Assembly: GCA_033763315.1 (NCBI GenBank)
Contig: JANRKS010000007.1
Span: 256,001 to 320,000 of the forward strand
Reading direction: 5' to 3'
Source: Deltaproteobacteria bacterium
GTDB taxonomy: Bacteria > Myxococcota_A > Polyangia > Fen-1088
DNA length: 64,000 bases
Of the stretch, positions 1 to 64,000 are shown in pieces. Every line of letters starts with the position of its first letter. Position 1 is the first letter of the stretch. The notes beneath the pieces were generated by a model. That model was not told where the DNA came from and ran no database searches. It saw nothing but the letters and a program-made list of their open reading frames with translations. The position numbers and the translations under genes are program-made.

Positions 1-2
1 TC

Positions 3-1100
3 GCCATTCTTGTAGGCGACACGGCGCAGATTCCTTTGTGCGCCGCCCCCACGGGAGCGCCCAGCGACGATCTTTACGGCGATGCCGATGGTGATGGCGT
101 CAACGACCTTGACGAAGAGGTGTATGTGGGGCGGCTTTCGGTCAACAGCGAAGCCGACGCAGCAACCCAAGTGGACAAGATCTTGCGCTACGAAGATCAC
201 GCGGAACTGTTCTTCAATTACGGGCGCACGTTGTTGGTTGCCCACAAAGAAGAGGCGCCCGGCAAATACGTGGGAGCGCATGAGTCCGTACGCACGGCGG
301 CCTATACGGTGCCACCCACGTTCAGCACACTTTATGGCCACATCTCGGGCGTCAATGATGCGGACGTTACCAGTGCGATCAATGGTGGCATGGGCCTCGT
401 GGCCTACCGCGGGCACGGCTCATCAAACGCATGGACGGGCTGGAACACAGCCAATGAATACTACGACACCAGCGACGTTTCGGCTTTGAACAATGCCTTG
501 ACGCAAACCCCAGTGGTTTGGTCGTTTGCATGCAACAACGCCGAGTTGGATGTCAGCGATAGCATCGGCGAAGTGTGGATGGCCAACAGCAAGCGCGGCG
601 TGGCTCACTATGGATCCACGATTCCCTCGGGGACCTATCAGAACCACGAACTTGATCGGCAGATGTTTCAAGCTGTGTTCACTGCAGGCTTGACCACGCA
701 CGGCCGCGCCATTGAACGCGGCGAAGCACAGATGGCAGCGATCTCAGGCGCCAGTGGCAACGCATGGATGTACCTGCTGCTGGGCGATCCCGAAATGCGC
801 TTGCGCCGCGGTCCGAAGATAAGCTTTACGATTCGGCTTCTCGAAGCACCCCGCTTGTGCCCGAACGGCAATTGCGGTTTGCCGGTATCCATTCTCGATG
901 AAAAGGGTAACCCGGCCCCGAACGTGCTTGTCTCCGCCTATAAACCAGGCACACGGCTGCCCGAGGTGTTTGACAACCGGTATACCGATGAGAAAGGCAC
1001 CGCAATCTTGCCGGCCTCGATCGCAACGCCCGGCGCCGTCACCGTGAGCGTGCGCGATCTCGCTGGAAACGGCGACGCGCAAACCATCATTGTGCAATAA
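3..1100 (+). CDS. Peptidase C25 (gingipain-like) cysteine protease, 5'-partial
   Basis: Frame is open from base 3 (AILVGDTAQIP). Motifs SDDLYGD, VGRLS, YRGHG (catalytic His), FACNN (catalytic Cys) and YLLLGDP, followed by a C-terminal beta-rich Ig-like domain. Confidence 0.85.
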   Translation, partial: AILVGDTAQIPLCAAPTGAPSDDLYGDADGDGVNDLDEEVYVGRLSVNSEADAATQVDKILRYEDHAELFFNYGRTLLVAHKEEAPGKYVGAHESVRTAAYTVPPTFSTLYGHISGVNDADVTSAINGGMGLVAYRGHGSSNAWTGWNTANEYYDTSDVSALNNALTQTPVVWSFACNNAELDVSDSIGEVWMANSKRGVAHYGSTIPSGTYQNHELDRQMFQAVFTAGLTTHGRAIERGEAQMAAISGASGNAWMYLLLGDPEMRLRRGPKISFTIRLLEAPRLCPNGNCGLPVSILDEKGNPAPNVLVSAYKPGTRLPEVFDNRYTDEKGTAILPASIATPGAVTVSVRDLAGNGDAQTIIVQ

Positions 1101-1121
1101 ACGTACGGCTGACGTTTAGGT

Positions 1122-1166
1122 AGAAGAAGCGTCTGGGGCATCGTCCCCGGCGCTTCTTCTTTTTTT
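1122..1166 (+). terminator. Intrinsic terminator
   Basis: AGAAGAAGCGTCTGGGG...CCCCGGCGCTTCTTCT stem followed by a T-run, just after the stop at 1100. Confidence 0.85.
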
Positions 1167-1214
1167 GTGCGACCGATGTGCGGGCCGACACTCTTCTAAA
1201 GAGAGACCTATTTC

Positions 1215-2321
1215 ATGAAAAGCTTAAGCCGCACCACCCAGCCGTTCTTCTTTGCCGCCACCTGCGTCACTTTACTCACCCAAGGCACAGGGTGCCTGTT
1301 TGGAGGGGACGACGACGAGGAAGCTGATTTTGCGGCCATGAAGCCTCAAGATCCGCAGACGTTCAGCGCTGATTTTCAATCCAAGCCTTACGGCGCGGCC
1401 GCGTGCGATGCGCACGATGGAAAGCTACGAGGAAAGCGCGAGCTGCGCGTGTTCAAAACATCCGATTTTGACGCCACGGTCTTCACCCGCGGTCTCGCCA
1501 GCTACTATGCGCGGCACGATCTAACCTTCTACACGCAATACCCCTCGTTCGATCTAAAGATGCCGTACGTCATCGACACAGACGAAAGGCGCCTTGAAAG
1601 CTCGCTGCGCAGGAAATTCCCCAAGGTCAATTTTGACGCGGATGAGTTTGAGGGGACCGATGCCGAGTTGGCGCAGATCCAAGCCGCTGCCGCTGAATTC
1701 GTGATGAAGCCACTGCTAAACTTTGTTGAGAAGTACGGGCATCAAGATCCGGCCGTCACGAACGTGATCTTGACGGGCAAAGTTGCTTCCACAGACGCGC
1801 TCGAAGACAACGACGCCGTTTTGGCGGGGCTGTCGATCTCACCCGAGCTGCTCAAGACGTTGCGGGCCACCGGCGACGAAAGCGCGGCCATTTGGCAAGG
1901 CGTGCCGTTGCCCGCCACGTTCAACGCCATGGTGTTCGTCGACGCCAAGTTCCTGCAAAGCCTCCGGCGCCCCACGGTGGTTGATCTGGTGATCGCGCAT
2001 GAATTCGGCCACAGCGCAGGCTTGGTGCACGTAGAAGATGAATCCAACCTGATGACGCCGACAACCGGACCCAACAACGCCACCTGCGACCAATCATTGA
2101 CGGACGCCCAGTTGGCGACAATGGCCAAGACACTTCGCGTGGGTGATGCGCCCGTTGTGCAAGCGCTGCAAGCGGAAGCGAGTGAGGGTCCCGCGGTGGG
2201 CGTTCACAAAACCGTGCCAACGCAAGACCGGTGGCGGAAGGTGCGAAGCCAGTTGATCGGCGCACACGCGCGGCCCGCGGAATTTCTGCGTGACTTGTTG
2301 CACCCCCACGAGGGCGATTAG
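1215..2321 (+). CDS. Secreted metzincin (matrixin-like) metalloprotease lipoprotein
   Basis: Lipobox GTGC; HEFGHSAGLVH zinc motif followed by an NLM Met-turn. Confidence 0.75.
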   Translation: MKSLSRTTQPFFFAATCVTLLTQGTGCLFGGDDDEEADFAAMKPQDPQTFSADFQSKPYGAAACDAHDGKLRGKRELRVFKTSDFDATVFTRGLASYYARHDLTFYTQYPSFDLKMPYVIDTDERRLESSLRRKFPKVNFDADEFEGTDAELAQIQAAAAEFVMKPLLNFVEKYGHQDPAVTNVILTGKVASTDALEDNDAVLAGLSISPELLKTLRATGDESAAIWQGVPLPATFNAMVFVDAKFLQSLRRPTVVDLVIAHEFGHSAGLVHVEDESNLMTPTTGPNNATCDQSLTDAQLATMAKTLRVGDAPVVQALQAEASEGPAVGVHKTVPTQDRWRKVRSQLIGAHARPAEFLRDLLHPHEGD

Positions 2322-2324
2322 CCC

Positions 2325-3557
2325 CTACTTCATCCGGTCACGCACAAAGCTTGCGTGGCCACGCAACCAGTTGTCGCCCCAGCCACCATTTGCCGGTGCC
2401 CCCGGCCGCAACAAGCAGCTCGCGTCCGGCTCGCAATCGTCAAGCTTCCACGCCGTCCAGCTCACGCCCGCGTTGTTCATCCAGTCGTGCCAGGTTTGCG
2501 CCTCTGGTAAACAAGTACGGCCGTCGAGGCCGCCATCGGCGTGGGTCGCCCCCCACTCGGTGACGAACACGGCCACGCCGCGGGAAATGGCGGCTTCACC
2601 ATACGTGCGAACCTCCGCACCGTGGCTGCACGAATAAAAGTGCAGTGTGTAAAGCAAATTGGTGCCGGCCACGGGGTTGCTGGCCGCTTGATCCACCCGC
2701 TGCGACCATTGCGGTGTGCCCAAAATGATCAGGTTGTCAGGATCTTTGGCGCGAATCGCGCCGACCACGGCTTCGTGGTACGGCTTCAACACGCTCGTCC
2801 AATCCACCTTCAAAGGCTCGTTGAAGGTTTCCCAAAGCACGTTGGGTTGGTTGCCGTACTTGGCTGCCATATCGCTGAAGAACGACAACGCCTGTTGTTT
2901 GTGATCTTGGGCGGCGTGATCGTGCCAGTCGACGATTACATAAAGGCCCACACTGATCGCAGCGTCGATCACGGCCTGCACATCCGCGCGCGCTTTGCCT
3001 TCGTTAGATAAGTACGCCCCCGCAGGCTCGATGCCCATCGAAGCACGTATCACTTTGACTTTCCAATTGTCCCGCATCCACTTAAGCGCGTCGGCGTTCT
3101 TGGCATAGCCACTGTTCTCCCAGTTGAGCCACATGCTGCTGATGCCTTTGAGCTGAACCGCGTTGCCGCGTTGGCTGCAGATCTTCGTGCCGCATACCTT
3201 TAGGCGGCCCCAATCCGCCACAGGTGAACCCGCGGGCGCCGTGATGCCATCCAGGGGCCCCGTGGAGATCATGCCCCCCGTGCCGGGTGCCCCACCTTGC
3301 GCGGGCGAGCCCCCCTGCCCCACAGAGCCACCCATGCCGCCACTTGCCGCGCTGGTGCCACCTGTGCCCAGCGCCGGCGAGCCACCCACACCGGAGCTCG
3401 CGCCGCCTTCGCCCACAGAGCCACCCTCACCAGCCGCTAGGCCGCCGGCGCCTCCACCACCCTCGTCGCTGGGGGGATCCGCCGCGCATGACGCCAGGCA
3501 GCCAACAACAACGACAATTTTAAAGAACAAGCGATGGTTTGAAGACGCGAACTGCAT
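2325..3557 (-). CDS. GH5 endoglucanase (cellulase) lipoprotein with Gly-rich linker
   Basis: Motifs VQLKGIS, IVDWH, FNEP (acid/base), LHFY and FVTEWG (nucleophile); lipobox LASC. AGGAGG precedes the ATG at 3557. Confidence 0.9.
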   Translation of the reverse strand: MQFASSNHRLFFKIVVVVGCLASCAADPPSDEGGGGAGGLAAGEGGSVGEGGASSGVGGSPALGTGGTSAASGGMGGSVGQGGSPAQGGAPGTGGMISTGPLDGITAPAGSPVADWGRLKVCGTKICSQRGNAVQLKGISSMWLNWENSGYAKNADALKWMRDNWKVKVIRASMGIEPAGAYLSNEGKARADVQAVIDAAISVGLYVIVDWHDHAAQDHKQQALSFFSDMAAKYGNQPNVLWETFNEPLKVDWTSVLKPYHEAVVGAIRAKDPDNLIILGTPQWSQRVDQAASNPVAGTNLLYTLHFYSCSHGAEVRTYGEAAISRGVAVFVTEWGATHADGGLDGRTCLPEAQTWHDWMNNAGVSWTAWKLDDCEPDASCLLRPGAPANGGWGDNWLRGHASFVRDRMK

Positions 3558-3643
3558 AGGGCCTCCTAGAGCCAACGTTTCACCCTCGCAAAAGGGGAAC
3601 CGGGGCTATGGAAATGCCGCGTCCGGAACCCAAGACAGCGGAT

Positions 3644-5197
3644 TCACGCCGCCACCCGAAGTTTGGTGTAACGATCCAGGAACTCCTCAGCGGCGCCGAA
3701 GATGCGGACCTTGCGGTCGGCTTTCAGGTTGGCAAATGCCTTAAGCATCATCGAGGTCCGCGTGTTGGCGCCAATCGTGGCGCGTTGTCGGTCCACAAAC
3801 CGCCAGAACAACCCATCCACCACGTCAACCCATTGGGTTTGCCCCGCCAACTCCCGCGGGGCTTCGTAGTCCGACATACGCAGGATGTAATTGCTCCCAC
3901 AGACGTAAGGCTTCGTGGTCATCAAGCCCCCGTCCGCGAACAACGCCATGCCAAAGACGTTGGGCACCATCACCCAGTCGCTTGAATCAACGAACATTTC
4001 CATGAACCAGCGATACGCGTTCTGCGGGTGGATCTCAGCCAACGTCATGAGGTTTCCGGCCAACATCAATCGTTCGATGTGGTGCGCCCAACCCATGCGT
4101 TGCGCTTTGCGAATCAGATCATCCAGCGGCGGTATGCCCGTGCGGCCTTCGTACCATGCGGCGGTGAGCTCACGCTGGTGGCCAAAATGATTCTGCTGCA
4201 TCTGCCACGCGCCATGCTTGCGGTAGACGGCCCGCACAAACTCACGCCACCCCACCACTTGCCGAATGAACCCTTCGATTGAGTTCAGCGGCACCTTGTG
4301 CTGCTGCGTGAACGCCAGCGTTTCATCCACGATTTCACCGGGCGTTAGCAGGCCAGCGTTCATCAATGGCGACAACACGCCGTGAAACACCGTGGCCGAT
4401 CGCGATGTCATCGCGTCTTCGTAAGCACCAAAATTGGCAAGACGCTCGGACAAGAACCGCGAGAACCAAGCGAGTGCGTCTTGCCGCGTGACCGGCAACC
4501 ACCAAGATCCCCTCGACAACTCACCCGGATGCTTTGCGAATCGCTCGGCGACAAGAGGCATCAACTGCACCACGTGATCCGTGGGCGCCGTCCGAGACAG
4601 GCTCGGCACCACCACGTCACTGGGCAAAGGGTGCCGGTTGTCCTCGTCGTAACTCCACTTGCCACCCTGCGGCTCTCCATTTTCATCCAGAAGCAGTCCC
4701 AAGTTCTGCCGCTGCCATCGATAAAAATTCACCATGCGCGGTTGGGCTTGGCGGCGCAGGAACAACTCAGCCGCGTTGCGATCAGTGAGAAACATGGGGC
4801 TCTTTAACACCGTGCGCTCAAGCCCCAAACGCACCACCAATCGTTCGATGCGCTGTTCGAAGAAATTGTCTTCGATCTCAAAGTGCACGAGGCGCTTGAT
4901 CTCGTTGCGTCGGACAAACGCCGTCAGCTTCTCCTCGTACGAGGCCGAAGCACCCACGGGCTCTTTCGGATCCAGTGCGTGGTACTTAACGCGAAATCCG
5001 GCGTGTCGCAGGCCGTCGGCGTAGTGCCGCATCGCCGCCAAAGTGAAAACGATCTTCTGCTTGTGGTGCCGAACGTAGGTGCACAGGCCGTCGTCTTCCG
5101 CCATAAACACCCACGCCCCCCGAAGCGCCGCCAGGTGACTGCGCGGAAACAGTTGGTTCCCCAGAATGAGGACACCGGTGTGAGGGTCGCTGACCAC
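3644..5197 (-). CDS. Cryptochrome/photolyase, PhrB/CryB (bacterial 6-4 photolyase) class
   Basis: Motifs ILGNQL, HKQKI, GGKWSYDEDNR, GWREF, HHIERLM, DWVMVPNV and KPY..GSNYILRMSDY. Confidence 0.9.
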   Translation of the reverse strand: MVSDPHTGVLILGNQLFPRSHLAALRGAWVFMAEDDGLCTYVRHHKQKIVFTLAAMRHYADGLRHAGFRVKYHALDPKEPVGASASYEEKLTAFVRRNEIKRLVHFEIEDNFFEQRIERLVVRLGLERTVLKSPMFLTDRNAAELFLRRQAQPRMVNFYRWQRQNLGLLLDENGEPQGGKWSYDEDNRHPLPSDVVVPSLSRTAPTDHVVQLMPLVAERFAKHPGELSRGSWWLPVTRQDALAWFSRFLSERLANFGAYEDAMTSRSATVFHGVLSPLMNAGLLTPGEIVDETLAFTQQHKVPLNSIEGFIRQVVGWREFVRAVYRKHGAWQMQQNHFGHQRELTAAWYEGRTGIPPLDDLIRKAQRMGWAHHIERLMLAGNLMTLAEIHPQNAYRWFMEMFVDSSDWVMVPNVFGMALFADGGLMTTKPYVCGSNYILRMSDYEAPRELAGQTQWVDVVDGLFWRFVDRQRATIGANTRTSMMLKAFANLKADRKVRIFGAAEEFLDRYTKLRVAA

Positions 5198-5392
5198 TCA
5201 CTTTGGATGCTCGGCTGGCCCTAAATACACACACGGAAAGCGTTCTTTTCGATTTTTTGCCTTGCCGCTTAAGTCCGCGCAAAAAGTTACGAGAAGACAA
5301 CATGACTTTAACGGTGCCGTCACCGGTCGCGTTGTACGCTTTCTTTCGTGCAGGGGTAGGCGGGTGGCAGGAACCAACCAAGGAGGATGACG

Positions 5393-5593
5393 GTGTATGG
5401 GTTTGACGTAAAAGATCGGGGTAAGGACAACGGGGCGGGAGAGACAGAGGCGGGTTCGCAACTGGTGGGGGTGCAGTGGCAGGGGGATGTCAATCAAGAG
5501 CAGCGCCGACAGAGGGCCGCTCAGTTTTTGGCAAGCGTGGACGTTTCGTTGACAGCTCGCAAACGACGCCGGAGCTCCGGCGTTATGTGGTGA
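5393..5593 (+). CDS. Small hypothetical protein (~66 aa)
   Basis: AAGGAGG sits 6 nt before the GTG at 5393 (alternative ATG at 5387). A terminator follows the stop, and the ORF fills an otherwise empty 500-bp gap. Confidence 0.5.
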   Translation: MYGFDVKDRGKDNGAGETEAGSQLVGVQWQGDVNQEQRRQRAAQFLASVDVSLTARKRRRSSGVMW

Positions 5594-5638
5594 CCGTCGC
5601 GCGACGGGTCTGGGCGGGTAGGTGGAGGTTTTTGATTC

Positions 5639-5676
5639 GACGCCGATTCCTAAGCGGGATCGGCGTTTTGCTTTTC
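5639..5676 (+). terminator. Intrinsic terminator
   Basis: GACGCCGATTCC-TAAGC-GGGATCGGCGTT 12-bp stem (with G-U pairs), then TTGCTTTTC. Confidence 0.7.
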
Positions 5677-5708
5677 GAACACAGGTGGCGCCTTGGCGCA
5701 GACGCCAC

Positions 5709-6689
5709 TCAAAGTGTTGACGCCGGTGCGATCCGCACCAGTTCGTAGCGAACCGCTTCTTGCGAATAGTTGTAAAAGCCGAATCTGCCGGCGGCGTATG
5801 TGGTGTCTTTCGAGGTGATTGAAACCACGGTCACAGCGTCTTCCTTGATTTCCAGGCGGATGTCGCCGGGACGGAAGACCAAACGAAAGGTGTAGGCGGT
5901 GTCGTCCTTCCAGCCTGTTTGGTTCTTTGTTGGATCCGATAAAAGTTTCACCTTCGTTGTGCCCCCTGATTTCCAGAAATCGGCACACGACAACAAAGGT
6001 GCGTCTGCGTTCACCACCTTTAAGGCGCCCCCGGCGTTGGCGGTCCCACAAGCCGGCGAATCCTGCGTCGTTTGCTTCCAGTCAAACAAATAAAAGTGCT
6101 GCGGATCCTGCCAGCCGAACACCAAACCCACGAGATCATCATCGGTGGCCGTATAGACGCCCAGCTTGCCCGTCACTTCGATGCCTTCATAGCTTTGTGC
6201 CGTGATGTATGCCGATGGCCACGCGTTCGCTTTTTGCGTCGCCGTGCGGCCGTCATCCGTAAAGCCGTAGGACGCCAAGATCTGAACGGTGTCGTCCGTG
6301 GGTCGAAACTGATGCAGCTCAAAGCCCGTCGCCAAGCCCAGCGGATTGCACGCGTCGTTGGCGCAGCCGTTCGGGCACACGAGCCTTAGCCACGCATCCC
6401 CCGTGGGGGCACAGCGCGCGGCCGTGAGGCTGTCCTCACAGCGCAGCGCTGACGGCGTGCAGCGTACGGGTCCATCCGCGCCCGCGTCTGTGGCGGCATC
6501 GCTGGCGGCGTCACCCCAAAGCGCGTCGCCCCCGTCAGTGGCCTGGAAAAAACCATCGAAGGTGGGAGCGTCGAAGCCTGCAACGGCCGCATCCTGGCGC
6601 TGGCCTCCGTCGTCGTCGCCGCCACAAGCGACACACAGGAGACATACACACAACAAGGACTCCATCACAAAGGCAAGCCGCACGGTCAT
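5709..6689 (-). CDS. Lipoprotein with thrombospondin C-terminal (TSP_C) L-lectin-like domain
   Basis: Lipobox VAC, Asp/Ala/Gly linker and a small Cys module. DDDLVGLVFGWQD, FYLFDWKQ and YAAGRFGFYNYSQE resemble the TSP_C signature. Confidence 0.75.
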   Translation of the reverse strand: MTVRLAFVMESLLCVCLLCVACGGDDDGGQRQDAAVAGFDAPTFDGFFQATDGGDALWGDAASDAATDAGADGPVRCTPSALRCEDSLTAARCAPTGDAWLRLVCPNGCANDACNPLGLATGFELHQFRPTDDTVQILASYGFTDDGRTATQKANAWPSAYITAQSYEGIEVTGKLGVYTATDDDLVGLVFGWQDPQHFYLFDWKQTTQDSPACGTANAGGALKVVNADAPLLSCADFWKSGGTTKVKLLSDPTKNQTGWKDDTAYTFRLVFRPGDIRLEIKEDAVTVVSITSKDTTYAAGRFGFYNYSQEAVRYELVRIAPASTL

Positions 6690-6818
6690 GAACTTATTTG
6701 AGCGGCATGTGGCCTAGTAAAGTCAAGCACGTGCAACGCTGTGACAAGAGCCTGAGGCCACATCACACCCGCTATTGACAGTCTGGAACCGTCGGTGCCA
6801 GCCTGGCGCTGTTGTCTC

Positions 6819-7205
6819 ATGCGGCTCGCCCTGTCGATTTGGCTTCTGTTTGCGCTCGCCCTCCCTGCACCTCGTGCCCGCGCCGAGGACTTTGCGATGG
6901 CGCTTTCGGCGCAAGCGCAGGCCACCCACGGCATCAAGAACCGCCAGCCCATCGACCAGGCCTACGAATTTTTCTCCAGCGAATACGTTTGGATATGGAC
7001 AATGGTTCGCGGCGGCAACCCTGGCACCGTTGTGAGGCACGTGTGGAAGCGCGACGGGGTCACAGTGTTTCGACGCGAACTGCGGGTGGGCGCACGGCGG
7101 TGGAGCACCAACTCTCACCACCGTTGCCCGCCCGGCGCCTGGACGGTGCAAGTGCAAGCCATAGACGCCAGCGTGTTGGCCGAGGTTGAGTTCATCGTAA
7201 AGTGA
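6819..7205 (+). CDS. Secreted DUF2914-like small beta protein
   Basis: Signal peptide ending ARA; VRHVWKRDG, RRWSTNS and GAWTVQV pattern. Confidence 0.65.
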   Translation: MRLALSIWLLFALALPAPRARAEDFAMALSAQAQATHGIKNRQPIDQAYEFFSSEYVWIWTMVRGGNPGTVVRHVWKRDGVTVFRRELRVGARRWSTNSHHRCPPGAWTVQVQAIDASVLAEVEFIVK

Positions 7206-7233
7206 ACGCCCCGGCTGTCAAAGTCGTGAGCGC

Positions 7234-9687
7234 CTAACGTTTGTCGCGGTTGCCACTGGCCAAGTTGGCAAACGGGTTGTTGAACGGCTGCGCCGGCCCG
7301 CGGTTGGGCGTTGCGGGCCGTCCCCCACCAAAACCACCTGAGGAGCGATCGTTGCGATCATTTCGATCATGCCGATCGTTGCGGCCCTGACCCGCCCCGT
7401 GGCCCGGGCGCGCGTCACTGGCGGGCGGGCGCGGTTTGCCCATGTTCGCCACACCGTCAGAGCGCATGGTCAAGGCGATGCGCTTTTTGTCTTTGTCGAT
7501 TTCCACGACGCGCACCTGCACGCGGTCGCCCGGGCTCACCACCTCGCGTGGATCTTTGACGAACTTGTCCGCCAATTGTGAGATGTGAACCAAGCCATCT
7601 TGGTGAACGCCAATATCGACGAACGCACCGAAATTGGTGACGTTGGTGACGATGCCGGGGCACACCATGCCGATCTCGAGATCTTTGATTTCGTGAATGT
7701 CGGACCGGTACGCAAATGACACGAAACCATCGCGCGGATCGCGTCCTGGCTTTTCCAGCTCCGCGATGATGTCGGCAAACGTGAATTCACCAAGCTCGTC
7801 TTTAAGTTCTTTGGATTGCTTCACCGAAGCCACGCCGGAGCCGAGCAAGCCTTGCACGCCCACATTCATGCGCTCAGCCAAGCGTTGCAACGAATGGTAC
7901 CGCTCGGGGTGCACGCCCGTGTTGTCGAGCGGGTTGTCACCCCCGGGGATGCGCAGAAAGCCTGCGGCTTGCTCATACGTTTTCTGCGTAAAACGCGGCA
8001 CTTCAAGCAATTCGTGGCGGCTCTTGAACAGGCCCACCTTCCCTCGGTGCGACACAATTGATTTCGCCAAGCCTGGCCCGATGCCCGACACATGTTGCAA
8101 CAAGTGCGTGGAAGCCGTGTTCAGATTCACGCCCACCTGATTCACGCACGAGTCCACCACGGCGTCCAAGCTCTTCTTCAAGGCCGTGGGCGAGACGTCG
8201 TGTTGGTATTGCCCCACGCCGATGCTCTTGGGATCCACCTTCACCAATTCGGCCAGAGGATCTTGTAAGCGGCGGGCGATGGAGATCGCCCCACGCACGG
8301 TCAGATCAAGATCGGGGAACTCTTCTCGCGCCACATCGCTGGCGCTGTAGATGCTCGCGCCTGATTCGCTCACCATGACCACGGGCGTGTTGCTGCCCGC
8401 CTCTTTGAGCGCCTCGCGCACAAACTCTTCGGTTTCGCGGCCTGCGGTGCCATTGCCCACGGCCACTGCTTGTACGCCGCCTGCTTCCACAAGCTTAGCC
8501 AACAACATTTTGGCTTCCTGTTTGCCACGGTCGGTTTCAAGGTGCATCACCGCGTTTCCTACGTAGGCGCCGCTGCTATCCACCATCGCCAGCTTGCAGC
8601 CCGTGCGAATGCCGGGATCCACGCCCAAAACAGCCTTGGCTCCAAACGGCGCCGCCAGCAGCAACTTACGCACATTCTCGGCGAAAACGGAGATGGCCGC
8701 TTCGTCGGCGATGTCGCGCAAGGCCTTGTGCACTTCATTTTCAATCGCCGGGATCACGTGGGCGCGCGCCGCCAGCCGCGCCGCCGTTTTCATAATCGTT
8801 GCGCCTGGAAAATCGGGCACCGTGAGCGCCGCCGCCTCGAATCGAGCCACCACTTGATCCACAAGCGGATCAGGCACACGCAACCGCGAAAGCACATCGT
8901 CGCCCGCAGCAGGATCCACCGGCGGCAACTCGCCCCCCAAGGACAGCACGAGCTCCTCTTCCATCCAACCGCGGCGCATCGCCAAGTAACGGTGTGAACT
9001 TTCCGGCTTCATCAACGAAGGCACGGGCTCTTGGTGATCGAAGTAAAGCTCGAACTTGCTGTGTGGTTTAACCTTGGCGCCCTTGCGGCTGCGCACCAAC
9101 GCTTCTTTGTGATACGTCTCGCGCACTTCCTGGCGCAGGCCCACGTCTTCAGACAGCCGTTCAGTCACAATGTCTGTGGCGCCGCCCAACGCCTTCTGCG
9201 TAGTATCGATTTCCTTTTCAGCGTTGAGAAACGCCGCAGCTTTGCTCTCCGGTGTTTCACCCGGCGCCAGCTTCACGAGGCCGTGGGCGGCGTCCCACAA
9301 CCAATCGGCCAGCGGCTCCAATCCCGCTTCCTTTGCGATGGCGGCTTTGGTTTTGCGCTTCTGCTTGTAAGGCAGATAAAGATCTTCCAACAACGACAGA
9401 TCGTAGGCGCCCTCGATCTTCGCCTTGAGCTCCGGTGTCAGTTTCTTTTGGTGCTCAATCTCTTGCAGGATGAACGCCTGCCGTTTGACGATCTCTTCCC
9501 AACGCTCTTTGCATTCGAGCACCTGGCGCACGCCCACTTCATCCAGATTGCCGGTTTGTTCTTTGCGGTAGCGGGCGATGAACGGCACTGTGCCGCCCTC
9601 CTCCGCCAATTTCAAAACGGCAGCGGCGCTGCGCGCAGGGATCTGCGGTGCCTGTTCGGCAAACCAGCTCTCGAAGGTCTTTTGCAT
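7234..9687 (-). CDS. tex: Tex/YhgF RNA-binding transcriptional accessory protein
   Basis: Motifs TVPFIARYRKE, LEDLYLPYK, DPGIRTGCK, ESGASIYSAS and IGVGQYQHD, plus a C-terminal S1 domain. Confidence 0.95.
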   Translation of the reverse strand: MQKTFESWFAEQAPQIPARSAAAVLKLAEEGGTVPFIARYRKEQTGNLDEVGVRQVLECKERWEEIVKRQAFILQEIEHQKKLTPELKAKIEGAYDLSLLEDLYLPYKQKRKTKAAIAKEAGLEPLADWLWDAAHGLVKLAPGETPESKAAAFLNAEKEIDTTQKALGGATDIVTERLSEDVGLRQEVRETYHKEALVRSRKGAKVKPHSKFELYFDHQEPVPSLMKPESSHRYLAMRRGWMEEELVLSLGGELPPVDPAAGDDVLSRLRVPDPLVDQVVARFEAAALTVPDFPGATIMKTAARLAARAHVIPAIENEVHKALRDIADEAAISVFAENVRKLLLAAPFGAKAVLGVDPGIRTGCKLAMVDSSGAYVGNAVMHLETDRGKQEAKMLLAKLVEAGGVQAVAVGNGTAGRETEEFVREALKEAGSNTPVVMVSESGASIYSASDVAREEFPDLDLTVRGAISIARRLQDPLAELVKVDPKSIGVGQYQHDVSPTALKKSLDAVVDSCVNQVGVNLNTASTHLLQHVSGIGPGLAKSIVSHRGKVGLFKSRHELLEVPRFTQKTYEQAAGFLRIPGGDNPLDNTGVHPERYHSLQRLAERMNVGVQGLLGSGVASVKQSKELKDELGEFTFADIIAELEKPGRDPRDGFVSFAYRSDIHEIKDLEIGMVCPGIVTNVTNFGAFVDIGVHQDGLVHISQLADKFVKDPREVVSPGDRVQVRVVEIDKDKKRIALTMRSDGVANMGKPRPPASDARPGHGAGQGRNDRHDRNDRNDRSSGGFGGGRPATPNRGPAQPFNNPFANLASGNRDKR

Positions 9688-9768
9688 GGGACGTGCAGCA
9701 TACGCAAAGCGCGCCCCACATTTAAGGCCTTGTGGATAAGGCCACGCCGAATCGGCGCCAGATCCTGC

Positions 9769-11418
9769 CTAGGCCGGAACAGACGCGGCCACCAAGGCCT
9801 GCGCTTCGCTCACGATCAGATCCAGGTGTTGCTGATCACGGAAACTTTCGGCGTAGATCTTATAAATGGCCTCGGTGCCTGACGGCCGCGCGGCGAACCA
9901 CCCGCTTTCCGTAACCACCTTCAACCCGCCGATCGCGGCGCCGTTTCCAGGCGCGGTGGTCAACTTTGCCAAGATGGGCTCGCCCGCCAGCGTTGTGCCA
10001 CGCACGGCCTCGGGTGAAAGCTTTTTGAGCGCTTGTCGCACCTTATCCGAAGCGGGCTGATCCAAGCGCACATAGTGCGGGGTGCCCAATTGCCGCGTCA
10101 GGGCTTGGTAATGCTGATACGGATCCTGGCCGGTGGTGGCGCGGATCTCGGCGGCGAGCAACGCCAACAACAACCCATCTTTGTCCGTAGTCCACACTTT
10201 TCCATCGCGCCGCAAGAAGCTGGCCCCCGCGCTTTCCTCACCGCCAAACACCAAGCTGCCGCTGACCAAGCCAGGCACAAACCACTTAAAGCCCACAGGC
10301 ACTTCCACAACTTTGCGGCCACGCACGCGCGCCACGCGATCAATGAGCCCGCTTGAAACCAACGTTTTGCCCACGCCCGAGGTTTCGGGCCACGCGGGCC
10401 TGTGGGTGACAAGATAATCGATCGCCACCGCCAGAAAATGATTGGGGTTCATCAAGCCGCCCGTGGGCGTGACGATGCCGTGCCGATCGGCGTCCGCGTC
10501 GTTGCCGAACGCGATGTCGTAATCACCCTTGAGCGCAATCAAGCTGGCCATCGCCGCGGGGCTTGAACAATCCATGCGGATCTTGCCGTCGTGATCCACG
10601 GTCATGAATCCGAACTGCGGATCCACTTTGTTGTTCACCACGCGCACGTCAATGCCAAGGCGTTCCGACATCACTTGCCAATACGCGATCGAAGCGCCCC
10701 CCAAAGGATCGGCGCCGATGCGGATGCCTGAGGTACGAATGGCGTCGATGTCCACCACGTTTGGCAGATCTAGAATGTACGGCGTAATCAAGTCACGCGC
10801 GTGCGTGTTGTCAGCCGCCAGCGCCTTCTCATACGCCATACGCGCGACGCCTTTGTTGCCGCCGCGAAGCAGCTCATTGGCACGTTTTTCCACCCAGCCC
10901 GTGGCATCGGTGTCTGCGGGGCCCCCGTTGGGTGGGTTGTATTTAAAGCCGCCATCTTCGGGCGGGTTGTGTGAAGGCGTGACCACGATGCCGTCGGCTT
11001 GCGCGCGGCCTGGCGTGCGGTTGTGCGCCAAGATCGCATGTGAGATCGCAGGCGTAGGCGTAAAGCCATCGCCCTCTTGCACCACCGTTTGCACACCATT
11101 GCCAGCCAACACCTCAAGCGCCGAACGCGTGGCGGGATCCGATAAGGCGTGTGTGTCTTTGCCCAGGAACAAGGGACCCGTGATCCCTTGGTTTGCACGG
11201 TACTCGCAGATGGCCTGTGTGGTGGCCAAGATGTGCGCCTCGTTGAACGTGTTCTTGAACGAAGAGCCGCGGTGCCCGCTCGTGCCGAAGGCCACAGCCT
11301 GTGTGGGGTCAGCGGGATCCGGCGACCGATCGTAATACGCGCCCAACAGCGCGGACACATCAACCAAAATGTCTTTCGGAGCGGGCTTGCCAGCTAAGGG
11401 GCTGCGTTTGTCTTCCAT
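9769..11418 (-). CDS. pgm: Phosphoglucomutase (alpha-D-glucose-phosphate specific)
   Basis: Motifs [31 protein letters not shown] and RPSGTE. Confidence 0.95.
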
Positions 11419-11433
11419 GGGCGTGCGCGGAGT

Positions 11434-12189
11434 CTATTTGGTCTCGAGCTCAATCTCCATCTCGGGATTGTAAGAAGGCAAATTGCCGTCTTCATCCACG
11501 ATGACGCGAACGCTGGTTTCTTTTCCTTCCGGTAACGTGATCGCAAAACTCTGCTCGGAGAGGTAACCGGCCGACGCCGAATCGCGCGACTTGACCTCAA
11601 GCCGCACCGAAAGCACATGCGCGCCGGGAGCAACTGATCGTGCCGCCAACGACACAGGCTCTTCGGTGACCGGACGCTCAGACGCATCCCACAACCGCGT
11701 GCCATCTAGACGCAATTCAGCCTTCTCAATTTTAAAGTGGCGGTTGGCCTCCCACTTGAGCTCAAACGCCGCTTTTGTTGAAAACAGGGCCTTTTCCAAG
11801 GTGGCACGGCGGGCACGCGAACGAAACACACCATCGCGCAACTCATCATAGCGAGCGCGCAAAGCCTCTGGCGAGGCCGTGGCGGGTTTGGTGGGCGGCT
11901 GCGACACATCCACGTTGACCACGGGCGCGGCGGTTGCGGCAGGTGCGGCTTCGGCACTCGCGGCGGGCGTCGGCGTGGCCTCGGACTGTTCCTCCTCTGC
12001 TGGCGCAGGATCATCCAAAATGGGCGCGGCCGGTTCGGGCGCGGGAGGAGCCTTCTTCTTTTTGGGCGCGGCCGGCCGTGCCTTCGCCGCGGGTTTGGCA
12101 GCCAAGCGCTTCGGGGCGCCGTGCACCACGCCGCCGCCCAGCCACGCCAGCGCCAGCGCCATCACCACACATGAACGCGTTTTCGACAT
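11434..12189 (-). CDS. Secreted hypothetical protein (Pro/Ala/Lys linker, short coiled coil, beta domain)
   Basis: Signal peptide; ATG lies 11 nt after the stop of the upstream barrel gene, in the same operon. Confidence 0.7.
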   Translation of the reverse strand: MSKTRSCVVMALALAWLGGGVVHGAPKRLAAKPAAKARPAAPKKKKAPPAPEPAAPILDDPAPAEEEQSEATPTPAASAEAAPAATAAPVVNVDVSQPPTKPATASPEALRARYDELRDGVFRSRARRATLEKALFSTKAAFELKWEANRHFKIEKAELRLDGTRLWDASERPVTEEPVSLAARSVAPGAHVLSVRLEVKSRDSASAGYLSEQSFAITLPEGKETSVRVIVDEDGNLPSYNPEMEIELETK

Positions 12190-12200
12190 CGTCACGTTTG

Positions 12201-12884
12201 TCACTCCCGCCAAGGCAAAAACATACTGACGCCCAAGGTGGCGCTGAGATCGTTGACCCACACCCGCTCAGCCAACAACTGCTGCCGGTAAACGTAGTCG
12301 CGAAAATCAAAGCGCACCGCCATCACACGCCCGGTCCAAAAAATAAAGCCGATGCCCGCGTTGCCGGCAACCCCACTAGAGACCGGAGAATCCACAACGC
12401 CCGCGCCAGCCGTCAGCTGAATGTCAAAGCGAGCGACTTCACCACCCATCTGCAGCTTGGCGTAAATCGGCGTCACCACAAGGTTCGTGGCGAACAGCAG
12501 CGAATCACGTGATTTGCCCTCAAGCACGGAAAAATTGCGTTCAAGCTCGATGCCGCTGCGTGAAGCGATCTTTGTGTACGCGCCCCCCGCTTCCACCGCA
12601 AAGTTCTCGGTGAGATGGTACGTATAGGCAGCGCCCATCACAGGTGAACCATCAAACACGTCTGACACGTAGTAGCCGCCCTTAAGCGTGATCTCGTGGC
12701 GGTTCGTCTTTTGGTAAAGCCGCGTCTTGACGAAGCGACGGCGTCGCTTGGCGTCCAAGTCCGCCTTGAGCGTTTCGTCCACGCATGCGCCCGTTTCGAC
12801 CTCTGCGGCGCGCGCAGGACCGCAAAGCAAAGCGACGGCCGCTGCGGTCAACAGCCCTGCGTGTATTAAGCGTGCGCGGCTCAT
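12201..12884 (-). CDS. Myxobacterial outer-membrane beta-barrel protein (GltA/GltB-like)
   Basis: Signal peptide; RLYQKTNRHEI, YTYHLTENFAVE, PIYAK and RFDFRDY amphipathic strands. ATGA overlap with the upstream paralogue. Confidence 0.75.
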   Translation of the reverse strand: MSRARLIHAGLLTAAAVALLCGPARAAEVETGACVDETLKADLDAKRRRRFVKTRLYQKTNRHEITLKGGYYVSDVFDGSPVMGAAYTYHLTENFAVEAGGAYTKIASRSGIELERNFSVLEGKSRDSLLFATNLVVTPIYAKLQMGGEVARFDIQLTAGAGVVDSPVSSGVAGNAGIGFIFWTGRVMAVRFDFRDYVYRQQLLAERVWVNDLSATLGVSMFLPWRE

Positions 12885-13624
12885 AAGGCCCACACCCCCA
12901 CGCCCAGCGTGACCAAAAGGTTGTTGCTGATGCGCGCGCGGCCGAGCACCTCTTGCGGCACGATGAAGTCGCGCACGTCAACGCGCATATCAAAGTATTT
13001 GCCGAGAAACAGGCGCATGCCGACCCCTGCCTCCCACGTCAGCCCTTGCACACTGTCGTGAAACGTTCGCCCCACGCCACCCACCAAGAAGATGTCTGCG
13101 GGATAAATGCCTTCCTCGCTGAACTTGAATTTGGCCTGCATCGGCACAAACAACATCGAGGCCATCGCTTGGGTGGCGCTGCCGCTTTCAAAGCGTGTCT
13201 TGCCGTCGAAGCTGGTGAAAGGCTTTTCCAAGTCAAAGCTCACCGGGGCATGCGTGACCAGCACTTCCAACGCAAAGTCCTCGCTGAAATAAAATGAACC
13301 CGCGCCGCCGTACGTATAGGTGGACGACAAAACGTCGGAAGCATAAAGCCCGCCGACCGCCGTCACTTCGAAGCGGTGCTTCTTGAGGAAGGGCCGCCGC
13401 TGCACGCCTTTGCGCACTTGCCCGTCAGCCGAAAGGTCCTCCAAACACGGAATGCGCAGTGAAACATCCTCGGCGTCGGGTTCAACGCTGTCGGCTTGGC
13501 CCGGCTCAGGTGGGTCGGCGCCTTCGTCGTACGTGCTTTGAGCCATGGCCGGGCCGGCAGCCCCCAACACCAGTGCCCCAATGAACAGCCGGGCGCGGAC
13601 AGGCATTTTCGATCCTAACCTCAT
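12881..13624 (-). CDS. Myxobacterial outer-membrane beta-barrel protein (GltA/GltB-like)
   Basis: Motifs VQRRPFLKKHRFEV, FYFSEDFALE and RVDVRDF; paralogue of the neighbouring gene. Start uncertain (13606, 13624 or 13687). Confidence 0.75.
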   Translation of the reverse strand: MRLGSKMPVRARLFIGALVLGAAGPAMAQSTYDEGADPPEPGQADSVEPDAEDVSLRIPCLEDLSADGQVRKGVQRRPFLKKHRFEVTAVGGLYASDVLSSTYTYGGAGSFYFSEDFALEVLVTHAPVSFDLEKPFTSFDGKTRFESGSATQAMASMLFVPMQAKFKFSEEGIYPADIFLVGGVGRTFHDSVQGLTWEAGVGMRLFLGKYFDMRVDVRDFIVPQEVLGRARISNNLLVTLGVGVWAL

Positions 13625-13683
13625 CAAAGCCAATCGAGGGTACCCCGCATGGCGGCAGGCCACAAGCTTAAGCCCGTCCGGCT

Positions 13684-14607
13684 TCAACCGCCGTTGGCGA
13701 TGTGATCGGCAAAAACGCCCGACACATCCAAAACGTGCAGGCCAAGGGGCGCCAGCGCGGTGGCGCGCGGATGTGAGTTGGTGCAGGTCACACTGCGCAC
13801 GAGGCCGCTGTCTCGCAATCGCTCGTACGCTTGCCCCGGAAACACACCGTGAGTTGCAACGACATCAATTTGGTTGGCACCCGCCTCTCGGTAGGCGGTG
13901 GCCGCAGCCAGCAGCGATCCGCCCGTGCGAATCATGTCGTCATAGATCACCACATTCTTGCCCGCGACGTCGCAGCTGACCGACGTGATCTGTGTGTCGG
14001 TGCCGCTCATGCGGCGTTTGATGATGATCGCTGCTTGGCAACGCAGCTCTTGCGCCAAGCCCTGCACCCACTTCGCCCGTCCGGCGTCCGTTGACGCGAG
14101 CACCAAATCGGGGCCTCCCAACGCCTTGATGTGCGGCAACAGCACGCTTTTGGCCGTGAGATTGCGCGACACCGCGTGGCCCTCGAAGTAGTGCGGCAAG
14201 CCTTCGTTGTGCAAATCGATGCACCAGATGCGGTTGCCAAACGGCGCCGCGGGTATCGCTGAAAGTAAACGCGTGCGGGTCTTCGCAGTGACAACCTCGC
14301 CTGGGTAGGTCATGCGTTCCATGGTGCTGTACCCGAAGTAGGGCACCACCAAGTCCAAACGTCGCACGCCGTATTTGGCGAGCGCGCAGCTCAGATCGAA
14401 TAGCGTCAACGTGCTCGCGTCGTCGTGGGTGCCCCCCACCACCAGGGCGTCCCGCTGCGCGAGCCGACTGTCGATGCGTTGGTAAAGCTCTCCATCGGGA
14501 AACGTTTGTCGGGTCACCGTCCCAAGCTCGGCCCCCAACCGGTCAGCAAGCGCTGCGGCAAAGGCCTCGTATCCGGGGATGCTGAAAAGAATCGGGGACT
14601 CAAGCAA
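13684..14607 (-). CDS. prs: Ribose-phosphate pyrophosphokinase
   Basis: Motifs FPDGE, PYFGYS, IDLH, DAG and VIYDDMIRTGGS (PRPP-binding). Confidence 0.9.
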   Translation of the reverse strand: MLESPILFSIPGYEAFAAALADRLGAELGTVTRQTFPDGELYQRIDSRLAQRDALVVGGTHDDASTLTLFDLSCALAKYGVRRLDLVVPYFGYSTMERMTYPGEVVTAKTRTRLLSAIPAAPFGNRIWCIDLHNEGLPHYFEGHAVSRNLTAKSVLLPHIKALGGPDLVLASTDAGRAKWVQGLAQELRCQAAIIIKRRMSGTDTQITSVSCDVAGKNVVIYDDMIRTGGSLLAAATAYREAGANQIDVVATHGVFPGQAYERLRDSGLVRSVTCTNSHPRATALAPLGLHVLDVSGVFADHIANGG

Positions 14608-14722
14608 GGGGCGCTCCTTCGAAGGTGCCGTACATGTAGGCGAAACTGCCGCACAATGCGAGCCTTAGGCCCATAGACCACTAGGCATTCGCGATTGCCC
14701 ATGAGTATAGTTATATCCATTA

Positions 14723-15709
14723 TTGGCTCGCGTCCCGGAGGCCGTCTTGAAGTTTGGTTACCTTACGCTCCTGTTTATTGCCTGCGGCGTGGCCTGTTCG
14801 CCGGAATCGCGCCCCGATGGCGCCAGCACCGGCGACGCGGGCGTGCCTACGGATGCCTCGAGCGGCGGCGCGGGCGGCGGCACAGCTGGAGGTGCTGGAG
14901 GTCGGGCCACTGGGGGCGCTGGGGGTGCGGGCGGCATCGCAGGCGCGGCGGGCATGAGCGGCGGTGCGGGCGGTGGCGCAGGCTCGGCCAACGGTGGAGC
15001 GGCGGGCGGTATGGCGGGCATGGGCATGACCGGTGGAATGGCGGGCATGGCACCACCACCACCTCCGCCCGGTCCCGTTGAAAAACCCACGGCAGCCTCC
15101 TTCTTCTCAGGTAAGACGAACGCGCCTTCGAAACTCGTGTCGCGGGACGTTAACCCTGGTTACTTTTACGCTGTGCAACCGTTTGGTTCAGCGCCGTCCA
15201 TGTCAGTGGTCACTTTGGCGGAGGGTGATCTCACGGGCCTCCCCGCAGGGATCACATTCGCGCAAAAGGCTTCCACAGTCACGATGGCGGATTCGCAGTT
15301 GCTCATCGCGGGATTCAACTTCCGGGCTGATGACGACAAGAAATGGCGTTGGATCGACGCCACTGACTTCGCAGGGCTTTCATTTTGGGCCAAGGTCGCA
15401 ACGGGCATGATCGAAGGCTCAACCACGACGGTGGACGCTACAAATGTGCTGGCCACCGATCCAGCGGTAGGCACCTGCGCAGCCGCGCCCTGCGTGTCTG
15501 TTCACGGCAAAATCATGACCGTCACGGCAACTTGGACTCAATTTAAGTTCAAATGGTCTGATTTCACCCTGCCCGTTGACGCCACCCAAGGTCCGGTTGA
15601 GACAAAGCAACTCGGAAGAATTGATCTGCTGTTCGGCGTGCCTGCGAACACCGCGTTTGATCTGTTCGTGACCGGCGTACAGCTGGCCACCGCGGCCGAG
15701 CTGAATTGA
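14723..15709 (+). CDS. Gly-rich linker lipoprotein with CBM11/CIA30-like beta-sandwich domain
   Basis: Lipobox VAC, long Gly/Ala/Met linker and poly-Pro; IDATDFAGLSFWAK and WTQFKFKWSDF. Start uncertain. Confidence 0.65.
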   Translation: MARVPEAVLKFGYLTLLFIACGVACSPESRPDGASTGDAGVPTDASSGGAGGGTAGGAGGRATGGAGGAGGIAGAAGMSGGAGGGAGSANGGAAGGMAGMGMTGGMAGMAPPPPPPGPVEKPTAASFFSGKTNAPSKLVSRDVNPGYFYAVQPFGSAPSMSVVTLAEGDLTGLPAGITFAQKASTVTMADSQLLIAGFNFRADDDKKWRWIDATDFAGLSFWAKVATGMIEGSTTTVDATNVLATDPAVGTCAAAPCVSVHGKIMTVTATWTQFKFKWSDFTLPVDATQGPVETKQLGRIDLLFGVPANTAFDLFVTGVQLATAAELN

Positions 15710-15755
15710 AGGCAAAGTTGCAGATACTGCACATTTGAATAGTATAGGGGCGGTC

Positions 15756-17867
15756 ATGTCCGCCCTGCCGTCCGCTGCACCAATCGTTGCCCCAGGCTCT
15801 CCTGAGGATCAGCTCCCGGGCCCCCTGGCCGGCCTGAACGCAGCACAGCGGGCGGCGGTGCTGCATGAGATCGGCCCCCTGCTGATCATCGCCGGCGCCG
15901 GCACCGGCAAAACGCAAACGCTCGCGTGCCGGGTGGCGGAACTCTTGCGGCGGGGCGCCGATCCTCGGCGGGTGCTGTTGCTGACCTTCACCCGCCGGGC
16001 GGCGGTTGAGATGTCGAGGCGCGCGGTGCGGCTCGTTCACCAGCAAGCGCGGGCCCAAAGCGCCAAGGCCGGAGCGCTGGCGATCAACGGACTGCCCTGG
16101 TCGGGCACCTTTCACGCCATCGCCAACAAGTTGCTGCGAATGCATGCGCCCGCGCTGGGGCTCGATCCTTCGTTCACGATATTGGATCGCGAAGACGCCG
16201 CCTCTCAAATCGATCTGCTGCGCACCGAGCTGGGTCTGTCACGCGTCGATCGCCGCTTCCCCCGCAAAGGCACCTGCCTGGCGATTTATTCACGCACGGT
16301 GAACACGCAAACGTCACTGCAAGACAACCTTGAGCAGGCGTTCCCCTGGTGTAGCGAATGGGAACAACCTCTTCGCCAACTGTTCGCAAGCTACGTGCGC
16401 AGCAAATTTGAGCGCCGTCTGCTCGATTACGACGATCTGTTGCTCTACTGGTTTCACTTAATGAACCACCCGCCATCCGCCCAGACGATCGAAGCGTTGT
16501 TCGATCACATTCTTGTGGATGAATACCAAGACACCAACAACCTGCAGGCAGCCATCGTCCACAAGTTGAGCCCGCAGGGTCGTGGCGTCACAGTGGTGGG
16601 GGACGACGCACAATCGATCTATGCGTTCCGCGCCGCCAGCGTTCGCAATATCTTGGATTTCGCCAAACAGTACACGCCGCCTGCCACGGTGCTGACGCTT
16701 GAACAGAACTACCGATCAACGCAACCCATCCTTGACGCCACCAACGCTGTCATCGCTCTGTCACCCGAACGGTTTTCTAAACAACTGTTCTCCACGCGCG
16801 CCTCCGCCGACAAACCCCGCATGGTTACGGTGAGCGATGAGATGGAACAGGTTCATTACGTGGTGTCACAGGTGTTGGCGCAGCGAGAGGCGGGCGTGCG
16901 TTTGCAGCAACAAGCGGTGCTGTTTCGCGCCTCGCACCACAGCGACGCGCTTGAAATCGAGTTGGGCCGGCGCAACATTCCTTTCGTAAAATTTGGCGGG
17001 TTGCGGTTCTTAGAGTCCGCCCACGTCAAAGACGCTGTTTGTTGTTTGCGCTGGGCGGAAAACGCGCGTGACGCCATCGCAGGCACGCGCGTGTTGCAGC
17101 TGCTCCCCGGCATCGGGCCTCACGTGGCCAAACGCGTGTGGACGCACATCGCCGCGTGTAACTTTGCCGTCGCAAAGGCCCTGGCGTGCCACCAGCCTCC
17201 GGTGTCAGCCCAAGAGGATTGGCCTGCGCTCGCTGATCTCATGTCACAACTTTGCAGCACCCCTTGGGCGGGCCAAATGGCGTTGGTTCGCAAATGGTAC
17301 GAGCCACACTTAGAACGCCTCTACGACAACGCGCGCGCACGCCTCGGCGATCTTGAACAACTGGAACAAATCGCGGCAGCCACACCCTCGCGTGAGCGAT
17401 TCTTGTCTGACCTTGCTTTGGATCCACCCCAGGCCACAGGTGCGGAAGCAGGACCACCTCACTTGGACGAAGACTTTTTGATCCTATCCACGATTCATTC
17501 GTCGAAGGGCCAAGAATGGGACACCGTGTTTCTGCTCAACGCCGCCGATGGCTGCATCCCTTCCGACCTGGCCACGGGCGATCCGCAGCAGATCGAAGAA
17601 GAGCGTCGCCTGCTTTATGTGGGCATGACGCGCGCAAAGAACCGCTTGGACGTCATTCACCCGCTGCGCTTTTTCATCCGCCAACAAAGCCGTTATGGCG
17701 ACAAACACGTCTTCACACCACGCAGCCGCTTCTTGCCAACTGAAGTGCTGCGTTTCTTTGCTTGTGAAAGCCCCACACCCGCGTACGCCGCGGTGCCTGC
17801 CGCCAACACGCAGGCCGCGTCGCCTCCGGTGGATATGGTGGCGGCGCTGTCAGCCATGTGGCAATGA
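15756..17867 (+). CDS. UvrD/Rep/PcrA superfamily 1 DNA helicase
   Basis: Motifs AGAGTGKT, TFH, LVDEYQD, VGDDAQSIY, NYRS, TIHSSKGQE and EERRLLYVGMTRAK. Confidence 0.93.
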   Translation: MSALPSAAPIVAPGSPEDQLPGPLAGLNAAQRAAVLHEIGPLLIIAGAGTGKTQTLACRVAELLRRGADPRRVLLLTFTRRAAVEMSRRAVRLVHQQARAQSAKAGALAINGLPWSGTFHAIANKLLRMHAPALGLDPSFTILDREDAASQIDLLRTELGLSRVDRRFPRKGTCLAIYSRTVNTQTSLQDNLEQAFPWCSEWEQPLRQLFASYVRSKFERRLLDYDDLLLYWFHLMNHPPSAQTIEALFDHILVDEYQDTNNLQAAIVHKLSPQGRGVTVVGDDAQSIYAFRAASVRNILDFAKQYTPPATVLTLEQNYRSTQPILDATNAVIALSPERFSKQLFSTRASADKPRMVTVSDEMEQVHYVVSQVLAQREAGVRLQQQAVLFRASHHSDALEIELGRRNIPFVKFGGLRFLESAHVKDAVCCLRWAENARDAIAGTRVLQLLPGIGPHVAKRVWTHIAACNFAVAKALACHQPPVSAQEDWPALADLMSQLCSTPWAGQMALVRKWYEPHLERLYDNARARLGDLEQLEQIAAATPSRERFLSDLALDPPQATGAEAGPPHLDEDFLILSTIHSSKGQEWDTVFLLNAADGCIPSDLATGDPQQIEEERRLLYVGMTRAKNRLDVIHPLRFFIRQQSRYGDKHVFTPRSRFLPTEVLRFFACESPTPAYAAVPAANTQAASPPVDMVAALSAMWQ

Positions 17868-18299
17868 TTGCACGTTGTGGCCGCTTTGTTTGTAACGCCG
17901 AATCTCACCATCCCGGACGATGAACTGTCCGTCGCGTTCGCTCGTTCAGCGGGGCCTGGTGGCCAAAACGTGAATAAGGTCGAAACGCAGGTGGAATTGC
18001 GTTGGGCGTTGTCCAGCTCGCGGGCGCTGTCTGATGCCGATAAAGCTTGGCTCCTGTCGCGGCTGGCTTCTCGCCTCACCAACGGGGGTGAACTGTTGGT
18101 CACCTCCAGTCTCACGCGCAGCCAGCTTCAAAACCGCCAGGACGCCACGGAGAAGCTCGTAAACATCTTGCGGGTGGCGCTGGTGCGCCCGAAACGGCGG
18201 CGCAAAACCAGGCCAACGCGCGGCTCTGTCGAACGCAGACTCACGGAAAAAAAGCAGCGATCCGACCGCAAGCGTTCGCGAAGCGGGAACCTCGATTAG
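17868..18299 (+). CDS. arfB: Alternative ribosome-rescue factor B (peptidyl-tRNA hydrolase)
   Basis: SAGPGGQNVNKV motif, RSQLQNR and a basic tail RRKTRPTRGSVERRLTEKK. Confidence 0.92.
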   Translation: MHVVAALFVTPNLTIPDDELSVAFARSAGPGGQNVNKVETQVELRWALSSSRALSDADKAWLLSRLASRLTNGGELLVTSSLTRSQLQNRQDATEKLVNILRVALVRPKRRRKTRPTRGSVERRLTEKKQRSDRKRSRSGNLD

Positions 18300-18302
18300 G
18301 GA

Positions 18303-19223
18303 TCACTTGGTGATGACAAGCGTCGGGCCTGTGGCACCGGCCTCGCGCGAATCGATCTCAAAGCGTTCGTGGTTCTGATACGCCGTGGCCGCTTCGTGCG
18401 TCAGCGAGAACGAAACAGTGGTGGCACCAGCCGCTTTCTGCGCTGCCACATACGCCGTTACGTCGAAGGTCAGCGTGGCCGGTTGCACCGTACCGACGTT
18501 GGCTGTGGCGATCAAAGTCCCCGCGGTCGGCCGGTTGCTCCACGTAACGGTGGTTTCGGTCCACGTCGAAACAAGCTGCCGCGCCTCCAACGTGCCTGGG
18601 GCGCTGTTCGACAGCTTCACATTGAGAAGCAAAATGGCCTTTTGAACTGTGGCCACACTCTGCAACGAGAACTTCATCATGGCCTCGCGCCAATAAAATT
18701 GCTCGTCCATCCCAGGCCGGTATTTCGCAAGCAAGATCGCTTCGCCGCCAAAGTTCGTGTTCGAGTTGTCAACGACGCTGCTGCCGTTGAAACCACTGCC
18801 TTGCACGTAGGAATCTTCGATGGCGGGCAATTTGACTTCAACCGGTGCGGCGGCATCGAGCTTGGGCGCGGCATCTAGTTTGGGCGCTGCATCGAGCTTG
18901 GGGGCGGCGTCCAGTTTGGGCGCCGCATCGAGCTTGGGCGCGGCATCAAGCTTGGGCGCGGCGTCTGTGGGCGCATCCGGAGTCACACCGGCGTCAGGTG
19001 AGCCCTCTGTGGCCGCGTCAAGCTTCACATTCGATCCGCCAACACCAGCACCCCCTTTTCCGCCCTGACCGCCTTTGTTGTCTTGGCCGCCCTGACCGCC
19101 TTCAGATTGAGACGGACCTTCACCCGCGTCCCTCGCGCCACTTTGCACGTCAGTGGATGTGGGGCCGCCACAAGCGAGCAGCGCTGTAACCAAGCTAACT
19201 ACGAATAAGGAACGAAACCACAT
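18303..19223 (-). CDS. Lipoprotein with DAAPKL repeats and DNRLRE/CBM96-like domain
   Basis: Lipobox LAC; EDSYV, NTNFG, WTETTVTWSNRP, FDVTAYV and SREA..GPTLVI. Confidence 0.75.
   Translation of the reverse strand: MWFRSLFVVSLVTALLACGGPTSTDVQSGARDAGEGPSQSEGGQGGQDNKGGQGGKGGAGVGGSNVKLDAATEGSPDAGVTPDAPTDAAPKLDAAPKLDAAPKLDAAPKLDAAPKLDAAPKLDAAAPVEVKLPAIEDSYVQGSGFNGSSVVDNSNTNFGGEAILLAKYRPGMDEQFYWREAMMKFSLQSVATVQKAILLLNVKLSNSAPGTLEARQLVSTWTETTVTWSNRPTAGTLIATANVGTVQPATLTFDVTAYVAAQKAAGATTVSFSLTHEAATAYQNHERFEIDSREAGATGPTLVITK
18858..18965. repeat. Six tandem 18-bp coding repeats (DAAPKL x6)
   Basis: Units start at 18858, 18876, 18894, 18912, 18930 and 18948 and differ only at synonymous positions. Confidence 0.95.
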
Positions 19224-19337
19224 GGCTTACAGAAAACTATCGCAATGATCTTCGGCCGCCAGGCAAATCTCAGTGCAACGTTACGAAAATCGCCTAGGCA
19301 TATCCACGTCACAGCGACAGGCCAGTTCGAGGGTCCG

Positions 19338-20138
19338 CTAGAGCATGTCCTTGGATAGCGATTTGCCCACCTGGCGCAACGCTGCCTCTAATTGCGTGCG
19401 AATTGTCACCATGCGCGCTGTTGGTCCCGACACGCTGATCGCCGCCACAGCCTGCCCGCTTGCATCCAAGATCGGCACGGCCACACACGAGGCGCCGAGC
19501 TCAATCTCTTCATCATCGCGGCCCAGCCCTGTACTGCGCACTTGCAATAGATGCTCAAGCAAACGAGCCCGCGTCTTGATCGTCTTTGCCGTGAACACCT
19601 CGAAGGTGTGTTTTTCGATGAGCGACTCCATTTGCGTCTTCGGCAAGAACGCGAGGACAGCTTTGCCGAGCGCCGATGCATGAAAAGGCGCGGACGCACC
19701 TTCATCCGCACGGATCCGAAAGCGGCGTTGGCTTTCGAACACGCGGGCGTAAACGATCTGGTTGCCACGCAACACGCCGAGGTTCACCGTTTCATCGAAC
19801 TGCGAACGCAGCTGCTGCATGAACGGCTCTGCACGCACCTCTAGCCGATCACGTGCTTGTGTCAGCCGCTGAAGCTCATCGAGCCGCGGGCCCAACGTCA
19901 CATCACCCGACGTCGCGTCGCGGGTCACATAGCGGCGTGACTCCAACGTTCGCAATATGCGGTAAGCAGAGCTACGCGTGATGCGTGTGCGCGCGACGAC
20001 GTCATTCAAACTCACACATCCACCGGCATCAGCCACCAACTCGATGACCTGCAACGCGCGCACAACCATAGGCACTTCGTAGCGACCTCGATCGCCCTCG
20101 ACAGCGGCCTTCGTTGCGATTTTCGCGGTCTTTTTCAA
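19338..20138 (-). CDS. IclR family transcriptional regulator
   Basis: N-terminal HTH (RSSAYRILRTL), ETVNLG, HASALGK and AAISVSGP. GGGAGG precedes the TTG start. Confidence 0.9.
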   Translation of the reverse strand: MKKTAKIATKAAVEGDRGRYEVPMVVRALQVIELVADAGGCVSLNDVVARTRITRSSAYRILRTLESRRYVTRDATSGDVTLGPRLDELQRLTQARDRLEVRAEPFMQQLRSQFDETVNLGVLRGNQIVYARVFESQRRFRIRADEGASAPFHASALGKAVLAFLPKTQMESLIEKHTFEVFTAKTIKTRARLLEHLLQVRSTGLGRDDEEIELGASCVAVPILDASGQAVAAISVSGPTARMVTIRTQLEAALRQVGKSLSKDML

Positions 20139-20150
20139 GGAACCTCCCCG

Positions 20151-21248
20151 CTACGTTCTTTTGATCCCCGAACGTTCCAGCACCATGTCTGCCACACCAT
20201 TGACCCAGGTCGGATGCGCGTTCAGCGAAGGGATCAAAAGCAAATCTTCGCCGCCAAGCGCATGCCACTGTTCTTTGGCCCGGATGCCGATCTCCTCGAC
20301 GGTTTCCAAACAATCGGCAACAAACGCGGGAGAAAAAACGGCCAAGCGCTTGATACCTTTTTGCGCGAGTTCAGGCAGGACGAGATCGGTATATGGCTTG
20401 ATCCAAGGCGTGCGACCAAGCCGTGATTGGAAGCTGTAACTGAATGTTCCGGGTGCCAAAGAAAGCGCGTTGACAAGCGCGTTCGTGGTGGCAACGCAGT
20501 GGGCCCGGTAGCAGAAGCGGTTGGCTGGACAAATGGCATCACAACACGTTGAGGTGGCCAAACAATGCGAGCCCGTGGTGTCACTTTTTTTCACTTGGCG
20601 CTCAGGCAGACCGTGGTAGCTGAACAAAACATAATTGGGAGCGAACGCATCCAACAAAGGGCGTGCCACGTCACGAAAGCCATCAATGAAAGCGGGGGCG
20701 TCGTAAAAGGAATCAAAGGAATCGACGGCCGGAACGTTCCACGATTCGGCCACCACCTTCATCACACGTTCCAAGGCGGAGCCCGTCGCCGCGCTTGAAT
20801 ACTGTGGAAACAGCGGCAAGATGATCAAGCGTTCAAGATCTTGCTTGAGCAACTCTTGCAGAACGCTTGGGATCGACGGCTTGCCGTAGCGCATCGCCAA
20901 CCGCACAACGAAGCGTCCGGGCGATTTCTCGTTCAACGCCGCTTGCACGCCCGCTTGCAACGCGCGCCCGTGCACCAACAACGGCGAGCCGTCGCTCATC
21001 CATACCGAACGATAAGCTGCCGCTGATTTGGCGGGCCGGAACGGCAGGATGAAGACGTTGAGCAACAGCCAACGGCCTAACGGGTTGATGTCGATGACGC
21101 GCGGATCGCTGAGGAACTCACGTAGGTAGGCGCGCACCTCGGCCGTGGCCGGCGCATCAGGCGTTCCCAAGTTCACCAACAACACCCCGATGGAACGAGA
21201 GGAGGAGGCGTTCTGGGCAACGGGGGCAGTCGTGGCTTCGCGGATCAT
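20151..21248 (-). CDS. hemH: Ferrochelatase
   Basis: Motifs LVNLGTP, EFLSD, AMRYG, PLFPQYS, SYHGLP, FQSR and FVADCLET. Confidence 0.95.
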   Translation of the reverse strand: MIREATTAPVAQNASSSRSIGVLLVNLGTPDAPATAEVRAYLREFLSDPRVIDINPLGRWLLLNVFILPFRPAKSAAAYRSVWMSDGSPLLVHGRALQAGVQAALNEKSPGRFVVRLAMRYGKPSIPSVLQELLKQDLERLIILPLFPQYSSAATGSALERVMKVVAESWNVPAVDSFDSFYDAPAFIDGFRDVARPLLDAFAPNYVLFSYHGLPERQVKKSDTTGSHCLATSTCCDAICPANRFCYRAHCVATTNALVNALSLAPGTFSYSFQSRLGRTPWIKPYTDLVLPELAQKGIKRLAVFSPAFVADCLETVEEIGIRAKEQWHALGGEDLLLIPSLNAHPTWVNGVADMVLERSGIKRT

Positions 21249-21364
21249 TGGGGCGGATCATGCCGGAACCAGGTCGCGTGTCGAGGGCAACCCGCCGCGA
21301 CGGGGCGCCGTCGAGGCAAATTCCCTCGTACGTGGGCCAAGCCCGGTGAAGTAAGCTGCGTCGC

Positions 21365-22117
21365 ATGCATCGTCAGGCTGTGGTCACGGGCGCAAGTATG
21401 GGAATTGGACGTGCGTTTGCGGTCACGCTCGCGGCGCGCGGCTACCGGGTGTTGGCGGTCGCCCGAAGCGAACCTGCGCTGGCGCGATTGTTGTTGGAAC
21501 TGCCCGGGGACGGCCACGGGTTACTCGTGGCAGATCTCGCCACGCCAGAGGGTGTGGCCGCCGTTGTGGCACGAATGAAGGACGATCGCGTTCACCTGCT
21601 GGTCAACAACGCGGGCGCGGGCTTGGTGGGGGGCTTCCATGAGCCGCGGATCGACGCCCACCTGAGGCTGATCGATCTCAACGTCAGGGCGCTCACCTGC
21701 CTTTGCCACGCCTTCTTGCAACAGACGCAGCCGGGGGACGCGCTCATCAATGTCTCCTCTGTGCTCGCCTTTGCGCCGCAGCCAACCCAGCCGGTTTATG
21801 CGGCGACGAAAGCGTTCGTCGGTTCATTGACGGAGTCCCTGTGGCAGGAGGGGCAGTCACGTGGCGTCCACGTGTTGTCCGTCGCTCCGGGGCCCACGGC
21901 GACAGAATTCGGCAAACATGCGGGGCGTCCTCCCGGCTGGGGCCGCGCGCAATGGACGCTCAGCACGCCCGAACAGGTCGTGCACGCGGCGCTGGGCGCC
22001 CTTGATAGAAAGCGGGGACCTCATGTGGTGCCCGGCCTTTTCAATAAGGTTTTCGTGGGTCTCACCCACTTTGTGACCCGACGGTGGCTCGTCCGGCTCA
22101 TGGGGCGCGCGGGATAG
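21365..22117 (+). CDS. SDR family oxidoreductase
   Basis: Motifs TGASMGIG, NNAG and YAATK. Confidence 0.9.
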   Translation: MHRQAVVTGASMGIGRAFAVTLAARGYRVLAVARSEPALARLLLELPGDGHGLLVADLATPEGVAAVVARMKDDRVHLLVNNAGAGLVGGFHEPRIDAHLRLIDLNVRALTCLCHAFLQQTQPGDALINVSSVLAFAPQPTQPVYAATKAFVGSLTESLWQEGQSRGVHVLSVAPGPTATEFGKHAGRPPGWGRAQWTLSTPEQVVHAALGALDRKRGPHVVPGLFNKVFVGLTHFVTRRWLVRLMGRAG

Positions 22118-22308
22118 GGCGTAACTAGCCAGATCTACCCTTGTCTGCCGAAGCAAGGCCCCAATCCAGTGTAAAACCACCCGTTCGCTATAGATGCATT
22201 AGGATACGTTTTAGGTACTTTCTGGTATTGTTTGGGACGTTCGTTTATGCGCGTCCCGGTGTTGATCGCCTGCGCGCGTCCGTGAAGTTCCTAATGCGGA
22301 GGCCTTTC

Positions 22309-24045
22309 ATGCAGTGGCAGGTTTTGTTTCGAGCAGCGGCCTTGGGTGTATCCATAGGTGCAGCGGCTTGCAGCGGCAGCGTGGCCGGCAATGGCCAAGG
22401 CCAAGGTGACGACGGGTCCGAAGGTGGCTCGGGTGGTGAAATCAAACCAGGTGGCGATGGCGTGCCGGCCGCTTCGGACGGGTTAGGCCGGCTCGATGAG
22501 AGCCAAGTCAAAGAGTGCAGCCAGTCGAAGGTGCTTGATCCCGGTTCGACCGTGATCCGCCGGCTCACACGGCGCGAGTACGACAACACGATTGCCGATT
22601 TGCTTTTCGATGCGTCATCGCCGTCGAAACAGTTTCCCTCTGATGAGCGACGCTTGAGCTTCGACAACAACGCCGCGTATCTCAATGTGTCGCCCACGCA
22701 CACAGAACGTTATGACTTGGCCGCGGAAACGCTGGCTACGGCGGCGGTGCAGAAGAACTTAGCGAAGCTGGTGTCGTGCAAGCCAGCATCCGCCACAGAT
22801 GAAGTCTGCGCAAAGACGTTCATCAATGGCTTCGTGCAACGCGCCTTTCGTCGCCCCGTCGAAAAAGCAGAAGAAGACCGCTTCCTCGGCGTCTTCCGCC
22901 AGGGCGCAAAAACGGATTTCAACACGGGCGTCTCATTGGTGGTGCAAGCTGTCCTGCAGTCCGCTCCCTTTTTATACCGCGTTGAGTTTGGCGAGCCGGT
23001 GCAAGGCGACGACAAGTTCGTAAAGCTGACTTCGTGGGAGATCGCTTCGCGATTGTCTTATCTGCTGTGGGCTTCGATGCCCGACGAGGCGCTGTTCGCC
23101 GCCGCCAAAGACAACAAGCTGCAAACCCGTGCCCAAGTGTCCGAGCATGTGCAACGCATGCTCAAGGACCCGAAGGCCAAGCGGATGGTGGGCAACTTTC
23201 ACGAACAGTGGCTGGGCCTGGGTGATGTGCAGTCCATCGACCGAGATGCAAAGTTGTTTCCTGACTGGAAGAACGAGAACATCCAAATGCTTAAGCAAGA
23301 GGTAAATGAATTCACCTCTTCGCTGGTGTTCAACGACGGCAACATCAAGGAATTGTTCACCGCGCCTCACACCATGATGAACGGCGCGGTGGCGAAGCAT
23401 TATGGAGTGTCTTCGCCCACCGGCACGACCTTCGAAAAGGTGGAGGACGACAAGCGGCACGCGGGCGTCTTCACGTTGGGCGCCGTGATGGCTTCGACCG
23501 GAAAAATCAATCAAAGTTCACCCGTGTTGCGCGGCAAGTTCGTCCGGGAACATATGCTGTGCCAGTCGCTGCCGCCGCCTCCGCCTGACGTCAACGCAGA
23601 GGCCCCGTCTCTTGATCCGAAGCTCACCACCCGGGACCGCTTCGCGCAACATTCGGAAAATCCAGCGTGCGCAAACTGCCACCGTTTGTTGGATCCCGTG
23701 GGTCTCGGCATGGAAAACTTTGATGCCGTGGGCCGCTACCGCGACAAGGAAAATGGCTTGGATTTGAACGTCAACGGCAAGTTGGAAGACACGGACGTTG
23801 ATGGCACATTCAACGGCGTATTTGAACTTGCGCAGAAGCTATCGACAAGTGAAGAGGCTCAACGTTGCATGGTGACCAATTGGTTCAGGTTCGCCTACGG
23901 CCGCACTGAATCCGATTCTGATCTGTGCTTCCTGCACCAGCTTGATGCACGCCTTGTTAAGTCGTCAGGCAACCTCAGGGAATTGTTGGTGGCCACCACC
24001 GAACTGGATGCGTTCTTTTACCGCCGCGCTGGAGGTGCACAATGA
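22309..24045 (+). CDS. DUF1587/1595/1592/1588/1585-type lipoprotein with CXXCH motif
   Basis: Lipobox AAC; RRLTRREYDNTI, RAFRRP, ASRLSYLLW.SMPD, SPVLRG, CANCH and DPVGLGMENFD. GGAGG precedes the ATG at 22309. Confidence 0.85.
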   Translation: MQWQVLFRAAALGVSIGAAACSGSVAGNGQGQGDDGSEGGSGGEIKPGGDGVPAASDGLGRLDESQVKECSQSKVLDPGSTVIRRLTRREYDNTIADLLFDASSPSKQFPSDERRLSFDNNAAYLNVSPTHTERYDLAAETLATAAVQKNLAKLVSCKPASATDEVCAKTFINGFVQRAFRRPVEKAEEDRFLGVFRQGAKTDFNTGVSLVVQAVLQSAPFLYRVEFGEPVQGDDKFVKLTSWEIASRLSYLLWASMPDEALFAAAKDNKLQTRAQVSEHVQRMLKDPKAKRMVGNFHEQWLGLGDVQSIDRDAKLFPDWKNENIQMLKQEVNEFTSSLVFNDGNIKELFTAPHTMMNGAVAKHYGVSSPTGTTFEKVEDDKRHAGVFTLGAVMASTGKINQSSPVLRGKFVREHMLCQSLPPPPPDVNAEAPSLDPKLTTRDRFAQHSENPACANCHRLLDPVGLGMENFDAVGRYRDKENGLDLNVNGKLEDTDVDGTFNGVFELAQKLSTSEEAQRCMVTNWFRFAYGRTESDSDLCFLHQLDARLVKSSGNLRELLVATTELDAFFYRRAGGAQ

Positions 24046-25418
24046 AACCCTTCCGTCTCAGTCGTCGAACCGTATTGCGTGGCGCGGGTGGCGTGGCGAT
24101 CGCTTTGCCTTGGCTTGAGGCCATGGCACCCACAAAGAATGCCTACGCTGCGGGACCCAAGCGGCTCGTGGTGTTCTTCACGCCAAACGGCACGATCTAT
24201 GAGAATTGGAAACCAAAGGGCACGACCACCGATTTTACGATGTCGCCAATCCTGGCGCCGCTTGAGCCGATGAAGAACAAGCTCATCTTGCTTGAGGGCT
24301 TGTTCCAAGGCGCCAAGAATGGCAGCGGCGGATCCATCCCCGGCCCCGGTGACGATCACATGAAGGGCATGGCGTGGGCGTTGACGGGGCGACAACTGAT
24401 GCCTGGCAGCGTGGCGGGCGGTGGCGGCGCGACGCCCGCGGGCTTGTCCACGGGCTTGTCGGTGGATCAACACGTAGCCAAAACCATAGGCAAAGACACG
24501 CGCTTTTCGTCACTTGAGTTTGGTGTGCGTTCGCTGACCGTCGCCGGAAATCCCCTGTTTCATATGGTGTACGCCTCGGCCGGAGTCGCCCGACAGCCCG
24601 AGCAAAACCCCGCGCAGATGTTTGATCGCGTGTTCAAGGGATTCACCCCCGGCACCTCCACACCAGATCCAACCGTCCTCAAACGTGCGGCCGACAAAAC
24701 AAGCGTGCTTGACGCCGTCAAAGACAGCTACAGCTCGCTGTCGCCCAAGCTCGGCAAAGACGACAAGGCCAAAATCGACGCGCATTTGGCCAACATCAGC
24801 GATCTGCAGAAGCGGTTGGCCCAAGGGTCAACGACGGGCGGCGCCATGGGCGCGGGATGCAAACTTCCGACACGCCCCAAAGAGAACGATCCGTATAGCG
24901 AAGCGAACTTCGTTGAGAACGGCAAAGCGCAAGTCGATATGCTTTCGATGGCTTTGGCCTGCGACCTCACGCGCGTGGCGAGCTTGCAGTGGAGTTACTC
25001 CTCCGGGGGCCCCACGCCTTCGTGGATCCAGATCAACCGTGGCCACCACGACATCAGCCACGACGGCGACGGCATCGCCACGGCAAAGGATCAGCTCACC
25101 AAGATCGACACGTGGTATTCGCAGCAGTTTTTGTCGTTGATCCAGAAGATGGATGCCATCCCAGAGGCTGATGGCACCCTCTTGGATAACTCGATGGTCC
25201 TGTGGGTGAACGAGCTGGCCAAAGGCAACGTGCACAGCCACGGCCCCATGTGTTACGTCATCGCAGGCAAGGCGGGGGGGGCGTTGCAAACCGGCCGCTA
25301 CCTGCACGCGGAAGAAAACCACAATAACTTGCTTGTCTCGGTGATGAACAAAATGGGGGTCGAAGGGAACACATTCGGCGATCCGGCCTTCTGCACCGGG
25401 CCCCTCAAAGCCCTTTGA
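24042..25418 (+). CDS. DUF1552 family protein, Tat-exported
   Basis: LSRRTVLRGAGGVAIALPWLEAM Tat-like leader; SVDQ, ALACDLTRVA, HHDISH and GTLLDNS. ATGA overlap with the upstream gene. Confidence 0.88.
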   Translation: MKPFRLSRRTVLRGAGGVAIALPWLEAMAPTKNAYAAGPKRLVVFFTPNGTIYENWKPKGTTTDFTMSPILAPLEPMKNKLILLEGLFQGAKNGSGGSIPGPGDDHMKGMAWALTGRQLMPGSVAGGGGATPAGLSTGLSVDQHVAKTIGKDTRFSSLEFGVRSLTVAGNPLFHMVYASAGVARQPEQNPAQMFDRVFKGFTPGTSTPDPTVLKRAADKTSVLDAVKDSYSSLSPKLGKDDKAKIDAHLANISDLQKRLAQGSTTGGAMGAGCKLPTRPKENDPYSEANFVENGKAQVDMLSMALACDLTRVASLQWSYSSGGPTPSWIQINRGHHDISHDGDGIATAKDQLTKIDTWYSQQFLSLIQKMDAIPEADGTLLDNSMVLWVNELAKGNVHSHGPMCYVIAGKAGGALQTGRYLHAEENHNNLLVSVMNKMGVEGNTFGDPAFCTGPLKAL

Positions 25419-25439
25419 AACCACAAAAATGAAACTGTG

Positions 25440-25478
25440 ACGGCGGGCCGCACGCACTGTGGCGTGTGGCGCTGCCGT
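25440..25478 (+). terminator. Strong hairpin after the DUF1552 gene (possible terminator or 3' stabiliser)
   Basis: ACGGCGG-GCCGCACGC...GCGTGTGGC-G-CTGCCGT; no clear U-tract. Confidence 0.4.
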
Positions 25479-25503
25479 GTTCCAGGTAAGATGAGGGGGC
25501 TTT

Positions 25504-28394
<2,891 letters not shown>

Positions 28395-28441
28395 GCAATT
28401 GCACCACTAGCCGTGCATGGCCGCCATGATAGGAAGGGCGA

Positions 28442-29611
28442 ATGCCGTTCCCCATCGGTCTTTCCTTTGCATGTCTATTCAGTCAAACGCACGCGGCACA
28501 GGTGCATGCACCGCCGGTGCCACTAGGGTCTGTGAAAATAACGGCGCGCAAGCCATACGAAGACTTTGATGGCTACCAGGGGCTGTTGCCGCAAACGCCG
28601 TGGCCGCACGAGGGTGGCTTTATGGTCAGCCCTTATGGCTTCGTGCCAGAGGTCTCGTTGGATCACGTCGTCAAAGACGCGGGTGATTATTCGATGCAGT
28701 TTCGGTACCGTACGGGAGCCATGCCACAAGCTGGCGTGTCGCGCCTTTACAATCCAAACCTCGACTGGGCGGGCTTTGATGCCGTTCGCTTTTGGTTGCG
28801 CCCCGACGGCAGCGGACGCTTGTTCACGTTCTTCGTGCTTGAAAAGATCCGACATGGTCACAAGTGGTTTTGGGAAGCGCCTTATAAAATGACGGGTGAT
28901 GCACCCGTGATCGTGACGATGCCCTTCTCTGCGTTTTACCGAGCGGTGAAGAATGATGCGCCTGACAAAGCATTCGACTCATCCTTAATTGAAGAAACAG
29001 CATGGTGGGTGCGCCAAGGCGGCGCGGCATCCAACCCGCAGGTCCCCTCATCCGTGTGGATTGATTCCATCGAGGTTGTAAAGCTTGCTCAGCCGCTCGA
29101 TCACGTTGTTGCCGAGGCTGCCCCACCCCCCGCTATAAACAACGATAAATCAACCCGCATCGATTATGGTGGCGAGGCCGACTGGGTGGACGCGCAAGGT
29201 CACTTGTGGCAAGCCGACGTGCCATCAAAGCACGGCGTGCGCTTTACTCTGCCCACCACGCCCTTCCCTGGCACGAGCAACGCCCAACTTTACCGCACAG
29301 GACGCCGCGGAATTGATCACTTGGACTTTGCGCTCCCCAACGGCACGTATGACTTCACGCTGTTTCTCCTCGAACCTGATCCCAAATTCAACCGCGCCGG
29401 CAAACGCGTTTTTGTGGTGCAAATCGAAGACACAAAATCAGTCCCCATCGATCCGTTCACGAAGGCCAAGGGGACGCAACGCCCAACCACCATCACACTG
29501 CGCGCCGACGTGAAGGATGGGACGGCGAACGTGGCCTTCGCCGCGAAGATCTCCGAATCAGTGTTGTGTGCTCTGCAGATCACGCCGGTGACCGCCGCGA
29601 CACCGCGTTGA
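28442..29611 (+). CDS. Secreted protein with CBM11-like and malectin-like domains
   Basis: [18 protein letters not shown] (CBM11-like); RIDYGG, LYRTGR, PNGTY and GKRVF (malectin-like). Confidence 0.7.
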
Positions 29612-29642
29612 CAGAAACGCGCAGCCCGGGCAGGTTCGAGGC

Positions 29643-30275
29643 ATGAACCAGCCCGACAGCGAACGCCTGCGACGCCAACACGAGCGGCGCATGGCCTATA
29701 TGCCGTGGTTGTATTTCCAGGCCCCCCCAGCCATCGCCGCGTGGGCATTGCCCTGGCAGGCGGCGATCCACGCCGAGCTGGCCGCGTTCGAGTGCATCGA
29801 TCTGGATCCGAGCTGTTTCATCGCGCCCAACGCTCAATTGTTCGCCGAACCCAACCGCCGCATTCGCGTGAGCGCAGGCGCTGCCGTTGCCGCCGAAGCC
29901 TTCTTGCACGGCCCCGTCGTGCTTGAGGCTCACGTCAGCATCAACACGCGCGTGGTGATCGACGGCGGTCGCGCGGGCGTTCGGATCGGCGCGGGCACAC
30001 GCATCGCCACGGGCGCCACGCTGTTCGCCTTTGACCACGGCATGAGCCCACACGCCGCAATCCGAGCACAACCCAACACGTCCTTAGGAATCACGATTGG
30101 CCAAGACGTGTGGATCGGAGCGCAAGCGGGCGTCACAGATGGCGTGACGATCGGCGATCACGCGGTCGTAGGCATGGGCGCGGTGGTCACCAAGGACGTG
30201 GCCCCGTGGTCGATCGTCGCGGGGGTGCCGGCGCGCGTGATAGGTGATCGCCGCTCGCAGGCAGGGCCCCCATGA
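29643..30275 (+). CDS. Left-handed beta-helix acyltransferase (hexapeptide repeat)
   Basis: [41 protein letters not shown]. Confidence 0.9.
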
Positions 30276-31699
30276 CATGGCGCCAGCGTTACGCTTGGCT
30301 GCGTCACCTCGTGGCTGAAGCGGCGGTGCTGGACGTCCGCGCGCTGGCGCTCGGCCGCGTGGGCATGGGTGTGCTGCTGCTGTACGATCTGTTCGTCCGC
30401 GCGCACGACATTGGCGCGCTCTATAGCGACGCGGGCCTTGAGCCACGCAACGTTTTAGATCCACCTGTGCTGCCACTGTTCCGCATCTATTTCGTGGTGG
30501 GCAGTGTGGCCGCAGTGCAGGTTGTGTTTGCGATCGCCGCGGTCATCGCGTTGGCGTTGTTGCTCGGCTTTCGCACGCGCTTGGCCACAGCGGCATCATG
30601 GGTGCTGCTGGTGTCGCTGCAGGCACGCAATGGCTCGGTCAACCAAGCGGGCGACGATCTGTTGGCGATGTTCTTGTTCTGGAGCTTGTTTCTTCCTTTG
30701 GGCGCGCGCTTTTCATTCGACGCGTGGTTGCGCCCTCGCCCCGCTGACTCGAACCTCGTGCAAGGCGCAGGGCCCTTCGCTTTTGCAGGCCAACTGTTTC
30801 TGCTTTACTTCATCACCGGAACGCTCAAAGCGAATTCGATTCATTGGTTGATGGGCAACGGCATCTACGACGCCCTCCACGCCCAGGAATTCGTCACAAG
30901 CTTTGGCCGCTGGCTGCACCCACATTACTACATCTTGAAGCTGCTTTCGTGGGCCACCCTGCTGTTGGAGATTTTCGGTCCTTTGCTGCTGTTCGTGTCA
31001 CCCCGCCGCTGGCCAGTGCGGCTTGGTTTGGTGCTCGCGTTCTTAGGTTTTCATGCGGGCATTTCGTTGTGCATGCGCATCGGCATGTTTTCGTTTGTGT
31101 GCATGGTGGGCTGGCTGTTCTTGGTGCCAGCGGGTGCCTTCGATCGCGTGTTGCGGCGCATGCCCACTGAATCACCGGCTTCACGCGCGCCGCGCGCTCG
31201 TTGGGCTCAAAGGCTTGCCGCAACCATCTTCGTTTATCTGGTGCTGGCCGCCATGATCTCGGACCAATGGCCCGAAGGACCGGTGCGCAACATCTTGCTT
31301 AAGCCTGCACGCGCGTTTGCGTGGCAAGAGCACTGGGGCATGTTCGTCAAGCCGCGCGACGAGGCCGGCTTTCTGGCCGCGCGCGCCATGCTGGCCAACG
31401 GCACCCAAGTGGATCTGCTGCGCGGTGGCCAGCCGCTGACGTGGGATCCACCACCGTTGGTGATCGATCTATTTGCCAATCAACGCTGGCGCAAAATGCT
31501 GACCGGGATCATCAAGAGTGACAACAAGGATCGCGCCCATCGATATCTTCAATGGTTGTGCCGCACCGAAAACGCGCACCGCTTGGGCGATCACAAGGTG
31601 GTGAACCTCGTTCTTACCTATGTCAGTCAAAAACTGCGCGAGCCCTACGTCAAGGGCCCGCCCGAGCGCAAAGTGCTGGCGTTGTCGAAGTGCGAATAA
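30272..31699 (+). CDS. HTTM-domain membrane protein
   Basis: Motifs [29 protein letters not shown] and FHAGI; soluble C-terminal domain with WGMF. Confidence 0.8.
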
Positions 31700-31739
31700 A
31701 AGAAAGCCCCTGGGGCCGCGCGTGCGCAACCCCAAGGGC
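31697..31739 (-). terminator. Intrinsic terminator of the Cys-rich gene
   Basis: Minus strand reads GCCCTTGGGGTTGCG-CACG-CGCGGCCCCAGGGGC (15-bp stem with G-U pairs), then TTTCTTTT. Confidence 0.8.
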
Positions 31740-31759
31740 CCATCGTGAACGGGTATTAC

Positions 31760-33127
31760 CTAGCCGCCAGCCGCAGCCATGCCGCCCGCCGTACCGCTCG
31801 CGCTCACGCTTGCGGACACTGAGATCGAGACGCTCGCAGACACCTGAACGGCCGAAAGAGCGTTGGCCGCGTAAGAGGCCGCCGACGCCACGCAGGCGCC
31901 CGCTTGCACGCCCGCTTCGCCCACGCTTGTGGCCAAACCGTTGAGCGCGGTCGCGTAAGCTGAAACAGTGGAGCCCGCCACGATGGCAGCGCGTTGGCTT
32001 AGCTTCAAGATCTTGCCGTAGTGAGCCTTCAACGTGTTTACAACGGCCGTGACCTTCACCGGATCCACGATGGCGCTGGCGGCGATTTCCACCGACAACT
32101 CCGGCTCGGTGCACATAGCCTCGCAGCTGGCCTTCGCGTTACACGTGGTCTCACAGGTCTTCTCTTCACGCATCACCTGGACCTCTTCACACACAGGCGG
32201 CATCACACCGCCCGCAGTGCAGCTGCCACGACAGCCACCAGTGCACGTGGCGGAACAGCCACCTTTACATGTGCCCGAGCAACCACCGCGGCATGTGCCC
32301 GAACACGCGCCTTTCACGTTTGTGCGGCATGTGCCGTTGCACACGCCCGTGGCGGTCAAAGCGCCTTCACATTCGCCCGCACAGGTGCCATCGGCGGCCG
32401 GAGCAACTGAACATGTGCCATTGCATTTGCCCGCGGCATCGAGCGCCACGTAACATTTGCCTTCGCATTTCGCGCTGGTCACCACGTCGCAGCTGCCACT
32501 GCATTCGGCCGAACATGAACCCGTGCAGCCAAGCTGGCACGAGCCTTCGCAGGAGCCACCACACGTACCTTCGCAGGTGGGGTAGTAGATCTTGCCAGGC
32601 TTACACATCAGTTGGGTTTCAGTCACCGTCATCGTTTCACACGTCTGCAAACACGACAGACGAGCCGACGCACTCACCGTGCAAACCGCAGGCTTGTAAA
32701 CAACGTTCAGATACGCGTTCAGCTTCAAGTTGGCGCGCAAGGTTGTGTCGATCTGCTGAGCCACGCGCTCGCAAGCCGCTTTCGTTCTTGCACCCGGGGC
32801 CAACATTTGGCCGGGGGGTGGGGCCGCAGGTTCAAGCTGTGCGGCGGGAATCCCGAGCTCGGTCGCCATCGCGGTGCACTCGGCCAACATCCCCGTATCG
32901 ATCTCGGTCGACGCTTTTACGAATGCCGTCGTGGCATCCAACACAGTGTTCACACGTTTGCCCACTGCCGTCAGACCATAATCCGAACGCTTACCCGTCA
33001 CGGGGTCATACACGGCGCCCGAACACAACACATTGCTGCCATCTTCATTGCAACCCGCCACGCCAAAACTCAAGCCCACGGCCACTGCCGCCAAGGCCAC
33101 ATAACTTGATAGGTATCGATGCATCAT
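31760..33127 (-). CDS. Cys-rich myxobacterial lipoprotein (CxGxC repeats)
   Basis: Lipobox VAGC; 38 Cys by my count, helical flanks and a C-terminal VSASVSISVSASVS strand. Confidence 0.85.
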   Translation of the reverse strand: MMHRYLSSYVALAAVAVGLSFGVAGCNEDGSNVLCSGAVYDPVTGKRSDYGLTAVGKRVNTVLDATTAFVKASTEIDTGMLAECTAMATELGIPAAQLEPAAPPPGQMLAPGARTKAACERVAQQIDTTLRANLKLNAYLNVVYKPAVCTVSASARLSCLQTCETMTVTETQLMCKPGKIYYPTCEGTCGGSCEGSCQLGCTGSCSAECSGSCDVVTSAKCEGKCYVALDAAGKCNGTCSVAPAADGTCAGECEGALTATGVCNGTCRTNVKGACSGTCRGGCSGTCKGGCSATCTGGCRGSCTAGGVMPPVCEEVQVMREEKTCETTCNAKASCEAMCTEPELSVEIAASAIVDPVKVTAVVNTLKAHYGKILKLSQRAAIVAGSTVSAYATALNGLATSVGEAGVQAGACVASAASYAANALSAVQVSASVSISVSASVSASGTAGGMAAAGG

Positions 33128-33229
33128 TTCCGAGGACTCCTTAGATTACGTCCGGGGGCACTTTACAGGAGCCCGCCAAAGTAAGCGACTTTCGCCGCGA
33201 CCCGCGTTCACGGGTCGATCCTTGGACGC

Positions 33230-33409
33230 TCAGCCGCCGAAAAAATTTGGGTTCAGCAGGCGGCCCAAACCCGTCATCGCTAGCAACGCGCCGGCCGGAG
33301 CCAGCAACATGCCCACGTAACTCAAGGGCCGCGCGCGCCCCAAGGCGATGCTAACGCCATAGCCTGCGCCCACGATTCCCGATATGAACAGAAAAGTACC
33401 TACAAACAC
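33230..33409 (-). CDS. Small two-TM membrane protein (59 aa)
   Basis: Translated by hand from GTG: MFVGTFLFISGIVGAGYGVSIALGRARPLSYVGMLLAPAGALLAMTGLGRLLNPNFFGG. Below the ORF-track cutoff. Confidence 0.6.
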   Translation of the reverse strand: MFVGTFLFISGIVGAGYGVSIALGRARPLSYVGMLLAPAGALLAMTGLGRLLNPNFFGG

Positions 33410-33475
33410 GAAAGATCTCGAACGGGTACCTTAGCCCAATGGCAACTGGTCGGCAGCCATGTAAAGTGCGGCGCC

Positions 33476-34534
33476 ATGTCCGATTGTTTTACATTGATAC
33501 TCGCCGGCGGTGGTGGAACCCGTTTGTGGCCTGTGAGCCGCCGGGCGCGGCCCAAGCAATTGCTGGCTCTGGGGGGCGACGAAACGCTGTTGGCAGCAAC
33601 CTTTCGCCGTTCATGCGATTTGGTCGGCGTGCAAAATTCGCTGATCGTTACAGCTAGTGATCAAGCGGAAGCGATCGCGCACGCGATTCCCAATCTGCCG
33701 CCGGAAAACCTCATTGTTGAACCCGCGGCACGCAATACCGCCCCCGCGGTGGCCTTAGGCGCGGCGGCGGTCGCCCGGCGCGCGGGCAACAAAGCGCGCG
33801 TGGCCGTGCTGCCCTCGGATGCGTTCATCGGCGATGAGCCCGGCTTTTTGCGCTGCGCGCGCACGGCCCTCGATCAAGCCTCTCACGCCATCGTCACGAT
33901 CGGCCTTCACCCGCTGTCGCCTGAAACTGGCTATGGATACATTCGCCCCGCCACTGCCCTCACCGCCGACGTCTTCGAGGTGGGAGCGTTCGTTGAGAAG
34001 CCAGACGCCGAAACAGCCGTTCGCTACGTCAGGGAAGGCTTTTTGTGGAACGCGGGCATGTTCTTCATGTCTGTGGAAACGCTGTTCGCGCAGGCACACC
34101 AACACTTGCCGCTGCTGGGACAGGTTATAGATGCGTTGCTCAACGGGCCGGACTTCCACGCGGCGGCAGAGCAGCACTACAAACAAGCCCCTGCGATTTC
34201 GATCGATTTCGGCATCATGGAAAAGGCAAAAGGGTTACGTGTGGTCGCAGGCAGCTTCGCGTGGAACGACGTGGGCAGCTGGTCGGCCATGCCGGCCGTG
34301 CGCGCGCCCAACGCCGAAGGAAACGTGGTGGTGGGCGCCGCCGTGGCCGTCAACGCGCGGAACAACATCGTTTTCTCCGACGCAGGCGCGCCACTCATCG
34401 CCGTGACTGACGTCGACGATCTTGTGATCGTCGCAACGGCTGACGCCATCCTGGTCACCCGACGGGATAAATCGCAAAACGTGCGAAGTGTGGTGGACGC
34501 CCTGGGGAAACAGGGCCGCGGCGACTTGCTCTAG
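33476..34534 (+). CDS. manC: Mannose-1-phosphate guanylyltransferase
   Basis: Motifs LAGGGGTRLWP.SR..PKQ, EP.ARNTAPA, PETGYGYI, FVEKP, WNAGMF and WNDVGSW. Confidence 0.93.
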   Translation: MSDCFTLILAGGGGTRLWPVSRRARPKQLLALGGDETLLAATFRRSCDLVGVQNSLIVTASDQAEAIAHAIPNLPPENLIVEPAARNTAPAVALGAAAVARRAGNKARVAVLPSDAFIGDEPGFLRCARTALDQASHAIVTIGLHPLSPETGYGYIRPATALTADVFEVGAFVEKPDAETAVRYVREGFLWNAGMFFMSVETLFAQAHQHLPLLGQVIDALLNGPDFHAAAEQHYKQAPAISIDFGIMEKAKGLRVVAGSFAWNDVGSWSAMPAVRAPNAEGNVVVGAAVAVNARNNIVFSDAGAPLIAVTDVDDLVIVATADAILVTRRDKSQNVRSVVDALGKQGRGDLL

Positions 34535-34597
34535 CTGCGAATCACGCATCCTTCCTTGTTCGCTCGGCCACGGGGCTGCTAATCTGGCCGCCTTTCC

Positions 34598-35998
34598 ATG
34601 GCACCTTCGCTTACAGCAATGAACCCGCGTGTTTTTCGTGAGTACGACATCCGTGGGGTCGCCGAGCGCGATTTCCCATCTGACTTCGTGTTTCAGCTAG
34701 GGAACGCCATCGGCGCTCACTTTCGTGCGATCGGCGCCAAGACCGTCACGTTGGGCCGCGACGCCCGCCTGTCATCGCCTCGCATTCACGGCATCATCAA
34801 AGACCGCCTCTTAACGGCAGGCCTTGATGTCATCGACGTGGGCATCGTGCACACGCCGGGGCTCTATTTTTCCGTGTTCCATTTGGAGGCGGACGGCGGC
34901 GTTATGATCACCGCCAGCCACAACCCGGGTGAAGACAACGGCTTTAAGATCGTGCGCGGCCGCAGCACCATTTACGGCGACGAGATTCAGGAGCTTAAGC
35001 GTCGCATCGAAGAGGGTCGTTACACCGAATCGGCCAACGCCGTGCCTGGCACCGCCCGCGATGTCGATATCCTCACGCCCTACGTGGAACACATCTTCGG
35101 CAATTTGCGATTGGGCGCCAAGCGTCCCAAGGTGGTGCTGGACGCTGGCAACGGCACAGGCGGGTTGTCGTGTTTGCCCTTGTTGCGAAAGCTTGGGTTC
35201 GACGTCGATCCACTTTATTGCGATCCCGATGGTCGGTATCCAAACCACCATCCTGATCCTACGGTGGCCGAGAATATGGCGGATCTCATTGCGCGCGTGC
35301 AAAGCACCGGCGCCGAGGTGGGCATCGCGCTGGATGGCGACGCCGATCGCATTGGCGTGGTGGATGCGCGCGGCCGCATCGTGTGGGGCGATCAGTTGAT
35401 GATTTTGTTCGCGCGCGAAATCTTGAAAGAAGTTCCCGGTGCCACATTCGTCAGTGAGGTGAAGTGCAGCCAGGCGCTTTACGACGACATCGAACGCTTG
35501 GGGGGCCGCGCGATCATGTGGAAGGTGGGGCACTCCCTCATCAAAGTGAAGATGAAGGAAGAGCACGCGTTGTTGGCAGGCGAAATGTCTGGCCACATGT
35601 TCTTCGCACACCGCTATTTCGGTTTCGACGACGCTGTCTATGCGGCCGCGCGGCTCATGGAAATGCTGTCGCAGTCGCCGAAAACTTTGACTGAGCTTGT
35701 CGATACGTTGCCCGTATTGTTCAACACGCCCGAGATTCGCCTCGACTGCCCCGATGACCTCAAGAAAGAAGTCGTTCGCCAAGCGGCAGCCCACTTCAAG
35801 CGCGATCACGCCGTCAACGAGATTGATGGCGCGCGCATTCAATTTGAGGGCGGCTGGGGTTTGGTGCGCGCCTCGAACACGGGGCCCGTGTTGGTGCTTC
35901 GCTGCGAAGCCGATAGCCAAGCGCGCTGCGACGCCATCCGCGCGACGTTGGAAGCTGAGCTCGGACGCATTCGCTCGTCGCTGCAGAAAACCAGCTAG
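34598..35998 (+). CDS. Phosphomannomutase/phosphoglucomutase (AlgC/ManB type)
   Basis: Motifs FREYDIRG, TASHNP, DGDADR, GEMSGH and RASNT. Confidence 0.94.
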   Translation: MAPSLTAMNPRVFREYDIRGVAERDFPSDFVFQLGNAIGAHFRAIGAKTVTLGRDARLSSPRIHGIIKDRLLTAGLDVIDVGIVHTPGLYFSVFHLEADGGVMITASHNPGEDNGFKIVRGRSTIYGDEIQELKRRIEEGRYTESANAVPGTARDVDILTPYVEHIFGNLRLGAKRPKVVLDAGNGTGGLSCLPLLRKLGFDVDPLYCDPDGRYPNHHPDPTVAENMADLIARVQSTGAEVGIALDGDADRIGVVDARGRIVWGDQLMILFAREILKEVPGATFVSEVKCSQALYDDIERLGGRAIMWKVGHSLIKVKMKEEHALLAGEMSGHMFFAHRYFGFDDAVYAAARLMEMLSQSPKTLTELVDTLPVLFNTPEIRLDCPDDLKKEVVRQAAAHFKRDHAVNEIDGARIQFEGGWGLVRASNTGPVLVLRCEADSQARCDAIRATLEAELGRIRSSLQKTS

Positions 35999-36019
35999 GC
36001 AGAGCCCCCGGGGCGGCAA

Positions 36020-36044
36020 CGGGGGTCAATCTACTTGACCCCCG
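36020..36044. other. Perfect inverted repeat between convergent genes
   Basis: CGGGGGTCAA-TCTAC-TTGACCCCCG. Confidence 0.7.
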
Positions 36045-36421
36045 GGCCACCCGTTCCCGTTTGGCGCTCACCCACCCCGCCACGCCCGGCCCACGGCGCC
36101 ACCGCCCGACCAAACACCCGCCCTATCCGCCCCGTTGCCTCACCAGATGCGCGCGCCCGCCGTCGCCGCCACCATCGCGCATGCACCCCCTGGCCTCGCC
36201 CCTTCCAACCCGCCCCCGCCAGAAATCGAGGCCAGCCTCCGTTCGGGCGTCACTGTAACACATTCGTTCCCGCCGCCAAGGTTTTCCTTGGGGCCCCTGC
36301 AAAAAAACGCAACCACGCCCTCGGGCACGCCCGTATGACCTCAGCCCGCCGAAAAAAGCAACCCAGCGCCCGTCCTCGGTTTAGACGTGGGGCAACGCAG
36401 ACTATTCCCGCAGAGCAGCGG

Positions 36422-37348
36422 TCACTCGCCGGAAAGCCACGCCGCAACCAGGGGCGCGAGGCGATCGAACGCGAACACGTAGGCCAGGGCTGACGCCGCC
36501 AGGAACGGGCCGAAGGGCACCTGGGTGTACCGCAAGGATTCGGGCTCAGGTTCCACCGGCGCCTCAGCTCTCCCCGCCGCCTCGGCTTCGTCCTCTGGAC
36601 CGGCTTTCGTGTGCCCCCGTGTTCGGCGTGCGCCTATGGCCAAGAGCGGCAGGCTCACGAGCACCCCAAGCAAAGACGCGACGAACACCACCACCGGCAG
36701 AGCTTTCCAACCCAAAAGCGCGCCCATCACTGCCAAAAGCTTGCCGTCTCCCAACCCAAGGCCTTCTCGCCCACGCAAGTAGTAATACCCATCGGCCACG
36801 ATACGCACCGCCAGATATCCAGCCACAAGACCAATGGCTCGCTCCTTCCAGGGCGCCATGTGCAAGGCAAACGCCGCCGCAAAGAACACCGCGATCGACG
36901 GCAAGGTGATGACGTCGGGCAAGCGTTGCGTATCCAGGTCGATGAACGAAAGCACCAGGAGCACGCCCGAAAATGCAAAGAAAACCGCAAAACGCGCCAA
37001 ACGGATGCCGACGTCTGTTTGCGGATCCTGCTGCACAAATTGCCAATAGAGCAGCCCACTGAACACCGCCATCAGACCCTCAACCCACAGATACCGCGCG
37101 GAAAAGCCCGCACCACACGCGCGGCAGCGGCCACGCAACCACAGGTACGAGAGCAACGGCACGTTGTCGTACGCCTTGACAGGCGCCCCGCACGAAAAAC
37201 AATGCGAGCCCGGATGCACCACCGATTTGCCCAGCGGAATGCGCGCAATGCAAACGTTGAAGAAGCTTCCCCAAAGCGCGCCCAACAAAACGGCGAACAC
37301 CAAAGCCAGCGGTGAAGCCAAAACGACGTTTGCGAAAGCAGGATCCAA
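36422..37348 (-). CDS. pilD: Prepilin peptidase/N-methyltransferase (A24)
   Basis: Motifs GSFFNVCI.RIP, CxxC...CxxC, SFIDLD...LPD, GLGDGKL and PFGPFL. Confidence 0.93.
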   Translation of the reverse strand: MDPAFANVVLASPLALVFAVLLGALWGSFFNVCIARIPLGKSVVHPGSHCFSCGAPVKAYDNVPLLSYLWLRGRCRACGAGFSARYLWVEGLMAVFSGLLYWQFVQQDPQTDVGIRLARFAVFFAFSGVLLVLSFIDLDTQRLPDVITLPSIAVFFAAAFALHMAPWKERAIGLVAGYLAVRIVADGYYYLRGREGLGLGDGKLLAVMGALLGWKALPVVVFVASLLGVLVSLPLLAIGARRTRGHTKAGPEDEAEAAGRAEAPVEPEPESLRYTQVPFGPFLAASALAYVFAFDRLAPLVAAWLSGE

Positions 37349-37455
37349 GCGAGCTCCAAGTTACCACCACCTTGCCACCCGCGCGCCGGCGCTCAACGTT
37401 TGCCAGGCGCCAGCCTTCCTGTCGTCCGCGCGGGCTGCTAGAACCCGGGCCTTCG

Positions 37456-38370
37456 ATGCAAGGCTGCGTTCCCTCACCCCACCCTAGCCGCCCACCGCGG
37501 CCGGCGCTTTGCCTGGCGGCCTCGCTGCTGGTGGCCTCGCTGTTTGCGGGTTCGTGCCGCAAATCATCCCCTTTCACGGGCGAAACGACAGAGGCCACAC
37601 CTGCATCGCTCTTGGGGGCGCGGGCCGTGGCGTCGGGATTGATCGCGCGCGGCGGCGCCGAGATCAATGCCACCACTCATTTTCGCATCGTGCCCACGCA
37701 GGCGGACGGGTTGATGGGCGAGCAGGACATCACCACAAACACCGTCGTGCGCTTGGGGGGTGATGGTCACTATTCGCTGCACGAGGAAAACAACCACGAC
37801 GGTGGGCGCGACGTGTTCTTCACGGGCGACGAGATCGCTGTGAAGCTTCGGTATGGCAAGTTGATCAAACGCCCAGTCAGACCACCTGAGCCGATGCAAG
37901 TGCTTGAGCAAGGGTTGGGAGGGCCGGCGGCCGCATGGGAGGTGTTTCGCGAATACGCACAAATACAAAGCGGCGAGGCGACGGACACCATCACGGTGAA
38001 CCTCGCATCAACCAAGTCAGAGGATGAGACGCCAAGGCCGTCGTCACCCTTGGTCGATTGGCGCAAAACCGCCGTGCCAACGGAACTCAAAGGCAAGCTG
38101 CGCTACTTGCGCGCCACGGCCTCCGCCCCCGCCGTTTTGGTGGCGGCCGAGCTCACGGGTCGCTTCACAGCCCGCACCACCACGGCGGGAAAAGTGCATG
38201 AGGTGCAGGGTTCCATACAGATCACGTTTGCCGCCCGTGACGTGGGCAAAGCCACGGCGGAGGGCATGCCGGCCGAAGCTGAAACAGCGTGGATGCGCCA
38301 ACGTACGATTTTAGAAGAGCGCGCGCTGCTTGAAACGGCCGGCGCCGCCAAAGCCGGCCTTCCGCCTTAA
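37456..38370 (+). CDS. Hypothetical lipoprotein
   Basis: Hydrophobic signal with lipobox AGSC and a beta-rich body. Start uncertain. Confidence 0.65.
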   Translation: MQGCVPSPHPSRPPRPALCLAASLLVASLFAGSCRKSSPFTGETTEATPASLLGARAVASGLIARGGAEINATTHFRIVPTQADGLMGEQDITTNTVVRLGGDGHYSLHEENNHDGGRDVFFTGDEIAVKLRYGKLIKRPVRPPEPMQVLEQGLGGPAAAWEVFREYAQIQSGEATDTITVNLASTKSEDETPRPSSPLVDWRKTAVPTELKGKLRYLRATASAPAVLVAAELTGRFTARTTTAGKVHEVQGSIQITFAARDVGKATAEGMPAEAETAWMRQRTILEERALLETAGAAKAGLPP

Positions 38371-38391
38371 ACCACGCTAAGGTAGCGTTGC

Positions 38392-39252
38392 ATGGCGAAC
38401 CCCAAATTGCCCGACGTGTTGGAGGCCGAACCCGTAGAAACGCGGCTGCAAACCGGGCGGTGGAACCACCTCGCCGACAACCGCGGACTCATCGTTCGCC
38501 GTGCGTTGTTGTCGAGCGTGATCAGCGGCGCTGTGCCTATTCCTGTGCTTGATGACCTCGTGGCGGTCCGCGTTCGAGCAGGGCTTTACATGAAAATTGC
38601 GGATCGCCGCCACGTGGGGCTGCCCGCCGCCGCGGCGGAAGTTTTGGCGGAGGCCAAGGAAGCCTCACGGCTGCGGAACGTCACAATGACCGCAGCCACT
38701 TTGGTGGCGATGAAATTGGCGTGGCGGAAAATGTTCGCGCTCATGGCCGTGGGCCGTGGCGCCGACGACGCGGCCACAAACTTTCAGGCAGGCCTGCTGT
38801 TCGACCATTACTGCGCGCGTCTGCACGTGGGCCCGGCCTTGGATCGCACCCAGGCGGCAGCGTTGCGTCGGGTGATTCACGAAACGGTCGCCGCCTCCCA
38901 AGGGCAAGCTCTGGTCGCCATTTTCCGCGACGGCACGCGCACCTTGGGGCGCTCGCTGCTGCAGGCGCCGCGCTGGTTGGCCGAACGCCTCACCGCTTTG
39001 GCGCAACGCTGGGTGCAAACCAGCGGCAACGCGGAAGCCACGTTCGAAAACGTGAATCTCGAGGTGGATGGTGAATTGGAGCGCAAATGGTTAGACAAGG
39101 CCGCTGCAGCGGTTGAAGCCCAAATCGCAGGGTTAGGGCAAGGATATCTGGACGTCTTGGTGCCGCGCTTCGAGCAGGCTTGGGCTATAGCCGCGGCCAA
39201 ATTGAACAATCCCGCGGCCACACCACCGCCAACGGTGCCAAACGTCGATTGA
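38392..39252 (+). CDS. Hypothetical protein (DUF697-like helical)
   Basis: GAVPIPVLDD motif; long ORF co-oriented with rsfS. Confidence 0.6.
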   Translation: MANPKLPDVLEAEPVETRLQTGRWNHLADNRGLIVRRALLSSVISGAVPIPVLDDLVAVRVRAGLYMKIADRRHVGLPAAAAEVLAEAKEASRLRNVTMTAATLVAMKLAWRKMFALMAVGRGADDAATNFQAGLLFDHYCARLHVGPALDRTQAAALRRVIHETVAASQGQALVAIFRDGTRTLGRSLLQAPRWLAERLTALAQRWVQTSGNAEATFENVNLEVDGELERKWLDKAAAAVEAQIAGLGQGYLDVLVPRFEQAWAIAAAKLNNPAATPPPTVPNVD

Positions 39253-39286
39253 GCCAGGGTCCCCCGTCTGGTAGCATCGCGTCCGA

Positions 39287-40093
39287 GTGACCTCCAAATC
39301 CGGTAACAGTCGTTCTTCCTCGAGTTCCGCAGACAAAAGCGCCCCCGCATCGGGACGCGTGAAACTGCAAACCTCTGGCACAGCGCGGGCCGCTGCGGCG
39401 GCTGGCGCCAGCAAACCCGCACGGTCGAGCGGAAACAAGAAGACCGAGGGCGGGACAAGCAGGACGGCGGGCGCGAAGAAGCCTGGCAGCAAGTCCGAAG
39501 GCACCTCAAACACTTTCCGTGCGCCTAAAGCCGCCGGGCCCAAGCTGGTGAATAAGCCAACAGCCAAGACGGCCACCACGCCCGCGACCAAGACGGCAAT
39601 AAGAAAGGCCGCCAAGGGTGGCCAGCTTCAAAAAGCCAAGAAGCCCAAGGACGCCGACGTCGCCGAGGCGCAAAGCCCACGCGACAAAGAGCGCCGTGAA
39701 TTGGCGTTGTCTGCCGCCGAGCTTGCCATCGAGTCGGCGCTCGACAAAAAGGCCGTTGGGCCCGTGCTTATCGATGTTTCAAGCCAGGCGAGTTACACCG
39801 ACTACATCGGCGTGGTCAGCGGCCGCAGCGATCGCCAAGTGGAAGCGATCGCTGATCACGTCGCCGTCACGATGAAGAAGGCCGGATTCACCTTGGTGGG
39901 CCGAGAAGGCACCAACAATGGCCGTTGGACCTTACTCGACTTCGGCGACATGATTCTGCACATTTTTTACCACCCCGTGCGCGACGTTTACGACATCGAA
40001 GGCCTATGGGTGGGTGCTGCCCGGGTGCCGCTCAAGAATGTGCCGCCTGAGGCGTTGCACTTTCAGGGCGACGCTTTGTACGCGCCGTCGTGA
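39287..40093 (+). CDS. rsfS: Ribosome silencing factor RsfS with long basic N-terminal extension
   Basis: Motifs DKKA, SGRSDRQVEAIAD, WTLLDFGD.ILHIF and YDIEGLW; lies upstream of rlmH. Confidence 0.9.
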   Translation: MTSKSGNSRSSSSSADKSAPASGRVKLQTSGTARAAAAAGASKPARSSGNKKTEGGTSRTAGAKKPGSKSEGTSNTFRAPKAAGPKLVNKPTAKTATTPATKTAIRKAAKGGQLQKAKKPKDADVAEAQSPRDKERRELALSAAELAIESALDKKAVGPVLIDVSSQASYTDYIGVVSGRSDRQVEAIADHVAVTMKKAGFTLVGREGTNNGRWTLLDFGDMILHIFYHPVRDVYDIEGLWVGAARVPLKNVPPEALHFQGDALYAPS

Positions 40094-40512
40094 AAATCAT
40101 CATTCGTGCGGTCGGCAAAATGCGCGACCGACGCATGGAAGAGTTGTGCCGCGAATATTTGGATCGCGCGCGACGACACCTGCCCATCGAGGTGCAGGAA
40201 GTGGCCGACGACGCGGCCTTGCGGGCGACCGTGGGCACGGCTTCCGAATTCGTGGCGCTGGACCCTGCGGGCGAAGCCTGGAACACAGATGAATTCACGC
40301 GTTATCTAGACAAGCACATGGTGCATGGCACGCGCACGCTGGTGTTTCTGATCGGCGGCGCTGAAGGTTTAAGCGACGAGACACGCAAGGTGGCCGCGCG
40401 CAGAGTGTCGTTGTCGATGCTGACGATGCCGCACCGCTTGGCGCGCGTTGTGTTGTGCGAACAAATCTATCGATGTATCTCGAAACTGCGCGGCGAGCCC
40501 TACGACAAGTGA
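40090..40512 (+). CDS. rlmH: 23S rRNA pseudouridine-1915 N3-methyltransferase
   Basis: Motifs MKIIIRAVGK, FLIGGAEG, LTMPHRLARV..EQIYR and PY. Confidence 0.92.
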   Translation: MKIIIRAVGKMRDRRMEELCREYLDRARRHLPIEVQEVADDAALRATVGTASEFVALDPAGEAWNTDEFTRYLDKHMVHGTRTLVFLIGGAEGLSDETRKVAARRVSLSMLTMPHRLARVVLCEQIYRCISKLRGEPYDK

Positions 40513-41811
40513 TTAGGGGCGCGCGGCTTCTACCTGTTTGAGGAGCCCCGAAACGATCGCGGCTATGTCTTCGTCATTCACACAGGCGGGCGGCCACGCG
40601 TAAAGTACATCACCAAGCGGACGCAACAGCACACCCGCTTCAAGCGCCACGCGACGCAAATGCAGCGAACGGTTCGCCGCGTACCCTGACACACCGGCTG
40701 ACAGCGGGTGCAGCTCAATCGCAACCACGCCACCCAAGCGACGCACATCTTTGACATGAGGTTCGTTGGCCACGGCCGCGACGCCGTCATAGATGCGGCG
40801 GCCGATGCCTTCCAGCCTCGAGGGCACATCTTCTTTCATCAGAAGTTCGAGCGACGCCAATGCCACCGCGCAAGAGATGGGATTCGCCGTCATCGTGTGG
40901 CCGTGCGGAAAAAACGGTGTGTGTGTGGCCGACGCGAATGTGCGGTACATGCCCTCGGTGGTCAGTGTGGCCGCAAGGGAGGCCATGCCCGCCGTGAGCG
41001 CTTTGGCCACGCAGAGAAAATCGGGGCGAAGGCCAACCTTGTCACACGCGAACACAGCCCCCGTGCGGCCAAAGCCGGTGGCCACTTCATCGGCGATCAA
41101 GAACACATTCGCTTCATCGCACAGAGCGCGGCACGCCGATAAAAACGCGGGTGGGTACATCACCATGCCCGCCGCGGCCTGAAGCAAAGGTTCAACAATA
41201 ACCGCGGCGATAGAATCGCCATGTTGGCGAAGCACGGCGGCCAACGCATCCGGATGCGGCGGCACGCGTTCCACTTGGAAGAACAGCGATGAGAACGGCG
41301 CAAAGTAGGGATCGGGATCGCCCACCGCCATCGCGCCGAAGGTGTCGCCATGGTACGCGCCTTCAAGCGCCACAAACACGCGCCGTTGCGGTTGGCCCCG
41401 CAGAACCCAGGCGTGGTACGCCATCTTCAGCGCCACCTCCACCGCGGTGGAACCGTTCTCCGAGTAGAACACGCGCGACAGCCCCGCGGGCGCCAACGAC
41501 AACAGATGCTGGGCCAACGTCACACCGGGCGCGTGTGTGGCGCCCGCAAACAGCACGTGATCCAGCTGCTTCGCCTGTTTGTGCAGGGCCTCCACCAAGT
41601 AAGGGTGCCCATGGCCGTGCACGCTCGCCCACCAAGAGGCGATGCCGTCGACAATTTCGCGGCCATCAGCCAGCTGCAACCGGGCGCCTTGCGCGCTTTG
41701 CACGACAAGCGGCGGCTCCTCAAAACCATGCCGCGTGTACGGATGCCACACGCACGAAGTGTCTGCCGATAAAAGCCTATCCGCGTCCATGCTGGGGTTC
41801 GCCTGGGTCAC
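40513..41811 (-). CDS. bioA: Adenosylmethionine-8-amino-7-oxononanoate aminotransferase
   Basis: Motifs VWHPYT, SWW..HGH, NGSTAVEVALKMA, YHGDTFGAM, DEVATGFGRTG, AKALT and HGHT. Confidence 0.93.
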   Translation of the reverse strand: MTQANPSMDADRLLSADTSCVWHPYTRHGFEEPPLVVQSAQGARLQLADGREIVDGIASWWASVHGHGHPYLVEALHKQAKQLDHVLFAGATHAPGVTLAQHLLSLAPAGLSRVFYSENGSTAVEVALKMAYHAWVLRGQPQRRVFVALEGAYHGDTFGAMAVGDPDPYFAPFSSLFFQVERVPPHPDALAAVLRQHGDSIAAVIVEPLLQAAAGMVMYPPAFLSACRALCDEANVFLIADEVATGFGRTGAVFACDKVGLRPDFLCVAKALTAGMASLAATLTTEGMYRTFASATHTPFFPHGHTMTANPISCAVALASLELLMKEDVPSRLEGIGRRIYDGVAAVANEPHVKDVRRLGGVVAIELHPLSAGVSGYAANRSLHLRRVALEAGVLLRPLGDVLYAWPPACVNDEDIAAIVSGLLKQVEAARP

Positions 41812-41882
41812 AGTGAGGGCAAGGGTAGCAGTCGCGCGGGCGCGGGTGCGGGTGAGCCCACTTCGGGTAAACTGTTTTGCTC

Positions 41883-42377
<495 letters not shown>

Positions 42378-42452
42378 ACAGCCGCGACACCTCCGTTGAC
42401 GGCCAACGCCGCTCGCAAGCGTTCGTTGGCGGTCAAGGCGAAAAAGGCCGTG

Positions 42453-43199
42453 CTATTTCGCTTTGCCCTGGTTCGCCACGGCTTCCATTGCTTTGGCGAT
42501 GGCTTCCTGATCGCCCAAGTAATAGTGCTTGAGCGGACGCAGATCTTTATCGAGCTCGTAAACCAGCGGCGTGGCCGTCGGTATGTTGAGGCCCACGATC
42601 TCGTCTTCGGCGATCTTATCGAGGTGTTTCACAAGCGCGCGCAAGCTGTTGCCGTGGGCGGCCACAATCACGCGTTTGCCCGAGCGAATGGCGGGAGCGA
42701 TGTGCTCGTACCAGTAGGGAAGCACGCGTTCCACCGTGTCCTTAAGACATTCGGTGAGCGGCAATTGTTCAGGCAACAACTGATCGTACCGGCGATCGTG
42801 CCCGGGCGCGCGTGGATCGTTGGCCTCCAGCGGCGGCGGCGGCACGTCGTAGCTGCGGCGCCAGATCTTGACCTGCTCGTCGCCAAACTTCGCGGCCATT
42901 TCGCCTTTGTTGAGGCCCTGCAAGTTGCCGTAGTGGCGCTCGTTGAGGCGGTATGAGCGGTGTACGGGGATCCACATCTGGTCCAAGCCGTCCAATGTCA
43001 ACCACAGCGTGCGGATGGCGCGCTTGAGCACCGAGGTGTACGCCACGTCAAAGGCATAACCTTCCTTCTTCAGCAGGTCGCCAGCGGCGCGGGCTTCTTG
43101 CAGACCTTTTTCTGAAAGGTCAACGTCCGTCCAACCTGTGAACCTGTTTTCATTGTTCCAGGTGCTTTCCCCGTGTCGTAGCAGAACCAACTTGTACAT
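42453..43199 (-). CDS. gpmA: 2,3-BPG-dependent phosphoglycerate mutase
   Basis: Motifs LRHGES.WN, FTGW.D, LNERHYG.LQG and AHGNSLR. Confidence 0.97.
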
Positions 43200-43276
43200 G
43201 TGGCGAATCCTTCCTGAGGGCCGGGCTTAGCACGCGGAGGCCTGCATTTGAAGCCAGCGCTGGCTGCAAACCGATT

Positions 43277-43726
43277 TTAGCTGCTGCTGCCAGGCAGCAC
43301 GTCGATCATCCCTTTGTGTACGGATTCGCCGGCCAGCACCACCACGCGGTCTGGCCATTTCTCTATCTGCAAAAACAGATCCCCTGCGGCGCGGTAACGC
43401 CAGACTTCGCAAGAGCCCGACGTGCGCTCCGGGACCCGCCCATCCACCACCACAGTTGCTGTGCCTGAGAACCTGGGGACATAGGTCTTGCCGCCGTAGG
43501 AGAGTGTGGGGGCCGGGGGCGTTGAGGTCTCCAGGTCGGTCACTTCAGCGAGCAACAGAACGCGATCATCCAAATCGTCCAGCAAAGGCTCAACGAAGCG
43601 CACGTCCGAACCGTCCACCACGCGTGCCAGCGGCAACGTGCGGCCCCCCAGCTTATAGGTCAACACCCCTTGCACAATCCAATCGCGACCTTGGTGGCAC
43701 ACCACATCTTTGATTTGCAGTTTCAT
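43277..43726 (-). CDS. Hypothetical protein (DUF4178-like)
   Basis: LQIKDVV...DWIVQG, PP.TLSY.GKTY and LQIEKW pattern. AGGA precedes the ATG at 43726. Confidence 0.6.
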   Translation of the reverse strand: MKLQIKDVVCHQGRDWIVQGVLTYKLGGRTLPLARVVDGSDVRFVEPLLDDLDDRVLLLAEVTDLETSTPPAPTLSYGGKTYVPRFSGTATVVVDGRVPERTSGSCEVWRYRAAGDLFLQIEKWPDRVVVLAGESVHKGMIDVLPGSSS

Positions 43727-43867
43727 CTGATTCCTGTCCCTTTTTCCTGCCCAGTATCGCCGCACTTATCAAGTCAAATCACCAACTTCCGTCGAAGCAG
43801 CCGTGTACCGAGCATCCGCCGAAAGTCCATGGTCGCCGTTTGCCGGGGGGGCCGCTACAATGGGGCT

Positions 43868-44968
43868 GTGATACTGGAAGTCATGCGGGTGCTCGACCAC
43901 AAAGGGCACCTTGTTGCCGCGCCCCCTGATGTTGCGAAGCCAGATCTGCAGCGCCTTTATGAAGGCATGCTGAACGTGCGTTTGGTTGATGAGCGTCTTT
44001 TGAAGTTCCAGCGCCAAGGCCGCATCGGGTTTTATCTGACCGCGACCGGTGAAGAAGCCACGCACATTGGGCCCACCTTTGCCCTGCGTCCGTCCGACTG
44101 GATCTACCCCTGTTACCGCGAGATCGGCGCAGCGTTTTTTCGCGGCTATCCTTTGCGAACCTTTCTTTGCCAGTTGTTCGGGAACGAGCAAGATCCCCTG
44201 CACGGGCGACAAATGCCCGTACATCATTCGTCGCGGGCGCAAAACTTCGTCACCATATCCTCGCCCGTGGGCACACAAATCCCCCAGGCCGTGGGCATCG
44301 CGATGGGGGCCAAGCGCCTAGGTAAAGACGACGTTTCGCTGGTTTATTTCGGCGATGGCGCCACCTCCACAGGCGCGTTTCACGTGGCCTGCAATATGGC
44401 GGCGGTCGACAAAGCCCCCGTCATCTTTTTCTGCCGCAACAATGGTTGGGCCATCTCCACGCCCCGGGGCGCGCAAACCGCGACGCCCACCTTGGCGCAA
44501 AAAGCGGTGGCGTACGGTATGCCGGGCGTGTTGGTGGATGGCAACGACGTATTGGCGCTGGTGGCCGCCACCCGCCAGGCGGCGGAGCGAGCGCGGCAAG
44601 GGCTGGGACCCACGCTGATCGAGGCGCGCACGTATCGCGTCGGCGCCCACAGCAGCTCCGATGATCCCCTGGCCTACCGGGATCCAGACGAGCCCCAGCG
44701 CTGGTCAGATCAGGATCCTTTGGTTCGATACCGCAAGTTCCTCGAAAACGAGGGTCTTTGGTCAGCCGACCAGGAAACGGCGTACCGCGCGAACTTTGAG
44801 CGCACATTCTTGGCCACGTTGGCAGACGTGGAGAAAGTGCCACCCCTGCCCGCTCGAAGCACGATGTTCGAGGACGTGTTTTGCAAGGTCCCTTGGCAGC
44901 TGCAAGAGCAAGCCCAGGAGCTGGAAGCCCAAGTGGCGCGCCACGGTAGCCAGGTTAGGCACTCGTAA
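43868..44968 (+). CDS. 2-oxo-acid dehydrogenase E1 alpha subunit
   Basis: Motifs QRQGRIGFY, GRQMPVH, GDGATS...NN (TPP-binding) and TYRVGAHSSSDDP. Confidence 0.92.
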   Translation: MILEVMRVLDHKGHLVAAPPDVAKPDLQRLYEGMLNVRLVDERLLKFQRQGRIGFYLTATGEEATHIGPTFALRPSDWIYPCYREIGAAFFRGYPLRTFLCQLFGNEQDPLHGRQMPVHHSSRAQNFVTISSPVGTQIPQAVGIAMGAKRLGKDDVSLVYFGDGATSTGAFHVACNMAAVDKAPVIFFCRNNGWAISTPRGAQTATPTLAQKAVAYGMPGVLVDGNDVLALVAATRQAAERARQGLGPTLIEARTYRVGAHSSSDDPLAYRDPDEPQRWSDQDPLVRYRKFLENEGLWSADQETAYRANFERTFLATLADVEKVPPLPARSTMFEDVFCKVPWQLQEQAQELEAQVARHGSQVRHS

Positions 44969-45058
44969 CGCGACCCTAACGAACGGCGATGTTCGACCCG
45001 CATAGCGGCATATCGCCTAGGCCGCGGGACAATTCCATAGTAGTCTCGCTATCTAACG

Positions 45059-47782
45059 ATGGCTGCCCACACTCTGCTTTGTGTCGAGCCCGATGAGGCC
45101 ACGTTGGCGATCATAAGGGCCACCCTTGAGCCCCAAGGCTTCCGGATCACCAACATTACGAACGGCGAAGAAGCCGTGGCCTGGGGGCGTCAAAACCTGC
45201 CTGCTTTGGTGATTGTGTCTGTTGAACCGCGCAAGGTGGGTTACGCCATCTGCAACAAGTTCAAACGCAGCCCCGAGCTCAAAGACATACCCCTTATCCT
45301 GACCTCAGGAGAGGAGACGCCTCAGCAGCTGGAACAGCACCGCAAGCTCAAGGTCAAAGCCAACGAGTATTTGGTTAAACCTTTCTCACAACGCGATTTG
45401 CTCGAAAAAGTACGTGAGGTTTTTCCATTGGACGCAAATGATTCCCCGTTTGGCGTTTCCGAACTGCGTGACGGCCAGGAAGACGACGATATTTTGTTGT
45501 CGTCAGACGTCTTGGAAGAAATCTCCATCGGCGACAGTGACATCGTGGGCACGGACGATGGCGACGATGACACAGGCGATGTGGTGATTGAAGCCGAAGA
45601 CTTCAACGATGAATCCACCCAAGCCGTCGCGCCCCAATCGCTCAATGTATTTGATCAGGAAACGGACGCCGCTTTCGCCGCGATCGCAACCGAAACGCCG
45701 CCTCTGCCCCCAGCCGGAGGGTTCGACAACGCACCTTGGAACGTAGACGCAGCGGCCTGGGAGGCCGAGGCCACCAATGCGGCTGATCTGCGTGAGGAAG
45801 AAGTTGAAGACGCGCTCGCGAAGCTGACGGAACCGGAAGCCACCCGGGGCGGCATCGTGGGCTCTGAACTGTTCGCGTCCACGCAGTTGCCGACCCGCGC
45901 AGTTGGCGCTGACGAGGTTGAGATTGAGGCGGAATCCGAATTCGACGACCACCGGGACGGCAGCCGAAGTGCCCGCACCGAAAGCCCCGCGCCGCAGCCA
46001 CCAAAGGTGACGCCGGCCGAGGATCCGACGCCAGGGCCAGCCTCAATGTCGTCATCCTTCGATGACGATGACGATGAAGCGCCCGCGATGGCAGGCACGG
46101 CAGAGGCGGCACAAGCGACAGCCCCGCCATCGGCGCCTGGCGTTTCATCGAAGGAGATGGAGGCCTTGGCCCAAGAGCTAACCTCGCTGCAAGAACAAGC
46201 CGAGGCGCTACGCAAAGAGCGCGACGAACTGCAACGTGAACTTTCAGGCGCGGCGTCGGCCAAGTCCACACTGGCGGATCAACTCGCGGCCGTGGCTTCA
46301 GAACGCGACCAGTTGGCTGCACAAACGCAGCATCTGGTGGGGGAAAAAGAAGCGCTGTCCCGCGAGATCGACGACATCAAGAGTCGCCCCCAAAGCGCGG
46401 CCTCGGCACGCGACCGCGAAATCTTGAATCTGCGTGAGGTGATCAACAAGAAGGAACGTGACCTTCTGGATATGCGGGATCAGCTCGACGCCAAAGAGCG
46501 GCTGATCCTCGATCACAAGGATCGCATTCGTGAAAACGAACGTACGCGCCGCGATCTGGAAGACAAGAGCTTGGGCCTTGAAAAGGCCCTGATGGATTCC
46601 AACGAACGCGTTGAAGCCATCACCGCCGACAAACAAAAGGGCGCCGAACGCGAGCGCATTTTGAAGGCGCGTTTGGACGACGCCCACGTCGAGATCCAAA
46701 AAGCGCACGACGAAGTTGAAACGCTGAAAAAGCGCGGCGTGGCCACGGAAGAACGCCTCCGCGGGGAGATGGACCGGCTGCGTGGTGAACTTGAGGGTCG
46801 CATCCTTGAAATGGAGGAGGCGCACCGCAACGAACTGCTGCAAGCCGCGGAAGAGCGCGCGAACTTCGAGGCCACGCAGGAACAAGAGCATCGCGAAGAA
46901 CTGGCGCGGCTGCGCTCAGCACAGGCGGCCGAGCTTGAGAACACGATCAAGAAGGCCGCCGATGAGTTGGCGGGCCTCGACGAGCGTATGCAGGCGGAAC
47001 TGCTGCGCACGCGCAAAGACCACGATAAATCCGTGGCCTCGCTCAAGGAAGAACACGCGCTGCAGTTGGCCGCCGAACGCGAAGCGCATCAAAGCGCGCT
47101 TGAGGCCAAAGAGCGCGATCACCGCAATGAGATCTTGGGCATGCGGCGCCGTCACGAAGACGAGCTGCGGGCGGCAGATGAACGCCGCCAAAAAGAGCTC
47201 GAAGAGCAAGAGATCCGCTTCAAGATCGAAATGGACGTGGCGGAGAACCGCCGCCGCGCGGAGCTGCAGGCACGCGACGAACAGCACAGCACGCAGGTGG
47301 CCGATATGGACCGCCGGCACTTCGAAGAGAAAACGAAGACGGCCGAACGCCACCGCAGCGATATGGACGAGGCGCATGCCCGTGCCGCCCGTGCCGAAGG
47401 AGATCTCGCCGCCCGCACCGAGGAGCTTTCAGAAGCGCACCGGCGCATCTCGGGCCTGGAGGCGGACCTCGACGCCACACGCGCCGACCTCCGCGACCGC
47501 GACGTGAAACTGTCACAAGCGAACCTGCGTGTGGCTGAGCTTGAAACCAAAACCACAGGCTACGAAGAGCAAATCATGCGCTCGTACCAGCGATTGCGCA
47601 GCGACGACAAGGTGATCGAAAAGGCAAAGCGCGCCTTGGCAGTGGCATTGTCCTTGCTTGAAGAACGTGGCGTGGCACCAGCACAGGTACAGACGATTGA
47701 TGAGGACACGCAACGCCGAGAAGCAGAGGTTCCAGCTGTGCCCCCTGACGTCCCGGCTCTGACGGGGGACGGAGCTGAGTAA
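45059..47782 (+). CDS. frzS: FrzS-like pseudo-receiver / acidic linker / coiled-coil protein
   Basis: Receiver lacks the acceptor Asp (VEPD; VIVSVE). GYAICNKFK and QHRKLKVKANEYLVKP match the M. xanthus FrzS receiver as I recall it (QHRKLKAHADEYVAKP). Long coiled coil follows. Confidence 0.75.
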   Translation: MAAHTLLCVEPDEATLAIIRATLEPQGFRITNITNGEEAVAWGRQNLPALVIVSVEPRKVGYAICNKFKRSPELKDIPLILTSGEETPQQLEQHRKLKVKANEYLVKPFSQRDLLEKVREVFPLDANDSPFGVSELRDGQEDDDILLSSDVLEEISIGDSDIVGTDDGDDDTGDVVIEAEDFNDESTQAVAPQSLNVFDQETDAAFAAIATETPPLPPAGGFDNAPWNVDAAAWEAEATNAADLREEEVEDALAKLTEPEATRGGIVGSELFASTQLPTRAVGADEVEIEAESEFDDHRDGSRSARTESPAPQPPKVTPAEDPTPGPASMSSSFDDDDDEAPAMAGTAEAAQATAPPSAPGVSSKEMEALAQELTSLQEQAEALRKERDELQRELSGAASAKSTLADQLAAVASERDQLAAQTQHLVGEKEALSREIDDIKSRPQSAASARDREILNLREVINKKERDLLDMRDQLDAKERLILDHKDRIRENERTRRDLEDKSLGLEKALMDSNERVEAITADKQKGAERERILKARLDDAHVEIQKAHDEVETLKKRGVATEERLRGEMDRLRGELEGRILEMEEAHRNELLQAAEERANFEATQEQEHREELARLRSAQAAELENTIKKAADELAGLDERMQAELLRTRKDHDKSVASLKEEHALQLAAEREAHQSALEAKERDHRNEILGMRRRHEDELRAADERRQKELEEQEIRFKIEMDVAENRRRAELQARDEQHSTQVADMDRRHFEEKTKTAERHRSDMDEAHARAARAEGDLAARTEELSEAHRRISGLEADLDATRADLRDRDVKLSQANLRVAELETKTTGYEEQIMRSYQRLRSDDKVIEKAKRALAVALSLLEERGVAPAQVQTIDEDTQRREAEVPAVPPDVPALTGDGAE

Positions 47783-49436
47783 AGACGCGCAAGGCCTTAC
47801 CGGCCATTTATCAGGGCTCAAGACAAGCGAGCTCAACGCACTCGAACGTATCTATCGCCGTCACATTCCGCCCACAGAAGTGGTGACGGACGAACTCGCG
47901 GGTTACATGTGCAAACTCTCGCGCGACATGCAGCGCCAGGTGGGCTTCTTGTGCAACCGGCGCGGCGAGATCGAGCATGTGTTCGTAGGCGATTCGTCGA
48001 AACTCATGCTCCCCGACTTCGGGCGTCTGCGCGCCGGCCGCGGGCGCTTTCGCGGCTTGCGCCTGGTGCACACGCATTTGCGTAACGAATCGCTGACCCG
48101 CGATGATCTCGTAGATCTGGCGTTGTTGCGCTTGGATCTGGTGGCCGCGGTGGGCGTTACCAACGACGGACGCCCCGCCGATCTTCATCTGGCGCATCTG
48201 CTGCCTTCGGGGCAATCGCCGTGGCAGATTCTTCCGCCGGAAAATTTTCACCGCGCGCACGTAGACGCGCAGGCGCTGATCGAATCGCTTGAGCGCGAAT
48301 TCGACCGTGTGGCTCCAACCACACAAGCCAACAAAAGCAAGGATCGCGCGGTCCTTGTCATTGTTGACGTGGGCCGCAAGGGCCACCACGACGCCAGCAC
48401 CATGACCGTGGAGCAGCGTCAGGCGGAGTTGGAAGAGTTGTGCAAGACCGCAGGCGTCGCTGTGATGGGCGTCATCACGCAGAAACGGCCGGTGGCCGAT
48501 CCGAAGTACCTCGTGGGGCGCGGCAAGCTCGAAGACGTTCTCGTGCGTGGCATGCAAGAAGACGCGACGCTGTTGGTGTTTGATCCTGAGCTTACGCCAG
48601 GGCAAGCCCACGCGATCGGTGACTTCACCGACATCAAGGTCATCGATCGCACCATGTTGATCCTCGACATCTTCGCGCAGCGGGCGAAGAGCCGCGACGG
48701 CAAGCTGCAAGTGGAATTGGCGCAGCTCAAATACATGCTGCCGCGTTTGCAAGAAAAGAACACCATGATGAGCCGCCTCACGGGCGGCATCGGTGGACGC
48801 GGCCCTGGCGAAACGAAGCTTGAAATCAACCGCCGGCGTGCGCGCGAGCGTATCCATCGCCTTGAACAAGAAATCGAGAAGTACGGCGAGCAGCGTACGG
48901 CGCGACGCCAGGTGCGCAGCGAGAAGGGGTTGCCCGTGGTGGCGATCGTGGGCTACACAAACGCCGGTAAATCAACGCTGCTCAACAGCCTCACGCGCAG
49001 TGACGTGGTGGCCGAAGACAAACTATTCGCCACACTCGATCCGACCACGCGCCGTTTGCGTTTTCCGAAAGAGCGCGAAATCATCATCGCCGATACAGTG
49101 GGATTCATCCGCGATTTGCCGCTTGATTTGGCCCGGGCGTTTCGCGCCACTCTTGAAGAATTGGCCGAAGCCGATTTGCTGCTGCACGTGGTGGATGCCT
49201 CAGATGATAAACGAGATCAACAGATCGCCGCGGTGGAGCGCATCTTGGGCGACCTGGGTTATGGCGAAACCCCACGGTTGATGGTCTACAACAAGATGGA
49301 TCGCCTCACGCCGGATCAAGTGGACGTGGTCAACAGCATGACGGGCGTACTTGGCATCTCTGCCTTGCATCCCGAAACGGCTCAACCGCTGCTCGATGCC
49401 GTTGAAGACAAGTTGTGGGCCCGCCGCGCGCACTAG
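47775..49436 (+). CDS. hflX: Ribosome-splitting GTPase HflX (long form), probable CTG start
   Basis: Motifs RLVHTH, ILDIFA.RA, GGRGPGETKLE, GYTNAGKS, DTVG and NKMD. The conserved N-terminus lies upstream of the first GTG at 47880. Confidence 0.93.
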   Translation: MSKDAQGLTGHLSGLKTSELNALERIYRRHIPPTEVVTDELAGYMCKLSRDMQRQVGFLCNRRGEIEHVFVGDSSKLMLPDFGRLRAGRGRFRGLRLVHTHLRNESLTRDDLVDLALLRLDLVAAVGVTNDGRPADLHLAHLLPSGQSPWQILPPENFHRAHVDAQALIESLEREFDRVAPTTQANKSKDRAVLVIVDVGRKGHHDASTMTVEQRQAELEELCKTAGVAVMGVITQKRPVADPKYLVGRGKLEDVLVRGMQEDATLLVFDPELTPGQAHAIGDFTDIKVIDRTMLILDIFAQRAKSRDGKLQVELAQLKYMLPRLQEKNTMMSRLTGGIGGRGPGETKLEINRRRARERIHRLEQEIEKYGEQRTARRQVRSEKGLPVVAIVGYTNAGKSTLLNSLTRSDVVAEDKLFATLDPTTRRLRFPKEREIIIADTVGFIRDLPLDLARAFRATLEELAEADLLLHVVDASDDKRDQQIAAVERILGDLGYGETPRLMVYNKMDRLTPDQVDVVNSMTGVLGISALHPETAQPLLDAVEDKLWARRAH

Positions 49437-49449
49437 CCACGGACGGCTC

Positions 49450-50175
49450 TCACTCATCGGGAGATGCCAGCACCTTCACTTTGCCGTCTTGCACCGTCAC
49501 CTGGAGCTTGGCGCGCCCGGCTTTGGCTTCAGCGAGAACTTTTTCGATTTGCGGGCGCAGCCGCTCCGCCAGCTCCTCTAACGGCTTCGCGGGACGCGTG
49601 TCTCCCACCTGCGCACGGGCACGGTTGTATTCGTCATAGAACAGCTTCAGTTGCGGCAGGGTCACGCCCGGAATGGGCGCGGGAGGTTTTGCGGCAGGGG
49701 CGGGCGCTGCGGTCGCTGCGCCTTTGGCTTCACGCTCTTCCACAAGACGGTTCTGGCGCGCGACGAATTGTTTGACCCGGACAGCGGGGATGCCCATGGC
49801 GATGGCCTGAGCGTCCGTGAGCTTGCCGCCCACCTCCGCTAGGTGTCGCTGCACCTTCTGCAGATCGCGTTGGTACGTGCCTTGTTCGATCTCTCGCTGG
49901 ATCCGGTTCCACTGCGCGGTGTACGTGATCCAGCGCTGCAGCAGCGACTGAAACCGAAACCTCAGTGTGGCTTTGCCTATGTTCAGCTGCTGCGTAAGCG
50001 TGATGAGCCGGTTCATTTCACGCCGCTGCACGAGCGGCATTTGCTTCTCCATGCCCGAGAAGAACGATTCGTACATGGTCTTGAGCCGCTCGAAACGTTT
50101 CTCCAGTTGCTCAAGATGAGCTTCAAGCGCTTCCGGCTCGTCTTCAAGCGGGTTGCTCTGCTTCTTCTTCAGCAC
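49450..50175 (-). CDS. MXAN_5187 C-terminal-domain-like protein
   Basis: Motifs YESFFSG.EK, LRFRF...WNRI.REIE.GTY, Y.RAR..VG and VTVQDGKV. Confidence 0.7.
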   Translation of the reverse strand: MLKKKQSNPLEDEPEALEAHLEQLEKRFERLKTMYESFFSGMEKQMPLVQRREMNRLITLTQQLNIGKATLRFRFQSLLQRWITYTAQWNRIQREIEQGTYQRDLQKVQRHLAEVGGKLTDAQAIAMGIPAVRVKQFVARQNRLVEEREAKGAATAAPAPAAKPPAPIPGVTLPQLKLFYDEYNRARAQVGDTRPAKPLEELAERLRPQIEKVLAEAKAGRAKLQVTVQDGKVKVLASPDE

Positions 50176-50279
50176 CTCATGATTGTATCGCTATTGGCCT
50201 GTCGGCGCGCGGGGGGGCGCCAAAACGCCGACCCTAGGGTGGGCGTCGGGGCGATTTTGTGCAATACGGGAGGAGTCAC

Positions 50280-51071
50280 GTGACCTTCGTTCCTCGCCGC
50301 CTCGCGCCCTTGCTATGGCTCGCCGCCTTCGGGCCCGCGCTCGCGCTGGCATCAGGCTGCGTGGGCGAGGCCGAACACCTCGAAGCCAAGGGCAACGTCT
50401 TGTTGCGACAAGGCAGCGTCGCGGGCGCCCTAACACTGTTTCGGGCGGCCGCGGCACAAGCGCCCACAAAGGAAGAGAGCTCACTACGCCTGGGCAATGC
50501 GTTATTTCGGGCTCAGCGGTTTGCAGAGGCCGAGGCCGCCTACGGACGGGCGCGGGTACTCGCGAAGGACGCCTGCACGGCTGAACGGCCGCTTGCGCAG
50601 CTTTTGGCCCAGCAGGGCCGCCTAGACGCCGCCGAGTCGACCCTGTTTTCGTGCCTCACCCGCAAGCCCGACGACCTTGACGCGCGGCTGGCGCTGGGCC
50701 TCATTCGGTTAGACCGAGGTGATTTGGCGTCGGCCGGCGCCGCGTTCGACGCCGTTCTGAAACGCAGCCCACGCCACCCAGCCGCGCTTTACGCGCGCGC
50801 CCGCTTGGCGCTGCACAAGGGCCAACTTGCAGAAGCCGACGAGCTGTTCGTGCGATTGGAGAAGGCCCAACCCCGTAAGCCCTACGGCAGTTACGGCCGC
50901 GGGGTTGTCGCCACACGGCGACGTGCGTTCGAGCAAGCATGCACGCACCTGCGGCGCGCCCAATCGCACGGCCTGTCACGTCACGTTTGGGAACACCTGC
51001 GCTCCGACCGGCAGCTGGCCAACGCTGCATCGCTGCCGTGCTTAAGCGTCACCGCGGGGGAGCCAGGATGA
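50280..51071 (+). CDS. TPR-repeat lipoprotein
   Basis: GGAGGAG precedes the GTG; lipobox ASGC and several TPR-like helix pairs. Confidence 0.8.
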   Translation: MTFVPRRLAPLLWLAAFGPALALASGCVGEAEHLEAKGNVLLRQGSVAGALTLFRAAAAQAPTKEESSLRLGNALFRAQRFAEAEAAYGRARVLAKDACTAERPLAQLLAQQGRLDAAESTLFSCLTRKPDDLDARLALGLIRLDRGDLASAGAAFDAVLKRSPRHPAALYARARLALHKGQLAEADELFVRLEKAQPRKPYGSYGRGVVATRRRAFEQACTHLRRAQSHGLSRHVWEHLRSDRQLANAASLPCLSVTAGEPG

Positions 51072-52726
51072 CGCTTGGGTTTTGGGTCACAGCGGCGGTT
51101 GTGCTCTTAGGCGTGCTGATCTTGGTGCACGAACTTGGGCACTTCCTGTTCGCCAAAATCTTCGGCGTGCGCGTGTTGCGCTTTTCGTTGGGCTTTGGCC
51201 CCAAGCTGTTGGCGCTCAACGCGGGCGGCACCGAATACCGTCTCTCGCTCATACCGCTTGGTGGCTATGTGCGTTTGTTGGGCGAAGATCCTGGCGAAAC
51301 CATCTCGGAATCGGACGAAGATCGCACGCTGCTATCAAAGCCGCTGTGGCAACGTTACGCGATCGTTGTGGCAGGCCCCGCGTTCAACTTGCTGCTGCCG
51401 ATCTTCATCTACTTTGTTCACTTCTTCGGACACACAACTTTATTGCCGCCCATCATCGGCACCGTGTTGCCGAATATGCCTGCGGCCGACGCTGGCTTGA
51501 TGCCCGGCGACCGGGTGCTTGCCATCAACGGCGATCCCATTGGCTCATGGGAACAGCTGGAAAACACGATCGCCGAGAACCCCGAGCAGTCCTTGCGCCT
51601 GTTGATCAAGCGCGACACGCATCAAGAAGAGCGCGACATCTTGCCTGTCAAACTTGAACGTCGTGGCGCCTTCAGGTTCCGCGAGACGGTGGGGTTGGTT
51701 GGCATATCGCCGCGCTTTCACTTGCCTGAAGCGGGGGTTCTCGATCTCAGCTCACCCGTCGCGCAGGCTGGCTTGCGCACCTTCGACCTGGTGACTTCCG
51801 TCAACGGCAAACCGGTGACGTATTGGGCGGAACTTGAACGTGCGGTGCAAAACGTGGGCGCCTCTCCGCTGCGCATCACGTATCTGCGTGGCGCTCAATC
51901 GGCGCTGCCGTTTGCGCACATCAGTTTGCAGACGCCCGGCACAGCCGTTGTCATACCGCGGCCCGTGTTTGTTGACGTTAATAAACGCACCTATGAAACG
52001 GGCTTGCTGTCATCCGAGTTGTTCGTTTACGCGGTGGAACCCGGCAGCCCCGCCGACAAGATCGGCATCAGGCATGGCGACCAACTGCTGACGCTTGAAG
52101 GTGAGCCGGTGCTGCATTGGGCACAATTTTCGCAGAAACTAGCAGCAGGCCCACACAAACGTTTTCACGTCACTTGGGTTTCGCCGGGCGGCGTGGCGCA
52201 CGAGGCTTCGTTTAAACAAGAGGTGCGGCCACCCGTGGATGCTTACCGGCGCGGCGAAGATCGTTTGGTGTTCGGCACCGAAAGCCGCCGCGCGTGGCGC
52301 ACGGCTCCACCTGTGCCCATCAAGAATCGTTTCGCGTACGCTGCTTCGCATGCCATCAACCGAACCGGACAATTGATCGTGGCCATGGGACAGGGCTTTT
52401 TTGAAGTTGTGCGCGGCCGTGTCCCCTTATCCAGCCTCGGCGGACCGATCACAATCGGCTACGTCGCCGGTGTGGCTGCAGAGCAAGGCTTGGATCAGTA
52501 CTTGTGGTTGTTGGCGTTGCTGTCGATCAACATTGGTCTGCTCAACTTTTTGCCGGTGCCGATCTTGGATGGCGGCCTGTTGGTGTTCTTCACAATTGAA
52601 CTGTTGAAAGGCCGGCCGCCGTCGCGGCGCGCACGTGAAGTGGCGTCTTATGTGGGATTGGCCGCGGTGGTGGTGCTGATGGCATTTGCGCTGAAGAACG
52701 ACGTCGTTCGCTTCTTACTGGAGTAG
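51068..52726 (+). CDS. rseP: RIP metalloprotease RseP (three PDZ-like domains)
   Basis: Motifs HELGH, FSLGFGP, IPLGGYV, AGP..N and NFLPVPILDGG. Confidence 0.94.
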   Translation: MTLGFWVTAAVVLLGVLILVHELGHFLFAKIFGVRVLRFSLGFGPKLLALNAGGTEYRLSLIPLGGYVRLLGEDPGETISESDEDRTLLSKPLWQRYAIVVAGPAFNLLLPIFIYFVHFFGHTTLLPPIIGTVLPNMPAADAGLMPGDRVLAINGDPIGSWEQLENTIAENPEQSLRLLIKRDTHQEERDILPVKLERRGAFRFRETVGLVGISPRFHLPEAGVLDLSSPVAQAGLRTFDLVTSVNGKPVTYWAELERAVQNVGASPLRITYLRGAQSALPFAHISLQTPGTAVVIPRPVFVDVNKRTYETGLLSSELFVYAVEPGSPADKIGIRHGDQLLTLEGEPVLHWAQFSQKLAAGPHKRFHVTWVSPGGVAHEASFKQEVRPPVDAYRRGEDRLVFGTESRRAWRTAPPVPIKNRFAYAASHAINRTGQLIVAMGQGFFEVVRGRVPLSSLGGPITIGYVAGVAAEQGLDQYLWLLALLSINIGLLNFLPVPILDGGLLVFFTIELLKGRPPSRRAREVASYVGLAAVVVLMAFALKNDVVRFLLE

Positions 52727-52728
52727 CC

Positions 52729-53469
52729 ATGCAGCCTTTCCTTTTGGCGATTGAAACATCCACCCGCACGGCGCGCGTGGCGCTGGTGTCCATGGATGGG
52801 CAAGTGATGTCGCAAGCCAGCCTCACAGCGGATCGACACGCTGCCAATTTGCTGAACCTGTGTGACCAGCTGTTCAAAGCGACACACACGACGCCCGCGC
52901 AATTGGCGGCGATCGCGTGCGGTGCGGGCCCAGGCAGCTTCACCGGATTGCGCGTGGGCATGGCGATGGGCAAGGGTTTGGCGCTGCCGTTTGCCGCGCC
53001 CTTCGTTTTGCAGTCGTCGCTGCATGTGCTCGCCTTGGATCTCGCTCACGAGAGCAACGCGCCCATGGGGCAGACCGTGGTGGCCTGTCTCGACGCGGGC
53101 AAAGGTGAAGTGCACGCGCAGCCATTCACGTGCAGCGCCCCAGGCGTCGTCACCAGCGCCGCCGAACCGTGGCGTCTTGCGCCTTCAGATCTGTGCGAAC
53201 GCTTACGCTCAGCCCAGCCACAGTTCCACGCTTTGGGTGGCCCGGAGCTGGCCAAGTTCCCGGCCCTGTCCGCCGCATCGGCTGTGGCGCCTATGCGGCT
53301 CCTGCCCGACGTCCCGGGGCCTTCTGCGGTGCATCTGGCGCGCTTGGCATGGACAGCCCTTGCGAATGGGCATGCCGTTGATCTGGCCACCGCGGCACCC
53401 ACTTATGGCCGGGGGCCCGACATCACGACCCCGAAGCGCAAAACCGTTGGGGATGCCAACGCATCCTGA
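52729..53469 (+). CDS. tsaB: tRNA t6A biosynthesis protein TsaB
   Basis: Motifs LAIETS, GPGSFTGLRVG, DAGKGEV and P.Y.R. Confidence 0.92.
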   Translation: MQPFLLAIETSTRTARVALVSMDGQVMSQASLTADRHAANLLNLCDQLFKATHTTPAQLAAIACGAGPGSFTGLRVGMAMGKGLALPFAAPFVLQSSLHVLALDLAHESNAPMGQTVVACLDAGKGEVHAQPFTCSAPGVVTSAAEPWRLAPSDLCERLRSAQPQFHALGGPELAKFPALSAASAVAPMRLLPDVPGPSAVHLARLAWTALANGHAVDLATAAPTYGRGPDITTPKRKTVGDANAS

Positions 53470-53498
53470 TAGACTTTCTTGCACCGGAGGTTGACTGC

Positions 53499-53708
53499 AT
53501 GGGGAACGCGCAAAGCGCGACATTGGACATGGGTGCAGAGCTGGAAGTGGAGTCGCTTCGACAGAAGCACCACGAACTCAAAAAGCAGCTCGACGTTTTG
53601 AACCGGCACATCTCCTTGACGCCGGCCGAACAACTTGAAAGCGCCAGGCTTAAAAAAGAGAAGCTGTTGCTCAAAGATCGCATTGCGGCTTTGGGCGGCC
53701 AAGTTTAG
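53499..53708 (+). CDS. DUF465/YdcH family small coiled-coil protein
   Basis: LRQKHHEL...LKKEKLLLKDRI. GGAGG precedes the ATG. Confidence 0.85.
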   Translation: MGNAQSATLDMGAELEVESLRQKHHELKKQLDVLNRHISLTPAEQLESARLKKEKLLLKDRIAALGGQV

Positions 53709-53730
53709 CCCGTCCACATCGTAGCTCTTT

Positions 53731-53760
53731 GTCGCGGTCACAGTCGCGGTCACAGTCGCG
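53731..53760. repeat. Intergenic 12-bp tandem repeat x2.5
   Basis: GTCGCGGTCACA GTCGCGGTCACA GTCGCG. Confidence 0.8.
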
Positions 53761-53801
53761 ATCTTGCCTTGCCGACGCGTGGCGGACGTTCGGGTGGTGC
53801 G

Positions 53802-54299
53802 ATGACAGATCTTAACGAAAGTTTTCGGGCCCAGCTGCAATCGCTGCGAGACTCTGGCATCCGCATCGATAGGCAAGGGCAATTCTGGCACAACGGACAA
53901 ACGGTCGCGCACCAGGGGTTACGGCAAGCGCTGTTCGCATGGCTCGATCGGCTGCCGCCGCCCGATGGCCGCCACATACTGCGGCTCGATGAAACGCGAT
54001 ACGCTTTCATCGATGTGGATGACACGCCTTTGGTTGTGAACACGATCAAGCTGCAAACGGATGGCAACATCTGCCAGGCGTGGCTTTCGCTCACCGATGG
54101 AACCGAAGAAGTGTTGCGAGCTGATACCTTATCGATAGATGCGGAAGGTACGTTGCGTGTGCCTGTGCGTGCGGGGCATATGCTAGCGCGATTGACCACG
54201 GCCGCCGCCAGCGCTTTGGCGCCTTATCTTGATGAAGCGCAAGGTGTGTGGAGCTTGGCGCTGCCAGGGCAAAAGGCCGTTCGATTGCGGCAAGGCTAA
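53802..54299 (+). CDS. DUF1285-like hypothetical protein
   Basis: Motifs IRIDRQGQFWHNG and IDVDDTPLVV. Confidence 0.7.
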   Translation: MTDLNESFRAQLQSLRDSGIRIDRQGQFWHNGQTVAHQGLRQALFAWLDRLPPPDGRHILRLDETRYAFIDVDDTPLVVNTIKLQTDGNICQAWLSLTDGTEEVLRADTLSIDAEGTLRVPVRAGHMLARLTTAAASALAPYLDEAQGVWSLALPGQKAVRLRQG

Positions 54300-55777
54300 T
54301 CAGCCTTAGGCACGCGAACGTCGAATCGAGCGCCGCCCAGGACGGCACCGGCGTCACCCACCGTGATGTCCCCCCCATGATCGATCAGAATCTTGCGGAC
54401 GATCGCCAAGCCAAGCCCCGTGCCGCCTTCTTTGTGCGTGATGTACGGATCGAAGATGCGCTGTCGTTCGCTTGGCGGCACACCAGGTCCATTGTCTTCA
54501 ACCACCACTGACACGCGTGAACCGCCCCCCGCCGCTTCCACACGCAAACGCACCTGAGGCACGCGCTTGGCGCCTTCGGCCGCTTGAACGGCGTTTTCTA
54601 CGAGGTTTGAAAGCACGCGGCGGAACAGCACCTTATCAACCAGGGCCAGCACGTTCTTGTTGGGAACGTCCACAGTGATGAAGCGTTCCCACTCAGGGTG
54701 CTGCCGCGCAAAATCTTGCACCAGAGCTGTGACATCCACGGGCACAGGCTCCGCACGCGAAAGCTTGGCGAAGGCCGAGAAGTCATCAACCAAGCGACGC
54801 AGCGATGTGATCTCCTCGCGCAGGATTTCATCCGCCGTTCCGAGCAAGCGCCTATAAGAGGTATCGTCACCAGTATACTTCGACACCAACTGTTGCACGG
54901 CCAATTGAATGGGCGTCAAAGGATTCTTGATCTCGTGCGCCAAGCGGCGCGCCACCTCCTGCCAGGCCGCCACCTTTTGCATGTACTCAAGCCGCGAACG
55001 CGCCTCGATCAGCTCAGACACCATCGAGTCAAAAGCGCGTCCAAGCTCATCCAGTTCATCCTTGCCCTGCGGGGCCACCTTCACAGACAGATCGCCCGCG
55101 CCCACCCGGCGTGCGGCATCACGCAGGCGTGCCACTCTTTTTGTGGTCCTCCGCGCGAGCCACAGGCCCAACAGTGGCGGCACGATCAGCACCGCCAAGA
55201 CAAACGAAAAGTATTCCTTGAGCACCTTGGGCGCCGCGGCCTCAAACGCGCGATGCATCTGCGTTTCGCGATCCATCGCTTCGCGCAGCTCAAGGAAATT
55301 TGTGTACATGGTGCCGTTGATCCCGAACGTCAGCTCTAAGATCTTTTGCGGCATCTCCTCGCCGTACGAAAGTGGCACGGCGGCCAAGATGGGGGGCGAT
55401 TCACGCATGCTGCCAAGCGCGCTGGGTGGCGCCTGCCATTCGTCCAAGACGGCATTGCCGCGCAACAAACGCGCGCGCATCAACCCTTCGGTGGCGGCCA
55501 GCTGCCCCATGCGTTGCGGCCGCATGTTCGCCAATTCCTCCGTGCGTCGCCGGAACTCTTCTTTGCGATCCACAAAGTAGGCACGAAACACTTCTTCGGC
55601 TTGCGCAGCGGCCTCGCCGGTTTCCTGTTGGTGCAAATTCGCCAGTTCAGAAAAGCCCCGCAACGAGAACTGCATGGCGTAGCCCGCGGTAACCACTGAC
55701 AGCGCGCCGACAAACGCCATGGCGCCAAGCACCTTCCATTCAAACCGCCCAGGCCAAAGAGCGCGCCATCGTTTCAT
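54296..55777 (-). CDS. NtrY-like HAMP sensor histidine kinase
   Basis: Two TM segments and a HAMP domain; AWQEVARRLAHEIKNPLTPI, NLVENA, DNGPG and GTGLGL. Confidence 0.92.
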   Translation of the reverse strand: MKRWRALWPGRFEWKVLGAMAFVGALSVVTAGYAMQFSLRGFSELANLHQQETGEAAAQAEEVFRAYFVDRKEEFRRRTEELANMRPQRMGQLAATEGLMRARLLRGNAVLDEWQAPPSALGSMRESPPILAAVPLSYGEEMPQKILELTFGINGTMYTNFLELREAMDRETQMHRAFEAAAPKVLKEYFSFVLAVLIVPPLLGLWLARRTTKRVARLRDAARRVGAGDLSVKVAPQGKDELDELGRAFDSMVSELIEARSRLEYMQKVAAWQEVARRLAHEIKNPLTPIQLAVQQLVSKYTGDDTSYRRLLGTADEILREEITSLRRLVDDFSAFAKLSRAEPVPVDVTALVQDFARQHPEWERFITVDVPNKNVLALVDKVLFRRVLSNLVENAVQAAEGAKRVPQVRLRVEAAGGGSRVSVVVEDNGPGVPPSERQRIFDPYITHKEGGTGLGLAIVRKILIDHGGDITVGDAGAVLGGARFDVRVPKAD

Positions 55778-56418
55778 CGCAAAGGCTCCATGAAGGTTTG
55801 TGAAACGAAACGCAGCTGGCGTTCGCTGTCTTCGATGCGCGGGTTAACGAACACGCTCACGAATGATCCAAAAAAACTATCACCTGTGAAGCGCCCCTGA
55901 CGACGATCGGGGTTGGTGAGCGAGCGCCGCACGTCAGCGACCAACTCTTCCGAAAGCGGGTTCAGATCCGCGCGAAAGGCCACCTTGTAGCGCCGTTCAG
56001 GTTGCAACACGTTAAGCGATGCCACAGGAAACTTGATCAAAGCCGTGGCCAAACGAATGGCCTTGTATTCGCTGTCCACCTCGAACCGTTCGTCACGGCC
56101 TTCGCCGTCCACGCGATGTACCGCAAAGCGCTCGGTCCAGATGTCGTAAATCACTTCCGTACGCCGAAAGGCGGTGGCGATCGGTTCGTCTCCATCCTCG
56201 GGGTAAACGGCCACACGCAAGAGCACCCGCGTGGCAAAGCCTGAGCGCAGTTGCTTGCGGTGCTGTGGCCAAAACAGATCTTGCAAGCCCACATCAACGT
56301 TCAGCTTGCCGCCGAAACGGTTCATGCCCGTCAGCCGTACGGATAGCGGCGCGGCCCACGCGATCTGCGCGAACACCGGCGACAGTGCGCCCGCAAGTAA
56401 GGCCGCGCGACGTCGCAT
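55774..56418 (-). CDS. DUF4390-like periplasmic protein
   Basis: Signal peptide; LRSGF and YDIWTERF. Typical position upstream of an NtrY-like kinase. Confidence 0.7.
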   Translation of the reverse strand: MRRRAALLAGALSPVFAQIAWAAPLSVRLTGMNRFGGKLNVDVGLQDLFWPQHRKQLRSGFATRVLLRVAVYPEDGDEPIATAFRRTEVIYDIWTERFAVHRVDGEGRDERFEVDSEYKAIRLATALIKFPVASLNVLQPERRYKVAFRADLNPLSEELVADVRRSLTNPDRRQGRFTGDSFFGSFVSVFVNPRIEDSERQLRFVSQTFMEPLR

Positions 56419-57950
56419 CAGTAGCGAACACGCCCCAAGAAGTTGGCCACCGACAGATTGAAGATGCCGATGGCGCTGTCCAAACGCACACCGAAATCGG
56501 CGGTCGCATCCACCGGCAAGGCGTCGTAAATCGAGCCCGAGCGCAGCCTCAAATCGTGAGCTTGTGTGAGAGCAAACAGCCCCACGCCGGTAAACAAGTC
56601 AGCCCGGTAAAAGAAACCTCGGCCGCGCCACAACGCCACCGAGTACTCAAGCATCACCCGCCCCGCATAATCTGCAAAGCGGTGTTCACCGATGCCGTTA
56701 TCGAAAAAATTATAGGACGGTAGCGTCGAAAAATTCTGCCCAAGCGCGCGCGGCGGCAACAGTTGATTCAAGTCGGCCACGAAGAAGCGATCGAAATACG
56801 GGGCGTTGCCATGAATCAAACCACCAAACGCGTGCAAGGCAAACGAGTGGCGTCGCTTGCCCACCGGAATGTGGTGTGAATAGGCAATCACGCCCTTGGA
56901 AAAGGAGTAATCAGCGAACGCGGCCCCCATGCCCGATTCGAGCGAAAACAACAGCCGGTTTCCGGCGCGCGGAAGAAAAGGATCGTCGCGGGTATCAACA
57001 TCGAGGCTCAATAAGACCGAAGCCAAATGGCTTTCGCCTTCGGCGATCGAAAAGTCGATTCTGTCCAGGCGACCGGCGCCGAGATCACGGCTGCGGATGT
57101 CGGGTAAGGCCGCCTGCAGGCGCTCAAGACGGCCTTCGGCAAAGAAACGCGTGGTCCGAGACAAAAACACGCCGACGCCCGCGCGGCCGCCCAGGCGCCG
57201 TGTGTTTGCGGCCACGTGATCCTTTGGATCCACTTCCTGTGTGCCACCCTTCGCCCGAAAAAATTCGCTGCCTCGGCCGTAGATGAAGTTCGCGGTGATC
57301 CACGGCCCGTCGAGATCGAACAACGGCACACCTACGCCCAGGCGATACGCGTGCCCCGCCTGCGCGCCGGGCACGCTTGGGGTTGACGATCGTACAAGGC
57401 CTCCCGACAACATGACGCCGCGGCCAAGCAAATTGGTTTCGGCAACGTCCAGACCGCCCCACAACGTGGTGGCTTCGCTCGTGCCTAAGTAAAGCCCGTT
57501 GATAATGATTGTGCCGCGCTCTTGCACCTCCACCACCAAGATCGCGGAGCCGCGCGACCGGCCCTTGTCGAGCGAGAGGCGCACATCCAGGAAGTACCCC
57601 AGCGCCAACAAGCGGCTGCGGGCCGCGACCACCCGGCGATCGGCGGCGGTGACCACGTCACCACTTTTGAGGCCCAACACTTTGAGGATGGTGCCTTCGC
57701 GCGTTTTGCGGTTGCCGCGCACCACAACGCCCTCCAGGACGTAGCGCGGGTTGGGCCCACGATCCTCGGCTTCGGCCGCGGCTTCTGGTGTCACGGGCGC
57801 CTCGATGAGTTCGATATCAGCCTGGTTGTCTTCGTTGGGCAGCTCTTCGGGCCCCACGAGATCAAAACCCTCAGGACCCTGGGCCCAACAAACGGCGCTA
57901 GCGTTTACGGCAAGCCATAAACCGAAAGCGGTAGCGTGCGCCAACTTCAT
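56418..57950 (-). CDS. Omp85 (BamA/TamA family) protein, apparently with a single POTRA domain
   Basis: VRGNRKT...LLALGYFLDV...VEVQER (POTRA), ETNLLGRG and DTRDDPFLP.AG. Confidence 0.85.
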   Translation of the reverse strand: MKLAHATAFGLWLAVNASAVCWAQGPEGFDLVGPEELPNEDNQADIELIEAPVTPEAAAEAEDRGPNPRYVLEGVVVRGNRKTREGTILKVLGLKSGDVVTAADRRVVAARSRLLALGYFLDVRLSLDKGRSRGSAILVVEVQERGTIIINGLYLGTSEATTLWGGLDVAETNLLGRGVMLSGGLVRSSTPSVPGAQAGHAYRLGVGVPLFDLDGPWITANFIYGRGSEFFRAKGGTQEVDPKDHVAANTRRLGGRAGVGVFLSRTTRFFAEGRLERLQAALPDIRSRDLGAGRLDRIDFSIAEGESHLASVLLSLDVDTRDDPFLPRAGNRLLFSLESGMGAAFADYSFSKGVIAYSHHIPVGKRRHSFALHAFGGLIHGNAPYFDRFFVADLNQLLPPRALGQNFSTLPSYNFFDNGIGEHRFADYAGRVMLEYSVALWRGRGFFYRADLFTGVGLFALTQAHDLRLRSGSIYDALPVDATADFGVRLDSAIGIFNLSVANFLGRVRY

Positions 57951-58036
57951 CAAAGCGACTATACGTCAAGGCGTGGTACACCGCCGCCACGCAACCACTT
58001 TGGCGGCAACGCCCAGCCAGGCCGATCGCAGCGGAC

Positions 58037-58777
58037 TTAGTTGACGCTCAGCCGAGGCGCCAAAGGCACGTTGTTGCCCAACAGGGCCAACCGGCTTTCG
58101 ATCTCGTCAGACGGGTTCAAGATCGCCATACGCTGCAAAATCTTCTTAAGGCGGACGCGATCCCCGCGCACCTCGTAAATGGCGCGCAAATTGTTGAGCA
58201 GCCGGGCGAGGATTTGCTTCTTGCAAGCGGGCTGCAAAAACGCTGGATCCAGGTCAGAGGGATCACCTGTGGTCTGTTCATACAAAAGCTGAAGCGATTC
58301 CTCGTCCAACAGCCGGCCGTCGAAGGGATCCACAAAGAAAACGGTGCCGCTCTCGTCTTCCGTGCGCACCAAGAAATGCCCCGGGAAAGACACGCCGTCG
58401 GCTTTGACTCCAGCGCGACGACAGACGCTGATCATCACCAGCGCCAAGGTGATGGGGATGCCTAAACGGCGATCAAGAACGTCATTTAGAAAACTATTTT
58501 TGGGGTCGTAGTAATCAGAGACGTTGCCACGAAAGCCCATCTCTTCGTAAAGCATCCGCAAGACGATCACGATGGGAGGTGTGCCTTCCAACATCGCCTC
58601 ATTCATCAGCTTACGCGCCCGACGGCCCATCCGATCGAGCTTGCCCGAATACTTGGCTAAATTAAGCCCAGGGTATTCGGCTTCTGCTACCACCAGCGCC
58701 GCTGTTTCCAGCCCCAAATCCCAGTCCGTCCTGCTGAGCAGATGCTGGAATAGGAGAAGTTCCGCCTCTTCCCTCAT
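58037..58777 (-). CDS. SirB1/YchA transglutaminase-like protein
   Basis: Motifs FRGN..DYYDP.NSFL..VL.RR.GIPITL, FPGHFLVR, DPF.G and RLLNNL. Confidence 0.9.
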   Translation of the reverse strand: MREEAELLLFQHLLSRTDWDLGLETAALVVAEAEYPGLNLAKYSGKLDRMGRRARKLMNEAMLEGTPPIVIVLRMLYEEMGFRGNVSDYYDPKNSFLNDVLDRRLGIPITLALVMISVCRRAGVKADGVSFPGHFLVRTEDESGTVFFVDPFDGRLLDEESLQLLYEQTTGDPSDLDPAFLQPACKKQILARLLNNLRAIYEVRGDRVRLKKILQRMAILNPSDEIESRLALLGNNVPLAPRLSVN

Positions 58778-58943
58778 GAGGGTTCGAGCTTAGCAGCCGC
58801 ATCTAGTCGAGCCCACCGTTTGCGGGCAAATTCGTCAAACGGCAACACGACGCAGCAACTACATATAGCGGCTTGTGAGGAGAATGACGAGCGAGCGCTG
58901 CATGCTGAAATCACCTGTAAAACGCGCACCACAAGCGCGTTCG

Positions 58944-61010
58944 TTACTCGGGCGCGCGTTCGTTACCAAGACCCACGGTCACACTCACACCACGCACCTG
59001 CATCACTTCACGGGCCAGGTCATCAATGCGCGCGAACTCTTCACGCAGTCCCGTTTCAAGCGCGCCAACCTCTTCAAGCAACGTGCGCACGAGATCACGT
59101 TCGGCCACATCTCGGGCCTCTTTTTCACGCTCCAACATCGCTACGCGCCCGCGCAAAGGCAACAACTGACCGCGCGCTTTGCGAAGCTGATCCTCCGAAC
59201 GATCGAGCGCCGCACGCAGGCGATTTACGTCTTCGCCAGCCACCCTCGCCACCTGCTCAACGTTCTCTTGCGCTTGCTTGACGACTTCGCGTTCAACAAC
59301 GGATTGCTGTTCAAGACCCATCAAGCGCTCGACCGCTTCATTCCAGCGTGTGGTGGCATCGTGACGGCCGCGTTCAGCTTCACGCAACGACGCGTCCATC
59401 ATCGCCAAGCGCGCTTCGAGTTCAGCCACCTGCCGGCGCGCCAAGGTCAATTCGGCATCGTCATTGCGAGGCCGATTGTTGGCTTCATGCCGCATGCGCA
59501 ACAAAGTGCCTTCAAGTTCAGACAAGCGCGCGCGCCGTGCGCGGTCGGCGTCTTGTGATTGGGCCAAGGCGATGCGGGCCCGTTCGGCTTCCTTCACAGC
59601 TTCGGCAGCGCGGGTTTCCGCGTCCGCCAAGGCTTCTTCCAGTTCGTTGACGTGTGCCGTTTGCTCGGACACAGCGCTGCGCAGACGTTCCACCTCGTGA
59701 ATGTGAACGGCCGCTGCGTGTCTAAACTCTTCGAGCGCGCGATCGCGTGTTGCCAACAACGCTTCGAGTTCACGTTCACGTTCGCCTGGACTTGCCTTCG
59801 TCTCGGGCGCAACCACAACGGTGGTCCCGCTGCCTGCCCCGGCCAGCGCTGATTGCAGCTGCCAGGCCAAATCTTGCTTTTCTGTTTCAAGCCCAGCGAT
59901 GCGCTCATCGCGATCAAACAAAGCTGATTCACGCTGGGCGAGCTGGGCTTCGCGTTGTTTTAACTTCTCGGTCAGAACCGCAACATCGCGCCAGGATCCT
60001 GTGCGCGGCTCTGCAGCGACGGCAGCGGGCGCGGCGATCGTTGACGATAAGCGTGCTGCCAACGCAGACATCTCGTCAGCCGTGCGCCGCGTGAGATTCA
60101 AAACGGATTCATCCGCTTCGGCCAACGCCTTTCGCAGGCGCGCAACTTCTTCGTCAAGTTGCACGCGCGTTTCGGCCGCCCGCCGCACGCGACCGCGCAA
60201 CTCTTCGATCTCTTCAGCCTGCGCTCGCGCCACGCGAGCGGCGCCTTCGGATTGGCCTTGGGCGTCCAACAATTTGGTGGAGATCGCCGCAACCTGCGCT
60301 TGTGCCGCTGACAGTTGTCGCGCGATTTCTGCCGCGGCAGGATCAGCGCGCGGAGGTTCAACAGGCGCCGACACCGCCATCGCGGGAACTTGCACGAGCG
60401 CATACCCCAGCGCCGGTCCAGGCGTGTGGCTGGCCAACGCAATATAGCGCGTGGGCTCCTCTGCCTCGGGATCGATGAGATCGGCATCAACTCGCAGATC
60501 AGACACATCGGCGTCGAACTCAGCGATGCTCAACGCGGCGAATGGCGTTTGCCCGAACATGCGAACCACCGGAAACACAGCCGCAAGCTGCTCTTGCAAA
60601 TCGTAATAGGTAAAGCCGGCGCCCGAAGCGCCACGTTGATCCGCGCTGGCCGCGGCCAACACCAACGTTCCCTCGGGTGACAAAAGGCGGCTGACGTTCG
60701 CCAGGGTTAAGCGCCCCTTCGGCGCCAAGATTGAAGCGGCATCAGGAAGCAGCACCACATCAAAGGGCCCCGCCGAGATGAGCGCGTCCAAGGGCGTGCG
60801 GCTTGGCAAGCACCTCACGTTGCCGCCGGTCGGACCCGTGATGGCTCCATCGTCCACCAAGGCCACAACGCTGGCCGCGCCCAACTTTACCAGGGTCTCT
60901 GCCCCCGGGCGCGTGCGGCCGCCCAGCTCCAGCACCCGCCGCCCTTCAATTACTGGCCGCAGATACGTGTAAAGCGGTAACCGCGCGTCTATCTCGCCCC
61001 CTAAAGCCAT
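58944..61010 (-). CDS. Degenerate methyltransferase-like domain fused to a long coiled coil
   Basis: GRRVLELG, FDVV, RLLSPEG and FTYYDL, followed by ~450 aa of Ala/Glu/Arg heptads. Confidence 0.7.
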   Translation of the reverse strand: MALGGEIDARLPLYTYLRPVIEGRRVLELGGRTRPGAETLVKLGAASVVALVDDGAITGPTGGNVRCLPSRTPLDALISAGPFDVVLLPDAASILAPKGRLTLANVSRLLSPEGTLVLAAASADQRGASGAGFTYYDLQEQLAAVFPVVRMFGQTPFAALSIAEFDADVSDLRVDADLIDPEAEEPTRYIALASHTPGPALGYALVQVPAMAVSAPVEPPRADPAAAEIARQLSAAQAQVAAISTKLLDAQGQSEGAARVARAQAEEIEELRGRVRRAAETRVQLDEEVARLRKALAEADESVLNLTRRTADEMSALAARLSSTIAAPAAVAAEPRTGSWRDVAVLTEKLKQREAQLAQRESALFDRDERIAGLETEKQDLAWQLQSALAGAGSGTTVVVAPETKASPGERERELEALLATRDRALEEFRHAAAVHIHEVERLRSAVSEQTAHVNELEEALADAETRAAEAVKEAERARIALAQSQDADRARRARLSELEGTLLRMRHEANNRPRNDDAELTLARRQVAELEARLAMMDASLREAERGRHDATTRWNEAVERLMGLEQQSVVEREVVKQAQENVEQVARVAGEDVNRLRAALDRSEDQLRKARGQLLPLRGRVAMLEREKEARDVAERDLVRTLLEEVGALETGLREEFARIDDLAREVMQVRGVSVTVGLGNERAPE

Positions 61011-61081
61011 ATTTGGTGGGCACTATACCGCATGGCTTCTGGCTCGCTATGGCCGGCATGGCAACATAGGGCCAACTTCGT

Positions 61082-62212
61082 ATGCACGGTTTGGCGAACA
61101 GGCTTGGTGTTCTGGTGCTCGTGGCCATGGCCTCCGCTGTGGGAACGAGAGACGCGGCGGCGGTGGAACCGCGTTTGCTGTATCTAAATGTCTCCGATGG
61201 CGATTTCGCGATCTTTGGTGGCCCGGCCGACGACGCGACAGAAAATACCTCCGCGGTGGCCACTGTGGCGCCCTTCCCCGCGTTTACGTGGCCCGCGAGC
61301 GCTGGTGCACCCACCGTTTCACGCGAAGACGCCCGGGCTTATCTGCTCTTTGCTCTTCACAAGGCATTCCTCCCCTACAACGCGGTTTGGACGGACGTGC
61401 GGCCGGTTGCCGGACCGTACACGATGGTGGTTGTTGGCGGGTCGCCTGAGCTGCTCGGCTTCGATCGGCGGGTGGCTGGTGTGGCGCTTTTGGATTGCGA
61501 CGATGTTCAGCCCAGCAACATGGTCTTTGCTTTTCCTGCGGCCGTGCCTGGAGATCTGCACGGTCTGTTCATAACCGCCGCGCAAGAAACCGCGCACGCG
61601 TTCGGCCTGGAGCACACAGAAGATGAAGAGGACATCATGCACGCCAAGCTTGGCCCCGCGCAGTGGACCTTCACCAACCGTGTGAACCTTGTAACCCCAC
61701 CACGTCTTTGCGGCCGTATGGCTCAAAACTCGCACGCGGCCCTGTTGGCGGTCTTGGGCGCCTGGCCGGCGGGGCAGCCCAAGCCGCTGGCGGACGGCAC
61801 GATTCCCGACATTGACCCGCCCGTGATCACAATCAACGCTCCCTCCCCGGCGTCGTTTACGGGCGAAGGCGTGGCGGTGACATTCTCAGCGGAAGACCCT
61901 TCGGGCCTATCCGAAGTTGGTCTGCAAAGCGCGGTGGCCAGCCGGACTTGGAACAAACCCACAAACGGCGTTCCGTTAACGGCACAGCTGGCACTGCCCC
62001 CTCGTGCTGCCGAGATCACCGTGTGGGCCCGGGACATATTTGGAAACCAGATTGCAAAGTCGTTGGTTTTTGACGTGCCCTCGAGCACTGAGCCCGGCGG
62101 ATGCAACGTTGCCGCGCCGCTCCATCGCGCGCGACGGCGCCCCGACGCCCTCGTGACCACACTATTTGTTCTGTTCTTGACCCTGAGGGCTTGCCGTCTT
62201 GCCCGACGGTGA
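61082..62212 (+). CDS. Secreted metzincin-like protein with Ig-like domain and MYXO-CTERM-like tail
   Basis: Signal peptide; [11 protein letters not shown]...DIM and DPPVITI..P. C-terminus is GGC, a hydrophobic stretch and an Arg-rich end. Confidence 0.7.
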
Positions 62213-62244
62213 CTATAACCGGTGGCCCTTTAGAAAGGCCCACC

Positions 62245-62487
62245 ATGCCAAAACTCGGCCTGCATCCACTTTATAAGCCAGCCACCATCTCTTGCGCCTG
62301 CGGTAACACCGTGGAGACCTACTCCACGCGCGGTTCCTTCATGGTCGACATCTGTTCAAACTGCCATCCGTTCTACACGGGCAAGCAGAAGTTCATCGAC
62401 ACCGGCGGACGCATCGATCGCTTCAAGAAGCGCTACGCCGCGAAGCCCGCTGCGGACGCCGACAAGGGCTCCGAGTCTTCGTCGTAA
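62245..62487 (+). CDS. rpmE: 50S ribosomal protein L31 (Zn-binding type)
   Basis: [22 protein letters not shown] and GRIDRF. AGAAAGG precedes the ATG at 62245. Confidence 0.96.
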
Positions 62488-62583
62488 TTGGATTTGGGCG
62501 GACTCCTGAACGCTTTGTGCGTTCAGGGACGCCTGGTTCCACCGCGCAAGGGCCAAAGCCCTTGCCGCGAACGGTAGTGCTGC

Positions 62584-63657
62584 ATGCTTGATCCACGGCT
62601 CCTCGGAAAGTTGAAAGAAGTTGAGGCTCGTTACGAAGACCTCGGACGCCAGCTTTCCGATCCCGAGGTTATCGCGAAGCCCGGTCAGCTGAACAAGCTG
62701 GCCAAGGAAGCCAGCGACATGCGCGAACTGGTTGAGCACGTCCGGACCTACCGCAGTTTGGATGAACGGCTCGCGGGCGCGCAAGAGCTCAAGAAAGATC
62801 CCGAAATGCGGGAGCTGGCCGAGCTCGAAGAGCAAGAGGTGCTGGCCACGCGCGACGAGCTTGAACGCCGCATGACCGTCTTGTTGTTGCCGAAAGATCC
62901 GGCCGACGAGAAGAACGTTTTGCTCGAGATCCGCGCTGGCACGGGTGGCGAGGAGGCCGCCTTGTTCGCCGCCGATCTGTTCCGCATGTACATGCGCTTT
63001 GCCGAGCGGCGTGGATGGAAGATCGACATCGTGTCTGAATCACACGCTTCGGCAGGCGGGCTTAAAGAGATCATCGCGCACATCTCCGCCCAAGGTGCCT
63101 TTTCGTTCTTGAAGTTTGAGTCTGGTGTGCACCGCGTGCAGCGCGTGCCTGCCACCGAAGCCCAAGGGCGCATCCACACCTCCACTGCCACTGTGGCGGT
63201 GCTGCCCGAAGTGGAAGAGGTGGACATTCAGATCGATGCAAAAGATTTGAAGATCGACGTGATGCGCTCGGGTGGTCCGGGCGGGCAATCCGTGAACACA
63301 ACGGACTCGGCGGTGCGTTTGCACCACTTGCCAAGCGGGCTCATCGTTCACTGCCAGCAGGAAAAGAGCCAGCACAAGAACCGTGCAACAGCGATGAAGA
63401 TTCTTCGCGCGAAGCTTTTCGAGATCGAGCAAGAGAAGAAGCAAACCGCCGAGCGCGACGCACGCCGTGGGCAAATTGGCTCGGGCGAACGCTCTGAAAA
63501 GATCCGCACTTACAACTTCCCTCAAGACCGCGTCACCGATCACCGCATTGGTCTCACCAAGCACAACCTGCCTGGCATCATGGACGGCGACATCGGCGAT
63601 ATCATCGAGAGCCTGCGTTCACACGCGCAGGCAGAGACGCTGCAAAACCAGCAATAG
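62584..63657 (+). CDS. prfA: Peptide chain release factor 1
   Basis: Motifs [24 protein letters not shown] (PxT, RF1-type), GGQ and IRTYNFPQ. Confidence 0.97.
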
Positions 63658-63661
63658 GCGG

Positions 63662-64000
63662 CTAGGGCTTCACCGCGCCGTTCGCGATGAAAAGCTCAAC
63701 GGTGGCAGTGGCGCCTTTGGCGAGATGCACGTTGGGCGCCTTCGGCGAAACCAGCGTCACTTGTGGATCGAGGTTCAACGCCACGTCGGCCGGCGTCTTC
63801 CCTGCACGCAAACGCACGCTGCGCGCAAAGCCATCGCGCGCGGGACGGATGTAATCCTCGATCGCCACGCCCCCCAAGTCATATTGCAGGTGAGCGCCGT
63901 CGGTCGCCAAACGATAGCCTTTGAATAGAGGCTTCGCGCTGCCGTCGCCAATGCGAAAAAGCGGGGTTTTCCCCGCACGAAACGCAACGCTTCCGATGGG
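63662..64000 (-). CDS. Hypothetical protein, 5'-partial (runs off the window)
   Basis: Frame is open to 64000: PIGSVAFRAGKTPLFRIGDGSAKPLFKGYRLATDG... Confidence 0.6.
   Translation of the reverse strand, partial: PIGSVAFRAGKTPLFRIGDGSAKPLFKGYRLATDGAHLQYDLGGVAIEDYIRPARDGFARSVRLRAGKTPADVALNLDPQVTLVSPKAPNVHLAKGATATVELFIANGAVKP

Follow-up and report, generated by a model that had tools for sequence, protein, structure and literature searches.

Within the window, by which we mean the whole 64,000-nucleotide stretch of DNA that was analysed, a gene for a cysteine-rich protein of 455 amino acids is found on the minus strand (Table 1). It is flanked by a convergent gene for an HTTM protein (30272-31699, plus strand) and a divergent gene for a nucleotidyl transferase (33476-34534, plus strand), and it appears to be monocistronic. 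The genome to which it belongs, 90.85% complete, holds one locus of the protein only. Partner genes are lacking, with no conserved gene neighbour and at most 3 of 21 neighbourhoods sharing any one gene family. Scans of the 455-aa protein against Pfam and NCBIfam gave no family at E≤1, the PADLOC scan gave nothing, and PHROGs returned a single weak and unnamed match (E 0.0039). A profile of the protein family found no match among PDB sequences at E≤1, and in the ESM Atlas the whole protein matched its own family only, while its C-terminal part gave no usable match.

Table 1. Features of the gene for the 455-aa protein and of its product (nucleotide positions in the window)
Feature	Residues	Position	Strand	Remarks
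Whole gene	455 aa + stop	31760..33127	-	Single ORF; single copy in its genome
Signal peptide with lipobox	1-26	33050..33127	-	...GVAGC26; predicted lipid-modified Cys26; no twin-arginine motif
Helical base, N-terminal half	Helices 54-90 + 113-133	32729..32968	-	Conserved C84, C119
Putative hairpin as a whole	139-349	32081..32713	-	Includes base strands 139-145/343-349 on either side of the outermost Cys pair
Left (ascending) arm	C149 to C239	32411..32683	-	16 Cys
Tip turn	240-248	32384..32410	-	SVAPAADGT
Right (descending) arm	C249 to C339	32111..32383	-	16 mirrored Cys + extra C335
C335 codon	335	32123..32125	-	Lone unpaired Cys; divides the final 10-residue gap (6+4)
Helical base, C-terminal half	Helices 356-399 + 402-432	31832..32062	-	Conserved C412
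C-terminal Ser/Val/Ala-rich tail	433-455	31763..31831	-	Family consensus VSVxVSVSVSASxSASG
Terminator-like hairpin		31704..31741	-	17-bp stem, then T-run; directly 3' of the stop codon

Between residues 149 and 339 the protein carries 33 Cys in 191 residues. When positions were recomputed from the translation, 16 pairs of these Cys, from 149/339 through to 239/249, each summed to 488, and the second-best mirror sum united only 11 pairs. The gaps between successive Cys read 10 4 12 10 4x7 8 4 10 4 10 4 10 4 8 4x7 10 12 4 (6 4), and C26, C35, C84, C119, and C412 are not part of the ladder. All 16 pairs of the original prediction, which had given the same sum, were thereby recovered, the recount agreed that only C335 is partnerless within 149-339, and the interval named there, 32111-32683, runs exactly from the codon of C339 to that of C149. 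The claim that no palindrome exists in the intervening residues or in the DNA was also borne out, as only 21/92 mirrored non-Cys positions are identical (mainly G, S, or T) and the inverted repeats in the DNA, only 12-23 nt long, are unrelated to the Cys mirror. Tandem Repeats Finder detected nothing in the DNA. A chance origin of the mirror was ruled out by gap shuffling, 12012 of the 7.57e9 orderings of the 29 core gaps being palindromic (p = 1.6e-6), and an origin from DNA repeats was ruled out as well, there being neither tandem repeats nor mirror-related inverted repeats. A counterpart of the extra C335 was seen only in the homologues P0001-P0005, P0009, and L094, and in the second module of P0279.

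Judging by its leader, the 455-aa product is predicted to be a Sec-exported lipoprotein. The lipobox region, read both by eye and by regex, is MMHRYLSSYVALAAVAVGLSFGVAG-C26, a lipobox-like motif was detected by regex in 137/229 homologues, and the lipobox Cys was invariant in 79 aligned homologues. C412 in the C-terminal half of the base was also invariant in the alignment. For the full 455-aa protein, AlphaFold2 gave a pLDDT of 78 and a pTM of 0.59, with a helical base built from both termini and with strands in the Cys region; block pLDDT was 87-98 in the N-terminal base helices and <50 in the tail (aa 438-453). A lipid anchor and a helical base had both been foreseen in the original prediction, and they fit the invariant C26 in the 79 sequences and the four long AlphaFold2 helices, respectively. 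A Foldseek search against the PDB found nothing at E≤0.001, the best match being FlgL with E 0.1, and in VIA-align wide the base matched only generic helix bundles, with a spectrin repeat at Z 8.5, which is below the trusted level for helical proteins.

The boundaries of the elements predicted by AlphaFold2 are themselves mirrored around 488 (E139-145/E343-349, H153-162/H324-335, and E167-176/E312-321). C159xxxC163 falls in a predicted helix, after which the CxGxC units are predicted as strands. Confidence in the arms was low, with ten-residue block means of 47-79 over most of aa 181-310, and when the core (aa 136-352) was modeled alone, pLDDT was 58.8, with both arms <50 and the tip highest at 85-88. 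The hairpin structure of aa 139-349 is one that we infer, the AlphaFold2 models being weak in the arms.

We found 717 homologues of the 455-aa protein at E≤1e-3, almost wholly within one Myxococcota class, and their record titles name Polyangia-type families. The mirror is conserved across the family through compensated changes. A perfect palindrome of Cys gaps across the whole Cys-dense region was observed in 150/229 full-length homologues, and in 182/238 when isolated end Cys were trimmed; the perfect palindromes fall into 45 different patterns when taken whole and into 37 when the arms alone are compared. In two independent sets of loci from species-representative genomes, 27/30 and 48/80 were perfect. 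Another 33/238 homologues had a one-residue asymmetry at one or two sites, one subfamily kept a persistent 8/9 or 10/11 mismatch near the tip, and homologue P0134 was an exception, with arms unequal by 8 residues. Split at the midpoint of the Cys count, the arms were equal in 161/208 homologues and at most one residue apart in 189/208 (r = 0.93), and 11/19 of the large differences came from mis-centring caused by extra N-terminal Cys. Arm lengths from this split ranged from 14 to 148 aa, the largest values including the 11 mis-centred cases. Rung number ranged from 2 (the 300-aa P0259) to 20 (the 446-aa P0098), most members having 13-20 rungs and arms of 50-96 residues. Gaps of 8 (= 4+4) were placed symmetrically in the arms of the perfect palindromes (186 occurrences), and we therefore conclude that rungs are lost in pairs. 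The original prediction had proposed equal gain and loss of units in both arms as its test, and this is how the family behaves; the asymmetric indels that it had set against its model were seen only as one-residue bulges, as single unpaired Cys, and in P0134. Read from sequence, a conserved mirror with paired gain and loss marks out an antiparallel hairpin whose Cys are paired one to one, and the length of the putative stalk would vary on a constant base across the family.

The composition of the region is also regular. The central gap of the perfect palindromes measured 8 to 18 residues (9 in 132/150) and was rich in G, A, D, and S. In the 4-spaced units, the middle residue x2 was G in 81% and A in 16%, and the outer positions x1 and x3 were S/T/E/D/K, with irregular gaps (8, 9, 10, 12, 13) interrupting the 4-residue rhythm at conserved places. 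Mirrored non-Cys residues had a modest excess of mutual information (0.61 vs 0.48 and 0.40 at a shift of 4), and their charges were not complementary in the family comparison; this weak signal is not part of our main evidence.

Palindromic spacing would satisfy antiparallel pairing between two chains as well as it does pairing within one, and the arms could then form either a domain-swapped dimer or a polymer or fibre that is disulfide-linked and open-ended, in which the polar, Gly-rich and core-less arms could stack and the conserved alternating VSVSVS tail could help assembly. We nevertheless consider interchain pairing improbable. Four two-module proteins were found in which 7/8 modules are palindromic about their own centre and the patterns differ between the two modules; the pairing is therefore module-internal, and whole-chain antiparallel pairing is excluded for these proteins. 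Moreover, AlphaFold2 bundles the N- and C-terminal helices of a single chain, and the short central gap, 9 residues in most perfect members, is rich in turn-formers. A search for longer forms gave three tandem two-module proteins only and no fusion to other domains. Pairing within one chain would thus be our preferred arrangement for the arms.

Regarding the chemistry of the rungs, runs of 4-spaced Cys were of odd length in 140/206 cases and single rungs in 91/206, and 0/37 arm patterns contained only even runs. Because of these odd runs, a pure scheme of all-Cys4 metal sites does not fit. Downstream of the lipobox Cys, Cys were even in number in 101/137 and odd in 36/137 homologues, the 455-aa protein having one spare, C335. 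The protein's own genome gave 8 matches to the DSBA family, and neither DsbB nor VKOR was found in it at 90.85% completeness. Given the Sec/lipobox signal and the odd Cys runs, disulfides would be the likeliest link between mirrored Cys, and the loss of Cys in pairs is indirectly in line with them. Of the two options in the original prediction, disulfides or Cys4 sites, the former fits the arm patterns better.

The same hairpin could, however, be imagined with mirrored Cys that bind metal (Zn, Cu, Cd, or Fe-S), as a store, a sensor, or a redox chain. In the DnaJ/Hsp40 zinc finger, the outer Cys motifs on the outgoing and returning limbs of a hairpin combine with each other, as do the inner ones, and its topology is a fair analogy for the present mirror, although DnaJ differs in having CxxCxGxG motifs and two cytoplasmic Zn(Cys)4 sites where the present family has CxxxC spacing and odd runs. 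The 455-aa protein had no Pfam match to the DnaJ central Cys-rich domain. The very high Cys density and the lack of a DsbB or VKOR match would suit a metal protein, and the reduced twin CX3C of small Tim proteins binds Zn 1:1, according to an excerpt of PMC3759932. Against this, sites of the Cys4 type that span two rungs need even runs, with which none of the arm patterns complies and to which the single rungs are contrary. A leader of the Sec/lipobox type without a twin-arginine motif makes cytoplasmic cofactor assembly unlikely, His, which usually serves as co-ligand, is outside the eight commonest residues at every unit position, and no metal-binding family was matched in Pfam or NCBIfam. 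We regard metal binding as unlikely on balance, and disulfide rungs as the reading to be preferred.

A label already attached to the family points to a different modification. The precomputed Pfam family PF27846, 'tSAM_targ_Cxxx_rpt', is assigned to the 455-aa protein and to 119/120 listed homologues, and 'modification target Cys-rich repeat protein' is the name given in certain JGI records. On this reading, a radical-SAM/SPASM maturase of the TIGR04114/04115/04116 system would act on the protein as a Cxxx-repeat substrate and turn its Cys into thioether or other cross-links. The maturase TIGR04115 had no match in the protein's own genome (90.85% complete), and it stayed below the cut-off in all five other homologue-bearing genomes, none of which gave a generic radical-SAM hit near a homologue. 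Searches of the own genome with TIGR04114 and with TIGR04116 (CXXX_rpt_assoc) gave no match, in both cases with controls that matched nowhere, so that the latter search had no positive control. Furthermore, no gene family is common to more than 3 of the 21 neighbourhoods, and the local NCBIfam scan of the protein was empty up to E 1. The TIGR04114 model is an 18-position repeat, and the label therefore reflects repeat composition only; since no maturase was found in the genomes searched, the designation as a radical-SAM target Cxxx repeat does not hold, and we think such a modification very improbable. The targets defined by TIGR04114/PF27846 do share Cys at every fourth residue with the present family, but their definition contains no mirror symmetry, and the present proteins are lipoproteins that have a helical base and measure about 400 aa. 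In the literature searched, we found no description of PF27846 or of CxxxC- or CX3C-type repeats, nothing that joined a Cxxx repeat with radical SAM, and nothing relevant on disulfide-ladder lipoproteins of myxobacteria. The original prediction knew of no description of the architecture; this has to be amended in that the family bears the PF27846 label, and it stands in that the label is silent on the mirror.

Together, these results lead us to propose, with a probability of roughly 60%, a lipoprotein that consists of a helical-bundle base and a long antiparallel hairpin stalk cross-linked one to one. The N- and C-terminal halves would fold together into the base, and aa 139-349 (the middle 190-200 residues) would double back as one long hairpin in which any residue i on the ascending side faces residue 488-i on the descending side. 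The 16 mirrored Cys pairs would each supply a single cross-link, for which a disulfide is the most likely candidate. Close to the base, two short helices would be linked in this way (C159x3C163 with C325x3C329), similar to a twin-CX3C lock. Further out, the C-x-G-x units would pair as a two-stranded beta-ribbon, one face of which carries Cys and Gly and the other Ser, Thr, and acidic residues. The resulting stalk would be thin and held by covalent staples; the count of residues and rungs in its arms would set its length, which would reach at most about 20-30 nm when fully extended. We can only guess at its use on the cell envelope, which may be that of a rigid spacer or tether.

A two-stranded ribbon without a core would be unusual in a protein of this size, and the mirrored pairs could instead be real within a hairpin that packs into a compact beta-sandwich or a knot-like globular domain. 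The irregular gaps of 8-13 at conserved places could be corners, gaps of odd length (9, 13) would turn the strand over to its other face, and AlphaFold2 splits the arms into several short strands. A globular domain of this kind is nonetheless doubtful to a high degree in our view, as the units offer no hydrophobic positions for a core (S/T/E/D/K at x1/x3, G or A at x2), and a variation from 2 to 20 rungs on the same base is easier to accommodate in an open-ended rod than in a closed fold. That Foldseek and VIA-align wide matched no compact Cys-rich fold adds a weak argument in the same direction. An extended stalk would therefore remain the shape that we favour. With appreciably less confidence than in the stalk itself, we also entertain the idea that the architecture is an undescribed one: a hairpin tens of nm long without a hydrophobic core, held only by up to 20 concentric disulfides, with residues and rungs that come and go in step in the two arms, and acting as a covalently stiffened envelope spacer or tether in Polyangia-type myxobacteria.

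In local geometry, the C-x-G-x-C units would resemble gomesin, tachyplesin, and polyphemusin, which are single antiparallel hairpins with concentric disulfides and rungs 4 residues apart. Excerpts of the literature describe gomesin as a beta-hairpin linked by C2-C15 and C6-C11, so that its positions have a constant sum (PMC6099743), and beta-hairpin antimicrobial peptides as cationic, secreted peptides of 17-25 residues with 1-4 disulfides (PMC13001179). Unlike these peptides, to which there is no sequence relationship, most of the present proteins have 13-20 rungs on polar or acidic arms within a 400-aa lipoprotein. The feature of a cystine ladder, Cys mirrored about a turn, is present here, with all pairs on the sum 488 and the mirror kept in 182 of the 238 homologues. 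In theta-defensins, the rung spacing is 2. These differ from the present family in being backbone-cyclised primate peptides of 18 residues with three rungs; their 'cyclic cystine ladder' is a two-stranded sheet that lacks a hydrophobic core and has parallel cross-strand disulfides as its core, as set out in parts of PMC13001179 and PMC6099743.

The foot of the ladder, C159x3C163/C325x3C329 in the predicted helices 153-162 and 324-335, resembles the twin CX3C helix-loop-helix of small Tim proteins. Plant alpha-hairpinins are twin CX3C helix hairpins too. Small Tims differ in having two rungs only and in being eukaryotic intermembrane-space chaperones of about 10 kDa, and no homology to Tim9/Tim10-type proteins was detected in Pfam (E≤1) or in the PDB profile search (E≤1). 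In their helix hairpin, the disulfides are C1-C4 and C2-C3, as stated in a section of PMC3759932.

Thin rigid rods of adjustable length, anchored by a lipid or to the wall, are also known from Lpp (Braun's lipoprotein), from SasG/Aap of staphylococci with their single-layer beta rods, and from TraA of myxobacteria with its Cys-rich stalk. The folds of Lpp and SasG/Aap are different, a coiled coil and a three-stranded single-layer sheet, respectively, and the likeness would be in the possible working only. TIGR02232, which we take to be the Myxococcus cysteine-rich repeat as in TraA, was not matched by the 455-aa protein in the NCBIfam scan (E≤1).

If the proposed structure is right, a principle known only from peptides of 2-4 rungs and from twin-CX3C proteins extends to 13-20 rungs in most members, and the stalk may be a natural rod of 20-30 nm that owes its stability to covalent staples and not to core packing. 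With their compensated indels, the two arms also illustrate structure-driven covariation with unusual clarity, legible straight from the Cys spacing, and variation in length rung by rung may interest engineers of rigid spacers as well as researchers of the myxobacterial envelope. Hundreds of proteins carry the misleading, automatically assigned label 'radical-SAM modification target', which the analysis also corrects. Finally, according to record titles, homologues are carried by the cultured Enhygromyxa salina SWB005 and Paraliomyxa miuraensis SMH-27-4, and experiments are therefore feasible.

Cysteine positions were recomputed from the open reading frame of the 455-aa predicted lipoprotein, which carries 38 Cys. 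The original prediction had placed 16 Cys pairs around one centre, at positions i and 488-i (ascending arm C149-C239, descending arm C249-C339), with C335 as the sole unpaired Cys between residues 149 and 339; every pair indeed added up to 488, C335 was the only exception, and the predicted span matched the codons exactly (see table). The runner-up mirror sum gave 11 pairs, versus 16 for 488. With the gap list 10 4 12 10 4x7 8 4 10 4 10 4 10 4 8 4x7 10 12 4 (6 4), only 12012 of 7.57e9 orderings of the 29 core gaps are palindromic (gap permutation, p = 1.6e-6). As also predicted, neither the intervening residues nor the DNA are palindromic: residues were identical at 21 of 92 mirrored non-Cys positions (chiefly G, S or T), no tandem DNA repeat was found, and the only inverted repeats were short (12-23 nt) and without relation to the mirror. 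An inverted DNA repeat cannot place Cys opposite Cys, since a Cys codon reads as Ala or Thr when reverse-complemented. The mirror-spaced Cys ladder in this protein is thereby confirmed.

Coordinates of the Cys-ladder gene and of other features (L, homologue-bearing loci; G, genomes, G000 being that of the window; C after the genome, contigs)
Feature	Location	Strand	Description
Cys-ladder gene	window 31760-33127	-	455-aa predicted lipoprotein
Cys ladder	window 32111-32683	-	codons C339 to C149
C-terminal Val/Ser tail	window 31763-31831	-	conserved, alternating; family consensus VSVxVSVSVSASxSASG
HTTM-domain membrane protein	window 30272-31699	+	PF05090, E 4e-14; convergent with the Cys-ladder gene
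Gene pair	window 22141-25418	+	DUF1592/1588/1587/1595/1585 (PSD/PSCyt) type and DUF1552 (HXXSHH) type
Multidomain DSBA frame	G000:C34:158992-161361	-	outside the window; 875 aa, four tandem DSBA (PF01323) domains, 85-95 bits each
Tandem paralogue pairs	G310:C27:62544-65243 (L063); G215:C4:269081-271836 (L057); G370:C1:8374173-8376800 (L066)		'10 4 6 9 9' subfamily
Small upstream ORFs	L043:7571-7891; L045:7080-7418; L046:7517-7843	+	~105-110 aa, immediately upstream of homologue
Very large Cys-rich ORF	L036:88-4896 (G285:C140)	+	adjoins homologue; 244 Cys; regular direct repeat with gaps of about 11 3 4 9 5 5 7 8
Regularly spaced Cys ORF	L044:4033-4782 (G210:C1)	+	few kb from homologue; 15 successive Cys gaps of exactly 6 residues

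Among 8000 candidates scored, 717 were homologues at E<=1e-3, and an exhaustive search of representatives returned 386 clusters at E<=1e-3, or 169 when the cut-off was E<=1e-10. By source name and record title the carriers appear to be Polyangia-type Myxococcota (Polyangiaceae, Sandaracinaceae, Kofleriaceae, Haliangiales and Nannocystaceae), and two cultured ones are Enhygromyxa salina SWB005 and Paraliomyxa miuraensis SMH-27-4. Matches at E<=1e-10 occurred in 56 of 401 sampled genomes of the phylum; besides the genome of the window, 53 of these belong to its class and 2 to other classes. Many carriers have 2-6 matches, some in tandem, and the window's genome has a single copy.

Among the collected full-length homologues (length 340-520 aa, dense region with >=18 Cys), the whole Cys-dense region was a perfect palindrome in 150/229, and in 23 further proteins the sole gaps left unmatched were one or two at the ends. 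When isolated flanking Cys were trimmed where end gaps exceeded 16, 182/238 were perfect, 33 had a one-residue discrepancy at one mirrored site or at two, 4 had more than two such discrepancies, 3 were off by 2-3 residues and 16 were classed as 'other'. Six of the latter form the query's own clade and are perfect apart from the extra C335, and most of the rest lack one Cys in one arm with unchanged arm length, e.g., a gap of 8 facing 4+4. The mirror was thus retained while spacing differed among homologues, and the test proposed beforehand, equal gain and loss in both arms, was passed. At loci from species-representative genomes, 27/30 were perfect for L002-L031 and 48/80 for L068-L147, the latter also including 22 with a single one-residue difference and two fragments.

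The perfect members are more than copies of one pattern, spanning 45 full patterns and 37 arm patterns, all distinct. Their ladders have 9-18 rungs (mirrored Cys pairs), their arms are 50-96 residues long and their central gaps measure 8-18; 124 distinct longest-palindrome cores were counted among all 264 collected proteins. A complete base, the predicted helical bundle built from the N- and C-terminal halves, was present in homologues with as few as two rungs (P0259, 300 aa, pattern 14 25 14) or five (P0216), and another homologue, P0098, had 20. With the Cys-count midpoint as the sole dividing line (n=208), left and right arms were equally long in 161 and differed by <=1 residue in 189 (r = 0.93); 11 of the 19 larger differences were mis-centring from extra N-terminal Cys. 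One homologue, P0134, was the only case of arms unequal by 8 residues. One-residue mismatches (8/9, 10/11, 11/12) were kept within subfamilies, as expected if they represent bulges. Because changes in spacing and rung number are paired across the arms, the arms would run antiparallel, an arrangement that alone accounts for the pattern, and one-to-one Cys pairing between them is very probable. Three tandem paralogue pairs all retain the same one-residue asymmetry (8/9 or 10/11) near the tip, the turn between the arms.

If Cys4 sites were formed from two adjacent rungs throughout, runs of 4-spaced Cys must all be even. None of the 37 distinct arm patterns had only even runs (140/206 runs were odd, and 91 were single rungs), which contradicts an all-Cys4 scheme; one-to-one pairing would fit all 37. 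Symmetric gaps of 8, i.e., Cys lost pairwise, occurred 186 times in perfect members, the Cys number beyond the lipobox Cys was even in 101/137 sequences, and the genome has 8 DSBA-family matches; these observations, and Sec export to an oxidising compartment, which fits with disulfides, point to disulfide chemistry. Mixed or metal-bound states are nevertheless possible, as the 90.85%-complete assembly yielded no match to DsbB or to VKOR, and reduced twin-CX3C motifs are documented to bind Zn (PMC3759932). The same genome also encodes a frame with tandem DSBA domains (see table).

The mirror by itself leaves pairing within one chain or between chains undecided. However, the N- and C-terminal helices of a single chain join in one bundle in the AlphaFold2 model, the central gap is short and enriched in turn-formers, and in four two-module proteins, carrying two ladders in tandem, each module is centred on its own symmetry, with unlike patterns and 7/8 modules perfect. 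We therefore favour a predicted intrachain hairpin over interchain pairing.

The query starts with a signal peptide and lipobox (...GVAG-C26), with no twin-arginine motif, and C26 was invariant in 79 aligned sequences. From this alignment, AlphaFold2 gave a full-length model (mean pLDDT 78, pTM 0.59) with high-confidence helices at 54-90, 113-133, 356-399 and 402-432 and the Cys region as strands, the arms having low confidence (ten-residue block means 47-79 across most of aa 181-310); a core-only run was poor (pLDDT 58.8, tip at 85-88). Element boundaries at the ladder foot mirror around 488 (E139-145/E343-349, H153-162/H324-335, E167-176/E312-321). The middle residue of 4-spaced units in both arms is Gly (81%) or Ala (16%), and Ser, Thr, Glu, Asp or Lys occupy the outer two positions. 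As a beta-strand, such units would turn Cys and Gly to one face and the polar residues to the opposite one, leaving space for cross-strand disulfides with a hydrophobic core absent. The Val/Ser tail has an amphipathic-strand pattern, and a terminator-like hairpin lies directly 3' of the stop codon.

The 4-residue rung spacing resembles that of the beta-hairpin of gomesin (C2-C15 and C6-C11; PMC6099743) and its relatives. Natural single-hairpin peptides carry 1-4 disulfides (PMC13001179), and small Tims are twin-CX3C helix hairpins linked C1-C4 and C2-C3 (PMC3759932). Neither this family nor a mirrored ladder of many rungs turned up in our literature search, and nothing beyond generic helix bundles matched the query among solved structures. 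We regard the ladder as a known hairpin-stapling principle that is scaled up about fivefold and set in a new context.

For the reading as a whole, combining antiparallel one-to-one Cys pairing within one chain, disulfide chemistry and a stalk-like shape, we estimate a probability of about 0.6. At about 0.33 nm/residue in full extension, the 64 residues of the query's strand-type part (C175-C239) would span ~21 nm and the family's arms 16-32 nm. No fusion partner was found among the homologues and no family match for the query protein. Our best guess for function, a tentative one drawn from anatomy only (lipid anchor, constant base, core-less stapled arm of variable length, variable tip), is a role as a rigid envelope spacer or tether.

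Homologues are annotated with Pfam PF27846, named tSAM_targ_Cxxx_rpt in the Atlas, the counterpart of TIGRFAM repeat model TIGR04114 (18 positions). Identity as a radical-SAM Cxxx-repeat target was judged very unlikely, since the maturase TIGR04115 had no match in the query's 90.85%-complete genome and only sub-threshold generic radical-SAM matches, all distant from homologues, in five other carrier genomes, and no gene family was common to more than 3 of 21 neighbourhoods; TIGR04116 gave no match in a search without positive control. The label probably captures repeat composition rather than biology.

The sole recurrent close neighbour was the small upstream ORF, present in 3/21 neighbourhoods. 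In the window, the HTTM gene is not conserved beside homologues elsewhere, and the DUF1592-type/DUF1552-type pairing is typical of Planctomycetes-like genomes. The very large Cys-rich ORF is a separate architecture from the ladder, periodic and not mirrored, and the 6-residue Cys spacing of the ORF at L044 recalls disulfide-bisected beta-helix antifreeze proteins.
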